Assembly (NCBI GenBank): GCA_045616385.1
Contig: JAZLGQ010000003.1
Location: 1,438-65,437, forward strand
Direction of reading: 5' to 3'
Length of the DNA stretch: 64,000 nt
Origin: Candidatus Cryptobacteroides sp.
Lineage (GTDB): Bacteria > Bacteroidota > Bacteroidia > Bacteroidales > UBA932
Under the pieces are notes generated by a model. It had not been told where the DNA came from and did not search any database. It saw only the letters and a list, made by a program, of their open reading frames with translations. Both the position numbers and the translations under genes were made by a program. The stretch's first letter is position 1. Each line of letters starts with the position of its first letter. Shown here piece after piece: positions 1-64,000 of this stretch.

Positions 1-154
1 TAAAATCCTTGTCAATCTTTCCTGCCTGGTTGATTGTCCAGAGTTTCTGCCCGAAGATGTAGATTGCGACGAATGACAGCAGCAGGAGCACTATCATAAG
101 CCAGCCGCCCTTGACGGCCATTTCGAAAAGTGAGTATGATTGCAGGATATACAT
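1..154 (-). CDS. MotA/TolQ/ExbB proton channel family protein, N-terminal part (truncated by window edge)
   Basis: Not in the ORF track. Manual translation from ATG at 154 gives MYILQSYSLFEMAVKGGWLMIVLLLLSFVAIYIFGQKLWTINQAGKIDKDF; KGGWLM plus a TM helix is typical of ExbB/TolQ. Consensus promoter lies upstream. Confidence 0.75.
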   Translation of the reverse strand, partial: MYILQSYSLFEMAVKGGWLMIVLLLLSFVAIYIFGQKLWTINQAGKIDKDF

Positions 155-179
155 TTCTATGCGCTTTTTGCCAATTTTG

Positions 180-210
180 CAAAGATACGCACAAAATTGC
201 TTTTCCCAAA
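180..210 (-). promoter_or_regulatory. Bacteroidota sigma-A promoter for the exbB-like gene
   Basis: Minus strand TTTG (210-207), N19, TATCTTTG (187-180) matches the -33/-7 consensus TTTG-N19-21-TAnnTTTG. Confidence 0.75.
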
Positions 211-217
211 GGGAAAA

Positions 218-955
218 TCAGTCCTGATACTCAATATTTGTGAGGAAAAGCGCATAGCCGGGGACCGATTCGCCGGCAGCGCATCTGTCACCCTGTCCGA
301 TAAGGTCGAGAACCGATTCCGGAGTGCGCTTCCCGCGACCCACCTCGAGCAGTGTCCCGACTATGGCGCGGACCATATTCCGGAGGAACCTGTCGGCCGC
401 TACCACGAAGTACCAGTGGTCCTCGTCCTTCTTGTGCCAGGCGGCCTCGGATATGGTGCAGATTGAGGTTTTATTGTCGCCTCCGGTCTTCTCGAAGCAG
501 GAGAAATCGTGCTGTCCGAGCAGCAGCGCCGCGGCTCGGTTCATTGATTCGAAATCGACATCCGGATAACCGTAGAAAAAAGAGAAATTATCCACGAACG
601 GGTCCTTCACCCTATGCAAAAAATATGTATATTCGCGTTTTGAGGCACTGAAGCGTGCGTGGAAGTTTTCGGACACCTCGCGGATGTCGTGGACGGCGAT
701 GGAATCGGGAAGGATGGCATTTAATTTGTAGCACATCTGACAGGTATCAAATCTCTCGGCGGCATCGAAATGTGCGATGTAGCCGACAGCGTTGACTCCG
801 GTGTCGGTCCGCCCCGCGCCCACCACGCTGATTTGTGTGCGCAAGAGAGTGGAAAGGGCTTTTTCAAGGGTGCCCTGGACAGACGGGGCGTTCGGTTGGA
901 CCTGCCACCCGCAGAAGCCGGCACCGCGATATGAAAGCTTGACAGAGTAACGCAT
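218..955 (-). CDS. truA: tRNA pseudouridine(38-40) synthase TruA
   Basis: Starts MRYSVKLSYRGAGFCGWQVQ (ATG 955); GAGRTDTGV catalytic motif, FHARFSA and FLRNMVRAIVG. The ORF-track upstream extension is antisense to moxR. TACTTTTG -7 element at 982-975. Confidence 0.95.
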   Translation of the reverse strand: MRYSVKLSYRGAGFCGWQVQPNAPSVQGTLEKALSTLLRTQISVVGAGRTDTGVNAVGYIAHFDAAERFDTCQMCYKLNAILPDSIAVHDIREVSENFHARFSASKREYTYFLHRVKDPFVDNFSFFYGYPDVDFESMNRAAALLLGQHDFSCFEKTGGDNKTSICTISEAAWHKKDEDHWYFVVAADRFLRNMVRAIVGTLLEVGRGKRTPESVLDLIGQGDRCAAGESVPGYALFLTNIEYQD

Positions 956-991
956 AGACATTGAATATCGGATACAAAAGTACCAAATAAT

Positions 992-1984
992 ATGGAAAGT
1001 GTAAACATCAAGGAACTCAACGACCGCATCCAGCAGGAAAGTGCGTTCGTGGACATTCTCCAACTTGAAATGGGCAAGGTCATCGTGGGGCAGAAGCATC
1101 TGGTCGAAAACCTTATGATCGCCCTCCTGGCCAATGGCCACATCCTTCTCGAAGGTATGCCGGGTCTTGCCAAGACCCTCGCCATCAGCACCCTGTCCAA
1201 GGCCGTTTCTGCAAAGTTCAGCCGCATCCAGTTCACTCCGGACCTCCTCCCTGCCGACGTGACCGGCACCCTCATCTACTCCCAGAAAAAGGAGCAGTTC
1301 GAGGTTCATAAGGGCCCTGTCTTTGCCAACTTCGTGCTTGCGGATGAAATCAACCGAGCCCCGGCGAAAGTGCAGTCGGCCCTCCTTGAAGCAATGCAGG
1401 AGCGTCAGGTCACCCTCGGCGACGAGACCTACAAGCTCCCGGAGCCTTTCCTCGTGATGGCTACCCAGAACCCTGTCGAGCAGGAAGGGACATACCCTCT
1501 GCCTGAGGCCCAGGTTGACCGTTTTATGCTCAAGGTTCTCGTGGACTATCCGAAGAAGGAGGAGGAGAAGCTCATCATACGTATGAACAACAGCGGAGAG
1601 TTCCCTCAGCCGAACCCTGTAGTGAAGCCGGAGGACATCGTCCGCGCCCGTCAGGTGGTCCGCGAAGTGTATATGGATGAGAAGATCGAACGCTATATCG
1701 TGGATATCGTGTACGCTACCCGCACTCCGGAGGAATATGGCCTGGCTAACCTCAAGGACCTCATCGGCTATGGAGCGTCCCCTCGTGCCAGCATCAGCCT
1801 TTCAATGGCGGCAAAGGCATACGCGTTCATCAAGCGCCGCGGCTACGTCATCCCTGAAGACGTGCGCGCCGTCTGCCCTGAAGTGCTTCGCCACCGCATC
1901 GGCCTCACCTATGAGGCGGAAGCTGAAAACGTAACCACCGAACAGATCATCGAGCAGGTAATAAATGCAGTTATCGTCCCATAG
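992..1984 (+). CDS. moxR: MoxR-family AAA+ ATPase
   Basis: Walker A GMPGLAKT, RIQFTPDLLPAD, DEINRAPAKVQSALLEAMQE and ATQNPVEQEGTYPLPEAQ. Confidence 0.95.
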   Translation: MESVNIKELNDRIQQESAFVDILQLEMGKVIVGQKHLVENLMIALLANGHILLEGMPGLAKTLAISTLSKAVSAKFSRIQFTPDLLPADVTGTLIYSQKKEQFEVHKGPVFANFVLADEINRAPAKVQSALLEAMQERQVTLGDETYKLPEPFLVMATQNPVEQEGTYPLPEAQVDRFMLKVLVDYPKKEEEKLIIRMNNSGEFPQPNPVVKPEDIVRARQVVREVYMDEKIERYIVDIVYATRTPEEYGLANLKDLIGYGASPRASISLSMAAKAYAFIKRRGYVIPEDVRAVCPEVLRHRIGLTYEAEAENVTTEQIIEQVINAVIVP

Positions 1985-2861
1985 TGCGACAGACCTCCTG
2001 AAGAAAGTCAGGAAGATCGAGATCAAGACAAAGGCGCTCTCGCATCAGATCTTTGCGGGTGAGTATCACTCTGCCTTCAAGGGCCGTGGTATGGCATTCA
2101 GCGAAGTGCGTGAGTACCAGTGGGGTGACGACGTCCGTTCAATGGATTGGAACGTTACGGCGCGTCTGCGCTCCCCGTATGTCAAGGTCTTCGAAGAAGA
2201 GCGCGAGCTCACCGTCGTACTGCTCGTGGACGTAAGCCGTTCCGGTCTTTTCGGCACCGCAGGAGGCACGAAACGCGAGCGGCTGGCGGAAATAGCCGCC
2301 GTCCTCAGTTTCAGCGCCATTCTCAACAACGACAAGGTCGGTGCGCTGTTCTTCTCCGACCACGTCGAGAAGTTCATCCCCCCGAAAAAGGGCAGGTCAC
2401 ACCTTCTCCACATAATCCGGGAGATGCTGGAACTTCAGCCGAGTTCCGACGGTACTGACATCGGCGGGGCGCTCCGCTATCTGACGAATGCGCTGAAGAA
2501 GAAATGTACAGCGTTCCTGCTGAGCGATATGATCGATGCCGACGAGGGAGGGAATCCCCGTTACGAGGATGCACTCAAGGTCGCCGTAGGCCGTCATGAC
2601 CTGTCGGTCATCAAGATCCACGACCCTCGCGAGCAGTCCATTCCTGCGGTAGGCCTGATTCATATCAAGGACAGCGAGACAGGCGAGGGCTCCTGGATCA
2701 ATACGGACAGCAGGGCGGTGCGTGATGCGTACGCCAGATGGTTCCGGGAACTTTCGGACAAGGAACGGAAGCTGTTCAACAAATACAAGGTTGACAATGT
2801 TGACATTTCCACGGACGAAGACTATGTCAAAAGTCTGATGGCACTTTTCAATAAGAGATGA
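1965..2861 (+). CDS. DUF58 domain (vWA-like) protein of the MoxR/bat operon
   Basis: KKVRKIEIKT...GEYHSAFKGRGMAFSEVREYQWGDDVRSMDWNVTAR; position after moxR. Confidence 0.92.
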   Translation: MQLSSHSATDLLKKVRKIEIKTKALSHQIFAGEYHSAFKGRGMAFSEVREYQWGDDVRSMDWNVTARLRSPYVKVFEEERELTVVLLVDVSRSGLFGTAGGTKRERLAEIAAVLSFSAILNNDKVGALFFSDHVEKFIPPKKGRSHLLHIIREMLELQPSSDGTDIGGALRYLTNALKKKCTAFLLSDMIDADEGGNPRYEDALKVAVGRHDLSVIKIHDPREQSIPAVGLIHIKDSETGEGSWINTDSRAVRDAYARWFRELSDKERKLFNKYKVDNVDISTDEDYVKSLMALFNKR

Positions 2862-3862
2862 AGTTTTTGTTTCTCATACTGACGGCGATGCTCGACATCG
2901 TGCCCGGGGGAAAGGCTTTTGTGAAGCCTCTTCAGCAGCGCGACTCCATTCTTGTCGCCGACCAGTTGGAATATGGTGTCGAGCTGGAGGAAGTCAGGCC
3001 CGGAGTGGTCCTTTCTCTGCCCGATCTGTCTCCGGCATCGAATGACACGCTCGCCGTGGTAAGGAACTGGAAGGTTGACACTCTTGCCGCTGGCAAGCCG
3101 GTCAGCGGCCGCACGCTTGAGCGCTGGCTCAAGAAGAACAAGCCGGTGGGCATCCGTGCCAGCGTCGTACTCGCACCATTCGAGGAAGGAATCTACCGTA
3201 TGCCTTCCATCCCTATGCAGCGCGTGGATGGTGACAAGACCGACACGCTTGTGTTCGAGGGGGTTGAGGTCGAGGTCAAGACGATGCCTGTGGACACGGC
3301 CACATTCGTCATCCACGACATCAAGGGGCAGATACGCTATCCTGTCACCTTCAGGGAGGTCGCTCCGTGGGCGGCGGGGGCCTGGCTGGCCATAGTCCTG
3401 GCCATCCTGCTGTTCTATGTCATACGGCAGCGCCGTGCACGCGCCGCCGGAGAGGTTGAGGCGCACAGGGATCCCGCGTACATCGTGGCGCTTCGCCGAC
3501 TTGACAAATATCGTGGCGACAAGCTGTGGGCTCCGGATAAGCAGAAGGGATTCTATTCCGGCATCACCGACACGCTCAAGACTTATATCGAAGACCGTTT
3601 CGGCGTGGATGCCCCGGAAATGACGACTGCCGAACTCTTTGCCGCTCTCAAGGATTGCAAGGACATCACCCCTGACCTTTTCAACGAGACCAGGGCTCTC
3701 TTCGAGTGTGCCGATTTCGTGAAGTTCGCAAAGCATACGGCGGATGACGAAGACAACGCCAAAGCGGTTCCGACGGCAGTGCGTTTCGTCACTTCGACAT
3801 ATCAGACAGCCCTTGATGAAGAGGCTGCCGTGGCAGGCGGAGAGGAGGCCGCTGCGAAGTAA
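2858..3862 (+). CDS. Conserved membrane protein of the bat operon (periplasmic domain, TM helix, cytoplasmic domain)
   Basis: Signal-like N-terminus, TM helix WAAGAWLAIVLAILLFYVI, and YIEDRFGVDAPEMTT / ADFVKFAK motifs typical of the gene upstream of batA. Confidence 0.8.
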   Translation: MKFLFLILTAMLDIVPGGKAFVKPLQQRDSILVADQLEYGVELEEVRPGVVLSLPDLSPASNDTLAVVRNWKVDTLAAGKPVSGRTLERWLKKNKPVGIRASVVLAPFEEGIYRMPSIPMQRVDGDKTDTLVFEGVEVEVKTMPVDTATFVIHDIKGQIRYPVTFREVAPWAAGAWLAIVLAILLFYVIRQRRARAAGEVEAHRDPAYIVALRRLDKYRGDKLWAPDKQKGFYSGITDTLKTYIEDRFGVDAPEMTTAELFAALKDCKDITPDLFNETRALFECADFVKFAKHTADDEDNAKAVPTAVRFVTSTYQTALDEEAAVAGGEEAAAK

Positions 3863-4845
3863 TGTTCTTCGAGTATCCAAGACTCCTCTGGCTTCTGCTG
3901 GTTCCCGCACTGCTGGCCGCCTTGTACGTATGGCAGGAACTGACAGGCCGCAAGCCTCATTTCAGAGTTTCAACCTCCATCCCGTGGAAGAAGACCGGCA
4001 CTTCGCCGCTGGCCTTGCTGCGTCATCTTCCCGAGGTGCTGCGCATTGCCGCGCTGGCACTGATCGTAGTCGCCGTCGCGCGCCCGAGGTCGTCAAGCGA
4101 TGTCGAGAAGATTGATTCGGAAGGTATTGACATCGTCCTCGCAATGGACGTGTCCACCAGTATGCTGGCCCGCGATTTTACTCCGGACAGAATCAGTGCC
4201 GCCAAGGACATTGCCATTGAATTTATCGCCCAGCGCCCTACCGACCGTATGGGCATAGTGGTCTTTGCCGGCGAGTCCTATACCCAGTGTCCGCTGACCA
4301 CGGACAGGGCGACCCTCATAAACCTTATGAAGGAGATAGACACAGGACTGATCGAGGACGGAACGGCGATAGGCAACGGCCTTGCCACCGCAGTCGCGCG
4401 GATCGCCGATTCAGACGCGCCGAGCCGCGTTGTCATACTCCTTACCGACGGTGTGAACAACAGGGGTGAGGTCTCGCCGCAGACCGCAGCTGAAATCGCC
4501 AGGACATACGGCGTGCGCGTCTATACTATCGGTGTAGGTGCAAACGGAATGGCTCCTTATCCTTTTATGACCCCTTGGGGGACCGAGATGCGCAATGTCC
4601 AGGTCGAGATAGACGAGGATCTCCTGAAAGGCATCTCTGAAGCTGCCGGAGGACAGTACTTCCGGGCCACCGACAACACCAAACTGGCGGAGATTTATTC
4701 TGAAATCAACAAGATGGAGAAGGCGCGGGTTTCCATAGACAGTTTCCCGGTTTACAAGGAACTGTTCGACAGGTATGCGATTGCCGCCCTCGTATGTCTT
4801 TTGCTTGAACTCATTGTCAGACTTTTAATCAGGAGGATGCCGTAA
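3862..4845 (+). CDS. batA: Aerotolerance protein BatA (vWA domain)
   Basis: N-terminal double TM, ARP motif, MIDAS DVSTS, GTAIGNGL and LLTDGVNN. Confidence 0.93.
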   Translation: MFFEYPRLLWLLLVPALLAALYVWQELTGRKPHFRVSTSIPWKKTGTSPLALLRHLPEVLRIAALALIVVAVARPRSSSDVEKIDSEGIDIVLAMDVSTSMLARDFTPDRISAAKDIAIEFIAQRPTDRMGIVVFAGESYTQCPLTTDRATLINLMKEIDTGLIEDGTAIGNGLATAVARIADSDAPSRVVILLTDGVNNRGEVSPQTAAEIARTYGVRVYTIGVGANGMAPYPFMTPWGTEMRNVQVEIDEDLLKGISEAAGGQYFRATDNTKLAEIYSEINKMEKARVSIDSFPVYKELFDRYAIAALVCLLLELIVRLLIRRMP

Positions 4846-5846
4846 TGCTTTATTTCGCAAGTGCCAGATTCTTGTGGTTGTTGCTGCTGGTCCCGGTCAT
4901 CCTGCTGGCATACGGCTTCGTACGCTATCGCCGTGCCGGGCGCATCCGTGCCATTGGCGACGAGAGACTTGTCCGTGAACTGATGCCAAGCTGGTCCGGT
5001 TCCAAGGGATGGGTGCGCATCATCCTTTTCTGCCTGGCGTTCATTTGCTTCGTGTTCGGTCTCGCAAGACCGCTTATGGGCGCAAAGCTGGCTGAACGTG
5101 AAACGAAAGGCGCCGAGATAATGATATGCCTTGACGTGTCCAATTCGATGCTTGCACAGGATTACTCGCCGGACCGTCTTTCCCGTGCGAAACTGGCCAT
5201 CTCGCGTCTTACCGACAAACTTGAAGGTGACCGCATCGGTCTGGTCATCTTCGCCGGAACTTCGTTCGTGCAGCTGCCGATCACGGCGGATTACGTGTCT
5301 GCAAAGATGTTCCTGAACAACATCAGCACGGAGTCGGTCCCGGTTCAGGGGACGGCGATCGGCGATGCCATCAAGACTGCCGCAAAGAGCTTCAGCGCGC
5401 AGAGCGAGAAGAGCCGTGCGATAATAGTCATCACCGATGGTGAAAACCACGAAGACGATGCCGTCGATGCTGCCAGAGTGGTGGCTGAGACCGGTGTGAA
5501 AGTCTTCACCATAGGCGTCGGCTCCCTTCGCGGGCAGCCTATCCCTTATAATGGGGAACTTATGAAAGACAAGGACGGCAACATCGTAGTCACCCGCCTT
5601 GACGAGGCGACTCTCCAGAAAATCGCCGCTGAAGGAAACGGTGCGTACATCCACGCCGGGAACGAGGAGTTCGGCCTCAATCCCATCATTGACGAGATAC
5701 GCAAGCTTGAAGACGAGAGGTTCAATTCAGTGGTCTTCGAGGTCTATGACGAACAGTATATGTACTTCTTTGCAGCCGCGCTGATTTTGTTTGTCATTGA
5801 AATGCTTATCGGTGAACGCCGTCCGAAAAAGAGAATGTTCGAATGA
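4845..5846 (+). CDS. batB: Aerotolerance protein BatB (vWA domain)
   Basis: LARP, DVSNSM MIDAS, QLPITADY and ITDGENHE; follows batA with a TAATG overlap. Confidence 0.93.
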   Translation: MLYFASARFLWLLLLVPVILLAYGFVRYRRAGRIRAIGDERLVRELMPSWSGSKGWVRIILFCLAFICFVFGLARPLMGAKLAERETKGAEIMICLDVSNSMLAQDYSPDRLSRAKLAISRLTDKLEGDRIGLVIFAGTSFVQLPITADYVSAKMFLNNISTESVPVQGTAIGDAIKTAAKSFSAQSEKSRAIIVITDGENHEDDAVDAARVVAETGVKVFTIGVGSLRGQPIPYNGELMKDKDGNIVVTRLDEATLQKIAAEGNGAYIHAGNEEFGLNPIIDEIRKLEDERFNSVVFEVYDEQYMYFFAAALILFVIEMLIGERRPKKRMFE

Positions 5847-6535
5847 AAAGGTTTTTGACAGCCATAGTGTTTTTGGGCCTCGCATCGACCTGCTTCGCGC
5901 AGGTTGACAGGCACGACGTGCGTGCCGGCAACCGCAAGTTCAAGCGCGACAAGTTCAAGGAGGCGGAAATTGATTACCGCAAGGCAGCGGTCAGGGATTC
6001 ACTGTCGGTTGCGGCGGAGTACAACCTTGCGTCCGCCCTGTATCGTCAGGAGGATTATGAAAATGCCGGCAAGGCTCTTGAAACCGTCAAGGATGTAGCG
6101 CCGGGCAGCGCAGTTGCGGCCGATTATCATTACAATCTGGGCGACGTGGCTCTTCAGAAGAAGGACTACAAATCTGCCGTTGATGCTTTCAGGTCGGCGC
6201 TTCTACTGACACCTGATGACCTTGATGCCAAGGAGAATTACATCTATGCCAAGAAGATGCTGGAAAATCAGCAGGATGGCGGCGGTGGCGACGACAACCG
6301 GCAGGATCAGCAGCAGCAACAGCAGCAGGACCAGGATCAGGATCAGAATCAAGACCAGAATCAAGATCAGGATCAGGGTCAGCAGCAACAGCAGAACCAG
6401 GACCAGCAGATATCTCCCCAGCAGGCCCAGCAGATGCTGAAAGCCATTCAGGCCAAGGAGAAGGAAACTCAGGACAAGGTCAATCGCGAGAAGGCAGCCG
6501 CCCTTGAATCAAGGCAAAAAGAAAAGAATTGGTAA
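5843..6535 (+). CDS. batC: BatC TPR protein with Q/D-rich linker
   Basis: Signal peptide, TPR motifs (YNLASALY, YNLGDVAL), Q-rich linker, C-terminal EKNW. Confidence 0.9.
   Translation: MKRFLTAIVFLGLASTCFAQVDRHDVRAGNRKFKRDKFKEAEIDYRKAAVRDSLSVAAEYNLASALYRQEDYENAGKALETVKDVAPGSAVAADYHYNLGDVALQKKDYKSAVDAFRSALLLTPDDLDAKENYIYAKKMLENQQDGGGGDDNRQDQQQQQQQDQDQDQNQDQNQDQDQGQQQQQNQDQQISPQQAQQMLKAIQAKEKETQDKVNREKAAALESRQKEKNW
6302..6409 (+). repeat. Low-complexity coding repeat (CAG)n and degenerate CAGGAT/CAGAAT hexamers encoding poly-Q and QD/QN
   Basis: caggatcagcagcagcaacagcagcaggaccaggatcaggatcagaatcaagaccagaatcaagatcaggatcag... inside batC. Confidence 0.85.
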
Positions 6536-9138
6536 TGAAGAGATTACTGACAATAATTCTGCTGTCTCTGACAGCGCTCGCCGCATTTGCGGAGTCAACC
6601 GTCAAGGTCCAGGCTCCTGATGTGGTCGATATAAACGAGCAGTTCAACGTTACTTTCGTCATCGAGGGGGAACATTCGCCGTCGGACTTTCAGTGGAATC
6701 CCGGAGAGGATTTCCAGCTTGTGTGGGGCCCTCAGAAGGGGGCATCCACTTCGGTGTCAATTGTAAACGGCAAGACGTCGAGGTCTTCGCAGACAACCTA
6801 TACCTATGTGCTGATGCCACGCAAGGCGGGTAAATTCGTGCTGCAGCCGGGCGTAGCCACGGTCAAGGGCGGGGAGGTCCGTTCGGAGAGCAAGCAGATA
6901 GAGGTGGTGGCCGACTCCTCCCGTCAGAATGGGCACGGCGCACAGCAGGGTGGAAGCCAGGGCGCTGCATCGCAGGCCGGGGAAGTCTCTTCGGAAGATA
7001 TGTTCCTCCGCCTGTCCATCAACAAGAACAAGGTGATGGTGGGCGAGACTGTCACCGCCACGCTCAAATTGTACCAGAGGGTCAACATCGCTGGTTTTGA
7101 GGATGCCAGGTTCCCGACATTCAACGGATTCTGGAGTCAGGAGGTCCAGGCCCCGACCAATATAGAGTTCCACCGCGAGACTGTAGGTGACAGGATATAC
7201 AACGCCGCTGTCCTGCGGGTGTGGAATCTTATCCCCCAGCGTGCGGGAGATATCAAGATCGATCCCGCCGAACTCGTATGCCTTATCAATGTGCGGGCGC
7301 CGAGGGCATCGACCGGAAGCATCTTTGACAGCTTCTTCCAGGATGAATATCAGACAATACGCAAGCGTGTGTCGTCTTCGGCATATACCGTCCACGTGAA
7401 CGGCCTCCCGGCCGGCGCGCCTGCATCATTCAACGGGGCGGTGGGCACCGGATACAAGATGAGTGTTGCGCTTACCCGTGACTCCCTGATGACCCACGAC
7501 GCCGCTTCGCTCAAGATTACCATCACCGGCAAGGGCAACACGGCGCTGCTTGAGGCACCGAAGGTCAACCTGCCGCCGGATTTCGAACTCTATGACGTCA
7601 AGACCGACGAAGTATCGAGCGGCAAAACCTTCGAATATCCGTTCATCCCCCGCAGTCACGGCGAATTCGACATCGAGCCGATCCGTTATTCATACTATGA
7701 CATCGCGGAAGGCAGGTATGTTTCCATTGACAGCAGGCCGCTTCACGTGAGCGTGGCCCGCAATGCCAACGCCGGGTCTGAGACCGTGGGTCAGATAGTC
7801 CAGGGGAGCAACAGGAAGGATGTTCGCGATCTGGGGAGCGATATCCGTTTCATTGAGACACGCGAGCCTTCGCTTGACAATGTCGGATCGTTCTTCGTCG
7901 GGTCGCCTTTGTTCTGGACACTCGCACTTTTGATTCTCGCGGTGGGCGCCTGCCTCTTCTTCGCCTTGCGCAAGATGGATGAGCGCCGTGCCGATGTGGC
8001 CGGCACCAAGAACCGTGCTGCCGCCAAGATGGCCCGCAAGAGGCTTTCGCAGGCAGGTGATTTCCTGCAGAAGAATCTGTACACCGCTTTCTACGAAGAA
8101 CTTCACAAGACTCTGCTCGGTTTTGTGTCGGACAAACTTACGATGGATGCGGCCGATATGAGCAAGGACAATATTTCTGTAAGGCTCATCGACAAAGGCG
8201 TCTCCGGGGGCGTGGTGTCAGATTTCATCGGCTTGCTCAATGCCTGCGAGTATGCGCGCTATTCTCCTGATTCCGGTCACGATGCAATGAATGCGCATTA
8301 CGAGACTGCCGTGTCGGTCATTTCTGCCATTGATGAGAGTATGAGACTGAAGAAGAAACCTTCTGCCACCGGCGTGGCTGCCGTGCTGGCTGTAATGCTT
8401 ATGCTGATCCCGTTCGGAGGTCGAGCTTCCGACAGCGGCTGTGCTGATTCTTTGTGGACTGCAGGCACCCGGGCATATACCGACGGTGATTTCGAAACTG
8501 CGGCGGAGTCCTGGGAAGCAGTCAGGGGCGGAGGCCTGGAGTCTCCTGAACTGTATTACAATATCGGTAACGCATATTTCAAGTCGGGTGACGTTTCCCA
8601 CGCTATCTTGAACTATGAGCGTGCATTGAAGCTCGACCCTTCGTATTCCGATGCCCGCTTCAACCTTGAGTTCGCGAACAGTCGGATTCAGGACAAGATT
8701 GAGGAAGTGCCAGAGTTCTTCCTTGAAGTCTGGGGACGTAGGCTGTGCTGGGTAATGCCGTCCGAAGCCTGGGCGGTGCTGGCACTGCTGGCACTTGCCG
8801 CAACGGTGGCGCTGGCGTTGCTCTTTGTCCGCGGACGCAGCTCGAATATGCGGAAAATCGGCTTCTTCGCGGGAATTGCTGCACTGCTCTGCACGTTGCT
8901 GTGCCTCGATTTTGCCTTCTGGCAGAGAACGGATTACCGTACGAACGACAAGGCCATCATTACGCGGGCGGTCTCTCCGGTCAAGAGCTCCCCTTCAGGC
9001 GAGTCTTCAACCGACCTGTTCATACTTCACGAAGGTACCAAGGTAACCATACTCGACGAGGTGGGCGACTGGCGCAACATAGAGCTCGCCGACGGTCGCC
9101 AGGGCTGGGTGAAGTCCTCCGATTTTGAACTGATATGA
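6535..9138 (+). CDS. batD: BatD-BatE fusion protein (BatD domains, TM, TPR, C-terminal SH3b-like domain)
   Basis: ATG at 6535 overlaps the batC stop. BatD-like to ~aa 600, then BatE-like TPR (YYNIGNAYFK, ILNYERALKL) and C-terminal LFILHEGTKV...GWV, with no stop between. Confidence 0.88.
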   Translation: MKRLLTIILLSLTALAAFAESTVKVQAPDVVDINEQFNVTFVIEGEHSPSDFQWNPGEDFQLVWGPQKGASTSVSIVNGKTSRSSQTTYTYVLMPRKAGKFVLQPGVATVKGGEVRSESKQIEVVADSSRQNGHGAQQGGSQGAASQAGEVSSEDMFLRLSINKNKVMVGETVTATLKLYQRVNIAGFEDARFPTFNGFWSQEVQAPTNIEFHRETVGDRIYNAAVLRVWNLIPQRAGDIKIDPAELVCLINVRAPRASTGSIFDSFFQDEYQTIRKRVSSSAYTVHVNGLPAGAPASFNGAVGTGYKMSVALTRDSLMTHDAASLKITITGKGNTALLEAPKVNLPPDFELYDVKTDEVSSGKTFEYPFIPRSHGEFDIEPIRYSYYDIAEGRYVSIDSRPLHVSVARNANAGSETVGQIVQGSNRKDVRDLGSDIRFIETREPSLDNVGSFFVGSPLFWTLALLILAVGACLFFALRKMDERRADVAGTKNRAAAKMARKRLSQAGDFLQKNLYTAFYEELHKTLLGFVSDKLTMDAADMSKDNISVRLIDKGVSGGVVSDFIGLLNACEYARYSPDSGHDAMNAHYETAVSVISAIDESMRLKKKPSATGVAAVLAVMLMLIPFGGRASDSGCADSLWTAGTRAYTDGDFETAAESWEAVRGGGLESPELYYNIGNAYFKSGDVSHAILNYERALKLDPSYSDARFNLEFANSRIQDKIEEVPEFFLEVWGRRLCWVMPSEAWAVLALLALAATVALALLFVRGRSSNMRKIGFFAGIAALLCTLLCLDFAFWQRTDYRTNDKAIITRAVSPVKSSPSGESSTDLFILHEGTKVTILDEVGDWRNIELADGRQGWVKSSDFELI

Positions 9139-9196
9139 TGCTATAGACCCAGCATGGCTTCGCAGGCTGAAAGGATGCGTGGCATTTGTTGCGGAA

Positions 9197-10159
9197 TCAG
9201 GTGTTTTGCGGTTGCAGGATTTCAAGAACTTCGTCAAGGGTGAGTGCTTCGGCGATGTCGAAGCCTCCATTTTTAGTGCGACGCAGCGAGCTCAGGAAGG
9301 CTCCGCTGCCGAGCGCTTCGCCCAGGTCGCGGGCGAGGGCCCTGATATAGGTACCCTTTGAGCAGTCGACTTTTATCATTGCCGTCGGGAGCGCATATCC
9401 CGAAATATCCGCGACACTGATTCTGTTCTTCTTCTCTTCCCCCGCCTTTGGGAATTCTTTGCTCTCCCGTGATAACCTTCCGCTTCGCTCCATCCCTCCC
9501 ACTGTCTCCTGCGTCCCTTCGGAACTTGTATCCAGCGAGCCCCACCCTCTGACGTGTCCGAGGGTGGACACGGGTTGTTCACGGGAGACAAAGAATTCTC
9601 TATTAGCGGGGGAAGAGAAAGATAGTAATTCCAGCCCGTAGATATTGATGCGGTTGGCCTGAAGGATGTTGTTCTCTTCGGTGAGTTGTCCGGCCTTGTA
9701 AAGCTTGCGTGCGGTTTCGTAGGCGCGCACTCCGTCGACGGACTTGGCGCTGAAAAGCGGAGCCACCTGATCCTGCTCTCCGATGAACTCCGGCAGCAGC
9801 TCGCGTATGGTCCGCTCGGATACTCCGTCCAGGGGGAACTCCCGGTCGATATCCTTCTCGAGGTCGTAGGACGGCGTTGTCGCGCCGAAAGTGACCCCTG
9901 CGATGTACTGCTTTTCAGAACGCTGCAGTTCTTCCGCCCGCTTGGTGGCCGGGCCGAGGCACACAAGAAGAATGCCGGTCGCGAGGGGATCGAGCGTCCC
10001 CGCGTGGCCGACTTTCAGGTTCTTCTTTCCGAAATGGCGGATTGCCGCATACTTCACCTTGCGGATGACATCGGCAGATGTCCATCTGTAAGGCTTGTCA
10101 ATCGGCAGGACTATCCCTTCCGGATAGTCTTCGATATTATTTGACAGGTATCTTGTCAA
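9197..10159 (-). CDS. truB: tRNA pseudouridine(55) synthase TruB carrying a ~63 aa in-frame insertion
   Basis: IDKPYRWTS, KVGHAGTLDPLATG (catalytic Asp), CSKGTYIRALARDLG and LRRT. Start uncertain (TTG 10159 or CTG 10147, inside the rpiB 3' end). Confidence 0.9.
   Translation of the reverse strand: MTRYLSNNIEDYPEGIVLPIDKPYRWTSADVIRKVKYAAIRHFGKKNLKVGHAGTLDPLATGILLVCLGPATKRAEELQRSEKQYIAGVTFGATTPSYDLEKDIDREFPLDGVSERTIRELLPEFIGEQDQVAPLFSAKSVDGVRAYETARKLYKAGQLTEENNILQANRINIYGLELLSFSSPANREFFVSREQPVSTLGHVRGWGSLDTSSEGTQETVGGMERSGRLSRESKEFPKAGEEKKNRISVADISGYALPTAMIKVDCSKGTYIRALARDLGEALGSGAFLSSLRRTKNGGFDIAEALTLDEVLEILQPQNT
9432..9619. mobile_element. Palindromic MITE-like element inserted in frame in truB
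   Basis: Imperfect terminal inverted repeats at 9432-9477 and 9573-9619 (outer 14 bp ttctcttcccccgc perfect; gaattctttg and tctcccgtga blocks also pair), plus internal hairpins. Mobility is inferred, not shown. Confidence 0.65.
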
Positions 10160-10568
10160 TGCGTCTCTGGTGGCGTCCGCCGGCGAACTCGGTTGAGAGC
10201 CATTCGCGAACCATAAGGTTGCACATCTGGTAGCTGGCAAATCTTGCCGGCATCACGAGAACGTTGGCATTGTTATGCTCCTTCACCAGGTGGGCGACGT
10301 CCTTGTTCCAGGCAAGTCCGGCGCGGATTCCCTGATGATGGTTCAGTGCGAGAGCCATTCCGTTGCCGGTACCGCAGATTGCGATGCCGCAATCAACCTC
10401 GCCTTCCTCGACGGCATAAGCCATAGGATGAGCAAAGTCTGCATAGTCACAGCTGTCACTTGTGTCGGTTCCGAAATTCACGACATCATAACCCTTGCCC
10501 AGAAGATAGCTGATCAGCTTTGATTTGTATTCAACGCCAGCGTGATCGCTGCAAATTCCGATTTTCAT
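10137..10568 (-). CDS. rpiB: Ribose-5-phosphate isomerase B
   Basis: SDHAG, CGTGNGM, HNNANVL and FAGGRHQRRIDKI. Confidence 0.95.
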   Translation of the reverse strand: MKIGICSDHAGVEYKSKLISYLLGKGYDVVNFGTDTSDSCDYADFAHPMAYAVEEGEVDCGIAICGTGNGMALALNHHQGIRAGLAWNKDVAHLVKEHNNANVLVMPARFASYQMCNLMVREWLSTEFAGGRHQRRIDKIPVK

Positions 10569-12091
10569 TTTATTGTCTCCTTTGCGTATTTGAAACGGCG
10601 CACGGCTTCGTCGTGGCCGATGAATTTCATAATATCAGCAATTCCGAGGCCGCTGGAAGCACCCGTGAGAGAAAGCCTTATGCAGTTCATAACCTTGCCC
10701 ATAGGCCATTCCTTCGTGCGGATATACTCTTCCATCTCCCCGGCAGAAGCGGTGGCGCTCAAGGCTTCTTCTGCCATTGCGACATTTTCTTCTTTCCAGA
10801 ACTTCGCCGCGTCCTTTTCGGCAAATTCCTTCGGAGCCGTGAAGAGATACCAGCAGATTCCCCAGAAATCATTTACAAAGGTAGCCCTTTCTTTGATAAG
10901 AGCAACAACATCCCTGACCATTTCGAATGAGGCTTCGTTGACACCGTTTTCGGCGAGGACGGGGATGAATGCCATCGCAAGGTCGGTGTCATCCTTCATA
11001 CGGAGGTATTCCTTGTTGTACCATTTCGCCTTGTCAGGATTGAACTTTGCTCCGCTTTTGCTGACTTTGTCGATCGAAAATGCCTCTACAAGCTCGTCGA
11101 GGCTGAAAATTTCCTGCTTGGTGCCCGGGTTCCAGCCGAGCATTGCGAGAAGGTTGACGAATGCCTCCGGGAAATATCCGTCCTCGCGGTAGCCGTGGTA
11201 GGTCTCTCCCTCGGAATTCTGCCAGTTGAGAGGGAATACCGGGAAACCCATCTTGTCGCCGTCACGCTTGCTGAGCTTGCCGTTGCCGACAGGTTTCAGC
11301 AGAAGCGGAAGGTGAGCGAAGCGAGGCATAGTATTGGTCCATCCGAAAGACTGGTAGAGGAGGAAGTGCAGAGGCAGCGACGGCAGCCACTCTTCTCCGC
11401 GGATGACCTCTGTTATTTCCATAAGATGGTCGTCCACGATGTTTGCGAGATGGTATGTCGGCAGTTCGTCGGCGCGTTTCCAGAGCACCTTGTCATCAAG
11501 GGTGGAGGTGTTCACTTCAATGTGGCCGCGGATGAGGTCGTCCATCTTGACGATGGTGTCTTCCTGCATCTTGAAACGTACGGTCCAGTCGGTGCGCTCC
11601 TCAAGAAGCCTTGCGACCTCGTCGGCCGGCAGGGTCAGCGAGTTGCGGAGCGTCTTGCGGGTGGTGTAGTTGTAAATGAATGTTTCCCCCTTGGCTTCTG
11701 CCTCGGCGCGGGCCTTTTCAAGCTCTTCCGAGGTGTCGAAGGCATAGTATGCAAATCCGCCTTCGACCAGCCGGTCGGCGTACTGGCGGTAGATTCCGCG
11801 TCTCTGGCTCTGGCGGTACGGTGCGTGAGGATGCTTTTCGGATGCCGTCTCCACGACCTTCCCGTTTTCATCGACACCTTCGTCGGGCACGATGCCGCAC
11901 CAGCGGAGCGCTTCGATGATGTACTCTTCAGCGTCCGGCACGAAGCGGTGCGAGTCGGTATCTTCTATACGGAGGATGAAGTCTCCACCGTTCTTCTTCG
12001 CGAAGAGATAATTGTATAGTGCGGTGCGGACGCCGCCCATATGAAGCGGTCCGGTAGGGGATGGTGCAAATCTTACTCTTGTGCGTCTCAT
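10565..12091 (-). CDS. gltX: Glutamate--tRNA ligase
   Basis: RVRFAPSPTGPLHMGG (HIGH), LRIEDTD and KLSKRDG (KMSKS). ATG at 12091. Confidence 0.96.
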   Translation of the reverse strand: MRRTRVRFAPSPTGPLHMGGVRTALYNYLFAKKNGGDFILRIEDTDSHRFVPDAEEYIIEALRWCGIVPDEGVDENGKVVETASEKHPHAPYRQSQRRGIYRQYADRLVEGGFAYYAFDTSEELEKARAEAEAKGETFIYNYTTRKTLRNSLTLPADEVARLLEERTDWTVRFKMQEDTIVKMDDLIRGHIEVNTSTLDDKVLWKRADELPTYHLANIVDDHLMEITEVIRGEEWLPSLPLHFLLYQSFGWTNTMPRFAHLPLLLKPVGNGKLSKRDGDKMGFPVFPLNWQNSEGETYHGYREDGYFPEAFVNLLAMLGWNPGTKQEIFSLDELVEAFSIDKVSKSGAKFNPDKAKWYNKEYLRMKDDTDLAMAFIPVLAENGVNEASFEMVRDVVALIKERATFVNDFWGICWYLFTAPKEFAEKDAAKFWKEENVAMAEEALSATASAGEMEEYIRTKEWPMGKVMNCIRLSLTGASSGLGIADIMKFIGHDEAVRRFKYAKETIK

Positions 12092-12092
12092 T

Positions 12093-13328
12093 CTAATGCT
12101 GTCTTCTGATTGCAGGTGTGTTTTCGATGTCCGCACGGTTGTCGCCCTTGTTGACGAGGAGCAGAGGTTTCTTGTCGAGGTCGAAGTTGAATGTACGGAC
12201 GTTGTCCTTGGAGTTGAAGCCTATCTTGCGTATGCCGCCGTCCTCGAGCGAGATGCCCTCGCTTGCCGCGGCCTTCCTGTCGTAGACGAAACTCTTGGTG
12301 ATGTTGATGTAGTTGCCAATCTCCTTGTTCGGGCCCAGGATATCCGAGAAGCGGAGTCCGGTCACGATTGAGGTGATGCGGACGGTATCGCCTATGTTCG
12401 GATCGTCATCCCAGATGAGACCGCGCTTGAAGTTGTTGGCACGGCCGGTGTATTCGTCGATTTTGTTGTTGATCTCGTTGAGGTCATCCATCGTGAGGCC
12501 GTGTTCGTTGTGGCCGCAGGTGATGTTGATGAGCACCTTCTTGGCTGTCTTGAGGTCGAAGTCGTTGAGGAGAGGTGACTCGAAGGCGGCCTTTACGGCA
12601 TCTTCGATGCGGTTTTCGCCGGAGCCGGTACCTGCACCCATCAACGCCATTCCGGAGTTTTTCATCATTGTCTCGACATCCTTGAAGTCGACGTTGATGT
12701 AGCCAGGCTTCTTGATGATTTCGATGATGCCCCTCACCGCGGTGGAGAGTACCTCATCGGCCTGCGGGAAGGCGTCCTGGATGAGCTGGTTGCCGAAATA
12801 CTCGTGGAGTTTCTCGTTGTTGATGAGAAGGAGCGAGTCGACGTTCTTCTCGAGTTCGTGGACGCCGTCGATGGCGCGCGTCAGCGCCTCGTTGCCCTCG
12901 TTCTGGAAAGGAAGTGTCACGACCGCAACCGTGAGGATGCCCTTTTCCTTTGCCATCTTGGCGATGACAGGAGCGGCACCTGTACCGGTACCGCCGCCCA
13001 TACCGGCGGTGATGAAGAGCATTCGCGTGTTGCTGTCGATGACTACCTTTTCGATCTCGTCCTGGCTCTCAAGAGCGGCATTGCGGCCCTTGACAGGGTC
13101 GGTGCCGGCACCGAGACCGGCGCCGAGCTGGATCTTGACCGGGACAGGACTTCCCGTGAGAGCCTGGGAGTCGGTGTTGCAGACTACGAAACTGCATCCT
13201 TTGATGCCCTGGCGGAACATATAGTTGACAGCGTTGCAGCCGCCGCCGCCGACGCCGATGACTTTGATGATCTCGTCGGATATCACCCAATCACTAGGGG
13301 CGATTACTTCTATGGTGTCGTCTATCAT
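12093..13328 (-). CDS. ftsZ: Cell division protein FtsZ
   Basis: IKVIGVGGGGCNAV, GMGGGTGTG tubulin signature and INVDFKDV. Confidence 0.97.
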   Translation of the reverse strand: MIDDTIEVIAPSDWVISDEIIKVIGVGGGGCNAVNYMFRQGIKGCSFVVCNTDSQALTGSPVPVKIQLGAGLGAGTDPVKGRNAALESQDEIEKVVIDSNTRMLFITAGMGGGTGTGAAPVIAKMAKEKGILTVAVVTLPFQNEGNEALTRAIDGVHELEKNVDSLLLINNEKLHEYFGNQLIQDAFPQADEVLSTAVRGIIEIIKKPGYINVDFKDVETMMKNSGMALMGAGTGSGENRIEDAVKAAFESPLLNDFDLKTAKKVLINITCGHNEHGLTMDDLNEINNKIDEYTGRANNFKRGLIWDDDPNIGDTVRITSIVTGLRFSDILGPNKEIGNYINITKSFVYDRKAAASEGISLEDGGIRKIGFNSKDNVRTFNFDLDKKPLLLVNKGDNRADIENTPAIRRQH

Positions 13329-13339
13329 AACGTTTGATT

Positions 13340-14767
13340 TTATCTCTTTTCCATTTCTTCATAAAGATTGCCCAGTGCGCTGCTTTCGAACGCGGTGGTG
13401 AGCTTGTTGGCCAGCTTGCTGCCCCAGGTGATCTTTCCCTTCGGCTTCTTTGACTTCTTGTGGCTGCCTTCGCCTTCGCGGCTTGGCTCGATGACCCCGT
13501 AGTTCTTGTCGAATACGCTGTCCTTGATCTCTTCCTCGATCTCTGCTTCCTCATCCTTGACAATGACAGGACGGTCCTCGATGCAGTTGATATATATGTC
13601 TTCCTTGGCTTTGAGGATAAGGCCTATCGAAGCAGCCGCGCTCGTCTCGCCGACACCCGGGCAGGCTGCAGAGCAGAACTTGCTGATGCGTGGGAAGCCC
13701 ATTCGGACGCAGTATCCGGACATCTCCTTGAACAGGCTGCTGAGGCCGACAAGGTTTGCGCCGCCGCCGGTCAGGACTACACCGTCGCGGAGTTTGTCGG
13801 CATAGCCGCTTTCCTGGATAAGGAAGAGTATCGCCTCGATAATCTCCTGGGCGCGGGCGTTGATGATCTGCGACAGGTAACTGACGGAGAGATGCTCGTA
13901 GCCGCCGCTTTCCTCGTCGTTGATTTGAAGTATCTTGTCGCTCATAGTCTGAAGCTTGTCGGGCTGGCAGGAACCGAAGGCCAGTTTTATGTTCTCTGCA
14001 AGTGCTTCCTTGAAGCCGCATTCGTATTTGATGTCGGTGGTGATGATGTTGCCGCCGAAAGGTATGGCATAATAGTACCGGAGGATGCCGCCGTGGTAGA
14101 TGGTAAGGGAAGTGACACCCGAACCGATCTCGACGAGAGCCACGCCGTTGTCCATCTCTCCGCTGGTCAGGACTGCCTTGGCTACGGCGTCAGGGACGAA
14201 ATACTGGCGTCCGAGGGCAATCTCGGCAAGGGTGGACATCATATTGATATTCTTAATCGCCGATTTTGAACCGACGAAAATCTTGAAGTTGCCTTCGAGG
14301 ATGTCGCTGATGGTTCCGGTGATGTCATCTTCTGTCTGGTTGATGAGGTCCTCGGCAGAGAACGACTGGGCCACGGCACCGTAGATCTCCTCTTTCGAGG
14401 CATCCTGCAGAGGGTAGTCGTCGAGAGCCATATTCTTGAGCGCGACGATTTCCTCGAGTGTGATGCAGGTGTCAGGTTCGCTGCGTTCGAGGCGGGCCGG
14501 TGCGACCTCCTGATGGATTTCGCAGCGGGGCAGGCCTACGACAATCTGCCTGATCTTGATGTTCAGTTCGTTCTCGGCTTCCCTGACGGCCAGCTTGAGG
14601 GAGTCGGATGCCTTCTTCGGGTTGAACACGAGACTGTGCCGGATACCTTCGGAAGGGGTCTCCTTGTAGTAAATGATCTGGATGTCGTCGCCGACAATCT
14701 TGGCGACGCTGATGGCAATCTTGCCTGAGCCCAGGTCCGCTGAGGCTACATATCTTTCGTCCTGCAT
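13340..14767 (-). CDS. ftsA: Cell division protein FtsA
   Basis: DLGSGKI actin-like motif, PFGGNIITTDI and VLTGGGANL; lies between ftsQ and ftsZ. Confidence 0.93.
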   Translation of the reverse strand: MQDERYVASADLGSGKIAISVAKIVGDDIQIIYYKETPSEGIRHSLVFNPKKASDSLKLAVREAENELNIKIRQIVVGLPRCEIHQEVAPARLERSEPDTCITLEEIVALKNMALDDYPLQDASKEEIYGAVAQSFSAEDLINQTEDDITGTISDILEGNFKIFVGSKSAIKNINMMSTLAEIALGRQYFVPDAVAKAVLTSGEMDNGVALVEIGSGVTSLTIYHGGILRYYYAIPFGGNIITTDIKYECGFKEALAENIKLAFGSCQPDKLQTMSDKILQINDEESGGYEHLSVSYLSQIINARAQEIIEAILFLIQESGYADKLRDGVVLTGGGANLVGLSSLFKEMSGYCVRMGFPRISKFCSAACPGVGETSAAASIGLILKAKEDIYINCIEDRPVIVKDEEAEIEEEIKDSVFDKNYGVIEPSREGEGSHKKSKKPKGKITWGSKLANKLTTAFESSALGNLYEEMEKR

Positions 14768-15528
14768 ATGATTTGACCTTTATATTTTAAATTTACTATG
14801 CTGTAGAAGTCTCCCTTGCGGGCATAAATGTATGAATAATATTTGTCGATCCTGTCGAACTTGTCTTCGATGCCATCGAGCTCGCCGATGATGAATTCCT
14901 CTCTTCCGCTGCTCGGGAGCAGTATGATGTCTCCGTTGTCCCTGACCTTGCATCCATTGAAGCGGCCTTTCCATTCAGGGCGGTCATAGGCATAATGTAC
15001 AAGGGCGATGATGCTCTCCATCCAATGCCTTTCCTTTTCGGTGGCGGCCATCCCCTTGTAGGTGCCGTCGGCATCGATTGGAATGGCTCCCTCCACCAGA
15101 GGTACGTCTGCAGTATACCTCGGGTGGAGTGGGAAAATGAATCCACGGTCGTCTGAATAATAGCCGACCTCGCCATTCTGGAAACGTACAACCGGAGCTC
15201 TTTGGGTTATGCTCACGTGCAGGATACCGTCATCGGTCACCCAAGCCTCGCTTTTCTGCACCGCGCTCTGGGATTCCAGGACTCTCTCAATCTTTCCGAG
15301 ATTGACGCTGTCAAGCTGCTGGCCGAGATAAGCCCCATATCCGTTGCTGATGAAACCTCGGACATCCTCTTTCGAAACGAACTCCAGCGAGTCGCGGAAC
15401 GTGATCTCAAGACTGCGGCAGGCCAGGGACACGCGTTCATCCCTGGTCTCCCTTGAAAAAAACCACATCCCGACGCAGAAGCCTGCGGCGAGCACTCCGG
15501 AGATGGAATATCTGAGGATATTGTTCAT
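14746..15528 (-). CDS. ftsQ: Cell division protein FtsQ/DivIB
   Basis: N-terminal TM, POTRA-like region, ITQRAPVVR and C-terminal NLKYKGQIIC; dcw position. Confidence 0.85.
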   Translation of the reverse strand: MNNILRYSISGVLAAGFCVGMWFFSRETRDERVSLACRSLEITFRDSLEFVSKEDVRGFISNGYGAYLGQQLDSVNLGKIERVLESQSAVQKSEAWVTDDGILHVSITQRAPVVRFQNGEVGYYSDDRGFIFPLHPRYTADVPLVEGAIPIDADGTYKGMAATEKERHWMESIIALVHYAYDRPEWKGRFNGCKVRDNGDIILLPSSGREEFIIGELDGIEDKFDRIDKYYSYIYARKGDFYSIVNLKYKGQIICRTKDM

Positions 15529-15529
15529 A

Positions 15530-16891
15530 CTAAATCCTATGTGAGAGCAACTGGGTTATCGGTTCGATATATCTGTCGATGCTGCCAGCCCCAAAGGTGG
15601 CGAGCACGTCGAGCTCTTCCTTTTCAAGATAAGGCATAAGTTCTTCCTTGCGCATCAGGACCTTTTCCGGTGCGGTGACCTTGTCGAAGATTATCTGGGA
15701 CGTTACACCCGGGATAGGCTCTTCCCTGGCCGGATAGATGTCCAGCAGGATGAGTTTGTCGACGCGGCTGAGAGCGGCGGCGAATTCGTCGGCGAAGTCG
15801 CGTGTCCTGGTATAGAGATGCGGCTGGAAGATTCCGGTAATCTTGCGTTCCGGGAATATCCTGCGTATCGACGAGATGGCGCTGGCCAGTTCGGCCGGGT
15901 GGTGGGCATAGTCGTCGATGTAGGTCAGGCGTGGTGAGTTGAGATGTACGTCAAGCCTGCGTTTCGCGCCTTCAAATGTGCCTATGGCGTGGCGGACTTT
16001 CTGCCCGTCTGCACCGTGGCAGAGACAGACGGCCGCCGCCGCGATGCTGTTCTCGACGTTGACCCAGCCGAGTGCGCCCACCTTGATGTCGGTGAGCACT
16101 CCGCCCGGATATACCAGGTCGTAGGTGTAGTATCCCATTGCGTCGAGACGCAGGTTCGTGCTGTGGAAATCGGCCTCGGGGCTGTCGAAATGATATGTGA
16201 ATATCTTTGCCTGCGTGTCGTCGGAAGTGATCGGCAGGCCGAGTTTCAGGATGATGGTCTCGCTGACCTGCGAAGCGTATTTGCGGAAAGCCTCGTGTAC
16301 GTGCTCCAGATCGCCGTAGATGTCGAGATGGTCGGCATCCATTGCGGTGATTGCGGTGATTGCGGGATGGAGCTGGTGGAAAGAACGGTCGAACTCGTCG
16401 GCCTCCACGACAACGGTAGGGGTGTGGCTCATCAGCATATTGGTCCCGTAGTTCTTGGAGATGCCGCCGAGGAATGCCGAACAGCCCTCTCCGCTTTCGG
16501 TTATGATGTGTGCTACAAGAGTTGATGTGGTGGTCTTGCCGTGAGTGCCGGCAACGGCGAGGCAGGTCTGCCCGGAGGTGATCTCGCCGAGCATCTGGGA
16601 GCGCTTGATCACGCGGTAACCCTTTTCGAGAACGAATTGAAGCTCGCCGAGGCTGGCCGGGATTGCAGGCGTATAGACTACCAGCGTACTCTTCACTTTC
16701 TTCGGGATGCGGCTGATATCGTCGTCATAATGGACAGGAATGCCTTCCGCTTCGAGGGCGGCGGTCAATTCCGACGGAGTCTTGTCATATCCTGAGACTT
16801 CGTAGCCCTTGAACTTGAAATATCTGGCTATGGCGCTCATGCCTATGCCGCCGATACCTATGAAATAGATGTTGGAATAAGACTTTTTCAT
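15530..16891 (-). CDS. murC: UDP-N-acetylmuramate--L-alanine ligase
   Basis: YFIGIGGIGMS, GTHGKTTT, EADEFDRSF, DDYAHHP and FQPHLYTRT. Confidence 0.97.
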   Translation of the reverse strand: MKKSYSNIYFIGIGGIGMSAIARYFKFKGYEVSGYDKTPSELTAALEAEGIPVHYDDDISRIPKKVKSTLVVYTPAIPASLGELQFVLEKGYRVIKRSQMLGEITSGQTCLAVAGTHGKTTTSTLVAHIITESGEGCSAFLGGISKNYGTNMLMSHTPTVVVEADEFDRSFHQLHPAITAITAMDADHLDIYGDLEHVHEAFRKYASQVSETIILKLGLPITSDDTQAKIFTYHFDSPEADFHSTNLRLDAMGYYTYDLVYPGGVLTDIKVGALGWVNVENSIAAAAVCLCHGADGQKVRHAIGTFEGAKRRLDVHLNSPRLTYIDDYAHHPAELASAISSIRRIFPERKITGIFQPHLYTRTRDFADEFAAALSRVDKLILLDIYPAREEPIPGVTSQIIFDKVTAPEKVLMRKEELMPYLEKEELDVLATFGAGSIDRYIEPITQLLSHRI

Positions 16892-18012
16892 ACAAGCTTG
16901 TAAACTTCGTCAACTATTGTCTGCGCTGCATCAAGCTTGGCAAGCTTGAGTGCGTTGTTCTCTATTCGGGAGATCCTTTCGGGATCGTGAATGAGCTCCA
17001 TCGCGGTCGGGAGCAGCTTTCTGTCGGCCTCGGCGTCCTTCACTATTACAGCCGCATCCTTGCTCACAAGTGCCATCGCATTGTGCGTCTGGTGGTCTTC
17101 GGCAACGTTTGGTGACGGTACGAAGATGGATGCCTTTCCGGTGGCGCACAGCTCTGAAACCGACGACGCTCCGCTGCGGCTGATCACCACGTCCGCCATC
17201 GCGTAGGCGAGGTCCATCCTTCCGATGAAATCGGTTGCCCGGATATGGGGAAGATTGCGTCCCGCCAGGAATTCGTCAACTCCGGCCTTGTAATACCTGC
17301 CGCACTGCCAGAGCACCTCGACGTCGTCTCCTCCCGGGCATCCTGCCTCAATCCAGGCCTTCATTGCGCGGTTGAGCGTGCCGGCGCCCAGACTCCCGCC
17401 GACGATGAGCAGGTGCTTCTTGTTGTCGTCCATGCCGTAGAACCCGATTCCGCAGAGTCTGTCAGCTTCATTGTACCGGTGCATCTCCGGGCGGATAGGG
17501 TTGCCGCTGAAGACAATCTTCTCCTTAGGGAAGAACTTCTCCATCCCGTCGTATGCAACGCAGATGCTGCCTGCCTTTGACCCGAGCATCTTGTTGGTCA
17601 GGCCGGCAAATCCGTTCTGCTCCTGGATGAGGCTCGGAACCTTCATCGACGTGGCCGCAAAAAGAAGCGGCGCGCTGGCATATCCGCCAACTCCCACGAC
17701 GACATCCGGTTTGAAGCCCTTTATGATTCTTTTCGCCTTCGCGTAGCTGGCGATGACCTTGAAAGGCACCTTGATGTCATTGATTATGTTCTTCAGCGTA
17801 AGCTGCCTCTGCAGGCCCACGATAGGCAGACCGACTATCCTGTAGCCGGCCTGGGGCACCTTTTCCATCTCCATCTTGCCTTCCGCTCCGACGAAGAGGA
17901 TTTCAGTCTCCGGATTCACTTCCATCAGTTTGCCGGCAATGGATACTGCCGGAAAAATGTGGCCGCCGGTGCCGCCACCGCTGATAATGACACGCAATTT
18001 TTTATAGTTCAT
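16888..18012 (-). CDS. murG: Lipid II GlcNAc transferase MurG
   Basis: SGGGTGGHIFP, GGYAS, EQN, GGSLGA and HQTHNA. Confidence 0.97.
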   Translation of the reverse strand: MNYKKLRVIISGGGTGGHIFPAVSIAGKLMEVNPETEILFVGAEGKMEMEKVPQAGYRIVGLPIVGLQRQLTLKNIINDIKVPFKVIASYAKAKRIIKGFKPDVVVGVGGYASAPLLFAATSMKVPSLIQEQNGFAGLTNKMLGSKAGSICVAYDGMEKFFPKEKIVFSGNPIRPEMHRYNEADRLCGIGFYGMDDNKKHLLIVGGSLGAGTLNRAMKAWIEAGCPGGDDVEVLWQCGRYYKAGVDEFLAGRNLPHIRATDFIGRMDLAYAMADVVISRSGASSVSELCATGKASIFVPSPNVAEDHQTHNAMALVSKDAAVIVKDAEADRKLLPTAMELIHDPERISRIENNALKLAKLDAAQTIVDEVYKLV

Positions 18013-19312
18013 CGTTTGAAATGTTTTCTTCAGGGTTTTCGTGCATCTCTACAAGAGGTTCGGCCATAAGAGATTCCTTTTCGATCTTCCGGGCCGCTAT
18101 CCTGCTTATGCTCAGAATAATACCGAATGCGAGGCAGAAGCAGAGGAAGGCTGAGTTGCCGTGGCTGATTAGCGGAAGCGTCTGTCCGGTCATCGGCCCT
18201 ATGTCGGCATTGACGAACATATGGAGGAAGGCCTGGCCTGTGATGAGCAGACAGAGACCGGCCACCGTAAGCTTGGCGAAATCATCGCTGCCGCAGTTGC
18301 GGGCTATGAGCGATGCTCTTGCCAGGAGCGATACATATAGGAATATCACAAGGGCGGCGCCCCAGATTCCGTATTCTTCAACTATGAAACTGTACATATA
18401 GTCCTCGGACATATCCGGGACGACATATCTCTGCGTGCTCTGACCTGGTCCTTTCCCCAGGAACCGGCCTTCCTTGATGGCGATTTTTGCACTGATAGGC
18501 TGACGCAATGCGTCAAGAGCCTCCTGATACTCCTTGCTGCCCTTAGGTGCTGCCTCGAACTGCCCCTCCCAGTCGTCATCTTCAAAGACTCGCTCGATAC
18601 CGGTGCCGATGCGAGACATAAACCTGCCGTCGGAGATCTTGTAGATACCGACGCATATTGCGATGATGAGAGCTCCGGCCGCCGCGAGAAGAAACAGCTC
18701 GCGGGCATTCCCTCCGCCGAGCAGAATGACGATGAACATTATTCCGCCGATGAACAGGGCACTGGAGTTGCTGCCCGGAATGATCATCACGAAGGTGATG
18801 AGGAAAGGGGCGTAGAGATAGACCGCCTTCTGCCAGAGCGGATTTTCCGGCCATCTGAGGCTGCCCTCCTTCAGGGCATCGATCGCCCAGGCGAAGTAGA
18901 GCACCATTGCGACCTTGACAACCTCGAACACGTGTATCTGCACGCCGGCAACCGACAGTATGCGCCAGGCATTGTTGATGTTGATGGCCTTGATGAAAGG
19001 TGTCTTTATGTGCAGGTCAAGAATCAGCAGGAGCACGAACGAAACCAGGAATCCGAACTTGGCGCACCAGCGGAACACCCCGATGTTCTTGATGTTGTAG
19101 CAGCCTATGATGACAAGAAGCCCCGCACCCACCATAAACAGCTGGTTCTTGACGAGATCGAGTCTTGTCATATCGCCGCGCAAAAGTCTGGAGGTGGATG
19201 AGAACATACAGACGATGGAGATGAGGAGGAGCATCATCACGATGATCCACACCACCTTGTCGCCTTCTAGTCTCTCGGCCAACGGCCTGCCTGTCTTCCT
19301 TGTCCCTGCCAT
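18002..19312 (-). CDS. ftsW: SEDS-family peptidoglycan polymerase FtsW
   Basis: Multi-TM protein; GKGPGQSTQ, DYMYSFIVEEYG and TGQTLPLISHG; dcw position. Confidence 0.92.
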   Translation of the reverse strand: MAGTRKTGRPLAERLEGDKVVWIIVMMLLLISIVCMFSSTSRLLRGDMTRLDLVKNQLFMVGAGLLVIIGCYNIKNIGVFRWCAKFGFLVSFVLLLILDLHIKTPFIKAININNAWRILSVAGVQIHVFEVVKVAMVLYFAWAIDALKEGSLRWPENPLWQKAVYLYAPFLITFVMIIPGSNSSALFIGGIMFIVILLGGGNARELFLLAAAGALIIAICVGIYKISDGRFMSRIGTGIERVFEDDDWEGQFEAAPKGSKEYQEALDALRQPISAKIAIKEGRFLGKGPGQSTQRYVVPDMSEDYMYSFIVEEYGIWGAALVIFLYVSLLARASLIARNCGSDDFAKLTVAGLCLLITGQAFLHMFVNADIGPMTGQTLPLISHGNSAFLCFCLAFGIILSISRIAARKIEKESLMAEPLVEMHENPEENISNDEL

Positions 19313-19318
19313 ATATTC

Positions 19319-20650
19319 TTATAATTTTCTGACTGCGTCCTTGAATTTGCGGCCCCTGTCTTCGTAGTTGTCGAAGAGGTCGAAGCTTGCGCAGCAAGGG
19401 CTGAGCAGCACGACGTCGCCCGGGCTGGCGAGCCTTGCGGACTCGCGTACCGCCTCTTCGGCAGAACCGGTGTCCACCATAGGCAATCCGTACTTCTCGT
19501 AGGCGGCGTGTATCTTGCTGTTGTCAACGCCCATACAGACGATTGCCTTGACCTTCTTCTTGACAAGCTCGTCGAGGATGCTGTAGTCATTGCCCTTGTC
19601 CTTGCCGCCCACGATCCATATGACAGGGCTGGTCTGACATTCGAGCGCATACCACGCCGAGTCGATGTTCGTTGCCTTTGAATCATTGATATAGAGTACG
19701 TTCCTGACGCTCAACACCGGTTCGAGCCTGTGCTCGATAGGTGAGAATGTCTTGAGCGACTTGCGTATGACCTCGTCATCGATGCCTGATGCCTTCGCCG
19801 CCAGGGCTGCTGCCATAGAGTTGTAGATGTTGTGGCGTCCGCCGAGCGCGAGCTGGTTGAGATATATGTCGGTTTCTGCTTCGCCATAGCGCAGGACAAT
19901 CTTTCCGTCACGGATGAAAGCGCCCTGCCCGACCTCCTTTTCCTGCGTGAACGGAAGCATCTTTGCCTTGAGGACAATCTTGCTGAGGTGCCCTATGGTT
20001 ATCTTGTCGTCGGAGTCGAATATGAAGCAGTCCTCGGGACGGAGGTTCTGGGTAATCTTGAACTTGGCAAGGGTATAGTTCTCCATCTTGTGGTCATACC
20101 TGTCCAGGTGGTCGGGCGTGATGTTCATCAGGATGGCGATGTCTGGCCGGAAATCGTAGGTGTCATCCAGCTGGAAGCTGCTGATTTCAAGCACGTAGTA
20201 GTCGTGCTTCTCGGTTGCGACCTGCATAGCGTAACTCTTGCCTATGTTCCCTCCGAGACCGACGTTCAGGCCCGCCTCCTTCAGAAGGTAGTAGATCAGG
20301 GATGTCGTGGTGGTCTTGCCGTTAGAGCCCGTGATGCAGATTTTCTTCGCGCTGTCAAAACGTGATGCGAATTCTATCTCGGACACTATGTGTATGCCTT
20401 TTTCGGCTATCGCGCGCACCATCGGGGCCGTGGATGGGATGCCGGGGCTCTTCACCACCTCGTCGGCGTTGAGGATCAGGTCCTCGGAATGCCGGCCCTG
20501 CTCGTAAGGAATGTTCCATTCCTCAAGGGTCTTGACATATTCGGGCTTGATCGCTCCCATATCCGAGAGAAAGACATCGAAGCCCTTGACTTTTGCCAGG
20601 ACGGCGGAACCTACTCCGCTCTCGCCGCCACCTAAAACTGCAACTCTCAT
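19319..20650 (-). CDS. murD: UDP-MurNAc-L-Ala--D-glutamate ligase
   Basis: GGGESG, ITGSNGKTTT, EISSFQL, NDSKATN and SPCCASFD. Confidence 0.97.
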   Translation of the reverse strand: MRVAVLGGGESGVGSAVLAKVKGFDVFLSDMGAIKPEYVKTLEEWNIPYEQGRHSEDLILNADEVVKSPGIPSTAPMVRAIAEKGIHIVSEIEFASRFDSAKKICITGSNGKTTTTSLIYYLLKEAGLNVGLGGNIGKSYAMQVATEKHDYYVLEISSFQLDDTYDFRPDIAILMNITPDHLDRYDHKMENYTLAKFKITQNLRPEDCFIFDSDDKITIGHLSKIVLKAKMLPFTQEKEVGQGAFIRDGKIVLRYGEAETDIYLNQLALGGRHNIYNSMAAALAAKASGIDDEVIRKSLKTFSPIEHRLEPVLSVRNVLYINDSKATNIDSAWYALECQTSPVIWIVGGKDKGNDYSILDELVKKKVKAIVCMGVDNSKIHAAYEKYGLPMVDTGSAEEAVRESARLASPGDVVLLSPCCASFDLFDNYEDRGRKFKDAVRKL

Positions 20651-20651
20651 A

Positions 20652-21809
20652 TTATCTGATCTTCAAAATAGCAAGTGATGCCACTCCGAGCAATATTCCT
20701 ATAATCCAGAAGCGAGTGACTATACGAGGCTCCGGGATGTTTTTCTTCTGAAAATGGTGATGGAGCGGTGCCATAAGGAACACGCGCCGGCCTTCGCCAT
20801 ATTTTTTCTTGGTGCGTTTGAAATGGGTTCTCTGAATAATCACAGACAGGCTTTCCATCAGGAAGATGCCGCACAGCAGGGGCAGGAGGAGTTCCTTGCG
20901 GATGAGTACGGCGCTGACGCCTATGACTCCGCCTATGGTGAGGCTGCCGGTGTCGCCCATAAATATCTGGGCCGGGAATGTGTTGTACCAGAGGAATCCT
21001 ATGAGGGCTCCGACGAAGGCAGACATAAATATCGCTACTTCACCGGCACCCGGGATGTGCATTATGTTGAGGTAGCTGGCATCAAGCGCATCGCCGCTGA
21101 GCCAGGCCATCACGCCTATCACGACACCCACGATCGCAGAGGTGCCGGCAGCAAGGCCGTCCATACCGTCGGTAAGGTTCGTGCCGTTTGAGCAGGCCAG
21201 AATGACGAATATGATCATCATCATATAGATACCCCAGGAACAGTAGACGCCCAACTGGCCCTTGAACGGCGACAGCCACGAGTAATCGAACTCATTCGCC
21301 TTGACGAAAGGGATGGTTGTAATGAGGTTGTCTGAATGGATCTCGGGGCTGATGCAGCATATTAGGGCGATGAAGAGGCCAAGCCCGAACTGGAGTACAA
21401 GCTTGCCCTTCTCGCTCATTCCTTCCTTTTTATGCTTGAAAACCTTGATATAGTCGTCGGTGAAGCCGATGGCTCCGCACCACAGGGTGGTGACAATGAG
21501 CAGCAGGGTGTAGATGCTGTCAAGCCTGCACACCAGCAGGGCAGAGCCTATGACGGACAGGATGATGATGACGCCGCCCATAGTGGGGGTCCCCTTCTTC
21601 TGCATCTGTCCTTCCAGGCCGAGGTCGCGTATGGTCTCGCCTATCTGCTTTTTCCGGAGCAGGCTGATGATCTTGTTGCCGGCGACGAATGCAATGACCA
21701 TACTGATCACGGCCGCCAGCATCGCCCTGAAGGACAGATACCCCACCAAACCTGATCCCGGCAGGTCTATTCCAAGATCCTTGAGCCATTCGACTAAATG
21801 ATATATCAT
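20652..21809 (-). CDS. mraY: Phospho-MurNAc-pentapeptide transferase
   Basis: KKGTPTMGG, DDYIK, NLTDGMDGL, FMGDTGSL and MAPLHHHF. Confidence 0.97.
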   Translation of the reverse strand: MIYHLVEWLKDLGIDLPGSGLVGYLSFRAMLAAVISMVIAFVAGNKIISLLRKKQIGETIRDLGLEGQMQKKGTPTMGGVIIILSVIGSALLVCRLDSIYTLLLIVTTLWCGAIGFTDDYIKVFKHKKEGMSEKGKLVLQFGLGLFIALICCISPEIHSDNLITTIPFVKANEFDYSWLSPFKGQLGVYCSWGIYMMMIIFVILACSNGTNLTDGMDGLAAGTSAIVGVVIGVMAWLSGDALDASYLNIMHIPGAGEVAIFMSAFVGALIGFLWYNTFPAQIFMGDTGSLTIGGVIGVSAVLIRKELLLPLLCGIFLMESLSVIIQRTHFKRTKKKYGEGRRVFLMAPLHHHFQKKNIPEPRIVTRFWIIGILLGVASLAILKIR

Positions 21810-21812
21810 AGC

Positions 21813-23162
21813 TTATAAGGTTTTAAACACTTCTTCAACAATTTCCTTTTCATCGAAATGCATCTTCTCGGTGCCGAGAATCTGGTAATCCTCGTGGCCT
21901 TTGCCGGCCAGAAGTATGGTCGAGCCTTCAGGGGCCAGCATAATGGCTGTGCGTATGGCTTCCCTGCGGTCTGAGATGCATATGGTCTTTGCCAGACCCG
22001 ACGGTGTGAAGCCTTTCTTTATGTCTTCGATGATATCTTCGGTGCGCTCGGTGCGTGAGTTGTCCGAGGTTACGAATATCCTGTCCGCGAATTTTTCAGC
22101 GACCCCGGCCATCTCCGGACGCTTTGTCCTGTCCCGGTCGCCGCCGCAGCCGAACAGGCAGATCAGCTCGCGTTCTGGTGCGACATCGCGCAGCGTCTTG
22201 AGGACATTCTCCATCGCGTCGGGTGTGTGCGCATAGTCAATGATGACGCTGAGGTCGCGCGGACCGCGGTGGTTTTCGAGCCGCCCGGGGGCTGATTCCA
22301 GCTTGGATAGAGCGATGAGCGCCTCCTCTGCGGGAGTGCCGAGGGCGACGGCTGCGCTGTAGATGGCGAGCAGGTTGTATGCGTTGTGCGCCCCGATCAG
22401 CTTTGTCCAGACCTCGATTCCGTCCATCTTCAAAAGCATACCGTCGAAACTATCTTCGATGATGCGGCAGGTGTGGTCCGCTGCGCTGCGGCAGGAGCAT
22501 GTCACAACCTTTGCCCCGGTGTTCTGGGTCATAACGGTACCGTTGCGGTCGTCTATGTTCGTGATGGCGATCGCGCTTGCAGGCAGGCTGTCGAAGAACA
22601 TCTTCTTGCAACGCAGATATTCTGCGAATGTCCCGTGATAGTCAAGATGGTCGTGGGTGAGATTCGAGAAGATTCCGACGGCAAATTCCAGGCAGGCGAC
22701 CCGCTGCTGCTCGACTCCGATGGAGCTGACTTCCATAAAGCAGTATTCACATCCGGCATCAACCATTTCGGCCAGCAGGCGGTTGATGGTGATAGGGTCG
22801 GAGGTGGTGTTGGTGGTCTCGGTGCGTCTCGGACCGACGTAATTGGCTATGGTCGAGAGGAGGCCGCATTCATAACCGAGACTGCGCATCATATTGTACA
22901 GCAGGGTGACAGTGGTTGTCTTCCCGTTGGTGCCGGTGATGCCCACGAGCTTCAACTTTCCGCTCGGATGACCGTAGAACTCATCGGCAATGCGGGCAAG
23001 ACCGAGCCTGTCTGTGGAGACATAGTCGGCCGCGCCGGCCTTCAAGGCGGCATCGATGTATTTGTTGCCGTCGTCGTTGGCTCCCTTGACCGCTATGAAA
23101 AGGCAGCCCGGGGTGACTTTGCGTGAGTCGCAGGTTATTGCTGGATACTCTCTCGGAAGCAT
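21813..23162 (-). CDS. murE: UDP-MurNAc-dipeptide--diamino acid ligase MurE
   Basis: GITGTNGKTT, MEVSS, NLTHDHLDYH, DYAHTPD, GCGGDRD and AGKGHE; specificity motif reads DNSR. Confidence 0.95.
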   Translation of the reverse strand: MLPREYPAITCDSRKVTPGCLFIAVKGANDDGNKYIDAALKAGAADYVSTDRLGLARIADEFYGHPSGKLKLVGITGTNGKTTTVTLLYNMMRSLGYECGLLSTIANYVGPRRTETTNTTSDPITINRLLAEMVDAGCEYCFMEVSSIGVEQQRVACLEFAVGIFSNLTHDHLDYHGTFAEYLRCKKMFFDSLPASAIAITNIDDRNGTVMTQNTGAKVVTCSCRSAADHTCRIIEDSFDGMLLKMDGIEVWTKLIGAHNAYNLLAIYSAAVALGTPAEEALIALSKLESAPGRLENHRGPRDLSVIIDYAHTPDAMENVLKTLRDVAPERELICLFGCGGDRDRTKRPEMAGVAEKFADRIFVTSDNSRTERTEDIIEDIKKGFTPSGLAKTICISDRREAIRTAIMLAPEGSTILLAGKGHEDYQILGTEKMHFDEKEIVEEVFKTL

Positions 23163-25009
23163 GGGTCTATGTTGTATAATTTGTCTATCACTGTCTTTAT
23201 CGCGCGGGCGGGGATTCCACCACCCTGGAACTGCTGGTTGGTCGGCTTGGAATAAACCATACAGATCACGCTGTACTGCGGGGTGTCTGCAGGGAAGAAT
23301 CCGACGAAGGTTCCCTGATATTTACGCTGTCCGGCCGCGTTGACGTACTGCCCGTTTTCGTAGGTGCCGAACGAGGTTCCCGTCTTGCCGGCGACAGAGC
23401 ACTTCGCGTCCTTCAGCCGTTTTGCCGTGCCCTCTTCAGTCACTGCCTTGAGGGCCCTGGTTATGGTGTCGGCTACCGCCTTGGTGCAGACGGCGGCGGT
23501 GAGGATGCTCGGGCCGCGTCTTGTCGTCACCTTTCCGTCAACTTCAAAGTCCTCCACGAGGTATGGTTTCATCATCTTTCCCTTGTTGGCGATGGCGTTG
23601 TAGAAGGTGAGTATGTGGAGCGGTGTCTCTTCCGTACTGTACCCGAATCCGATCGAGCCGAGGTCGGTGTCGGTCCAATAGCGGGTCTTCGGGTTAGGGA
23701 TGGTCGGGGTCTGAAGACCGTCCAGGTCGAAGTCGAAGGCATCGCCGAGCTTGTAGGCGTAGATGTTTCCGAGGAACTTCTCGGTTCTTTCATAATCCAC
23801 TTTCTTCCCCTTGCGGGTCACGCCATAGTTCTGCACGGCGAGGGTGGCGAATACGTAGTTGGATGATATCTTGAAGCCGTCGATGACGGAAATCCTGTTG
23901 GTGTGGTGGGAGTGGACGAATTCCGGGATATGAGGGTCCTTGATGGTTGTTCCGGCCACGTTCCCGTTCGTAGCCGGCAGGGTCTCCTCAAGGCTGTGGA
24001 TGTATCCGTCGTTGAGGACGGACATAAGGGTGACGGTCTTGAAGACGGATCCCGGTTCTCCCTTGCGGCCGATGGCCATATTCTGGATTTCCTCGAAGGT
24101 GTGCGAATCCTTGTCGCGCGTGAGGTTGACCATCGCACGGATGGCGCCGGTGCTGACTTCCATCAGCACGAGGCAGGCCCCTTCAAGGTCGGCCTCGTTC
24201 TGAATCTGCTCGCGCAGAGCCTTGTCGGCGATCTCCTGATAATCGATGTTGATCGTGGTGCGGAGGTCCTGACCGTCGACGGCGCGGGTATAGACGCTGT
24301 CGCTGTTGCGCACGCGGCCGAAGTCGGTGACGCGCAGCCACTCTATGCCGTCGGTGCCGTGAAGGATATGGTCGAACTTGCCTTCAAGGCCGATATGGGT
24401 GTTGCCCACGTTGGACTTGTTGTTGCGGACGAATCCTATGGTGCGGCGCGCCAGCTTGCCGTAAGGGTACTGGCGTATGGACTCCTGTTCGACGATGAGG
24501 CCGCTCTTGTAGCGTCCTTCGCGGAAAAGTGGAAGTTCTACTATCTTGTTGTACGCGTTGCGGTCGACAGGTTTGCCTATCTTGAGATACTTCCTGCCCG
24601 ACAGGCGCGCTCCTCGGATGAGGTCATAATATTGCTCGGGTGTCCTGTCGCCATAAATCTCGGAGAGGCCTGCGCTCAGCTGGCGGGCCTTGTAGAGCCA
24701 CTGCTCCTCTTCTTCCGGGGTGTTGCTGTCACGGAGAACCGTGCAGTCCATACATATCTGATAGATAGGGCAGGACATAGCAAGCAGGCGGCCGTTGCAG
24801 TCGATGATGTTACCTCGTGCCGGGTCGATGGTGTTGACGACGTTTGCAGGGGTGAGGGCATCCGTCATCTTCTGACCCGGGTCGAAGGAAACCTGGATCT
24901 GGACAATCCTGGCTATGAGCAGCAGCGAAGCTGCGAGCAGAAGGATATAGACAAGGTAGAGTACGACCCCTATCCTGTCAAGCTTCTTTTTTGTCTTCTG
25001 TTCTGCCAT
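23135..25009 (-). CDS. ftsI: Class B penicillin-binding protein FtsI
   Basis: N-terminal TM, RGNIID, RQYPYG, GLEG, SVFK (SxxK), SSN and KTGT; no PASTA domain evident. Confidence 0.9.
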   Translation of the reverse strand: MAEQKTKKKLDRIGVVLYLVYILLLAASLLLIARIVQIQVSFDPGQKMTDALTPANVVNTIDPARGNIIDCNGRLLAMSCPIYQICMDCTVLRDSNTPEEEEQWLYKARQLSAGLSEIYGDRTPEQYYDLIRGARLSGRKYLKIGKPVDRNAYNKIVELPLFREGRYKSGLIVEQESIRQYPYGKLARRTIGFVRNNKSNVGNTHIGLEGKFDHILHGTDGIEWLRVTDFGRVRNSDSVYTRAVDGQDLRTTINIDYQEIADKALREQIQNEADLEGACLVLMEVSTGAIRAMVNLTRDKDSHTFEEIQNMAIGRKGEPGSVFKTVTLMSVLNDGYIHSLEETLPATNGNVAGTTIKDPHIPEFVHSHHTNRISVIDGFKISSNYVFATLAVQNYGVTRKGKKVDYERTEKFLGNIYAYKLGDAFDFDLDGLQTPTIPNPKTRYWTDTDLGSIGFGYSTEETPLHILTFYNAIANKGKMMKPYLVEDFEVDGKVTTRRGPSILTAAVCTKAVADTITRALKAVTEEGTAKRLKDAKCSVAGKTGTSFGTYENGQYVNAAGQRKYQGTFVGFFPADTPQYSVICMVYSKPTNQQFQGGGIPARAIKTVIDKLYNIDPCFRESIQQ

Positions 25010-25012
25010 AAC

Positions 25013-25357
25013 TTACTTCAGTACCGTGGCGGGCTTCTGCGGCTCGCCAATATTTGACCCCATACGCTTCAGCCCGCTCTCGACTTCGGAGCGGCGGCTG
25101 AGCTTTACGACTTCGAAGACCTTTTGGGAATGCTGGATCTCCAGCTCCTTCAGTGTGGCCTTGTTCTTCTCGACCTTCGCCATACTGGTCTCGATCATCA
25201 GGCTGAGCCAGATGACCATCGCAAACAGGAAGAAGGTATATACTATGTGCACGAAATACCGGCCGATGTTCAGTCGGAGCAGAAATTCGCCCTTGAGGAT
25301 AGCCGCCAGGCTATTCTTGATAAAGGTCCATATGTCTGCTATCTTCCAGGTTTTCAT
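25013..25357 (-). CDS. ftsL: FtsL-like cell division protein
   Basis: 114 aa with a single TM and coiled coil; between rsmH and ftsI. Confidence 0.8.
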   Translation of the reverse strand: MKTWKIADIWTFIKNSLAAILKGEFLLRLNIGRYFVHIVYTFFLFAMVIWLSLMIETSMAKVEKNKATLKELEIQHSQKVFEVVKLSRRSEVESGLKRMGSNIGEPQKPATVLK

Positions 25358-26256
25358 ACTTTTTCTGCAATCCTCAGCTTTGCGCTGCGTGCGCGCGTGT
25401 TCGTCTCTATCTCGTCCTCTTCCGGCAGTATCGGCTTGCGGTTGACCGCTCTCAGGGGAGCGCTGCTGCGTCCGAAGACATCCTTGGTCTCCTCGCCTTC
25501 GACGTTGCCGGCCTTGATGAAATTCTTTACCATACGGTCTTCGAGCGAATGGTAGGTGATGACGGCAAGGCGGCCCCCCGGCTTGAGGGATCCGGCGGCT
25601 CCCGCGAGGAACTTCTCGAGCGAGCGCATCTCTTCATTGACTTCGATGCGGAGGGCCTGATAGACCTTTGCGAGGTACTTGTGTTCAGCGAATGTTGGCA
25701 GGGCAGCCGCTATGGCATTGTCCAGGTCATCGGTTGTCCGGATAGGGCTGCCCGCTCGGGCTGCAACGATAAGCTGCGCCACGCGGCGGGAATTGTCAAC
25801 CTCTCCGTAGAGCCTGAGAACTTTTTCCAATTCTTCTTGCGTATAAGAATTTACAATGTCGGCAGCGGTTTTTTTGCCCTGCACGTTCATTCGCATATCA
25901 AGAGGAGCGCTGTATCTGAATGAGAAGCCGCGCTCAGCGGTATCAAACTGGTGGGAACTTACGCCGAGGTCGGCGAGAATCCCGTCGAGACCCTGCGGGA
26001 AATTGAGCAGGGTGTAATTGTGTATGAATCGGAAGTTGTTGTGGACGAGGATGAAGCGTGGGTCGTCGATGGCATTCCCGAGGGCATCCTCATCGCGGTC
26101 GAAACTCATAAGGCGGCCTTTCCCGCTCAGGCGTGAGATGATCTCACGGCTGTGGCCGCCTCCGCCGAAAGTGGCGTCGGCATAGCAGCCGTCCGGGTTC
26201 AGGACCAGGGCGTCAACGCTTTGCTTGAGAAGGACGGGATTGTGATATTCGCTCAT
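25354..26256 (-). CDS. rsmH: 16S rRNA m4C1402 methyltransferase
   Basis: HNPVLL, DATFGGGGHS, DLGVSSHQ, QALRIEVN, YHSLEDR and RSAKLR. Confidence 0.97.
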   Translation of the reverse strand: MSEYHNPVLLKQSVDALVLNPDGCYADATFGGGGHSREIISRLSGKGRLMSFDRDEDALGNAIDDPRFILVHNNFRFIHNYTLLNFPQGLDGILADLGVSSHQFDTAERGFSFRYSAPLDMRMNVQGKKTAADIVNSYTQEELEKVLRLYGEVDNSRRVAQLIVAARAGSPIRTTDDLDNAIAAALPTFAEHKYLAKVYQALRIEVNEEMRSLEKFLAGAAGSLKPGGRLAVITYHSLEDRMVKNFIKAGNVEGEETKDVFGRSSAPLRAVNRKPILPEEDEIETNTRARSAKLRIAEKV

Positions 26257-26265
26257 TGCTGCCCT

Positions 26266-26715
26266 CTATTTGCGGGAGAGGCTTTTTGCAATGGCAACAT
26301 AATCTTCTTTAGAAACTTGTGAACTCTCGAAATTCTCTTGTGCCCAGATTTCTATCTTGAAGTTGATGCCAAAGAAAACCACTTCCTTGTCAACACCGAT
26401 TGCGTCAAGAAGATATCGGGATATCGAGATGCGCCCGAGTCTGGCGTCAGGCTCCACAACGTCGCAGTCACGCATATATTCTCTCCAGAATTTGACGTGA
26501 TCCGGGTTGAAGAAATCAAGACTCTCGCGAATCTTGTCTGATTCGCGTTCCCACTCGGCGTAGGACCACATCTCAAGACAGTTGTCGTAGAGACTTTTTT
26601 TGATGACAAACCTCAGGTCGCTCCCCGGAGGTACGGCACCCTTGAACGGCGCCGGGAACACCAATCTGCCCCTGTCGTCGACCTTGGATGTGTATTTTCC
26701 GATGAACGTGACCAT
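26266..26715 (-). CDS. mraZ: Transcriptional regulator MraZ
   Basis: FIGKYTSKVDDRGRL and a second repeat D..LGRI...KIEIW; first gene of the dcw cluster. Confidence 0.92.
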   Translation of the reverse strand: MVTFIGKYTSKVDDRGRLVFPAPFKGAVPPGSDLRFVIKKSLYDNCLEMWSYAEWERESDKIRESLDFFNPDHVKFWREYMRDCDVVEPDARLGRISISRYLLDAIGVDKEVVFFGINFKIEIWAQENFESSQVSKEDYVAIAKSLSRK

Positions 26716-26734
26716 AAATTCTTATACGCATCCA

Positions 26735-26790
26735 CAAAGTTAGAAAATATTTTTACATTTTCTTCCACTGATTTACATTTTTTTACACTC
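26735..26790 (-). promoter_or_regulatory. dcw promoter -7 element plus four 10-nt-phased repeats (candidate MraZ operator)
   Basis: Minus strand gAGTGTAaaaaAATGTAaatcAGTGGAagaaAATGTAaaa (26790-26751), followed by TAACTTTG (26742-26735). Confidence 0.65.
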
Positions 26791-26824
26791 GGCGGGCTGA
26801 TGCTGCCGCTGCAGTGTTGGCAGA

Positions 26825-26856
26825 ATAAAAGCAGCCGGCTGGGGAACAGCCGGCTG
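26825..26856 (-). terminator. Intrinsic terminator of the carboxyltransferase gene
   Basis: Stem cagccggctg (26832-41), 5-nt loop, cagccggctg (26847-56), then TTTTAT on the minus strand. Confidence 0.7.
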
Positions 26857-26876
26857 TAAATGGGTAAGAGGGGGAA

Positions 26877-28658
26877 TTATTCTGCGAAAGCGATAATCTC
26901 TCCCTTGACGACATCCTTGCCCTGAGGGGCGGTGACGGCTACTATCCTGCCGCTGACGGCGGCGAAGACTTCCTCCATTCCGTAGTAGGTCTGGACATAA
27001 GCGCAAGGCTTGTTCGTGGAAACCTTCGTTCCGGTCGCCGGAGCCTTGGAGTCATCAATGACATCGATCTGCCAGAGCATCTTGCCGCTGACCGGCGCCT
27101 GTATAGGGGTGGCCTTCGGATATTTTGCAGCAAGGGCATCGATGTCGAATTCGGGCATCTCCACTACAGGGCGCTTCACCACTATCGGAGCGCCGGCCTT
27201 TGCGCGGAAGTCCTCAAGTTCCTTGTTGAAACGCTCCTTGGCGATACCGGACCTGTAGTCGCGGTACTGGCGCTCGTGCATTGCGAGCTCGAAGAGTTCT
27301 TCGTCGTCCTGGCCGCAGTCCCAACCTTCTTCCTTCATCATCTGGAGGAACTTTGGAAGTTCGTTCGGATAGTTGTCCTGAGGGTTCTCGGTGTGGAACT
27401 CCATTCCTTTCTCCTTGGCGAGGGTGATGATTTCCGGTGCGAGAGGGCCCGGAAGGTTGCCCATCTTGCCCTGGATCATTCCCCAGGTATCCTTGTCGAT
27501 GGTGCTGAAGCGAGGCTTGTTCTGGGCCATCGCGAGAAGGTTCATAAGCGCGGTGTTCTTGACGTACTGGCTGAAAGGTGTCACAAGCGGTGGGTAACCG
27601 AGGCGTGGCCATACGTATTCGACTTCCTTGAAGAGCCGTACCATAAGGGAGTCGAGATTGCTTTCAGGTTTGCCGTTGGCGCGCTCGGAGGCGTTGATGG
27701 CGGCTTTGAAACCTGTGAGGTCGGCCATCATCGAGCCCATCATTCCGCCAGGGAGGCCGCAGCCGACGAGGAGTGATGTCATCTGGGAGTTGGTCTTGCC
27801 TATCCAGTAGCCGAGGAAATCATCGATGAACTCCTGGGTGAGCGAGCGTACTTCCATATATGCGTCCATATTGACGTCCTTGACGAGGAATCCGTCTGCC
27901 TTAAGCATCTGCTGTATGGTGATGACGTCCGGGTGGACCTTGCCCCAGGAGAGAGGCTCTACGGCGACATCGATGTATTCGGTACCGGCACGGGCCACCT
28001 CAAGCATCGAAGCAGGAGAGAAGCCGGGGCCGCAGTGTCCGTGGTACTGCACCTTGATGTGCGGATGTTTTTTCTTGATCTCGCTGACGAGCCTTGCGAG
28101 GTCGGTCGGACGTCCGATGCCGGCCATATCCTTGAGGCAGATCTCGTCGGTGCCGTATTCCACAAGATGATCGACGATGCCCATATAGTACTCGACTGTG
28201 TGGACAGGGGAGTGGGTGATAGAAAGGGCCGCCTGGGAAATCATCCCGGCTTTCTTGGCGTATTCTACGGAAAGCTTGAGGTTGCGGTGGTCGTTGAGGC
28301 CGCAGAAGCTGCGGGCGATGTCGGTGCCCTGGGCCTTCTTGACCTTGAACATCAGTTCGCGGACATCGGCAGGAACAGGGTTCATACGAAGGGCGTTGAG
28401 GCCTCGCTCGAGCATATGGGTCTCGATGCCGGCCTTATGGAACGGAGCCGTCCACTTGCGTACCGATACGTTAGGGTTTTCACCATACAGGAGGTTGACC
28501 TGCTCGAAAGCACCGCCATTGGTCTCGACTCTGTCGAAACATCCCATTTCTATGATTGCCGGTGCAACTCTGACAAGCTGGTCGACGCGCGGCTGATACT
28601 TGCCGGATGATTGCCACATATCTCTGTAAACCAGAGAGAATTTTACTTCTTTTGCCAT
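26877..28658 (-). CDS. Oxaloacetate decarboxylase alpha / pyruvate carboxylase subunit B-like carboxyltransferase with degenerate biotinyl-like C-terminal domain
   Basis: RDMWQS, CLKDMAG, HGH, LPGGMMGSM and GYPPLVTPFSQYV; C-terminal APVSG...G..V..GEIIAF hybrid fold. ATG at 28658; TAACTTTG -7 element at 28704-28697. Confidence 0.85.
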   Translation of the reverse strand: MAKEVKFSLVYRDMWQSSGKYQPRVDQLVRVAPAIIEMGCFDRVETNGGAFEQVNLLYGENPNVSVRKWTAPFHKAGIETHMLERGLNALRMNPVPADVRELMFKVKKAQGTDIARSFCGLNDHRNLKLSVEYAKKAGMISQAALSITHSPVHTVEYYMGIVDHLVEYGTDEICLKDMAGIGRPTDLARLVSEIKKKHPHIKVQYHGHCGPGFSPASMLEVARAGTEYIDVAVEPLSWGKVHPDVITIQQMLKADGFLVKDVNMDAYMEVRSLTQEFIDDFLGYWIGKTNSQMTSLLVGCGLPGGMMGSMMADLTGFKAAINASERANGKPESNLDSLMVRLFKEVEYVWPRLGYPPLVTPFSQYVKNTALMNLLAMAQNKPRFSTIDKDTWGMIQGKMGNLPGPLAPEIITLAKEKGMEFHTENPQDNYPNELPKFLQMMKEEGWDCGQDDEELFELAMHERQYRDYRSGIAKERFNKELEDFRAKAGAPIVVKRPVVEMPEFDIDALAAKYPKATPIQAPVSGKMLWQIDVIDDSKAPATGTKVSTNKPCAYVQTYYGMEEVFAAVSGRIVAVTAPQGKDVVKGEIIAFAE

Positions 28659-28785
28659 AATACTAACCAATTTCCCGCTCAAAATGCGAAATCTCTCAAA
28701 GTTACGAAGAAAATTTGATAATGCTATTTGTAGGGATATTTTGATATTTCAAAAAATTGCGTACCTTTGCCGTCCCTTCCAACAC

Positions 28786-28862
28786 GGTGCGATTAGTTCA
28801 GTTGGTAGAGCACCAGATTGTGGTTCTGGGTGTCGTGGGTTCGAGCCCCACATCGCACCCCA
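28786..28862 (+). tRNA. tRNA-His (GTG)
   Basis: G-1, acceptor GTGCGAT/ATCGCAC, anticodon arm CCAGA-TTGTGGT-TCTGG, T loop GGTTCGAG, discriminator C and encoded CCA. Promoter TTTG (28740-43) ... TACCTTTG (28762-69). Confidence 0.97.
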
Positions 28863-28891
28863 AAAAAGCCAGCCTTCAGGTTGGCTTTTTT
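28862..28891 (+). terminator. Intrinsic terminator after tRNA-His
   Basis: aaaaaagccagcc-ttca-ggttggctttttt. Confidence 0.85.
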
Positions 28892-28919
28892 GGTTTGAGC
28901 ATCAAAATACATATATTTG
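28889..28919 (+). promoter_or_regulatory. Sigma-A promoter of the GH10 gene
   Basis: TTTG (28889-92), N19, TATATTTG (28912-19). Confidence 0.7.
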
Positions 28920-28942
28920 CTGCCAAATATCAATACACATTT

Positions 28943-30175
28943 ATGAAGAAACTGTCAACAATCGCGCTCATTGCATCCGCCGTGCTTCTGAGCGCCTGCG
29001 GCCCTAAGGATCCCGGCCTTAAGGATGCCTACAAGAATTATTTCAAAATCGGTGTAGCCGTTACTCCGCACAATGTCGCCGACTCGCTTCAGTCAGCCAT
29101 CATTCTCAAGGAGTACAACAGCGTTACCGCAGAGAACTGTATGAAGCCGGGCGAGATTCATCCGGCTCCTGGCGTATGGAACCTTGAACAGGCCGATGCC
29201 ATAGCGGACTTCTGCCGTGAGAACGGGATCAAGATGCGTGGCCACTGCCTCGTATGGCACAGCCAGTTCGCTACCTGGATGTTTACAAAACACGACGAGA
29301 ACGGCAATGCGATCGTCGAGCTTGACGAGAAGGGCGACACCGTCTGGGTGGACCAGCCGGACTGGAACCGCTTCCGCGAGATGATGGCTCAGCAGGGCCA
29401 GAACTTCCAGCCGGGACAGAGGCCGGAAATCCCTATGACCAAGGTGCCGAAGTATGTCGATGCCACCAAGGAGGAGTTCTACGATTCACTCCGCGCACAC
29501 ATCAATTTCGTCGTAAACCGTTATAAGGATGTCGTTTACTGCTGGGATGTCGTCAACGAGGCGATGAGCGACGCAGATGCTCCGGATGCTGCTTACGAGG
29601 ATTCGTTCCGCAAGTCGCAGGCATATCAGCTCTGCGGCGATGAATTCATAAAGAATGCCTTCATCTGGGCCCACGAGGCCGATCCGGCTGCCGACCTGTT
29701 CTACAATGATTACAGCGCCTGGACCCCGGCAAAGAGGACATACATATACAATATGGTCAAGAAACTCCAGAGTGAGGGTGCGCCTGTCACCGGCATCGGA
29801 ATGCAGGGTCACTACAATATATTTGACAACCCTACCATCGAGGATTTCGAGACGGCCATCCAGATGTATCTTGAGCTGGTTGACAATCTCCAGATCACCG
29901 AGTTTGACATCCGCATCAACGAAGAGGCCGGTGGTCAGCTTCAGTTCAGCCGTGGCGAAGGCCAGGTGATGACCGACGAAATCGCCAAGATGCAGCAGGA
30001 CAAGTACGACCAGCTGTTCCAGGTGCTGCGCAAATACAAGAAAAACTTCTCCTGCGTCACTTTCTGGAACCTCAGTGACCGTGACTCCTGGCTCGGTGCG
30101 AACAATTTCCCGCTTCTCTACGACAAGGACTATCAGCGCAAGCCGGTTTATTATACAGTCCGCGATTTCAAATAA
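28943..30175 (+). CDS. GH10 endo-1,4-beta-xylanase, lipoprotein
   Basis: Lipobox LSAC, TAENCMK, RGHCLVWHSQ, WDVVNE (acid/base), LFYNDY, GIGMQGH, ITEFD (nucleophile) and DRDSWL. Confidence 0.93.
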   Translation: MKKLSTIALIASAVLLSACGPKDPGLKDAYKNYFKIGVAVTPHNVADSLQSAIILKEYNSVTAENCMKPGEIHPAPGVWNLEQADAIADFCRENGIKMRGHCLVWHSQFATWMFTKHDENGNAIVELDEKGDTVWVDQPDWNRFREMMAQQGQNFQPGQRPEIPMTKVPKYVDATKEEFYDSLRAHINFVVNRYKDVVYCWDVVNEAMSDADAPDAAYEDSFRKSQAYQLCGDEFIKNAFIWAHEADPAADLFYNDYSAWTPAKRTYIYNMVKKLQSEGAPVTGIGMQGHYNIFDNPTIEDFETAIQMYLELVDNLQITEFDIRINEEAGGQLQFSRGEGQVMTDEIAKMQQDKYDQLFQVLRKYKKNFSCVTFWNLSDRDSWLGANNFPLLYDKDYQRKPVYYTVRDFK

Positions 30176-30202
30176 TTTTCCGAATAGCCGGAAACTGCAA
30201 TA

Positions 30203-30241
30203 TGAAGGATTTTGAACCGGTTTCAAAATCCTTCAATTTTT
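30203..30241 (+). terminator. Intrinsic terminator after GH10
   Basis: Perfect 14-bp stem tgaaggattttgaa / ttcaaaatccttca with a 5-nt loop, followed by a T-tract. Confidence 0.75.
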
Positions 30242-30300
30242 AGTGCCAAACACAATTCTTTGCGTTTTTGACGATTTTTGTCCGTACCGTTGCTTCCGAT

Positions 30301-30984
30301 ATGAAAATGTTGGAATTATGTGCGGCGGAGAGGCCGCGGGAAAAGATGATGTCGGCCGGGCCTTCCGGGATGAGCAACGGGGAACTGTTGGCAATAGTGC
30401 TCAGGAACGGGACGAAAGGGGAGAGTGCGCTTGAACTGGCGCGCCGTCTGCTGGATGCGGCCGGCAGCCTTGCGGGACTGTTCAACAAATCTGCCGACTG
30501 GCTGTCTTCCTTCGACGGGATAGGGCCCTGCAAGTCTGCAGAGATAATGTCGGTGTTTGAACTTGGCAAACGCTTTATGGAAGAGGCATCCGGCGCGTCG
30601 GGTTCTCCTATTGTTACGGCCAGGATGGTGTTTGACCTTGTGTCGCCGCGCCTGAAAGGCCTTGCCCACGAAGAGACCCGCGTGCTATTCCTGAATGCGG
30701 GCAATTGCCTGCTGTCACAGGAACAGATAGGTGTCGGCGACGGTATGTCGACCATAATAGACGTGCCGCGCATCCTTCGCCTTGCGCTGGAGAAGAAGGC
30801 CTCCGGGATGATACTGATCCATAATCACCCGTCGGGCAATCCTCACCCGAGCGAAGCGGACATCGAAACCACGAAGAGCCTGAAGACCGCGCTGAATGCG
30901 CTCGGCCTCATCCTGCTTGACCACGTGATAGTGTCTGACAGAAAATTCTTTTCTTTCGCGGATGACAGTCTGTATGAGGCGTGA
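30301..30984 (+). CDS. radC: RadC/UPF0758 JAB-domain protein
   Basis: ERPREK, ELLAIVL, HhH GIGP, IHNHPSG...PSEAD and LLDHVIV. Confidence 0.93.
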   Translation: MKMLELCAAERPREKMMSAGPSGMSNGELLAIVLRNGTKGESALELARRLLDAAGSLAGLFNKSADWLSSFDGIGPCKSAEIMSVFELGKRFMEEASGASGSPIVTARMVFDLVSPRLKGLAHEETRVLFLNAGNCLLSQEQIGVGDGMSTIIDVPRILRLALEKKASGMILIHNHPSGNPHPSEADIETTKSLKTALNALGLILLDHVIVSDRKFFSFADDSLYEA

Positions 30985-30987
30985 AGG

Positions 30988-32292
30988 TTAGACAAGCTCG
31001 CAGAGCAGGGTGGCCTGTGTGCAGTCCAGCACGCGCACGTCAACGAAGTCGCCGGCCTTGTGGACGGTGTCCGGCCATACGCACATCTTGTTGGAACCCG
31101 CGCGTCCGCAGAGTTCGGCCGGGTTCTTCTTTGAAGGTCCCTCGACCAGCACGCGCATCACCTTGCCCAGGTCGCGCCTGTTGCTTTCGAGCGACAGACG
31201 GTTCTGGAGGACGATGATCTCTTCGAGACGGCGCGTCTTGGTCTCGATGTCGACGTCGTCGGGGTATTTGCGCGCAGCGAGCGTGCCGGGCCTTTCGGAA
31301 TAATAGAACATATAGGCCGCATCGAAGCCAACCGCCTCGAAGAGCGAGAGCGTGTCCTTATGGTCTTCCTCCGTCTCAGAGCAGAATCCTGCGATGACGT
31401 CGGTCGAAATGGCGCAGTCGGGCATATGGCGGCGTATTGCGGCGACGCGGTCAAGATACCATTGGCGGGTATAGCGGCGGCGCATCTTCTCCAGCATCCT
31501 GTCGGAACCGGACTGGACGGGAAGATGGATGTGGTGGCAGATGTTGTCGTGGCCGGCCATTGCCTGCAGCACCTCATCGCTGATATCCTGAGGGTTTGAA
31601 GTGGAGAAGCGGATGCGGAGCGACGGGCAGCTTTCGGCCACCATACGAAGGAGCCCGGCAAAATTGACTTCGCCGAATCTGTAGGAATCGACGTTCTGCC
31701 CCAGCAGCGTCACTTCCTTGTAGCCGTTCCCGACACATTCGCAGGCTTCGCGGACGATTGAATGCCAGTCGCGGCTGCGCTCGGCCCCGCGGGTGAACGG
31801 GACGACGCAATACGAACATACATTGTTGCAGCCGCGCATTATCGATATGAATGCGGACACGCCGTTCGTATCTATGCGGACAGGTGAAATGTCGGCGTAG
31901 GTCTCTTCGCGGGAGAGGATGACGTCGATCTGCGGGTGCCCCTCTGACACGGCGGCCAGCAGTTCAGGCAGACGGCGGTATGCATCCGGGCCTGCCACGA
32001 GGTCAACCTTGCCCGATTCCAGCAGCGCGTCCTTCAAACGCTCCGCCATACATCCGAGAATGCCGATGACAACGCCCCTGCGGGCCTTTTTCTGTATGTT
32101 GAACTGCTCGATCCGGCCCCATATCCTCTGCTCGGCATTGTCGCGGACAGAACAGGTGTTGGCAAGAATCACGTCGGCTTCGGCTATGTTTTCGGTGCGG
32201 CGGAAACCTTCCTTCCCGAGGATGGAAAAAACAACCTCGGTGTCGGCTACATTCATCTGGCAGCCGTATGTTTCAATGTAAAGCTTCTTCAT
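30988..32292 (-). CDS. miaB: tRNA-2-methylthio-N6-dimethylallyladenosine synthase MiaB
   Basis: ETYGCQMN, NTCSVR, GCMAER, radical-SAM CNNVCSYC, HLPVQSG and TRAM domain; ATG at 32292. Confidence 0.95.
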   Translation of the reverse strand: MKKLYIETYGCQMNVADTEVVFSILGKEGFRRTENIAEADVILANTCSVRDNAEQRIWGRIEQFNIQKKARRGVVIGILGCMAERLKDALLESGKVDLVAGPDAYRRLPELLAAVSEGHPQIDVILSREETYADISPVRIDTNGVSAFISIMRGCNNVCSYCVVPFTRGAERSRDWHSIVREACECVGNGYKEVTLLGQNVDSYRFGEVNFAGLLRMVAESCPSLRIRFSTSNPQDISDEVLQAMAGHDNICHHIHLPVQSGSDRMLEKMRRRYTRQWYLDRVAAIRRHMPDCAISTDVIAGFCSETEEDHKDTLSLFEAVGFDAAYMFYYSERPGTLAARKYPDDVDIETKTRRLEEIIVLQNRLSLESNRRDLGKVMRVLVEGPSKKNPAELCGRAGSNKMCVWPDTVHKAGDFVDVRVLDCTQATLLCELV

Positions 32293-32301
32293 ATGATGCG
32301 G

Positions 32302-32330
32302 CAAATATAGAGAGTTTTTACTTATATTTG
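32302..32330. promoter_or_regulatory. Back-to-back divergent -7 promoter elements (miaB / LEA-like gene)
   Basis: CAAATATA (32302-09), N13, TATATTTG (32323-30). Confidence 0.7.
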
Positions 32331-32338
32331 TAATCTGT

Positions 32339-32815
32339 ATGAAAAAGCAGGTATTATTATTTGTATGCGCCCTGGCGGTGCTCCTGATAAGCCCGGGGTG
32401 CAATAAGGTGAAAGAACTCGATGTAACCTCATTCGAAATCGTGTCGATTACGCCGAGCGGCATCACTGAGCTTGATGCGACAGTCAGGGTGGGAATCCAT
32501 AACCCTCTGGTTGCCTTTGAAGCCACCGATGTCATAGGCACTCTCAAATTGGACGGCAGCCCCTGCCTCCATCTGACCGCCGACCAGCTCATCGTATCCG
32601 GCAATTGTGACAAGGTTTACACAATCCCTGTCCGAGGCACCATAGCCGAAGGCTTCAACCCGTTCCAGCTCCTCAATCTTTTCAATGGCACGTCACTTGC
32701 ATTGGATAAGCTTACGGTTGACGTCAACGGGAAGATTGCGCTCCGCGGTGGAGTTGGCAGGAAACTTGAATTGAAAGATATCCGCATTTCGGATTATATG
32801 AAGAAAGACGAATGA
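32339..32815 (+). CDS. Lipoprotein, LEA_2/WHy-like beta-sandwich (putative)
   Basis: Signal peptide ending SPGC, 'GIHNP' motif and alternating beta pattern; family call tentative. Confidence 0.6.
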   Translation: MKKQVLLFVCALAVLLISPGCNKVKELDVTSFEIVSITPSGITELDATVRVGIHNPLVAFEATDVIGTLKLDGSPCLHLTADQLIVSGNCDKVYTIPVRGTIAEGFNPFQLLNLFNGTSLALDKLTVDVNGKIALRGGVGRKLELKDIRISDYMKKDE

Positions 32816-33351
32816 AAAAGGCCTTGCTCATTATTTTTCTGGTCCTTGTGTCCGGTTTCTGTCTGCGTGCCCAGAACGTAGAGGATGACCTGGCGGACGA
32901 AACTATGCTCCTTACGGATTCGACCTTGGTCAACAGAACCATATACGAGGTGATGCCGTCCAATGTCAGACTGATCCAATCTGCCGGAATCAGCTCCGCC
33001 CTTGACAGTCAGATATCAAGCAATGAGCGGAAGCAGTTCAACGGCTATCGCGTCAGGCTTTATGTGGGCAGCTCGCAATCAGCGCGTTCGCAGTCCGCAC
33101 AAGTCCTTGAGTCATTCAGGAAACTATATCCGGACGTCCTGGCTTACCGGATCTACGTCAGTCCTAATTTCAGGGTGATGGTCGGCAATTTCCGCACGAG
33201 GCTTGAGGCAGAGAATTTCGCCCGTGCCATAAAGGGCCATTTTCCGGCGGCTTCCGTAATGCGGGATAAATTCAAATATCCGGCAATAGGCAAAGTCAGC
33301 ACCGTCGCTGTTGACACGACGACCGTTGCCGCAACTTTGATCGAGGAATAA
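32812..33351 (+). CDS. SPOR domain-containing periplasmic protein
   Basis: Signal peptide; GYRVRLYVG...PNFRVMVGNFRTRLEA. Confidence 0.85.
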   Translation: MKKALLIIFLVLVSGFCLRAQNVEDDLADETMLLTDSTLVNRTIYEVMPSNVRLIQSAGISSALDSQISSNERKQFNGYRVRLYVGSSQSARSQSAQVLESFRKLYPDVLAYRIYVSPNFRVMVGNFRTRLEAENFARAIKGHFPAASVMRDKFKYPAIGKVSTVAVDTTTVAATLIEE

Positions 33352-34754
33352 TGCTCAAACAGGGACTAGAACTCAAGCAGACACAGAAACTCTCGCCGCT
33401 GCAGATCCAGACTATCAAGCTTATCGAGCTGCCGATTCAGGAACTGGAGCAGAGGATACGTGCCGAACTGGAGGAAAATCCCGTCCTTGATGAATCGTCG
33501 GCTTCTGAAAAGGACGATGAAAACAAGGACATCTCCATTGAGGAACTCAAGGAGAATGACGACATCGCTCCATACAAGCTGAAGGTCAACAACTGGGGTA
33601 AGGACCCCCGTCCCGAATACAATACTTTTTCAGTAAAACAGAGCTTCTCCCAGAGCTTGATGCAGCAGTTGGGGTTCCGCTCGCTCAGCCAGCAGGAACA
33701 CGACGTCGCTGCGTTTATAATAGGCTCGCTGGATGACGACGGCTACCTCCGCCGTGACCTGGAGTCGCTGGTGGATGATATCGCTTTCCGTGCCGGTATC
33801 GTGACGGATGTGGAAGAGGTTGAACGTATGCTGAAGCTGGTCCAGGATTTCGAGCCTGCAGGCGTTGGAGCGCGCGACCTCCGCGAATGCCTTCTCATCC
33901 AGTTGAGGAATATGAAGGACTGTCAGGAAGTCCGTGACGCGGTTGAAATCCTCGACAAGGAATTCGCTGAATTCTCAAACAAGCATTTCCAGAAGATTAT
34001 GTCCCGCCTCGGCATTGACGAGGCCCGGTTGAAGGCGGCTATGGGACGTATCGTCAGATTGAACCCTGCTCCCGGTGGACAGGTCGATGACAATTATGAT
34101 GACCAGGCCCAGCAGGTTATCCCTGACTTTATCCTGAATGAGACCGGCGGCGAACTGACTTTCAGTATGCCGCGTTTCAGCGTGCCGGAACTTCACGTCA
34201 ACAAGAAATATGCTGACATACTGCTTGAGTCCAGGGGTTCTTCAGAGCGCGAGCAGAAGGAAGCCGCCACTTTCATCCGTCAGAAACTTGATTCGGCCAA
34301 ATGGTTCATCGAGGCTTTGAAGCAGCGGCAGAATACGCTGCAGAAGACTATGCAGGCCATTCTGGATTATCAGAGGGACTATTTTGTCGATGGCGATGAG
34401 GCCAGTCTCCGCCCTATGGTCCTGAAAGACATAGCAGAGAAGACCGGGTTCGACATTTCGACCATTTCCCGTGTTGTCAACAGCAAATACATCGAAACCA
34501 ATTTCGGCATTTACCCTCTCAAATATTTCTTTTCTGAAGGTATGGAGAACAGTGAGGGTGAAGAAGTGTCGACCCGTGAGCTGAAAAAGGCGCTCAGGGA
34601 GTGCGTTGACGGCGAAAACAAAAAGAAGCCGTTCACCGATGAACAGCTCGTGGTTGAAATGGAGAAGCGCGGATACAAGGTCGCCCGCCGTACCATTGCG
34701 AAATACCGCAGCCAGCTGAACATCCCTCTGGCAAGGTGGCGCAAGGAACTCTAG
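33351..34754 (+). CDS. rpoN: RNA polymerase sigma-54 factor
   Basis: QKLSPLQIQ region I, LEENPVL, GVGARDLRECL, STISR and RpoN box ARRTIAKYR. Confidence 0.97.
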   Translation: MLKQGLELKQTQKLSPLQIQTIKLIELPIQELEQRIRAELEENPVLDESSASEKDDENKDISIEELKENDDIAPYKLKVNNWGKDPRPEYNTFSVKQSFSQSLMQQLGFRSLSQQEHDVAAFIIGSLDDDGYLRRDLESLVDDIAFRAGIVTDVEEVERMLKLVQDFEPAGVGARDLRECLLIQLRNMKDCQEVRDAVEILDKEFAEFSNKHFQKIMSRLGIDEARLKAAMGRIVRLNPAPGGQVDDNYDDQAQQVIPDFILNETGGELTFSMPRFSVPELHVNKKYADILLESRGSSEREQKEAATFIRQKLDSAKWFIEALKQRQNTLQKTMQAILDYQRDYFVDGDEASLRPMVLKDIAEKTGFDISTISRVVNSKYIETNFGIYPLKYFFSEGMENSEGEEVSTRELKKALRECVDGENKKKPFTDEQLVVEMEKRGYKVARRTIAKYRSQLNIPLARWRKEL

Positions 34755-35209
34755 CCCTGTATCTTGGCCCTTCTTGTAGGGTGGGCCACCAGCTGGATGT
34801 CGATCGAATCGATCTTGTACCCCCTGAATTTCTTCCCCTTGAAATGCGATTCCACCAGACGGATGGCCTCTTCGTCAAGGATATCCTTGTATTCGTGCGA
34901 TTTTGAGTCGTACAGGTGGATGTGGTCGAAGGTCGCGATGTCGTAGTACTTCTTGTTGTTGGCGCTGAGCCGGAAACTGTATATCTTCAGTGAAGACAGC
35001 TGCTCCAGAATATTGTATACCGATGCGACAGTGATCTCGGTGTCGCTGTGTTTTGCAATGTATTCGGCAATGGAGTCGGCACTGGCGTGCGTCAGAGCTA
35101 TCATAGCCTCGTGGACGGCAATGCGCTGAGGCGTGGCCTTGAGCCCCTCTTCCTTCAGGATTTTCCTGAATTTCTCCATATCAGTGAATTTCTTCGCCTT
35201 GTTTCTCAT
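34751..35209 (-). CDS. Fur-family transcriptional regulator (Cys-less, PerR/Irr-like)
   Basis: GLKATPQRIAV, H.SAD, ASVYNIL and HIHLYD; no CxxC. Start is ATG 35209 or 35179; TAGCTTTG -7 element at 35225-35218. Confidence 0.85.
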   Translation of the reverse strand: MRNKAKKFTDMEKFRKILKEEGLKATPQRIAVHEAMIALTHASADSIAEYIAKHSDTEITVASVYNILEQLSSLKIYSFRLSANNKKYYDIATFDHIHLYDSKSHEYKDILDEEAIRLVESHFKGKKFRGYKIDSIDIQLVAHPTRRAKIQG

Positions 35210-35251
35210 ATTGCCGCCAAAGCTAGCTTTAATTTTTAATAATTCAAAATA

Positions 35252-35278
35252 AGTAATTTGCAAAAATTACTATATTTG
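35252..35278 (+). promoter_or_regulatory. Perfect palindrome abutting the trxB -7 element (candidate operator)
   Basis: AGTAATTT-gcaa-AAATTACT (35252-71) overlapping TATATTTG (35271-78). Confidence 0.5.
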
Positions 35279-35285
35279 TAAAATT

Positions 35286-36212
35286 ATGGAGAATCAACAC
35301 GTAAAATGCCTTATCATCGGCGGCGGCCCTGCGGGTTACACCGCTGCGATATATGCTTCGAGGGCGGCCTTGGAACCTGTCCTCTACGAGGGCAATGAGC
35401 CTGGCGGACAGCTGACTACGACAACCGTCATTGAAAACTTCCCTGGATTCCCGGGCGGAGTCGATGCCAATCAGCTTATGAGCGGGATGCGCGAGCAGGC
35501 AGTAAAGCTTGGCGCTGACATCCGCCGGGGCGTGGTCACAGCCGTCGATCTGGGGTCGAAGCCTTTCACATTCACGATTGATGGGGAGAAAGGCATTTCC
35601 GCTGACGCTGTAATCATCGCCACGGGTGCGACCGCCCGCTACCTCGGCCTTCCGTCCGAGCAGAAATTCAAAGGAATGGGAGTGTCGGCCTGTGCGACCT
35701 GCGACGGTTTCTTTTACAGGAAGAAAGACGTCGCCGTTGTCGGCGGAGGCGATACGGCCTGCGAGGAGGCAACCTATCTTGCCGGACTTTGCCGCAAGGT
35801 CTATATGATTGTCCGTCGCGATGTCCTCCGTGCCTCCGAGGCCATGCAGCAGCGCGTCCGCAATACCGCAAACATCGAGATTCTCTGGAACTGCAACACC
35901 CGCGAGGTTCTTGGCGATGCAAACGGAGTGACCGGCGTCAGCGTCTTGAGAAAGGATGGCGAGGTTTTTGATATAGCAGTGGACGGGTTCTTCGTCGCAA
36001 TCGGGCACCATCCGCAGTCAGACCTGTTTGCAAAGTGGATAGATACCGATGAGAACGGCTACATAGTCACGAACGGTCGTGATAGCCGGACCAATGTAGA
36101 GGGTGTGTTTGCCGCCGGTGACGTCCAGGACCCACATTATCGTCAGGCAATCAATGCCGCCGCTTCCGGCTGCAGGGCTGCGCTTGATGCGGAAAAATAC
36201 TTGAAAAGATGA
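35286..36212 (+). CDS. trxB: Thioredoxin-disulfide reductase
   Basis: GGGPAGYTAA, GGQL, ENFPG, redox CATCDG, GGGDTA and FAAGDV. Confidence 0.97.
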   Translation: MENQHVKCLIIGGGPAGYTAAIYASRAALEPVLYEGNEPGGQLTTTTVIENFPGFPGGVDANQLMSGMREQAVKLGADIRRGVVTAVDLGSKPFTFTIDGEKGISADAVIIATGATARYLGLPSEQKFKGMGVSACATCDGFFYRKKDVAVVGGGDTACEEATYLAGLCRKVYMIVRRDVLRASEAMQQRVRNTANIEILWNCNTREVLGDANGVTGVSVLRKDGEVFDIAVDGFFVAIGHHPQSDLFAKWIDTDENGYIVTNGRDSRTNVEGVFAAGDVQDPHYRQAINAAASGCRAALDAEKYLKR

Positions 36213-36997
36213 AAAATATCAGATTATTTGCGATTCTGGCCATTGCGCTTGTGTCTTTCAATTCCTGCAAGACCGAGTATGACATCCTTCTTGCCGGCAA
36301 TGACACCGAAGCCAAGTACAAGGCTGCGTTCGACTATTTCAACAAGGGGAAGTACTCGAAGGCCGCATCCCTCTTCGAGAATCTTTCTGTCCTTACTTCC
36401 GGTATGTCCAGAGATGATACGGTCCGTTATTACTGGGGGCTCTGCAATTACAGCCTTGAGGATTTCCAGACGGCTGAGACCAATTTTTCCGATTTTATCT
36501 CCACGTTCCCACGCAGCCCGTTCATTGAATCGGCGACATTTCTCCACGTGGACTGCCTATACAGATCGACACTCCGATATGAACTTGACCAGACCCCTAC
36601 ATACAGGGCAATCCAGGCCATTACGGAATATCTGCGCGACAATCCAAGAGGAGCCAATGCCGACATTTGCCGCAATATGATAAGGGACCTTAACGAGAGA
36701 CTTGACCGCAAAGCCTACGAAAATGCCAAACTCTATTACACGATGGAGGATTATAAGGCATCAAGGGTCGCATTCAAGAACATCCTGAAGGAAGACGCCG
36801 ACAATGTCTATCGTGAGGACATTCTCTATTATTCAGCGATGTCGTCTTACAAATTTGCCTTGAACAGTACCAGGGAGAAGCAGAGAGAGCGCTACCTCAT
36901 ATTCGAGGATGACTACCTGAACTTCATCGGTGAATATCCCGAATCACCGTACAGGAAAGAGCTTGACGGCATTTATAACAAGTTGAAAGGAAAATAA
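36209..36997 (+). CDS. bamD: Outer membrane protein assembly factor BamD
   Basis: Lipobox NSC, TPRs, FPRSPF and YELDQTPT; conserved bamD-rpoZ adjacency. Confidence 0.88.
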   Translation: MKNIRLFAILAIALVSFNSCKTEYDILLAGNDTEAKYKAAFDYFNKGKYSKAASLFENLSVLTSGMSRDDTVRYYWGLCNYSLEDFQTAETNFSDFISTFPRSPFIESATFLHVDCLYRSTLRYELDQTPTYRAIQAITEYLRDNPRGANADICRNMIRDLNERLDRKAYENAKLYYTMEDYKASRVAFKNILKEDADNVYREDILYYSAMSSYKFALNSTREKQRERYLIFEDDYLNFIGEYPESPYRKELDGIYNKLKGK

Positions 36998-37033
36998 TGA
37001 AACTTTCGGAGCACTGCGTTTCGTACATTTGAT

Positions 37034-37345
37034 ATGGAAAAGAAAGTACCGACAAACACTGTCACGCGAGACATCAAGTATCTCGCTGAGCCTACGGGCA
37101 ACATTTATGAAACTGTAGTCATTCTCTCCAAGAGAGCAAACCAGATTGCGCTTGCAGAAAAGAAGGAACTCGCGAAGAAACTCGAGGACTTCCGCGGTGA
37201 GCGTGACACGATGGACGAAGTCTTTGAGAACAAGGAGCAGATCGAGATATCAAAGTACTATGAGCGTCAGCCGAAACCGGACCTTGTAGCAATCTCTGAG
37301 TTCGAAGAAGGCGAATTGTACTATCGCGTGGCACAGGAAGACTAA
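37034..37345 (+). CDS. rpoZ: RNA polymerase omega subunit (Bacteroidota type)
   Basis: TGNIYETVVILSKRANQI and ENKEQIEISKYYERQPKP. Confidence 0.9.
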   Translation: MEKKVPTNTVTRDIKYLAEPTGNIYETVVILSKRANQIALAEKKELAKKLEDFRGERDTMDEVFENKEQIEISKYYERQPKPDLVAISEFEEGELYYRVAQED

Positions 37346-37349
37346 GCTC

Positions 37350-39017
37350 GTGCTTGGCTCCCTTCATATTGAGAATTATATACTGATAGACTCTCTGGAT
37401 ATCTCTTTTCCGGAGGGTCTGGTCATTATTACGGGACAGACCGGAGCAGGCAAGTCCATACTTCTCGGCGCATTGTCGCTTGTGGCGGGGGCGAAGGCTG
37501 ATGCCACGATGATTTCGGAAGGCAGGGACAGCTGTGTGGTCGAAGCCGAGTTTGACGGGGTTGACGAAAAGCTAAGGTCGCTGCTGGACGAGAACGATGT
37601 CGAATGGGACGACGGTCACCTGATTGTCCGCCGTGTGGTCAACCGGTCCGGACGCTCCCGCTGCTTCGTCAATGACTGCCCTGTCACCGTACAGCTTCTT
37701 GCCGAGCTGTCCGCGTCGCTGGTTGACGTCCATTCCCAGCACAAGAGCCTGCTGCTCACGGACCACGCTTTTCAGCTTTCCATCCTGGACCACTATGCGG
37801 GGAATGCGGAGCTGGCCGCCGGGTGCCGCCTGGAATGGCAGAACCTGCAGAATCTTCGCTCTCAGCTTGCATCCCTGAAAGACAAGCTGCAAAAGGCGGC
37901 TGCGGAGAGAGACTATGTCTCAGCCCAGTACAGGCAGCTGGAGGCTGCGAATCTCAGGGCGGGAGAGCTCGAAGAACTGGAAGCGGAGCAGAAAAGCCTT
38001 GCCGGCGCAGAGCAGATCAAGGAGGCCCTGTCGGCCGTGTCAGACCTGTTCGACCCGTCGTCGGACGAGCGTTCCGGCATAGCGGCGGACCTGCGTGAGG
38101 CTCAGCGCCAGCTGGAGAGGTTGGCAAAATACCTTCCTGAAGTTTCGGATCTCGCCGGGCGTCTTGAGTCCTCGCGGATAGAACTTGAGGACATCAGCTC
38201 TGAGGTCGGCTCCCTGGACAGGAGGATCGACCTGTCGCCGGAGCATCTGGAGGCTGTTGACAATCGCCTGTCACTGCTTTATACCCTGCTGAAAAAGCAC
38301 GGGTGCAACACCGTTGAGGAACTTGTCTCGGTTCGTGACGGCCTGGCCGGCGCTGTCTGCGACGGTGACACACTCGCGGAGCGCATCGAAGACCTTGAAA
38401 AAGAAACGGAGGCTGCCGCAATCAGATATGACAGGCTTTGCGAAGAACTGCACTCAAGGAGAACCGCATCTGCCGATGGGTTCGCGAAGGCGATACTTGA
38501 CGACCTGCGCTTCCTTGAACTTGACCGGTCGGCGTTCGAGGTCAGCGTCCAGCCTTGTGCTCCCGGTGCGAGCGGCAAGGATGCGGCTGCATTCCTTTTC
38601 TCTGCAACGGGGACGAATCTCCAGGATGTCTCGAAATGTGCATCCGGCGGTGAAATATCGCGCATAATGCTTTGCCTCAAGGCTATGATGGCGAAGTTTG
38701 TGGGGATGCCTACGCTTATCTTCGACGAGATCGATACGGGCGTCAGCGGCAGCGTGGCCGACAAGATGGGACGTATGATATGCCGTATGGGTGAAGATAT
38801 GCAGGTCTTCTCAATCACTCATCTTCCCCAAGTCGCGGCAAAGGGCAGCGCCCATTATGTGGTCTCCAAGGAAATCGGTGCAGACGGCACCGCACACTCA
38901 TCCATCCGCAAGGTTGACGGTGTGCAGCGGGTAAATGAAATAGCCCGCCTTTTGAGCGGAGCTACCATCACTGATGCCGCAGTGGCCAATGCGAAATCGC
39001 TATTGGATAACTGCTGA
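37350..39017 (+). CDS. recN: DNA repair protein RecN
   Basis: GTG start; TGQTGAGKS Walker A, HSQH, ASGGEISR, IFDEIDTGVSG and ITHLPQVAA. Confidence 0.96.
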   Translation: MLGSLHIENYILIDSLDISFPEGLVIITGQTGAGKSILLGALSLVAGAKADATMISEGRDSCVVEAEFDGVDEKLRSLLDENDVEWDDGHLIVRRVVNRSGRSRCFVNDCPVTVQLLAELSASLVDVHSQHKSLLLTDHAFQLSILDHYAGNAELAAGCRLEWQNLQNLRSQLASLKDKLQKAAAERDYVSAQYRQLEAANLRAGELEELEAEQKSLAGAEQIKEALSAVSDLFDPSSDERSGIAADLREAQRQLERLAKYLPEVSDLAGRLESSRIELEDISSEVGSLDRRIDLSPEHLEAVDNRLSLLYTLLKKHGCNTVEELVSVRDGLAGAVCDGDTLAERIEDLEKETEAAAIRYDRLCEELHSRRTASADGFAKAILDDLRFLELDRSAFEVSVQPCAPGASGKDAAAFLFSATGTNLQDVSKCASGGEISRIMLCLKAMMAKFVGMPTLIFDEIDTGVSGSVADKMGRMICRMGEDMQVFSITHLPQVAAKGSAHYVVSKEIGADGTAHSSIRKVDGVQRVNEIARLLSGATITDAAVANAKSLLDNC

Positions 39018-40211
39018 CAGATCTTTGCCCAGAAGCACCCTGCGGACAGCAGTGTTGATGTTGCCTGCAGTGTCGGAATCCTCGAACTTGAAGTCGCTTT
39101 GCAATCCTCTCTCTGAATATTCGGGGAGTTTTTTGTACCACTCCTCACCGTATCTTGAGAGAGCGTTCAGGAAGTAGTGCATTATGTCATATCCCTGGAA
39201 TGCGAACTGGCCCGGCTCCTGCTTGTAAAGCGCACGGTATGCATAGATGAAGTCCTTGACCTTCCAGTCTTCGTAATCGATGAAATAGCTTGTGGTATAG
39301 TGCAGGCCGAGATTGTATAGATGCTCAGGGTCGACACCTGAAGAATTGCGGACTTTTGACGTGCCATACAGCGTGATATTGCTGTACTTGCCCGCAAGAG
39401 TCCCCAATGTGCGGACGGTGGTGTTGATGAAGGAATCGTGGTCCGATGCAATCAGGAAACGTGAAACGCCGTTTTGAACGGGAGTGAAATCCTGAAGGTT
39501 GCTTACAGTCCTGAATTTCTTTCCGGACGCCACGAGTCTGGAAACGAGATATGCAGTCTGTTCTGCATCTGTGGCGGAAGTGTCGCGGACAAGAACGATT
39601 TCATCCTGCCAGGAAGAGTCGCGCCTGATCCAATCGATTATTTCGTCGGCCTGGCGGGTCCAATACGAAGGCGCCTGGATCAGTCTGTCGTTTTCGGCGA
39701 GCTCTGCCGCCTTAGGGTCGAGAGGGGAGACAAGAAAGCGGCCGGCAGGGCAGATCTCTAGCGCTGTCCGGATGTCTTCGACATTTACCGGTCCGATGAC
39801 AAGTTGATTGTCTTTCAGGAATTCTGATGTAAGAGGCGACCCCGGCTCGCTTTCGTCCAGGACGGAAACTTCAATCTTTTTCCCGCAAGCACTGAAATCC
39901 ATGACGGCCAGAAGTGCTCCGCCGTACATTTCAAGGAAGTTTGAATTGGCCTTCGTGCCGATCTGGAATGGCAACACGACCCCGACCCGGAGCACGTCCG
40001 GCACCACGAGGGTGAAAGGCAGATCTTCTTCCCTTGTGTCTGGTTTCGGATTTTCATTTTCATTGTCATTCTCGTTCCGGATGGTCTCTCCGTCGTTTGC
40101 CGATGGGGTCCTACTCTCGGTCCTGTGCATACCCGAAACGACATACCATTGGGCTGATGCGCTTGCGCAGCTCATCAGCAGGATGGATAGTAATACTGCT
40201 AACTTCTTCAC
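39000..40211 (-). CDS. Exported protein with type-1 periplasmic-binding-protein-like (LppC-like) domain
   Basis: Signal peptide, acidic linker, VGVVLPF, LVIGP, LVSPL and FAFQGYD; resembles the C-terminal domain of Bacteroidota LysM/PBP1 proteins. Confidence 0.7.
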   Translation of the reverse strand: MKKLAVLLSILLMSCASASAQWYVVSGMHRTESRTPSANDGETIRNENDNENENPKPDTREEDLPFTLVVPDVLRVGVVLPFQIGTKANSNFLEMYGGALLAVMDFSACGKKIEVSVLDESEPGSPLTSEFLKDNQLVIGPVNVEDIRTALEICPAGRFLVSPLDPKAAELAENDRLIQAPSYWTRQADEIIDWIRRDSSWQDEIVLVRDTSATDAEQTAYLVSRLVASGKKFRTVSNLQDFTPVQNGVSRFLIASDHDSFINTTVRTLGTLAGKYSNITLYGTSKVRNSSGVDPEHLYNLGLHYTTSYFIDYEDWKVKDFIYAYRALYKQEPGQFAFQGYDIMHYFLNALSRYGEEWYKKLPEYSERGLQSDFKFEDSDTAGNINTAVRRVLLGKDLSAVIQ

Positions 40212-41335
40212 TTCTGATTATTTTCTATAAAGTTGACCAGATTTTCAGCGAAACTGCTCCAACTCAGGTTCTCATTTTCCTTCCGTATGCACCTGACATA
40301 CCCGTCGCGTCTGAACGGATCGGCAAAATATTCATTGATGGCATCCGCTACGCAGGCCAGACTGCAGGAATCACAGACAAGCCCGGTGCCCCTGTCGCCG
40401 ATGGTTTCCTTCAAACCGCCTACGTCGGTGACGATCATCGGCACCTCGAAATGATTCGCTATGTTGCTTATGCCGCTTTGCGTCGCTCCCCTGTAAGGAA
40501 GTACGACCACGTCGGCGGCGCAGAAATAGCGTTTGACCTCATTGTCCGGAATGTAGTTCAGGAACAGATGGATGCGCTCCCTGTTTCGGTTGACATCGAT
40601 CATACGTCTGTACTTGTCGAAGGATCCGTAAGGCTCGCCGGCGACGATGAGCTGATAACTGTCATCAAGCCTGTCAAAGGCATTAAGCAGGATATCAAGT
40701 CCCTTGTAGTCGCGTATCAGGCCGAAAAACAGCAGATTCTTCTTGCCCGCCTCAAGGCCGAGCTCCTTTTCGGCCAGCGCCCTGCCGATCCTTTCCCCGA
40801 AGTGGTTGTAAACCGGGTGCGGAAGGGTGATGTGCGGTATGTCGGTGCGGAACCTTGCGAGGTCTCCGGCTACTTCGTCGCATAAGGTCACGCAGGAATG
40901 AATCCCGTTGATGAAGTATTTCGTGAAGGCATTGTCGAAGAAATGCTCTTCGTGCGGTGTCACGTTGTCGAGAATGGCCACCACCTTGCAGTCCTTCCCG
41001 ACATTGCGGGCAATGTAGCCGAACGAAGGTGCGAAATATGCCATCCAGTAGCGGAGAATCAGTACATCGGGCTTCCATTTGCGGATAGTCCCGGCGGTGC
41101 GTATCCAGTTGAACGGATTGACCGTGTCCAGCAGAGGGGTTGACTCTACGGACACGGCCTTGTCGTCTTTTGCAACGTATTGCGTTTTTCCCGGGAAAAG
41201 AAGACCGGGATATTGCCTTTTGAAATTGAATGCCTTCACATCGTGCGAGGCGCTCAGTTCGTTGAAAAGGTTGGCATTAAACTGAGCAATCCCTCCCCTG
41301 AACGGGTAAAAGCACGATAGAATGGCTATTCTCAA
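40208..41335 (-). CDS. Glycosyltransferase family 4
   Basis: YPFRGGIAQFN, LFFGLIRDYKGLD, LPYRGATQSG and TDVGGLKE. Confidence 0.9.
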   Translation of the reverse strand: MRIAILSCFYPFRGGIAQFNANLFNELSASHDVKAFNFKRQYPGLLFPGKTQYVAKDDKAVSVESTPLLDTVNPFNWIRTAGTIRKWKPDVLILRYWMAYFAPSFGYIARNVGKDCKVVAILDNVTPHEEHFFDNAFTKYFINGIHSCVTLCDEVAGDLARFRTDIPHITLPHPVYNHFGERIGRALAEKELGLEAGKKNLLFFGLIRDYKGLDILLNAFDRLDDSYQLIVAGEPYGSFDKYRRMIDVNRNRERIHLFLNYIPDNEVKRYFCAADVVVLPYRGATQSGISNIANHFEVPMIVTDVGGLKETIGDRGTGLVCDSCSLACVADAINEYFADPFRRDGYVRCIRKENENLSWSSFAENLVNFIENNQK

Positions 41336-41338
41336 GAT

Positions 41339-41950
41339 TTACTCGTTTTGGCCCTTTGACTTTACGTATTCTGCATTGAGACCTTCGAGGATGTCGTCGG
41401 TGATGTCAAGTGAAGGGTCTCCGGTGACAACCGGTGCAGGGAGGATGGCACCCTGGGTGGCGATGATCATCGCGTATCCCTTGCTCTCGTTGTATGAGTC
41501 GACGAAAGTCTTGATGGCGTCGGCAATCTGGTTCATCATCACGTTCTGCTCTTCGAGGATCTCGTTCTGCTTCTGGTTGGCATAAGCTTCGAATTCCTGC
41601 TGCTGCTGAGCGAGCTTCTGGCTCTGTACCTCGTATGTCGACTGGGTGAGGAGTCCCTTGTTCATCTTGTCCTGGAAAGCCTGGATATCCTTTTCCAGCT
41701 TGTTGCCACGACGGGTGACTTCCTGGTTGATGCTGTTCACCTTGGTCTCGACGACGCTGCGGAGATCATTCGCCATATCGTAATCCTGGAGGACGGTATC
41801 GAGGTTGAAATAAACGATGGATCCTGAGGCGATGGTTGAGTCTGCTGCGGCCTTGACGTTGTTGGTGTTGCTGCTGGTGCAGGCTGGAGTAATCAGTGCG
41901 ATGGCGCAGATGGCGGCAGCGGTGCTGATGATGAGAGTTGACTTTTTCAT
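41339..41950 (-). CDS. OmpH/Skp-family protein, probably a lipoprotein
   Basis: Cys after a hydrophobic signal (TPAC), IVYFNLDTVL, long coiled coil and LDITDDILEGLN. Confidence 0.85.
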   Translation of the reverse strand: MKKSTLIISTAAAICAIALITPACTSSNTNNVKAAADSTIASGSIVYFNLDTVLQDYDMANDLRSVVETKVNSINQEVTRRGNKLEKDIQAFQDKMNKGLLTQSTYEVQSQKLAQQQQEFEAYANQKQNEILEEQNVMMNQIADAIKTFVDSYNESKGYAMIIATQGAILPAPVVTGDPSLDITDDILEGLNAEYVKSKGQNE

Positions 41951-41994
41951 TTCTATATTAAATTGTTATATTCCGTATTGAGGGGCAAAAATAG

Positions 41995-42714
41995 TTAAAA
42001 AATCCGAATCTTGCCAAGATATGCGGCGATAGTTGATTCAAGACCCATATATAGCGCGTCGCATATGAGCGCGTGGCCTATGCTGACTTCGTCCACCCAA
42101 GGGATCGTGCGGATGAAATATTCAAGGTTGTCGAGCGACAGGTCGTGGCCGGCGTTGAGCCCGAGCCCGAGCTCGCGGGCCTTCTCGGCCGTCGCGACAT
42201 AAGGTGCGATGGCTTTTTCGCGGTCGAGAGGATATGCCGCGGCATAGCCGGCGGTATAGAGCTCGACCCGGTCGGCTCCGCAGCGGGCTGCGCCTTCCGC
42301 CATCTTAGGGTCAGGATTGATGAAAATCGATGTCCTGATACCTCTGTCGCGGAATGTGCCGCACAGCCGTGACAGAAAAGCATAGTTGCTCACGGTGTCC
42401 CATCCTGCATTGGAGGTTATGGCATCCGGTGCGTCCGGGACGAGTGTCACCTGATCTGGTACGACCTCGCAGACGAGAGCGGTGAAACTGCCTGTCGGAT
42501 TGCCTTCCATATTGAATTCCGTCCTCAGGAGAGGGCGGATTTCACGCACGTCCGAGTACCTGATATGGCGCTCGTCGGGACGCGGGTGGACGGTGATTCC
42601 TTCCGCTCCGAAACGCTCGCAGTCGAGTGCCGCTTTTGTGACATCCGGCATATTGCCCCCACGTGCATTGCGTATTGTCGCAATCTTGTTGATATTAACG
42701 CTTAATCTGGTCAT
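41995..42714 (-). CDS. pdxJ: Pyridoxine 5'-phosphate synthase
   Basis: [34 protein letters not shown] and EVSIGHALI; ATG at 42714. Confidence 0.96.
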
Positions 42715-42793
42715 TTTTATACTGACTTTGTCAGTACAAAAGTACTCAATTCTGTTTAAATATCTAAATAATGTGCTAAATTTGAAGCCCATT

Positions 42794-43609
42794 ATGAAAT
42801 TCGCCTGGTTTATCCATAATCAAAAGCTGCGCGACGACGCCCGCCTTGAAGGTTTGCTCTGCAGTCTCAAGGCTGCCGGCTGTTCAGTTTATGAAGCAGT
42901 TCTGCCGGAAGATATCCAAGCCGGGACCGACGCTCTCCTGAGTTTTGGCGGCGATGGCACTTTCCTGTCTGCCGCCCGGCTGGCGGTCCCCGCAGACCTG
43001 CCGGTCGTCGGAGTCAATCTCGGACGTCTTGGATTTCTCTCCGAGAACAAGCCCGATGACGTGCTGAAAGCGTTGCTTGGTGACGGATTTTCGCTGGAAA
43101 ACCGGGAGCTGCTCCGCGTCGATGCGCGGGGCGTCAAGGAAGACTATTGGCCGTATGCGCTGAACGAGACGACCGTAATGCGGTCGGGTGCTTCTATGCT
43201 GGGTGTCGACGTGTCGGTCGATGGTGTGCCGCTTCCGACATATTGGGCCGACGGCATCCTCGTTGCCACAAGTTCCGGCAGCACCGCCTATTCGCTCAGC
43301 ATCGGCGGCCCTATCTGCTCGCCTGATGCCCACGTCCTGATTGTCGCCCCCGTGTCTCCGCATAACCTCAACGTCCGCCCGCTGGTGGTCCCGTCCACAT
43401 CGGTTGTGCGCATCACGCTGCGCTCGCGCGAGGACAATGCGATTTTCACGATGGACAACAGAACATTCGTCATCCCTACCGATGCCGTCATCACCATCGG
43501 CGCCGCCGACAGGAGTCTCAAGAGACTCCGCCTCGCGAAGGCGAACTTTTATAATGCGCTCCGCGAGAGACTGCATTGGGGGGAAGATGTAAGAAACTCC
43601 AACAATTGA
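42794..43609 (+). CDS. nadK: NAD kinase
   Basis: [21 protein letters not shown] and [22 protein letters not shown]; ATG at 42794. Confidence 0.95.
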
Positions 43610-43612
43610 CCT

Positions 43613-44320
43613 ATGAAAACTCCAGGTATTATTCCGACACACGTGTCCATCATTATGGACGGTAACGGCCGCTGGGCCAAAGAGAGGGGGAAAGAAAGGG
43701 TCTTCGGGCATTTCGAAGGTGTGGAGAGCGTCCGTGCCGTAATGGAATGCTGTGTGGAATGGAAGATTCCGTACGCATCCTTCTATGCCTTTTCCGAGGA
43801 GAACTGGGGACGCCCGGCAGCAGAGGTGGAGGCTCTTATGGGATTGATGGCAAAAGCTATGGTGGGGGAGCTCGACAATTTCCAGAAGCACAATGTCCGC
43901 TTTATGGTCCTGGGCAACCGCGCCCGCCTTTCGGACGAGCTCAACGCCACCATCGACAGGATAATGGCCGGCACGGCGTCCAATACAGGCTTTACGATGA
44001 TCCTCTTCCTCAGCTACAGTGGCAAGTGGGATATCCTGCAGGCGGCTGAAAAGATGGCACACGATTTGATTAACCATCCGGAGAAACGGTTTGAAGCGGA
44101 GGATTTCAGCCATTTTCTCGTTACGGACGGCATTCCGGACCCGGACCTGCTCATAAGGACTTCCGGGGAGAAAAGGCTCAGCAATTATCTGCTCTGGCAG
44201 TCGGCCTATACCGAGTTCATTTTTACCGACACTCTCTGGCCTGATTTCCGCAAGGAGCAGTTTTATGATGCGATTGAGGAGTTCGCCTCACGTGACAGAC
44301 GTTTCGGAAAAGTCAAATAA
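43613..44320 (+). CDS. uppS: Undecaprenyl diphosphate synthase
   Basis: HVSIIMDGNGRWA, FSEENWGRP and DLLIRTSGEKRLSNYLLWQ. Confidence 0.96.
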   Translation: MKTPGIIPTHVSIIMDGNGRWAKERGKERVFGHFEGVESVRAVMECCVEWKIPYASFYAFSEENWGRPAAEVEALMGLMAKAMVGELDNFQKHNVRFMVLGNRARLSDELNATIDRIMAGTASNTGFTMILFLSYSGKWDILQAAEKMAHDLINHPEKRFEAEDFSHFLVTDGIPDPDLLIRTSGEKRLSNYLLWQSAYTEFIFTDTLWPDFRKEQFYDAIEEFASRDRRFGKVK

Positions 44321-44352
44321 TTCGTGTATATTTGCAGACTATTTTACAGATT

Positions 44353-46941
44353 ATGTTTTTAAAGCGGACAATATCCATCCTTTCACTGGCCCTGCTGGCG
44401 CTTTCAGCCTTTGCGCAGGAGACCGTTGAGGTGGACTATAACCGTCCGAAGAAATATGTTGTAGGCGGAATCTCAACGGAAGGGAATCATTATTTCAGCA
44501 ATGAGCAGATAATTTCCCAGACCGGCCTCCAGCCTGGTATGGAAATTACCGTCCCGAGTGAAGAGATTTCCAATATCGTCAAGCGCCTCTGGCTTCAGAG
44601 GTTCTTTGAGGACGTGGCCATCAGCATCGACAGCGTAAAGGTGGCATCTGCCCCTGCAGCTCTTGACACGGCGTATTTCAAAATCGCCATCGAGGAGCGT
44701 CCGCGTATGTCGCGTTGGACATTCACCGGGATCAAGTCCGGCGAGAAGAAGGATCTTCAGGACCGGTTGAACCTTCGCCGCGGCGGGGAGTTCTCCGAGT
44801 ATGTCGACAAGACATCCTGCGATATCATCAAGCGGTATTATTATGAAAAAGGCTTCCTAAAGTGCCAGGTCAAGGCCGAAGTGCAGAGGGATTCCGTCGT
44901 AAAGAATGCAATCCGCGTGAACTTCGCGGTTGACAAGGGCGAGAAGATCAAGATCAAGAACATCAATTTCATCGGCAACGAGCACGTGAAGGAGTTCAAG
45001 ATCGCCAAGGAGATGAAGAAGACGAAGTCCGCCAAGATATACAACTTCTTCCACAGCAAGAAATTTGACCAGAAGGAATATATCAACGACAAGAAAGCCG
45101 CATTGAGTGCTTTCAACGAGGCCGGCTACCGCGATGCCCGTCTTGTCCGCGACTCCATCTATTACGTCGAACCCAACAAGCTCGGAATCGATCTTGTTTT
45201 CGATGAAGGTGACAAATATTATTTCCGCGACATCCAGTGGACCGGCAACTCCGTCTATTCTTCCGACGCTCTCAATCAGGTGCTGCAGGTAAAGAAAGGA
45301 GATGTCTATGATGTCGTGACTATGGAGAAGCGCCTTTATGGAGGCGGCAAGCAGAATGAGCTGGACATCTCCAAGCTTTATCGCGACAACGGCTACCTGT
45401 TCTTCAACGTGACTCCTGTCGAGACCAATATCCAGAATGACTCGGTGGATGTTGAGGTCCGCATTTCGGAAGGCAAGCAGGCAACGCTGAACAACATCGT
45501 CATAAACGGCAACGACCTCACCAACGAGAAGGTTGTGCGCCGTCAGATATTCACTCGTCCGGGTTACCTCTACAGCCAGTCGGATTTCGAGCGCTCCATC
45601 CGCGAGATATCCTCTCTCGGACAGTTCGATGCCGAGGCTATCGCGGACCCTCATACCGGTTGGTCCATTATTCCGAACGCGCTGAACAACACCGTCGACC
45701 TCGTCTATAACGTAACCGAGAAGCCTTCTTCCACACTGGAGGTTTCCGGAGGATGGGGCGGCAACACTTTCGTCGCGTCGGTCGGTGTGAGCTTCAATAA
45801 CTTCTCGACCCACCGAATGTTCGAGAAACACGCCTGGAGGCCGGTTCCTCTCGGTGACGCACAGACTCTGTCCTTCCGTTTCCAGACCAACGGTACATAC
45901 TACACCTCGCTTTCTGCCAGCTTCACCGAGCCTTGGCTCACCGGCAAGAAGCCTATGTCGCTCAACCTCGGTCTGTATTATACCCGCCAGACCAACTCAT
46001 ACATCGCGCTCAATATCCTCAACAGCGACCGTATGATGGAGGTGTACGGATTCTCAGCATCATTGGGTAACCGCCTGAAGTGGCCTGACAACTACTTCAT
46101 CCTATACCACGGACTCAGCTGGCAGACTTATAAACTTACGAACTGGTATTCAGGATACTTCATCTTCGATGACGGTATCTCCAACAACCTCAGTTACACC
46201 CTTACCCTTGCAAGGAACTCGACCGACCAGCAGATTTTCCCTCGTCAGGGTTCCGATATGAGCTTCTCCCTCCAGCTCACGCCACCGTATTCCCTGTTCC
46301 GCAAGTTTGACTTCAACGACAAGGGAGAAAAGGTTGCCGTGGCAAGCTACAGGGATGTGAACTACGACAATTGGAGCGCTGCCGACCGATACAGATGGAT
46401 CGAGTACCACAAGTGGAAGTTCAACGCCACCCATTATACAAGGATCATCGGCGACCTCATCCTTATGACGCGCGCACAGTTCGGTTATGTGGGCTACTAC
46501 AACCGCAAATGGGGCTATTCTCCGTTCGAGGGTTTCCTTGTCGGCGGTGACGGTATGTCCGGTTATAGCACATACGGCAACGAGGTCATCTCGCTTCGCG
46601 GTTACGAGAACTACTCACTTACGCCATACCTCCCGTCTCAGTATAACTCAAGCGGTTATTCCTACGCGGGCAACGTATATGACAAATTTACCGTGGAACT
46701 CCGTTATCCGGTGTTGCTTCAACCGTCTTCTACCATCTTCGTTCTCGGTTTCCTCGAGGGCGGTAACTGCTGGTCAGATATCAGAGATTTCAATCCTTTC
46801 CAGATCAAACGCAGCGCCGGAGTCGGTGTTCGCATCTTCTTACCGATGATTGGTCTTCTCGGTGTGGACTGGGGCTACGGATTTGACGATGCCAAGAGTG
46901 GTGGCAGCCAGTTCCACTTCGTTATCGGCCAACAATTTTAA
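44353..46941 (+). CDS. bamA: Outer membrane protein assembly factor BamA
   Basis: Signal peptide, POTRA domains, LRGY loop and C-terminal FHFVIGQQF; ATG at 44353, TATATTTG at 44327-34. Confidence 0.95.
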   Translation: MFLKRTISILSLALLALSAFAQETVEVDYNRPKKYVVGGISTEGNHYFSNEQIISQTGLQPGMEITVPSEEISNIVKRLWLQRFFEDVAISIDSVKVASAPAALDTAYFKIAIEERPRMSRWTFTGIKSGEKKDLQDRLNLRRGGEFSEYVDKTSCDIIKRYYYEKGFLKCQVKAEVQRDSVVKNAIRVNFAVDKGEKIKIKNINFIGNEHVKEFKIAKEMKKTKSAKIYNFFHSKKFDQKEYINDKKAALSAFNEAGYRDARLVRDSIYYVEPNKLGIDLVFDEGDKYYFRDIQWTGNSVYSSDALNQVLQVKKGDVYDVVTMEKRLYGGGKQNELDISKLYRDNGYLFFNVTPVETNIQNDSVDVEVRISEGKQATLNNIVINGNDLTNEKVVRRQIFTRPGYLYSQSDFERSIREISSLGQFDAEAIADPHTGWSIIPNALNNTVDLVYNVTEKPSSTLEVSGGWGGNTFVASVGVSFNNFSTHRMFEKHAWRPVPLGDAQTLSFRFQTNGTYYTSLSASFTEPWLTGKKPMSLNLGLYYTRQTNSYIALNILNSDRMMEVYGFSASLGNRLKWPDNYFILYHGLSWQTYKLTNWYSGYFIFDDGISNNLSYTLTLARNSTDQQIFPRQGSDMSFSLQLTPPYSLFRKFDFNDKGEKVAVASYRDVNYDNWSAADRYRWIEYHKWKFNATHYTRIIGDLILMTRAQFGYVGYYNRKWGYSPFEGFLVGGDGMSGYSTYGNEVISLRGYENYSLTPYLPSQYNSSGYSYAGNVYDKFTVELRYPVLLQPSSTIFVLGFLEGGNCWSDIRDFNPFQIKRSAGVGVRIFLPMIGLLGVDWGYGFDDAKSGGSQFHFVIGQQF

Positions 46942-46968
46942 TTGAATAACTATTTAATGCATACAATT

Positions 46969-47532
46969 ATGAAAAAGGTTCTTTTGATCGCCGCTATGGC
47001 ATTCGTTTCAGTGGCTGGCTTCTCTCAGCAGAAGTTTGCTCACGTCAACTTCTCAGAGCTCGTCCAGCTTTGCCCGGAGGCTGACCAGGCTCGTGCTACT
47101 ATGACCGCTTCCAACAACGAGGCACAGGAAACATATCAGGCGATGGTTGAGGAATTCAACACCAAGTACAGCCAGTATCAGCAGAAAGCTTCCACCTGGA
47201 CCCAGTCCATCCGCGAAAGCAAGGAGAAGGAGCTTACCGAGATCCAGCAGCGCATTCAGGAATTCGGCCAGTCAGTACAGGCAGAACTCCAGCAGCAGGA
47301 ACAGCAGCTTATGGCTCCTATCTATGAGAAGGCCAACAAGACAGTTCAGGATCTTGCCAAGGAAGGCGGATACATCTTCGTTTTCGATGTTTCCACAGCT
47401 CTTTACGTTGACCCGGCACAGAGCACAGACCTCACCCCTGCAGCGCGCAAGGCTCTCAACATCGCGGCTGACCGCACACTCGAGACCCTTCAGGCAGAGC
47501 TTCAGGCTCAGGCCCAGGCTGCACAGCAGTAG
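46969..47532 (+). CDS. skp: OmpH/Skp periplasmic chaperone
   Basis: Signal peptide, KFAHVN, coiled coil and GYIFVFD; directly after bamA. Confidence 0.9.
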   Translation: MKKVLLIAAMAFVSVAGFSQQKFAHVNFSELVQLCPEADQARATMTASNNEAQETYQAMVEEFNTKYSQYQQKASTWTQSIRESKEKELTEIQQRIQEFGQSVQAELQQQEQQLMAPIYEKANKTVQDLAKEGGYIFVFDVSTALYVDPAQSTDLTPAARKALNIAADRTLETLQAELQAQAQAAQQ

Positions 47533-47551
47533 TACAGCAATGACCCATATG

Positions 47552-47580
47552 TAAAGACCGGTACAGCGTGCCGGTCTTTA
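47552..47580 (+). terminator. Hairpin / probable terminator after skp
   Basis: taaagaccggtac-agc-gtgccggtcttta; short U-tract. Confidence 0.6.
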
Positions 47581-47616
47581 TAAATTGTACAAACCAATCA
47601 AACCACATATAAAATA

Positions 47617-49464
47617 ATGCAACATAAAGTCATTGACACCAAAGATGTCGTGATAAGGTTTGCAGGAGATTCCGGTGATGGTATGCAACTCACCGGCTCG
47701 CTCTTTGCGGACATGTCAGCTATCTACGGCAACGGACTTGCAACGTTCCCGGATTACCCGGCCGAAATCCGTGCTCCGCACGGTACGGTTTCAGGCGTAT
47801 CCGGTTTTCAGGTTCATATCGGCAGTGAAGAGGTGGCCACTCCCGGCGACTTCTGCGATATGCTCATTGCAATGAATCCTGCAGCGCTCAGGGCCAATGC
47901 CAAATGGTGCAAGCGTCACGCGATGATCCTTATCGACGAGGATGCATTTGATGATGCAGGCATGAAGAAAGCCGGTTTCACGACAGACAATCCTTTCACG
48001 GAACTATCAGTAGAAGACAGGACACTCATCATCGCGCCTATCACCACGATGACGAAGGAGAGCTTGAAAGACAGCGGAATGGACCAGAAGTCCATCCTCA
48101 AATGCAAGAATATGTTCACGCTCGGAATCGCGTGCTATATCTTCAACCGCCCTCTCCAGCCTGTCTACGACTATCTTGAGAAAAAGTTCTCGAAGAAGCA
48201 TCCGGAGGTGATCGCTCCGAACAAGAAAGTCCTTGATGACGGTTTCAACTATGCGGCCAATGTCCAGGCTATCCCGAACACCTATACCATCGAGCCTGTC
48301 AAGTCCGCCAAAAAAGGTACATACAGGAATGTGACCGGCAACCAGGCCATTGCCTGGGGCCTCCTTGCGGCTTCTGAAAAGTCAGGCCTGCCTCTTTTCT
48401 GCGGTTCTTATCCCATCACTCCGGCAACAGCCATACTTGAAGAGCTTGCCCTTCACAAGAGCCTTGGAGCCAAGACGCTTCAGGCTGAGGATGAGATCGC
48501 CGGCATCTGCACTGCGATCGGTGCCGCATTCGCCGGCAACCTTGCTGTTACAACCACTTCCGGCCCGGGCCTGTCGCTCAAGAGCGAGGCTCTCGGACTG
48601 GCCGTTATGGCCGAGCTGCCGCTCGTTGTCGTTGACGTTCAGCGCGGCGGCCCTTCCACCGGCCTTCCTACCAAGACGGAGCAGACGGACCTCAATCAGG
48701 CGCTCTACGGACGAAACGGTGAGTGCCCGATTCCTGTAATCTGCGCACATTCACCTGCAAATTGCTTCTTCGCCGCCTTTATGGCTGCAAAGATTGCGCT
48801 TGAGCATATGACTCCGGTCCTCCTCCTGTCAGAAGGTTTCCTCGGCAACGGCAGTGAACCCTGGCTCATTCCGTGGATGAAGGACTATCCTGAGATTCAT
48901 CCGCCGTTCGTAACCGGAGTGCTGCCGGAAGGCGAAAGGTTCAAGCCGTTCGAGAGGGACCCTGAAACAATGGTTCCGCGGTGGGCGCTTCCGGGACAGA
49001 AGGGTTTCGAGCATCGTGTGGGCGGCCTTGAGAAGAATCACGCCGGCGTGCTTTCGACCGATCCGCAGAACCACGAAACTATGGTTCGCGAGCGCGCGAG
49101 GAAGGTCGAGCTGATTTCGAAGGACCTTCCGAATCTGGTTGTCCGCGGTCCGCAGGAGGGTGATCTCCTGGTTCTCGGATGGGGTGGCACCTACGGACAT
49201 ATTGCCAGCGCCATTCACGACCTGCAGGAAGAAGGTGTCCCTGTGGCCTACACCCATTTCGACTATATCAATCCGCTCCCGCCAAATACTGCCGAGATTT
49301 TCTCCCACTACAAGAAGTTCCTTGTGTGTGAACTGAACAGCGGACAGTTCGCAAACTATCTGCAGGGACTTTATCCGCAGTATACTTTCCGCAAATACGG
49401 AAAGGTCCAGGGTCAACCGTTCCTCGTGAGCGAACTCATCGAGGCAATCAAAAAGGAGATGTAG
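47617..49464 (+). CDS. korA: 2-oxoacid:ferredoxin oxidoreductase alpha subunit (gamma-alpha fusion, KorA-like)
   Basis: AGDSGDGMQLTG, YPITPA, QAEDEIA, TSGPG and QRGGPSTGLPT; substrate inferred. Confidence 0.88.
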   Translation: MQHKVIDTKDVVIRFAGDSGDGMQLTGSLFADMSAIYGNGLATFPDYPAEIRAPHGTVSGVSGFQVHIGSEEVATPGDFCDMLIAMNPAALRANAKWCKRHAMILIDEDAFDDAGMKKAGFTTDNPFTELSVEDRTLIIAPITTMTKESLKDSGMDQKSILKCKNMFTLGIACYIFNRPLQPVYDYLEKKFSKKHPEVIAPNKKVLDDGFNYAANVQAIPNTYTIEPVKSAKKGTYRNVTGNQAIAWGLLAASEKSGLPLFCGSYPITPATAILEELALHKSLGAKTLQAEDEIAGICTAIGAAFAGNLAVTTTSGPGLSLKSEALGLAVMAELPLVVVDVQRGGPSTGLPTKTEQTDLNQALYGRNGECPIPVICAHSPANCFFAAFMAAKIALEHMTPVLLLSEGFLGNGSEPWLIPWMKDYPEIHPPFVTGVLPEGERFKPFERDPETMVPRWALPGQKGFEHRVGGLEKNHAGVLSTDPQNHETMVRERARKVELISKDLPNLVVRGPQEGDLLVLGWGGTYGHIASAIHDLQEEGVPVAYTHFDYINPLPPNTAEIFSHYKKFLVCELNSGQFANYLQGLYPQYTFRKYGKVQGQPFLVSELIEAIKKEM

Positions 49465-49467
49465 GAT

Positions 49468-50487
49468 ATGGCAAATTTGACATTCAAAGATTTCAAGAGC
49501 GACCAGGAAGTGCGCTGGTGCCCGGGATGTGGCGACCATGCTGTACTCGCCTCTCTGCAGAGGGCTCTCCCAAAGGTGAGCCAGGCCCTTAATTATGATA
49601 AGGAACGCTATGTGGTGGTGTCCGGTATAGGATGCTCTTCACGACTCCCGTACTATATGGATACATACGGCTTCCATAGCATCCACGGCCGTGCCACTGC
49701 CATTTCCACCGGCATCAAGGTGGCGAATCCGTGGCTGACAGTATGGCAGGCCTGCGGTGACGGCGATGCCCTCGCCATCGGAGGCAACCATTTCATCCAC
49801 GCGATACGCCGCAACATCGACATAAATATCATCCTCTTCAACAATCAGATCTACGGACTCACAAAAGGACAGTACAGCCCGACCTCCAAGTTCGGCGCGA
49901 TTACCAAGACCTCGCCATACGGCACCGTAGAGCACCCGTTCAATCCGGGCTCCCTCGTGCTTGGTGCGAAGGGTACTTTCTTTGCACGCAGTCTCGACGT
50001 TGAACTGAAGCTGAATGAAGAGATAATGACTGCTGCAGCCCTCCACGACGGATGCTCGGTGATGGAAATGCTCACCAACTGTGTCATCTTCAATGACGGC
50101 GCCCACAAGAATCTTTCCGATCCTGCTGTCAAGGCCGACCACACCATCGTACTCCGCCACGGCGAGAAGATGGTATTCGGCAAGGACAACGAGAAGGGAC
50201 TCATCTATGATGGCAGGAAGCTGCGTGTGATACATATCGGAGAAGGTGGCTTCACCCTCGATGACGTGCTTGTGCACGATGCACACGCCGACAACATCGG
50301 CATACATATGGCTCTTGCGGATATGAAGGGTCCGGACTATCCTGTAGCCCTCGGTGTGATCCGTGACGTCAGGGACATCACATATGACGACGGTGTGCGT
50401 GATCAGGTCAAGCAGGTTGCCGCCAAATCCTCAATCCACTGCGTAGACGACCTTCTTCGCAGCGGCAGTACCTGGGAAGTAAAATAA
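49468..50487 (+). CDS. korB: 2-oxoacid:ferredoxin oxidoreductase beta subunit
   Basis: WCPGCGD, SGIGCSSR, HGRA and TPP motif GDGD...NNQIYGLTKGQ. Confidence 0.9.
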   Translation: MANLTFKDFKSDQEVRWCPGCGDHAVLASLQRALPKVSQALNYDKERYVVVSGIGCSSRLPYYMDTYGFHSIHGRATAISTGIKVANPWLTVWQACGDGDALAIGGNHFIHAIRRNIDINIILFNNQIYGLTKGQYSPTSKFGAITKTSPYGTVEHPFNPGSLVLGAKGTFFARSLDVELKLNEEIMTAAALHDGCSVMEMLTNCVIFNDGAHKNLSDPAVKADHTIVLRHGEKMVFGKDNEKGLIYDGRKLRVIHIGEGGFTLDDVLVHDAHADNIGIHMALADMKGPDYPVALGVIRDVRDITYDDGVRDQVKQVAAKSSIHCVDDLLRSGSTWEVK

Positions 50488-50553
50488 GTATTCTCCACAA
50501 TTACAACCAGACGATTATTTTATTATATTTGTCGGGTTAGTAGTTAACTTAGT

Positions 50554-51897
50554 ATGAAGACACAAGACATTATGGCACGCCTCCAGGCCAAGTATCCAGG
50601 AGAAAATGAATATCTCCAGGCAGTACAGGAGGTTCTTGAATCTATCGAGGATGTGTATAATCAGCATCCTGAATTCGAAAAAGCCAAGATCGTGGAGCGT
50701 ATGGTTGAACCGGACCGTATCTTTACCTTCCGTGTCACCTGGGTTGACGATAAGGGTGAAGTCCAGACCAACACCGGTTATCGTATCCAGTTCAACAGCG
50801 CGATCGGTCCTTACAAGGGCGGTCTCCGTTTCCACAAGGCAGTAACTCCTTCAATGCTTAAGTTCCTCGGCTTTGAGCAGACTTTCAAGAACGCTCTTAC
50901 CACTCTTCCTATGGGTGGCGCAAAGGGTGGTTCCGATTTCGACCCGGTAGGCAAGTCCAACGATGAGATTATGCGTTTCTGTCAGGCCTTTATGCTTGAA
51001 CTCTGGCAGTGCATCGGTCCTGATCAGGACATCCCTGCAGGCGACGTAGGCGTAGGTGGCCGTGAGATCGGTTATCTCTATGGAATGTACAAGAAGCTTG
51101 CCCGCGAGTACAACACCGGTGTTCTCACCGGCAAGGGTGCAACCTGGGGCGGTTCGATCCACCGTCCGGAGGCTACCGGTTTCGGAGCTCTCTATTTCAC
51201 CCAGAACCTTCTCCACAAGGCCGGAAAGGACATCAAGGGCTGCAAGGTTGCCATCTCAGGCTTCGGTAACGTAGCGTGGGGCGCCTGCACCAAGGCTACC
51301 GAACTCGGTGCCAAGGTCGTAGCCATCTCAGGTCCTGACGGAGTCTGCGAGATTCCTGACGGTATCACCAAGGAGATGATTGACTATATGCTTGTAATGC
51401 GCGCATCCAACCGCAACAAGGTTCAGGATATGGCAGACCAGTTCCCTGGCGCAGCCAAGTTCACTGCCGGCAAGAAGGCTTGGACCGTGAAGTGCGACAT
51501 CGCTCTTCCTTGTGCATTCCAGAACGAGCTCTCGGAGGATGACGCCAAGGAACTCAAGGCAAATGGCACCTGGTGCTGCTGCGAGGTTTCCAATATGGGC
51601 TGCCAGCCTGGCGCTATCAGGTTCTTCCAGAACAACGGTGTATTCTTTGCTCCTGGCAAGGCCGTCAATGCAGGTGGTGTGGCTACCTCAGGTCTTGAGA
51701 TGACCCAGAACGCTTCACATATCAGCTGGAGCGGCAAGGAAGTTGACGAGAAGCTTCACTTCATTATGGATTCAATCCACGAGGCTTGCGTCAAGTACGG
51801 TACACAGGCAGACGGTTCAATCGATTATGTGAAGGGCGCAAATATCGCCGGCTTCATGAAGGTTGCCACCGCTATGCTGGAGCAGGGTACAATCTAA
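50554..51897 (+). CDS. gdhA: Glutamate dehydrogenase (NAD(P)-dependent; cofactor not determined)
   Basis: GPYKGGLRFH, LPMGGAKGG, DIPAGD, RPEATG, GFGNV and NAGGV; TATATTTG at 50524-31. Confidence 0.93.
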   Translation: MKTQDIMARLQAKYPGENEYLQAVQEVLESIEDVYNQHPEFEKAKIVERMVEPDRIFTFRVTWVDDKGEVQTNTGYRIQFNSAIGPYKGGLRFHKAVTPSMLKFLGFEQTFKNALTTLPMGGAKGGSDFDPVGKSNDEIMRFCQAFMLELWQCIGPDQDIPAGDVGVGGREIGYLYGMYKKLAREYNTGVLTGKGATWGGSIHRPEATGFGALYFTQNLLHKAGKDIKGCKVAISGFGNVAWGACTKATELGAKVVAISGPDGVCEIPDGITKEMIDYMLVMRASNRNKVQDMADQFPGAAKFTAGKKAWTVKCDIALPCAFQNELSEDDAKELKANGTWCCCEVSNMGCQPGAIRFFQNNGVFFAPGKAVNAGGVATSGLEMTQNASHISWSGKEVDEKLHFIMDSIHEACVKYGTQADGSIDYVKGANIAGFMKVATAMLEQGTI

Positions 51898-51912
51898 AAA
51901 CCTGTTTGATAT

Positions 51913-51951
51913 AAAAATGAAGGCTGAGCAAAACGCTCAGCCTTCATTTTT
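51913..51951. terminator. Bidirectional intrinsic terminator between gdh and the M3 peptidase
   Basis: aaaaatgaaggctgagc-aaaac-gctcagccttcattttt, a perfect 17-bp stem. Confidence 0.9.
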
Positions 51952-54045
51952 TTATTTTGATATGATTCCGAGTTTGATCAACAGGGCCTTGGTCTCAGGG
52001 TCGTGGCCGCGGAAGTTGCGGTAGAGGATGGCCTCCTTCTCGGTACTGCCCTTTTCAAGGACATTGCGACGGAATGAGTCGGCGGTTGCCTTGTCGAAGA
52101 TGCCGCTCTCCTCGAAGAGCGAGAAGGCGTCGGCCTCAAGGACCTCGGCCCACTTGTATGAATAGTATCCTGCGGCGTATCCGCCTGAGAAGATGTGGCT
52201 GAATGCAGTAGATACGCAGGTGCCGTCAACTCTTGGGAGGAGGTTGAGAGGCTCGTATACGGATGCCTCGAATGCCTCTGTGCCGAGTTCCGGAAGGGAG
52301 GTGAGGGTATACCAGTTCATATCGAGATAGCCGAACTGCAGCTGGCGTACCTGGAAGTATGCGGCGTTGTAGTTCTTGGCTGCGATGATCTTGTCGATAA
52401 GCTCGTCCGGGATGACCTCGCCGGTCTGGTAGTGCTTTGCGAACTGCTTGAGGAACTCGCGCTCATACCCCCAGTTCTCCATAATCTGGGACGGAAGCTC
52501 CACGAAGTCGTGGTCGACCGAAGTGCCGCTCTGGCCCGGATATGTGCACTTGGTGAGCATTCCGTGGAGGGCGTGACCGAACTCGTGCAGGAAGGTGGTG
52601 AGCTCGTCGTGTGTAAGAAGTGATGGGGCTGAAGCCGTCGGCTTGCTGAAGTTCATGACGATGGTCACGCAAGGTCTGTGGTCAACGCCTTCATATGTGT
52701 ATTGGCTGTAGATGTCGTTCATCCACGCACCTCCGCGCTTGCTTGCGCGAGGGAAGAAGTCGGCATAGAACAGGGCGAGATGCTCGCCGTTTTCGTCCTT
52801 TACATCGAAGACGTGTACGTCCGGATGATATCCCGGGATGTCGTTGCGCTCCTCGAAGGTGATGCCGTAGAGGCGGGTTGCGAGACCGAGCACTGCGTCT
52901 ATGCAGCTCTCAAGCTGGAAGTAAGGCTTGAGCTGTTCGTCGCTCAGGTCATAGAGGCTGTTCTTGTATTTCTCTGACCAGAAACTGAAATCCCAGGCGA
53001 GGAGTTCGTCGCCCTCGAAACCGTTCTTCTTTGCAAAGGCAAGGATGTCGGCAACCTCTTTCTTGGCTGCAGGGAGGGAAGGCTCGAGGAGCTCGCCGAG
53101 GAATTTCCACACGCCGTCCTTGCTGCCCACCATACGGTCTTCGATGGCATAGTCGGCATAGGTCTCATATCCGAGGATGTTGGCGATACGGATTCTGAGG
53201 TCGACGATCTTGCGGCAGATCTCGGAGTTGTCGAATTCTCCGCCAAGCGCCTTGGAATTGTAAGCCCTGTAAATCTTTTCGCGGAGGTCGCGGCGTGTGC
53301 TGAACTTCAGGAATGCGACGTAACTTGGCTGGCTGAGGTCGAAGGTCCAGCCGCTCTCGCCGCGCTCGGCGGCTGTAGCTGCGCCCATATCGCGCACATA
53401 GTCAGGAAGACCGGCGAGATCGGCTTCGTCGGTGAGGTTCATAGCCCAGGCGTTGGTGGCTGCAAGCGCATTCTTCTGCCACTGGAGCTGTGTGAGCGAG
53501 AGCTCTTCCTCGAGTTTGCTGTATGTCTCCTTGTCTGCGTCGGAAAGGAGGGCTCCGCTGCGTACGAAACCTTTGTACGTATCTTCAAGAAGGCGCATCT
53601 GCGCGCGGTCGAGGTCAAGGTTCTCCCTGTTGTCATAAACTTTCTTGACGCGCTCGAAGAGAGGGGCGTTGAGCGAGGTGTACATCTCGAACTCTGTAAG
53701 CATAGGTGAAAGCTCCTCCGCAATCTGCTCCATACCGTCGTTGGTGTTGGATTCCTTGAGATTGTAGAAGATGCCGCCAATGCGGTTGATCGCCATGCCG
53801 GAGTAGGCGAGAGCCTCGATGGTGTTCTCGAATGTAGGCTCGTCCGGGTTGGCGACAATGGCGTCGATCTCGGCCTTGCCTTCCTTGATGGCCTGTTGGA
53901 ATGCAGGCAGGTAGTGCTCGTTCTTGATCTTGTCGAACTGGGGTGCGCCATAAGGCAGCGTCGATTCTGTAAGAAGTGGATTCTCCATTTTGCAGGAAGT
54001 GATGAGAGCCAGAATTGCTCCGGCGATGATGATTGCTTTTTTCAT
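51952..54045 (-). CDS. dcp: M3 family metallopeptidase (peptidyl-dipeptidase Dcp-like), lipoprotein
   Basis: Lipobox TSC, KRGGAWM, HEFGH zinc motif, DFVELPSQ and GYAAGYYSYKWAEVL. Confidence 0.92.
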   Translation of the reverse strand: MKKAIIIAGAILALITSCKMENPLLTESTLPYGAPQFDKIKNEHYLPAFQQAIKEGKAEIDAIVANPDEPTFENTIEALAYSGMAINRIGGIFYNLKESNTNDGMEQIAEELSPMLTEFEMYTSLNAPLFERVKKVYDNRENLDLDRAQMRLLEDTYKGFVRSGALLSDADKETYSKLEEELSLTQLQWQKNALAATNAWAMNLTDEADLAGLPDYVRDMGAATAAERGESGWTFDLSQPSYVAFLKFSTRRDLREKIYRAYNSKALGGEFDNSEICRKIVDLRIRIANILGYETYADYAIEDRMVGSKDGVWKFLGELLEPSLPAAKKEVADILAFAKKNGFEGDELLAWDFSFWSEKYKNSLYDLSDEQLKPYFQLESCIDAVLGLATRLYGITFEERNDIPGYHPDVHVFDVKDENGEHLALFYADFFPRASKRGGAWMNDIYSQYTYEGVDHRPCVTIVMNFSKPTASAPSLLTHDELTTFLHEFGHALHGMLTKCTYPGQSGTSVDHDFVELPSQIMENWGYEREFLKQFAKHYQTGEVIPDELIDKIIAAKNYNAAYFQVRQLQFGYLDMNWYTLTSLPELGTEAFEASVYEPLNLLPRVDGTCVSTAFSHIFSGGYAAGYYSYKWAEVLEADAFSLFEESGIFDKATADSFRRNVLEKGSTEKEAILYRNFRGHDPETKALLIKLGIISK

Positions 54046-54161
54046 TTACAAGTGGTTGTGATGAGGAGACAAAAGTAAGCATTTTGGTTGGCATTTAGGC
54101 AATTATTGACTAAATTTGCGGCGCTTATAAGAAGATAGCAGTAAAATCATATCATAAGTTT

Positions 54162-55619
54162 ATGGCTAATAGTAAATTCAATGTTAAGTATTGCGTACTC
54201 CTGCCTATCGTGCTCGCAGTCACAATATTCCTGTGGTGCTGCCCTGCTTCCTTCTTCGGAAGCCTCGGCGATGTACTGACGGTGACACAGCAGCGTACAA
54301 TCGCCATTTTTGCGTTCGCCGCTCTCATGTGGATCTTCGAGATCGTGCCTAACTGGGTTACATCCCTGATGGTCATCGTGATTTCCCTCCTCACGATTTC
54401 CAACAAGAGCATCTCGTTCTTGATGAAGACAGGCGATGCCAGCCAGTTCGTTCCGATGAAGGAGTTGATGAGGTCTTTCGCTGACCCTGTCGTAATGCTC
54501 TTCCTCGGCGGATTCGTACTCGCAATCGTTGCCTCAAAGTATGGAATGGACGTTACAATGGCACGCATGCTTCTCAAGCCTTTCGGTAAGAAGCCTAAGA
54601 CCGTGCTTCTCGGCGTGCTCATCGTCATTTCAATATTCTCGATGTTTATGAGCAACACAGCTACCGCTGCGATGTTTCTCGCATTCCTCGCCCCTGTGTT
54701 CGCATCTCTTCCCGACACTGACGCAAAGGGCAAGGTCGGAATCGCTCTGGCAATCCCTATCGCCGCAAACATCGGTGGTATCGGAACCCCTATCGGAACC
54801 CCTCCTAATGCAACTGCGGTCGGAAACCTCGATTCTCTTGCAGGTATCACCATCGGATTCGGGGACTGGGCTATGCGTATGATCCCTTATGTTGTTGTGA
54901 TGATTCTTTTCGCCTGGGTGCTCCTCTGCGTTATCTATCCGTTCAAGTCAAAGGAGATCGTTCTTGAGATCAAGAAGGATGACCATAAGAAGACTTACAA
55001 GGATTACGTCGCCTGGATAACCTTCGGTATCACCATTATCCTCTGGATGACCGAGCAGCTTCACGGCATCAGCTCCAATATCGTTGCCTTGATTCCTCTC
55101 TGCGTCTATACTGCAACAGGCGTGTTCGGCAAGAACGATATCAAGGAGATCAACTGGGAAGTCCTCTGGTTGGTTGCCGGTGGATTCGCACTCGGATATG
55201 CCCTTGACGGAACAGGTCTCGCAAAGGCTCTCGTAACCTCCATCGACTTCAGTGCAATGAGCATCATCGTCGTATTCATCGTCGCCGGTCTCATCTGCTA
55301 CCTGCTCAGCAACTTCATCAGCAACTCTGCAACCGCCGCCCTCCTCATCCCTATTATGATCGCTATGGGCAAGGGTCTTATGGAATCGTCCAATGCAGAT
55401 GCATTCATGGCCTTCGGCGGACAGGCAGGTCTTTCAGTCTTTGTCGCTGTCTGCGCTTCTGTGGCAATGTGTCTTCCTATCTCCACCCCTCCTAATGCCA
55501 TTGCGGCTTCAACAGGTCTTGTAGAGACAAAGGATATGACCAAGGTCGGCCTGATCGTCGGCATCGTAGGTCTTGTGCTCGGTTTCTTCTGGGTAACCAA
55601 GTTCTTCCCGTTTGCTTAG
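54162..55619 (+). CDS. SLC13/DASS family anion:sodium symporter
   Basis: Two SNT/SNS motifs (MSNTAT, ISNSAT), GTPIGTPPN and PISTPPNA; many TMs. TAAATTTG at 54111-18. Confidence 0.92.
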   Translation: MANSKFNVKYCVLLPIVLAVTIFLWCCPASFFGSLGDVLTVTQQRTIAIFAFAALMWIFEIVPNWVTSLMVIVISLLTISNKSISFLMKTGDASQFVPMKELMRSFADPVVMLFLGGFVLAIVASKYGMDVTMARMLLKPFGKKPKTVLLGVLIVISIFSMFMSNTATAAMFLAFLAPVFASLPDTDAKGKVGIALAIPIAANIGGIGTPIGTPPNATAVGNLDSLAGITIGFGDWAMRMIPYVVVMILFAWVLLCVIYPFKSKEIVLEIKKDDHKKTYKDYVAWITFGITIILWMTEQLHGISSNIVALIPLCVYTATGVFGKNDIKEINWEVLWLVAGGFALGYALDGTGLAKALVTSIDFSAMSIIVVFIVAGLICYLLSNFISNSATAALLIPIMIAMGKGLMESSNADAFMAFGGQAGLSVFVAVCASVAMCLPISTPPNAIAASTGLVETKDMTKVGLIVGIVGLVLGFFWVTKFFPFA

Positions 55620-55635
55620 TCTTTATCAATTGAAG

Positions 55636-56871
55636 ATGAAAAAATATATTGCAACAGCATTGGCACTGGCGCTCAGCGTCAGTGCTTTTGCACAGGAGGC
55701 TACCAAAGCCTCACATTTCAAGTTCTACGGCTTCATCCGCAACTATTTTGCTTTCGATACACGTGAAAGCAGCGCCGGCACAGCCGACCTCTACTATTAC
55801 ATGCCGAAAGACGAGAGTTTCGTCAATGGCGAAGACATCAATGCCACCCCTTCATTCCGCTTCGTGGCACTCACCACCCGCGCTGGCGTCGACGTGACCG
55901 GATATGAAGTTGCAGGCTATAAGGTCGGCGCAAAGATCGAGGCCGATTTCTACGCAGGTCTCAGCGGCAGTACCGGAACCGCACAGTTCCGTCTCCGTCA
56001 GGCATACCTGACACTCGCAAAGGGTGCACGAAATTGGAAAATCGGACAGGCCTGGCATCCTATGGCAGCTGACCTTCCTGACATCTTCAGTCTTGAGAGC
56101 GGTGTTCCTTTCGGCCCGTTCAGCCGTACTCCGATGGTGTCTCTGGACCTCGGTATGGGCAAAGGCTGGAGCTTCAACGCCGCTGCTCTCTGGCAGATGC
56201 AGTACACTTCCACGGGCCCTGACGGCGCAAGCGCAAACTACATCCGCAACAGCTGCATCCCCGAGCTCTATTTCGGGCTTTCCTATAAGGGACAGAAGGG
56301 CGGTGCATTCCGCATCGGCGCCGACTATCTCAACATCAAGCCTTACAAGACCGACGCTCTCGGCGGAGTGGCCTCTTCACGCAGGGGCTCCTGGATATTC
56401 TTCGAATACGGCCAGTTCAAACTCGGCGACTTTACCTTCAAGGAAAAAGTCACCTTCGCCGAGGACGGCTCACATATGAATATGATAGGCGGCTACGGTG
56501 TGTCAAGTCTTGAAAATGGAGGCGAGTTCTCATTCAGTTCCACACGCAACCTTTCAGGATGGGGCACTGTCCAGTATAAGACCAGCAACTCCAACTGGGT
56601 TCCTTCTCTCTTCCTCGGCTATGCCAGAAATTTCGGGACAAAGGATCCTATCGTTGCCGATTTCTGGGGCAAGAACAGCGTTCAGAACATCAAGGATATG
56701 TACAGAATCCAGCCTGAACTTCTCTACAACCTCGGAAAGGTTCAGTTCGGTCTGGAATATATGTTCACCTCGGTACGCTACGGCAAGTCCGGGAAACTCA
56801 AGGTCGCTTCAGACAATCTCCATTGGGTAAGCAATCACCGTATCCAGGTGATGGTCAAGTATACTTTCTAA
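55636..56871 (+). CDS. Outer-membrane beta-barrel porin, DcaP-like (putative)
   Basis: Signal peptide, FYGFIR, IEADF, FRLRQAY, IGQAWHP and C-terminal YTF; 16 nt after the DASS gene. Confidence 0.65.
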   Translation: MKKYIATALALALSVSAFAQEATKASHFKFYGFIRNYFAFDTRESSAGTADLYYYMPKDESFVNGEDINATPSFRFVALTTRAGVDVTGYEVAGYKVGAKIEADFYAGLSGSTGTAQFRLRQAYLTLAKGARNWKIGQAWHPMAADLPDIFSLESGVPFGPFSRTPMVSLDLGMGKGWSFNAAALWQMQYTSTGPDGASANYIRNSCIPELYFGLSYKGQKGGAFRIGADYLNIKPYKTDALGGVASSRRGSWIFFEYGQFKLGDFTFKEKVTFAEDGSHMNMIGGYGVSSLENGGEFSFSSTRNLSGWGTVQYKTSNSNWVPSLFLGYARNFGTKDPIVADFWGKNSVQNIKDMYRIQPELLYNLGKVQFGLEYMFTSVRYGKSGKLKVASDNLHWVSNHRIQVMVKYTF

Positions 56872-56986
56872 AGAAGGAAGCTAAGGTCGTCGCCGGGAGC
56901 GAATTCCCTGTTCATTATTTTAGCGGTGCTTTTTTACAAAATACGTGAATATTGAGTATTTTTGATGGAAAGAAGAAAATACTACA

Positions 56987-59900
56987 ATGAAAATCAAACT
57001 GCTGACACTCCCATTGATTCTGGTCGCCCTGACGGCCGGAGCGCAGGACAAACCTTATCTGCAGGATCTTCCGTATTATGTGGAAAACCTTGAGATGTAC
57101 GGCCAGGGGCAGGAGGAGGGCAGGGCCTTCCATATCCCGTCAAATTCTGTTTCCTTGAACGGAAGCTGGAAATTCCTCTTCTGTGAAAGCCCGTATGATG
57201 TACCGGGGAACTTCTTTGACTCATCATTCAATGACAGGAAGTGGGGAAGCATAGATGTTCCTTCCAACTGGGAGATGCAGGGTTACGGTCAGGCATTGTT
57301 CCGCAATGTGTCATCTCCTTTTGCCACCAATATGCCGCAGTCAGCCATAGACGCTATGAGCAGGGGCAGGCGAATGCCGGGCCAGCCGAGAGCTCCGAGA
57401 ACCCCGGCCCCTTACTCGGTGACTCCTCCGGAAGTACCTATGGATGTCAATCCGACCGGTGCCTACAGGACCACGTTCTCCATACCGTCTTCCTGGAAAG
57501 ACGGGCAGGTATTCCTAAGGTTCGAGAAGGTCGCCTCGGCTTCTTTCGTCTGGGTGAACGGGAAGCAGGTGGGATATAACGAGGGTGCGCAGGAGCCTTC
57601 GGAGTACAACATCACGGAATATGTCAAGTCCGGCAAGAACACGCTTGCGGTACTTGTGCTCAAATACAGCGATGGTTTCTATCTCGAAGGACAGGATTAT
57701 TGGAGACTGGCCGGAATCTTTGACGATGTCACGGTATATTCGAGCCCCGATTCAAGGATATGGGACTATCAGGTCATAACGGACTTCGACGAAACCTTCA
57801 CTGATTCCGAGGTGGCCCTTGCCATTGACTTGAGAGCCTTCAGGTCGCCGAAGAGCGGGTATTCCGTACTCGCCGAGATAAAGAAGGACGGACGTGTCTG
57901 TGCGTCAATGGCGGCTGACGGCATTTCCATCCAGGCAGGTGGTAAGGAAACGGTCCGCCTGCATTCAAAGGTGGCTGTTCCTGCAAAGTGGAGCGCGGAA
58001 AAGCCTGAACTGTATAGTCTTGAGATGACCCTGAAGGATGAGTCCGGCCGCGTGGTTGACACGATGACGAAGAATATGGGCTTCAAGAAGACCGAAATCA
58101 GGGACGGAGTCTTCTATCTCAACGGGCAGGCGATCAAGGTCAATGCACAGTGCTCACATATGCAGCATCCTGTACTCGGACACGCTATGGACGAAGCAAC
58201 GGTGCGCAAGGATATGGAAATCCTGAAGCAATTCGGGTTCAACGCCGTCAGGACATCGCATTACCCTCCGGTGAACGAATATCTTGACCTTGCCGATGTA
58301 TATGGACTGTATATCATCGATGAGACTGGAGATGAAGCACACGCCACGGAATGGGTTTCAAGTCTCCCTGAATATATACCTATGTATCAGGAGCGGGTGC
58401 GTCAGATGGTGCTTCGCGACCGCAATCATCCTTGTGTCCTTTTCTGGAGCGCGGGAAATGAGTCCGGGGAAGGCCCCGACATTGCGGAAGTGGTCAAAGA
58501 AGGCCGGAAATATGATCCGACCAGATTCTGGATGTATGGAGGGAATGCGCCCAAGCACGCCGCAGAGGACATCGTAGGCCCGCGTTATCCTATTCCTTTT
58601 GAGCACGAACTGTCATATGGAATTGACACGCTGGACAAGAGGCCTTCGTTTATGGACGAATATCTTTCAGTGGCCGGAAACGGTGGCGGCGGCCTTGATG
58701 ACTTCTGGCGGGAGATTGATGCCCATCCTTCCCTTCTGGGCGGTGCCTTGTGGGATTTCGTCAGCCCGGGTCTTCTGGAAAGAGTCCGGACGCTTGAAGA
58801 CAAGTCACCATATTCCACGAAGGCGAATATTATGGGACAGGCGAAACTTGTGAAAGGAAGGACCGGAATGGCCGTCGACCTTGGCAAGTCAGACCAATGG
58901 GTGCAGGTCTATAGGGGTCGCAACGTCGAAATCTGTGGTGACAGGCTTACTCTTACGCTTGACATTTTCCCTCGTTCTTACAACAAGAGCGGTGGTTATA
59001 TGATTACAAAGGGCAACAATCAGTTCGGGCTCAGGCAGGCGGGCGCCGACAAGATTGAATTCTATATCGACAACGGTGCCAGGACAATGCTTGTGGCGGA
59101 CCTTCCGTCTGACTGGGAGGGAAAATGGCACAATGTCACGGCTGTATACGACTCGCAGAAGATGTCGGTCTTCATCGATTCCAGGGAGGTGGCCAGCCAG
59201 CCGGCTTCAGGCAACATCCGCAATTATCCTATTTCCGTCTGCATAGGAAGGAATGAGGAGAAGAACGGGCAGGATACGAATGAGTATATTGCCGATGCGC
59301 TTATTGACAATGTTGGGATATTCGCCTGCGCAGTCACTCCTGAAGATGGCTTCGACCCTCAGAAATCCGCGCTTTGGCTTGATTTCGAGAAAGAAATTGA
59401 TGAAGGCACATTCTACTCATACGGCATAGGAGCAAGGACATACGGCAGCATATGGCCTGACAGAATCCCTCAGCCTGAGATGTATCAGATGAAGAAGAGC
59501 GCTCAGCCTCTCAGCTATAGACTCCTTGATTCCCGCAGGGGTGTGATCGAGGTGCGCAACAGACTCAGCTTTACCAATTCATCGGTGTATAATACCTCCT
59601 GGACGATAACTGCAGATGACGAAGTGGTCGAGTCCGGCTCAATGCTTCTTGATGTAAATCCATCTGAGACCAAGTCATTCACAATTCCGTACACAAAGCC
59701 TTCCGTCGTGCCTGGAAAGCAGTACCGGCTCACGGTAAGCACAACCCTCGCCAAGGATGAAATCTGGGCGAAGAAAGGCCACGAAGTAGCTTGGGAGCAG
59801 TTTGAGTTGTCTGACTGGAATCTTCCTGCGCCTGCGCCTGAGAAAGCGGCCGGGACAGTCTCCCTGGAAGAGAATGATGACAGAATCATCATTCGCGGAG

Positions 59901-60823
59901 AGGGCTTCTGCTACTCATTCGACGCATATTCCGGCAGCCTCTGCGAGATGCAGGCCGGCGGCCGCGCCCTGCTTTCAGAACCTCTGAAGCTCAATGTCTG
60001 GAGAGCGCCTGTCGCCAATGAGATAGACGGATGGAATGCATATTCATCCCGTGCGGCTATGCTGAACAACAAACCGGGTTACGGCTCTATCGGCCACAGC
60101 AATACACTTGCCGCGATGTATTTTTCAGCGGGACTTGACCAGGTAGGTTTCGTCCCCGTATCGGTCAATGCGAGAGTCGTCGACGGGTCTGCTTATGTCG
60201 ATGTCAGGGAGCTGGCGATATTCGGAGTGCCTACGGAGCAGCAGCTTGATGCCTATATCGTAGGTAGGGCAAGTACCGGTATCGAGAGCCTGTATTCCTA
60301 TAGGATTGACCCTGACGGTGTAGTGAATGTCAGCCATCTGATCAATCCTCAGGGCGAGATGCCGGCCTGGCTCCCGAGAATAGGCGTATGCCTGGCGCTT
60401 GACAAGTCGCTTGAGAATGTGGAGTGGTATGGAAGGGGGCCGCAGGCTTCTTATCCTGACAGGAAGTCGGGCTATCGTATCGGCATTTACAAGTCAACGG
60501 TTGATGAAATGTACGAGCCGTATCTGATACCTCAGGATTATGGTTTGAGGACTGACAACCGTTGGGTCCGTTTTACCGATGCCGGCGGCAATGGACTTGA
60601 GTTCAGTGTCAACGAACCTTTCTCATTCAATGCCTACCCTTTTTCGACCGAGAATCTGACGAACAGCGTTTATCAGTACCAGCTTTTGAATAGCGGAAGC
60701 ATCACCCTTAATATTGATTACGCGACCAGCGGTGTCGGCTGTACCGCGCGGGGCATCTTCGATGCCTACAGGGCATATCCGACGGGATACCTGAGGACGA
60801 TAACGATAAAACCGGTGAAATAA
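56987..60823 (+). CDS. GH2 beta-galactosidase (LacZ-like) with inserted LamG-like domain
   Basis: LNGSWKF, VPSNWEMQGYG, FNAVRTSHYP, WSAGNES (acid/base), FMDEY (nucleophile) and small-chain WYGRGP; signal peptide. Confidence 0.92.
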   Translation: MKIKLLTLPLILVALTAGAQDKPYLQDLPYYVENLEMYGQGQEEGRAFHIPSNSVSLNGSWKFLFCESPYDVPGNFFDSSFNDRKWGSIDVPSNWEMQGYGQALFRNVSSPFATNMPQSAIDAMSRGRRMPGQPRAPRTPAPYSVTPPEVPMDVNPTGAYRTTFSIPSSWKDGQVFLRFEKVASASFVWVNGKQVGYNEGAQEPSEYNITEYVKSGKNTLAVLVLKYSDGFYLEGQDYWRLAGIFDDVTVYSSPDSRIWDYQVITDFDETFTDSEVALAIDLRAFRSPKSGYSVLAEIKKDGRVCASMAADGISIQAGGKETVRLHSKVAVPAKWSAEKPELYSLEMTLKDESGRVVDTMTKNMGFKKTEIRDGVFYLNGQAIKVNAQCSHMQHPVLGHAMDEATVRKDMEILKQFGFNAVRTSHYPPVNEYLDLADVYGLYIIDETGDEAHATEWVSSLPEYIPMYQERVRQMVLRDRNHPCVLFWSAGNESGEGPDIAEVVKEGRKYDPTRFWMYGGNAPKHAAEDIVGPRYPIPFEHELSYGIDTLDKRPSFMDEYLSVAGNGGGGLDDFWREIDAHPSLLGGALWDFVSPGLLERVRTLEDKSPYSTKANIMGQAKLVKGRTGMAVDLGKSDQWVQVYRGRNVEICGDRLTLTLDIFPRSYNKSGGYMITKGNNQFGLRQAGADKIEFYIDNGARTMLVADLPSDWEGKWHNVTAVYDSQKMSVFIDSREVASQPASGNIRNYPISVCIGRNEEKNGQDTNEYIADALIDNVGIFACAVTPEDGFDPQKSALWLDFEKEIDEGTFYSYGIGARTYGSIWPDRIPQPEMYQMKKSAQPLSYRLLDSRRGVIEVRNRLSFTNSSVYNTSWTITADDEVVESGSMLLDVNPSETKSFTIPYTKPSVVPGKQYRLTVSTTLAKDEIWAKKGHEVAWEQFELSDWNLPAPAPEKAAGTVSLEENDDRIIIRGEGFCYSFDAYSGSLCEMQAGGRALLSEPLKLNVWRAPVANEIDGWNAYSSRAAMLNNKPGYGSIGHSNTLAAMYFSAGLDQVGFVPVSVNARVVDGSAYVDVRELAIFGVPTEQQLDAYIVGRASTGIESLYSYRIDPDGVVNVSHLINPQGEMPAWLPRIGVCLALDKSLENVEWYGRGPQASYPDRKSGYRIGIYKSTVDEMYEPYLIPQDYGLRTDNRWVRFTDAGGNGLEFSVNEPFSFNAYPFSTENLTNSVYQYQLLNSGSITLNIDYATSGVGCTARGIFDAYRAYPTGYLRTITIKPVK

Positions 60824-60830
60824 GTCATTT

Positions 60831-60906
60831 TGGTCGAGAAGACGTGACTCGAACACGCGACCCCTACGTCCCGAACGTAGTGCGCTACCAACTGCGCTAC
60901 TTCTCG
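60831..60906 (-). tRNA. tRNA-Pro (CGG)
   Basis: CGAGAAG/CTTCTCG acceptor, anticodon arm CTACG-TTCGGGA-CGTAG, TTCGA T loop and ACCA end. Confidence 0.96.
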
Positions 60907-60932
60907 AAAAAAAATCCGCCAACGGCGGATTT
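60907..60932 (-). terminator. Terminator-like hairpin after rpsT, abutting tRNA-Pro
   Basis: Minus strand aaatccgcc-gtt-ggcggattt, with the T-run (8 T in total) ending at the first tRNA base. Confidence 0.7.
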
Positions 60933-60939
60933 CTGTGTC

Positions 60940-61194
60940 TTAGGCAAGTTTATTGATGTAAACCTGGATTCCGCTCTTGAGATTGGAAGCTTTGTTCTTG
61001 TGGATAAGACCAATCTTTGCAAGTTTGTCGATCATCGCGAATACCTGAGGAGCATTTTTCTCTGCTGTAGCCTTGTCGGTAGTGTTGCGGATGTCGCGGA
61101 TAGCATTTCTTGTAGTCTTCGCATAATATTTATTATGCAGTCTGTGCCTTTCGTTCTGGCGATCGGCCTTCTTTGCTGAAGCTGTGTTTGCCAT
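60940..61194 (-). CDS. rpsT: 30S ribosomal protein S20
   Basis: MANTASAKKA...RLHNKYYAKTTRNAI...IHKNKASNLKS. Confidence 0.96.
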   Translation of the reverse strand: MANTASAKKADRQNERHRLHNKYYAKTTRNAIRDIRNTTDKATAEKNAPQVFAMIDKLAKIGLIHKNKASNLKSGIQVYINKLA

Positions 61195-61219
61195 TGTATT
61201 TTTATTTTTAATATTTTAG

Positions 61220-61291
61220 TAGTGGGTAGGAGAATCGAACTCCTATTGCAAGAATGAAAATCTTGAGTACTAGCCGTTATACGAACCCACC
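61220..61291 (-). tRNA. tRNA-Glu (TTC)
   Basis: Acceptor GGTGGGT/ACCCACT, anticodon arm CAAGA-TTTTCAT-TCTTG and T arm AGGAG-TTCGATT-CTCCT; CCA not encoded. TATCTTTG -7 element at 61338-61331. Confidence 0.92.
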
Positions 61292-61385
61292 AAACTCGAC
61301 CCCGATAGCACAAAGTGCCAAAAGGGAGTGCAAAGATATAAAGAATTATCTGAAAAACAAGTTATTTTTTAGTCATATTTTACTC

Positions 61386-62366
61386 CTAGTCTTCTGACCA
61401 TACCCAAGAGTAAATGATGGACTCTACCTGTCGCAGGTATTGGCGCTTGTCATATCTCGGAGCATACACAAAAGCATCAAGCACGATGATTTCACTGCCA
61501 TCCCTGCTGTAGAATGAATGAGATACGAACGGCCCTCCCATAAAGTCGTTCTCCACCTCCCAGTAACCCCTTGTCTGGGCAAGGTCCCGGCCGCGGTACT
61601 TGAGGTATTCAACGCTTGGCTCGAAGAACTTGCTGGTGGTCATATAGGTATTCTCGAACATTCCCGGAACGTTTGCCATAAACGTTTCGTTACGGTGTCT
61701 GATTATGTTTTCCTTAGAGAAAGGGTCTTCCTCACCGGCCGGATACTTGTACATCAGCACGCCCTGGGTGGAGAACTGCTTCTCATCGGCAATCCAGGCG
61801 AAGTTTGGAGTGAGCTTCTTGAGGGTGTAGCCGCTAGGAAAGTATGGCGAACCTCCGAAAACATCGGATACCTGCTTCCTGATCTGGAATTCCTCATATC
61901 TGATGGAGTTGCGGATAACCCTGTCACGCTCGGCATGCTCGAACGAGCCGGCAATCATCTGCCCGCTTTTTGCGAGCTGTGCGGATGCGGCTTCAAGGGT
62001 CGGGGCCGTAATCTGGATCACGCACTGAGGCGCAGCCCATACATCGTGCTTGTAGATGACGCCTGTCGTATCGGCCTGGGCGTCAACGTTGAAGATTATG
62101 ATGTTGCGGTGAACCCTGAAGAGATCGATAAATTTTGAGGGCACTATATTGACCAGTGAGTAGAGAGGCTCGTTAGGCGTGAGGAACGGGCATTCGCTGG
62201 CAAGGAGGTCGCGGACTTCACCGCCGAGGTTGCCCTCCCAGTCAGGCTTCTCCATAACAACAAGGATTTCGCCGGCTTTGCCGCTGACGCTCGGGAGGAG
62301 AGCCTTTTGGTTCTTGCAGCCAAAAAGGCAAAGGGTGGTGGCAAGAAGAATGAGAACCTTTTTCAT
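61386..62366 (-). CDS. DUF4837 family lipoprotein
   Basis: Lipobox FGC, DVWAAPQ, RGYWEVENDFMGGPFVSH and FVYAP..DKR. Confidence 0.8.
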   Translation of the reverse strand: MKKVLILLATTLCLFGCKNQKALLPSVSGKAGEILVVMEKPDWEGNLGGEVRDLLASECPFLTPNEPLYSLVNIVPSKFIDLFRVHRNIIIFNVDAQADTTGVIYKHDVWAAPQCVIQITAPTLEAASAQLAKSGQMIAGSFEHAERDRVIRNSIRYEEFQIRKQVSDVFGGSPYFPSGYTLKKLTPNFAWIADEKQFSTQGVLMYKYPAGEEDPFSKENIIRHRNETFMANVPGMFENTYMTTSKFFEPSVEYLKYRGRDLAQTRGYWEVENDFMGGPFVSHSFYSRDGSEIIVLDAFVYAPRYDKRQYLRQVESIIYSWVWSED

Positions 62367-62378
62367 AATCGTATGGTA

Positions 62379-63680
62379 TTAATGAATCAATCGTCCTATG
62401 TCGTTGCCGAAGGCCAGGATCATAAGGCCGATCAGCAGGATCATACCTATCAGCTGGGCAATCACGAGGAATTTTTCACCCGGCTTGCGTCCGGTTATCA
62501 TTTCGAACAGGGTGAATACGATGTGCCCGCCGTCAAGTCCCGGTATGGGGATGAGGTTCATCACTCCCAGCATTATTGACAGCAGTGCTATGATGTTGAT
62601 GAACTTGAACCAGTCCCAGATGGATGGGAAGACCTGTCCTATGGCGATGAAACTTCCGACCGACTTGTAAGCGCCGGTGGAAGGCGTTGCCAGCAGACGG
62701 AGGTCCTGGAGATAGCCCCTGATAGTGTCTCCGGTAAGTTTAATGCCCGCCGGAATTGCACTGAGAACCGTATATTCCTGTTTCTTGATGTTCGGCATCA
62801 CCATATAGACACCGATGCGACCGGCGGTGTCCACTACGACAGGCACGGCAAGGGTGTCGGCACCGCGTACGACTTCTGCGTCTATACTGGCGCCGCGCAG
62901 ACCCTCAAGAACTTCTCGCGCGTCCTGGAGAAACTCGACGTCCTTACCTCCGAAAGCCACGACGCGGTCGCCGTGGAGAAGCCCTGATGCGGCATTGGGG
63001 CCTTCTGCCGCGACGGAGTCGATCACGAAAGGAAGCGCGATGTCGAATAGAAGAGGTGCGTTGAGCACTTCGCTGATCATTGACTGATCAATATATATGT
63101 CAAGGGTGTCGCTGCCACGGAGAACGGTCGCCTTGTGAACGTTGCGGCGTGCGATGTCGGCCTGGAGCGCGGCAAAATTGTCGGGGACGTAGTCATCAAG
63201 GGCGAGGATTTCATCCCCTGTGCGGAACCCCATTTCGTACGCAAGGTCGCCGACAAAAACCTTTGTTCCCTGATTGGCTATATACGACTGGCCCCATCCC
63301 GCCATTATGCCTATATAGCAGATGATGGCAAAGATGAAATTGTTCAGTACGCCTCCGGCGGTGACGAACAGCCTCTGCCAGGCAGGGTGGCTGCGGTATT
63401 CCCACGGCTGCGGATCGCTTCTCATCTGCTCGAGGTCCATCGATTCATCGACCATCCCGGAGATCTTGCAATATCCGCCGAGCGGCAGCCAGCCTATTCC
63501 GAATTCTGTCCCGCCCCATTTCCATCGGGCCAGTCTCTTGCCTCCGATGTCGAAGAACAGGTAGAACTTATCCACCCGTATATGGAAGATCTTTGCCCAC
63601 ATAAAATGCCCCAGCTCGTGTATGAAAATGAGCAGGGAGAGGGCCAGGATGACCTGGAGTGCTTTAATCAATGTATCCAT
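62379..63680 (-). CDS. rseP: RIP metalloprotease RseP
   Basis: HELGH, WLPLGGYCKI, PDZ domains and NLIPIPGLDGGH. Confidence 0.95.
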   Translation of the reverse strand: MDTLIKALQVILALSLLIFIHELGHFMWAKIFHIRVDKFYLFFDIGGKRLARWKWGGTEFGIGWLPLGGYCKISGMVDESMDLEQMRSDPQPWEYRSHPAWQRLFVTAGGVLNNFIFAIICYIGIMAGWGQSYIANQGTKVFVGDLAYEMGFRTGDEILALDDYVPDNFAALQADIARRNVHKATVLRGSDTLDIYIDQSMISEVLNAPLLFDIALPFVIDSVAAEGPNAASGLLHGDRVVAFGGKDVEFLQDAREVLEGLRGASIDAEVVRGADTLAVPVVVDTAGRIGVYMVMPNIKKQEYTVLSAIPAGIKLTGDTIRGYLQDLRLLATPSTGAYKSVGSFIAIGQVFPSIWDWFKFINIIALLSIMLGVMNLIPIPGLDGGHIVFTLFEMITGRKPGEKFLVIAQLIGMILLIGLMILAFGNDIGRLIH

Positions 63681-64000
63681 TTGCTATCGCTGCAATCTCT
63701 TTGTTGGTCTCGAAAATGTCTTCGATCGTCGGGTTCGCTGCAAAAGTCATTCCTGCAAGGCATTTTTCATTGATGCGTGCGATGTCGTAGAAGGAAATCA
63801 TATCCTTGAGGTATGCGGCTACGGCGACTTCGTTCGCTGCATTGAGTGCGCAGGGTGCATTCCCTCCGCGTGCGATGGCTTCGTAGGCGAGTCTCAGACA
63901 AGGGAACCTTTCGAGGTCCGGTTCTTCGAAGGTGAGGCTGCCGATGGCGGCGAAATCAAGTTTCCTGTTGCCGACGGTCACGCGTGAAGGGAAACTCAGC
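63664..64000 (-). CDS. dxr: 1-deoxy-D-xylulose-5-phosphate reductoisomerase, C-terminal part (truncated by window edge)
   Basis: LTFEEPDLERFPCLRLAY and LNAANEVAVAAYL; upstream of rseP. Confidence 0.92.
   Translation of the reverse strand, partial: LSFPSRVTVGNRKLDFAAIGSLTFEEPDLERFPCLRLAYEAIARGGNAPCALNAANEVAVAAYLKDMISFYDIARINEKCLAGMTFAANPTIEDIFETNKEIAAIANGYID

Follow-up and report, generated by a model that had tools for sequence, protein, structure and literature searches.

To our knowledge, selfish palindromes that reside in frame within genes are a textbook phenomenon for Rickettsia only. A second phenomenon relevant to the locus described herein, template-switch mutagenesis at quasipalindromes, was reportedly described by Ripley in 1982. 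In E. coli, such mutagenesis is known to be influenced by mutations of the exonuclease or SbcCD type. The Rickettsia palindromic elements (RPEs) (Ogata et al. 2000, summarized in PMC10969869) are repeats of ~100-190 bp that are found in frame in many unrelated housekeeping genes and also between genes, that leave the host reading frame open, and that have no known transposase. The repeat examined in this report resembles them in all of these respects. A conserved peptide is, moreover, attributed to every RPE family (PMC10969869). Template switching between inverted repeats homogenizes the arms and inverts the spacer between them, including in coding DNA (PMC8604942, PMC7202029).

We examined an insert in the truB gene of a Candidatus Cryptobacteroides genome, within a stretch of 64,000 nucleotides that we call the window. 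It is likely, in our judgment, that this insert is an old copy, passed on vertically, of a non-autonomous, multi-copy, RPE-like palindromic repeat whose stem has been remodeled in place by template switching. We found no paper that describes the repeat, which appears to be undescribed in Bacteroidales.

A palindromic element within truB

The truB open frame spans positions 9197-10240 on the minus strand, and the public gene call (P0002), which is 320 amino acids long, would start at 10159. A domain search of the protein found only TruB_N and TruB_C_2, and the frame contains no stop or frameshift, the latter in agreement with an initial annotation of the window. The features of the gene and its insert, with sense defined by the truB coding strand, are as follows.

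9197-10159, minus strand: truB (tRNA pseudouridine-55 synthase), the host gene, based on the open reading frame list, TruB_N and TruB_C_2, and orthologs with 56-91% identity
9432-9619, minus strand: whole palindromic element (arms and core) within the truB frame, based on the inverted repeat, the fold (z = -7.86), a length 47-50 codons greater than in short-loop orthologs, and pLDDT <50
9573-9619, minus strand: 5' arm of stem P1, based on the inverted repeat and fold; unlike the arms of all other copies in the genome, with paired double changes relative to the orthologous copy in L012
9478-9572, minus strand: conserved core of 95 nt, long-P3 subtype, based on blastn and nhmmer matches and alignment; 94% identical to the copy on contig C29
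9553-9572, minus strand: helix P2 (CGTGTCC/GGACACG) with a 6-nt loop, based on covariation at pair 7-18 of alignment A3
9544-9565, minus strand: second helix (CCCTC with GAGGG), which overlaps P2 as a pseudoknot or alternative hairpin, based on covariation in 39 sequences
9498-9541, minus strand: variable hairpin P3, long form with a small hairpin at its tip, based on the fold; differs among copies with pairing kept
9482-9488, minus strand: mini-hairpin P4, GCGAAGC (GAA triloop), with GGGATGGA before it and GGAA after it, based on sequence; varies as a hairpin among copies
9432-9477, minus strand: 3' arm of stem P1, whose outer part falls on native loop codons (..AGEEKKN), based on the inverted repeat and alignment with short-loop orthologs

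The element is 188 bp long and in frame, and the inverted-repeat arms proposed in the initial annotation are evident by both pairing and folding. Without gaps, positions 9432-9472 and 9579-9619 are 73% complementary, and allowing bulges extends the stem to 9432-9477 with 9573-9619 (~40 pairs). The predicted fold of a 201-nt stretch has an energy of -97.4 kcal/mol compared to -63.5 +/- 4.3 for 200 shuffled sequences, none of which is as good (z = -7.86). The stretch from INIY to CSKGTY is 303 nt in this truB and 153-162 nt in short-loop orthologs. The net gain is therefore 47-50 codons rather than the ~63 residues originally proposed, because the outer arms occupy native loop positions. Codon usage had likewise been described as unlike that of the flanks, and third positions do differ, but only moderately (A/C/G/T of 0.30/0.26/0.33/0.11 in the insert and 0.18/0.40/0.28/0.14 in the rest of truB). 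The prediction of a tolerant location fares better, given that an AlphaFold2 model places the insert as a low-confidence loop between two strands, with residues 154-215 at pLDDT below 50.

The two overlapping interior hairpins and the GCGAAGC motif that had been reported are indeed present, the latter on the truB coding strand. In helix P2, CGTGTCC (9566-9572) pairs with GGACACG (9553-9559), and pair 7-18 of alignment A3 is represented by GC 27 times, UA 8 times, CG twice, and AU and GU once each. The second helix joins a CCCTC stretch within 9560-9565 to a GAGGG stretch within 9544-9549. It is paired in 100% of 39 sequences, includes two compensatory pairs (GC/UA/AU/CG and UA/CG), and attains a score reached by none of 500 shuffles. 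Across the 5' domain, 97% of cells pair (compared to 30-64% for slid controls), compensatory changes occur at all three free pairs, and the score is again reached by 0 of 500 shuffles, a test that overstates significance because the sequences are related and were chosen with a pattern in which 17 of 28 positions are fixed. These measurements pertain to the fixed-length 5' domain, as MAFFT aligned the variable P3 and P4 regions inconsistently. P3 and P4 nevertheless differ in sequence between copies while maintaining their pairing, and orthologous argS copies carry compensatory differences in P3. Among elements, core length ranges from 56 to 114 nt, and the arms measure 20-79 nt in a fold-based trace.

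The fold of the core belongs to one particular strand and most likely forms in single-stranded DNA. Three characteristics of the sequences point to this possibility: the type of triloop, the asymmetry of wobble pairs, and the indifference of the element to host-gene orientation. GNA triloops are observed 35 times in 38 cores, compared to 5.5 expected. Mismatches between the arms take the form of G.T wobbles 38 times on the core-sense strand versus 12 times on the other (30 arm-distinct copies; p = 3e-4), an asymmetry that could alternatively arise from strand-biased mutation.

Copies in the source genome and among relatives

The initial annotation found only this copy, which is true within the window, but the source genome carries at least nine. 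All reside inside Pfam-confirmed genes and leave the frame open: truB, argS, ispG, atpG, folC, a ThiF-family gene (labeled tcdA herein), a miaB/mtaB-type radical-SAM gene (labeled mtaB), a GH94 gene, and a uvrA-like fragment. In a genome with ~90% coding sequence, nine genic copies out of nine are unremarkable in themselves; what is informative is the preservation of the frame in every one of them. Four copies are in the sense orientation relative to the host gene and five are antisense, and the core is read in at least four different combinations of frame and orientation. For the truB core, five of the six reading frames are free of stop codons. With dozens more copies, both genic and intergenic, in related genomes, the earlier proposal of a non-autonomous, RPE-like, multi-copy family that enters housekeeping genes in frame is well supported.

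The arms behave differently from the core. Searches with blastn and nhmmer reveal that the core recurs and the arms do not, each copy in the source genome having arms of its own, and within that genome the arms do not behave as fixed terminal repeats. Where cores are similar, as in the truB and contig C29 copies, the relationship extends into the arms for their inner 10-16 nt only. A search with the peptide core among 5.8 billion proteins recovered hosts other than TruB, namely ThiF and a MetH-like protein in public data, but yielded only seven matches in total, because it sees one frame of one subtype.

A 28-nt core pattern is present in three of 37 sampled genera of the family, with up to 32 copies per genome, and a reversed control pattern gave no matches in any genome of this family-level scan. 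When relatives were scanned with the pattern, matches appeared in 18 of the 36 genomes from the same genus and in none of 24 other families of the order. Judging from these scans, the repeat appears to be limited to gut MAGs of the Candidatus Cryptobacteroides type, in a small number of genera within a single Bacteroidales family. Identical 28-mers occur in three genera, and contig breaks coincide with some copies.

One related genome (G030; 98% complete) holds 24 copies, compared to 8-10 in each of three others (G000, G001, and G023). Its copies include a burst of at least nine that are 93-97% identical over ~170-190 nt, mostly intergenic, and this subfamily shares arms of 24-26 bp. An interval of ~930 nt between two inverted G030 copies (L253) was considered as a possible master copy, and was found to contain other small hairpin repeats and no convincing open reading frame. 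The orientation of G030 copies has no relation to local GC skew in 20-kb windows (for example, +,-,+,-,+ in the negative-skew part of contig C7). The skew values are noisy, and any bias in orientation would be lost through flipping in place.

Change after insertion and its possible causes

Orthologous copies differ in ways that involve both arms at once. The truB copy and that of L012 differ at four stem base pairs, each changed on both sides, and the argS copies of the source genome and genome G265 have arms and P3 altered in concert. Host codons are affected as well. The left flank of the ispG copy, which reads A-x-Y-L-A in orthologs, is replaced in the source genome by a near-exact reverse complement of the native right flank, and the left flank of tcdA in G265 and G266 is the reverse complement of native VDAID codons. 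The folC and tcdA genes each carry the core at one site in opposite orientations, antisense in the source genome and sense in G265; the frame stays open either way, and for folC the stretch has the same length. Derivatives shortened by deletion, which retain the arms or 10-27 nt of core, are found in argS, tcdA, and mtaB of G266 and in atpG and mtaB of G265. A short antisense core in atpG of the source genome corresponds to a long sense core in G266.

At the truB site, a sister genome (L013) has no core and instead carries a short, arm-like quasi-palindrome. The loop is occupied differently in L015 and L067, and other, uncharacterized inserts are present in L071 and L023. Sites in G266 and L013 that seemed empty (truB, argS, tcdA, and mtaB) were rejected as such, since they are deletion footprints; the only candidate for a clean empty site is that of folC in G266. 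A true pre-insertion site was not found in any near-identical genome, and more distant orthologs align too loosely to define a target or duplication. Alignment of truB orthologs yielded short-loop relatives but neither a true empty site nor a target-site duplication.

We propose that the conserved core forms a junction of small, mostly GNA-capped hairpins (P2 and its overlapping helix, P3, and P4) that would be closed by the long stem P1. Genic copies would survive only where they add whole codons without a stop, and the conservation of frame suggests that they are read through as disordered extra loops at permissive sites. After insertion, the palindrome would be remodeled, and the simplest means is template switching from one arm to the other during replication. 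Under this scheme, a change in either arm would be copied into its partner, the stem would grow outward as host codons are overwritten with the other flank's reverse complement, the core would be inverted between the arms, and deletions at microhomologies would remove the core to leave palindromic footprints. Such remodeling in place would explain why private arms accompany a conserved core. Comparisons between species suggest the template-switch mechanism itself; selection for pairing or recombination between arms could alternatively cause the concerted changes, and one of the many Bacteroidales invertases could catalyze inversion of the core.

The strongest alternative, which we consider plausible but do not favor, is that the repeat is an ordinary MITE. 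A transposase encoded elsewhere would recognize the folded core or the inner arms and either cut and paste or copy the element, and the private outer arms would reflect later decay and repair. The G030 burst, with its common 24-26-bp arms, is what such a process would produce, as are the related inner arm sequences of the truB and C29 copies. Moreover, the patchy occurrence among genera and the identical 28-mers suggest horizontal spread, and the contig breaks suggest recent repeats. However, as the initial annotation had also reported for the window, no transposase gene adjoins the copies examined and no target-site duplication is visible at any copy. The specific proposal of an HUH/Y1 transposase acting in trans finds little favor among 41 genomes of the genus, where PF01797 (Y1_Tnp) has no match in G000, G001, or G023 and only sub-threshold matches in G030, whereas the element-free genomes G012 and G016 have 4-6 matches, subject to the incompleteness of MAGs. 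PF00078 (RVT_1, reverse transcriptase) likewise has no match in G030, G000, or G001. Neither of these two profiles appears to track the element or its copy number. The MITE explanation and remodeling by template switching are mutually compatible.

A more speculative possibility, which we regard as rather unlikely, is that the element spreads without a transposase. Its single-stranded core would stall or capture a replisome, copy-choice would generate new copies, insertion would prefer hairpins or old footprints, and template switching would then build a private stem from host codons and flip the core. The presence of different core subtypes at one site (in atpG, and in the truB loops of L015 and L067) fits this scheme and does not prove it. 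If true, loops of essential proteins would be under continuous rewriting by a palindrome that propagates itself.

It is also conceivable, but improbable, that the insert is retained as an intragenic inverton, wherein an enzyme reversibly flips the core to switch a protein loop between two versions. The inversions in folC and tcdA with frame kept both ways, the five stop-free frames of the core, and the intragenic invertons documented in Bacteroides (PMC10028968) all speak for such a system. Against this, housekeeping enzymes are the hosts and disorder is predicted for the insert, copies decay by deletion in sister genomes, and many G030 copies are intergenic. Template switching also yields inversion as a by-product (PMC8604942).

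It is very unlikely that the element works at the RNA level, be it as a structured RNA, a ribozyme, or an insert resembling an intron, whether by acting in the host mRNA or by being removed from it. Its covarying helices, possible pseudoknot, GAUGA..GAA motif flanking a hairpin, and preference for G.U-type wobbles on one strand give the element some resemblance to a functional RNA. Stable RNA hairpins, however, are typically capped by tetraloops rather than by the GNA triloops found here, and no reverse transcriptase co-distributes with the element. Five of the nine copies are antisense, so that the host mRNA carries the complement, and all nine keep the frame, which would be unnecessary if they were removed from the mRNA. 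The excision or bypass of the RNA suggested in the initial annotation is disfavored on these grounds, every genic copy keeping frame in either orientation. A search of Rfam 15 at a permissive threshold (E up to 10) with positions 9300-9750 matched no family, the only hits being chance-level eukaryotic lncRNA models with E above 2, and a search over three G030 loci found nothing. A hammerhead-like reading of the GAUGA-[hairpin]-GAA arrangement by the closing stem was rejected, since equivalents of C3/U4 and U16.1/A15.1 are absent, two hairpins occupy the position of stem I, and Rfam gives no match. An intein or intron was rejected because no splicing domain was detected on the TruB protein, the insert is ~50 codons, and all copies keep frame. 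Finally, the 91% protein identity of the insert in TruB of the nearest relative might suggest a lineage-specific functional insertion that is palindromic by chance, but this is scarcely credible when the same nucleotide core occurs in different frames and orientations of unrelated proteins with no conserved peptide, when it is the nucleic acid, with its compensatory changes, that is conserved, and when L013 lacks the core; an assembly artefact is ruled out by independent MAGs of other studies in which truB has the same insert.

Significance and comparison with known systems

These findings describe a separate, structurally defined family of in-frame selfish palindromes in gut Bacteroidales, inside essential genes. 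Its orthologous copies display what happens after landing: concerted arms, overwritten host codons, a flipped center, and in-frame deletion scars. Multi-residue changes in the loops of conserved enzymes thereby acquire a concrete source that acts recurrently, and such changes could be misread as positive selection or "lineage-specific inserts." Practical consequences follow as well, in that the repeats break or mis-join metagenome contigs and inflate protein-family diversity. Furthermore, the copies mark sites where TruB, ArgS, IspG, AtpG, FolC, and other proteins tolerate 40-60 extra residues, and a strand-specific fold with DNA-type triloops makes the mode of movement testable.

Several known systems share some of these characteristics. 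Classical MITEs have terminal inverted repeats that are conserved among copies; in the present family, the arms are private in the source genome apart from the inner 10-16 nt of some copies, and one G030 subfamily has arms of 24-26 bp in common. REP and REPIN sequences with their RAYT (Y1) enzymes, and the hairpin ends of IS200/IS605-type elements, are also small hairpin repeats that probably act as single-stranded DNA. However, REPs usually lie outside genes and are linked to a RAYT gene, whereas Y1_Tnp does not appear to track the present element, and the hairpin architecture differs. The intragenic invertons of Bacteroides (PMC10028968) likewise involve a segment within a gene of a Bacteroidales species that is flanked by inverted repeats and found in both orientations with the frame kept. 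An inverton, though, is an individual locus that invertases switch between orientations in a population, whereas our repeat is a dispersed family with a conserved core whose flips are seen between species.

Mutagenesis of quasipalindromes by template switching (PMC7202029; in coding DNA, PMC8604942) is similar in producing arm-matching multi-nucleotide changes, spread of the palindrome, and spacer inversion within coding sequence. The known cases are isolated, short inverted repeats, whereas the process suggested here by species comparisons would act on a mobile, multi-copy element with a structured spacer and stems of 25-50 bp or longer (up to 79 nt in one fold). The likeness to RPEs is one of architecture and description, in a different phylum. 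The Bacteroidales repeat is distinct from them in its multi-hairpin, covarying core and in long arms that are private to each copy. It is also read in several frames and both orientations with no single conserved peptide. Cores flipped in place, host codons copied into the stem, and footprints left by deletion are further features documented for it here.

An in-frame palindromic element and its copies

The sequence at window positions 9432-9619 forms a long imperfect hairpin within the following gene.

9197-10240, minus strand: truB open reading frame (public gene call, 320 aa)

The inverted repeat reported in the initial annotation is present. Its arms, the two sides of the closing stem P1, are 73% complementary without gaps and make about 40 pairs when bulges are allowed, and the element folds at -97.4 kcal/mol compared to -63.5 +/- 4.3 in shuffles (z = -7.86). 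Also at the coordinates given there are the GCGAAGC mini-hairpin and both of the small hairpins that overlap each other. As claimed, no stop or frameshift interrupts truB, whose frame is intact across the element, and both TruB domains (TruB_N and TruB_C_2) are detected. However, the insert does not add the proposed ~63 residues, because the spacing from INIY to CSKGTY is 303 nt here versus 153-162 nt in short-loop orthologues, a net gain of 47-50 codons. The codon usage described as unusual does differ at third positions, but departs only moderately from the remainder of the gene. With regard to loop location, an AlphaFold2 model built on a 30-sequence alignment, mediocre as a whole (pTM 0.60), gives pLDDT <50 at residues 154-215, between strands 133-149 and 226-233.

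When the element was searched against its own assembly (1.52 Mb, 86 contigs, 78.7% complete), the central ~100 nt recurred, including a copy on contig C29 that is 94% identical to the truB element centre, and the truB arms had no second occurrence. An HMM of this conserved centre, or core, recovers nine copies. Each copy is closed by its own long stem, and shares arm sequence with other copies over the inner 10-16 nt at most. All nine reside within real genes whose frame is open throughout the element.

Host genes of the nine copies and orientation of the core
truB: core sense to gene
argS: core sense to gene
miaB/mtaB-type radical-SAM gene (mtaB): core sense to gene
GH94 phosphorylase: core sense to gene
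ThiF-family gene (tcdA): core antisense to gene
folC: core antisense to gene
ispG: core antisense to gene
atpG: core antisense to gene
uvrA-like gene fragment: core antisense to gene

Because the core is read in at least four different frames among these copies, they share no conserved peptide; five of the six frames of the truB core are open. A genic location for every copy is unremarkable in a dense genome, but preservation of the frame in all nine is noteworthy, given that nine independent cases would all show a net length divisible by three with a probability of ~5e-5, stops ignored. The predicted recurrence in unrelated genes with the frame kept is borne out.

Two public proteins carry related sequence. 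A methionine-synthase (MetH-like) protein, P0008 (1118 aa), includes the same element peptide at 83% identity, adding a host gene absent from those found in this genome. A predicted protein from a 13-kb ENA contig, P0005 (361 aa), combines TruB_N and ThiF domains with the element peptide, and most likely reflects either a metagenome mis-join or a genuine recombination event between the truB and ThiF-gene copies, which are 94% identical.

Architecture of the core and the proposed folding strand

On the sense strand (the truB coding strand), P1 is followed by hairpin P2, a G-rich junction, hairpin P3, GGGATGR, hairpin P4, GRAA, and the 3' arm. P2 is a helix of 7 bp, and its loop of 6 nt pairs with a run of five bases located three nt 3' of P2. 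Because only three nucleotides are available to span the 7-bp helix, the geometry suggests that these overlapping helices may be alternatives rather than a pseudoknot. P3 is variable, with short and long forms, and the variable P4 is missing from a few copies.

Folding the copies together, as the initial annotation had advised, supports this architecture. Among 39 distinct 5' domains, 97% of alignment cells are paired, and compensatory changes occur at all three pairs left free by the search pattern (GC/UA/CG/AU, GC/UA/AU/CG, and UA/CG). None of 500 shuffles scored as high and slid controls were 30-64% paired, with two caveats, that most positions are set by the pattern itself and that the copies share ancestry. 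The P1 base adjoining the core also covaries (AACC/GGTT, AAAC/GTTT, GACC/GGTC, AAGG/CCTT). The element has no match in Rfam. Although GAUGA-[hairpin]-GAA recalls the core of a hammerhead, the other defining nucleotides do not fit.

Three observations favour folding as single-stranded DNA of one strand. First, arm mismatches in 30 copies with unrelated arms appear as G.T wobbles 38 times on the sense strand versus 12 on the other (p = 3e-4), with 14 copies leaning one way and 3 the other. Second, hairpin tips are mostly GNA triloops closed by C-G (GAA 19, GGA 9, GCA 6), with 35 in 38 cores versus 5.5 expected and a maximum of 12 in 200 shuffles. Among DNA mini-hairpins, d(GCGAAGC) and those with GNA triloops are the classic examples of extra stability; in RNA, stable hairpins tend instead to carry GNRA or UNCG tetraloops. 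Third, element orientation is indifferent to the direction of the host gene. Orientation also bears no relation to local GC skew in the related genome G030, a result that leaves the single-stranded DNA reading where it was, since flipping in place would erase any bias.

Remodelling at orthologous sites

Orthologous sites were compared in two related genomes, G265 (containing truB locus L012; TruB 91% identical) and G266 (containing L013). L012 carries the same element in unchanged orientation, yet four stem pairs, half of them in the inner stem and half in the outer, are altered on both sides together, and residues encoded on either side of the loop change with them. L013 lacks the core and has a 47-nt quasi-palindrome that resembles, in inverted order, the outer arms of L012, with a common GAATTC at the join. 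We read this as a probable deletion footprint, although the loop is merely three codons longer than the shortest orthologues.

The argS arms of G265 are ~70% like those of this genome, but each pair remains complementary and P3 differs by compensatory changes; in G266 the left arm and 10 nt at the start of the core run directly into the outer right arm, an in-frame deletion. Because distant argS orthologues are 26-28 codons shorter while the palindrome covers 45 codons, part of the stem occupies native positions. Host codons have also been overwritten. The right ispG flank is the conserved native MLDxAIxWGP, whereas the left flank, A-x-Y-L-A in six orthologues, is here a near-exact reverse complement of the right. 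Similarly, the left tcdA flank in G265 and G266 is the reverse complement of native VDAID codons.

Orientation varies as well. The tcdA core runs antisense to its gene in the present genome and sense in G265, and the G266 form is that of G265 minus 102 nt, an internal deletion between short repeats. For folC, the site and the length of the compared stretch (87 residues) are equal here and in G265, where the core is flipped; G266 is 41 codons shorter and may represent a clean empty site. The full mtaB copy found here corresponds to a flipped and truncated copy in G265 and to a footprint of arms only in G266. In atpG of the present genome, an antisense core with short P3 occupies the same position as a sense core with long P3 and different arms in G266, of which G265 has a deletion derivative. 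The truB loops of two other relatives (L015 and L067) contain cores in opposite orientation with other arms. The same permissive loops have been struck repeatedly.

Other inserts occupy some of these sites. The truB loops of L023 and L071 have in-frame inserts of 25-35 codons without this core, that of L023 with an inverted repeat of its own, possibly another palindromic element family. The ispG gene of L229 (genome G014) has no core but a ~31-nt quasi-palindrome centred on CCCGGG exactly at the site of the contig C74 copy; this quasi-palindrome may have been left behind by a copy since lost, or it may be a hairpin that was already there as a target.

Polymerase template switching at imperfect inverted repeats is known in E. 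coli (PMC7202029) and in yeast coding DNA (PMC8604942), with products that include arm homogenisation, outward spread of complementarity, and spacer inversion (PMC7202029, PMC8604942). This process alone would generate private stems, mirrored substitutions, overwritten host codons, and flips, and deletions between short repeats across the hairpin would leave footprints. Because template switching accounts for the private stems, mirrored changes, and flips, we read the arms as probably made mostly on site, and regard the core plus a short stretch of inner stem as what is inherited. Net gains of ~81 nt in argS (71-nt core) and ~90 nt in ispG (69-nt core) roughly agree, as native loop length varies; in truB and L015 the arms clearly contribute extra length. 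Individual steps could alternatively reflect selection for pairing, arm-to-arm recombination, or invertases.

Distribution, mobilisation, and relation to known repeats

The truB orthologues come from Bacteroidales MAGs obtained from the guts of horses and ruminants, many of which bear the label Candidatus Cryptobacteroides. Within the genus, a 28-nt pattern from the 5' core (17 bases fixed) occurs in 18 of 36 further genomes, and it occurs in none of 24 from other families of the order. Of 37 genera represented among 200 sampled genomes of the family, 3 contain it, with at most 32 copies per genome. The reversed pattern gave zero matches in both the genus/order and family scans.

G030 (98% complete, 8 contigs) carries 24 copies, the majority intergenic. 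At least nine form a subfamily with 93-97% identity over ~170-190 nt, including 24-26-bp arms, which looks like a recent burst. Given that copies in the present genome are genic and most in G030 lie between genes, the family has both types of member, as do Rickettsia palindromic elements (RPEs) (PMC10969869).

Two intergenic loci have additional features. At the very start of a contig (L117, G023:C2, 1-800), three head-to-tail copies with a 305-nt period occupy a non-coding, AT-rich stretch upstream of an ORF that resembles chloramphenicol acetyltransferase; the array may have arisen by tandem amplification of an intergenic copy, or it may be a source locus that has its own promoter. In G030 (L253, G030:C8:478100-480600, ~800-1650), ~930 nt of non-coding DNA between two inverted copies is full of other small hairpin repeats, portions of which recur beside copies at several further loci. 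These hairpin repeats seem to belong to a second family that accompanies the element or builds up next to it.

No transposase adjoins any copy examined. The HUH/Y1 transposase suggested to act in trans finds no support, as Y1_Tnp matches do not track the element across the genus. Nor does reverse transcriptase follow it; these MAGs are incomplete, yet G030 is 98% complete. Many genomes of the genus encode several open frames of ~290-380 aa, as many as 6 in one genome, that match Y1_Tnp weakly (IS200-like/RAYT-like) and whose distribution is unrelated to the element.

A full-text literature search turned up the work on RPEs but no description of this repeat family, and a MITE review includes no Bacteroidales case; intragenic invertons are recorded in Bacteroides. 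The truB observation is real and its main interpretation, an RPE-like family of in-frame palindromes, stands. Like RPEs, these are coding palindromic repeats; in this family the structure of the core is well defined, and the signs of remodelling in place are unusually clear.
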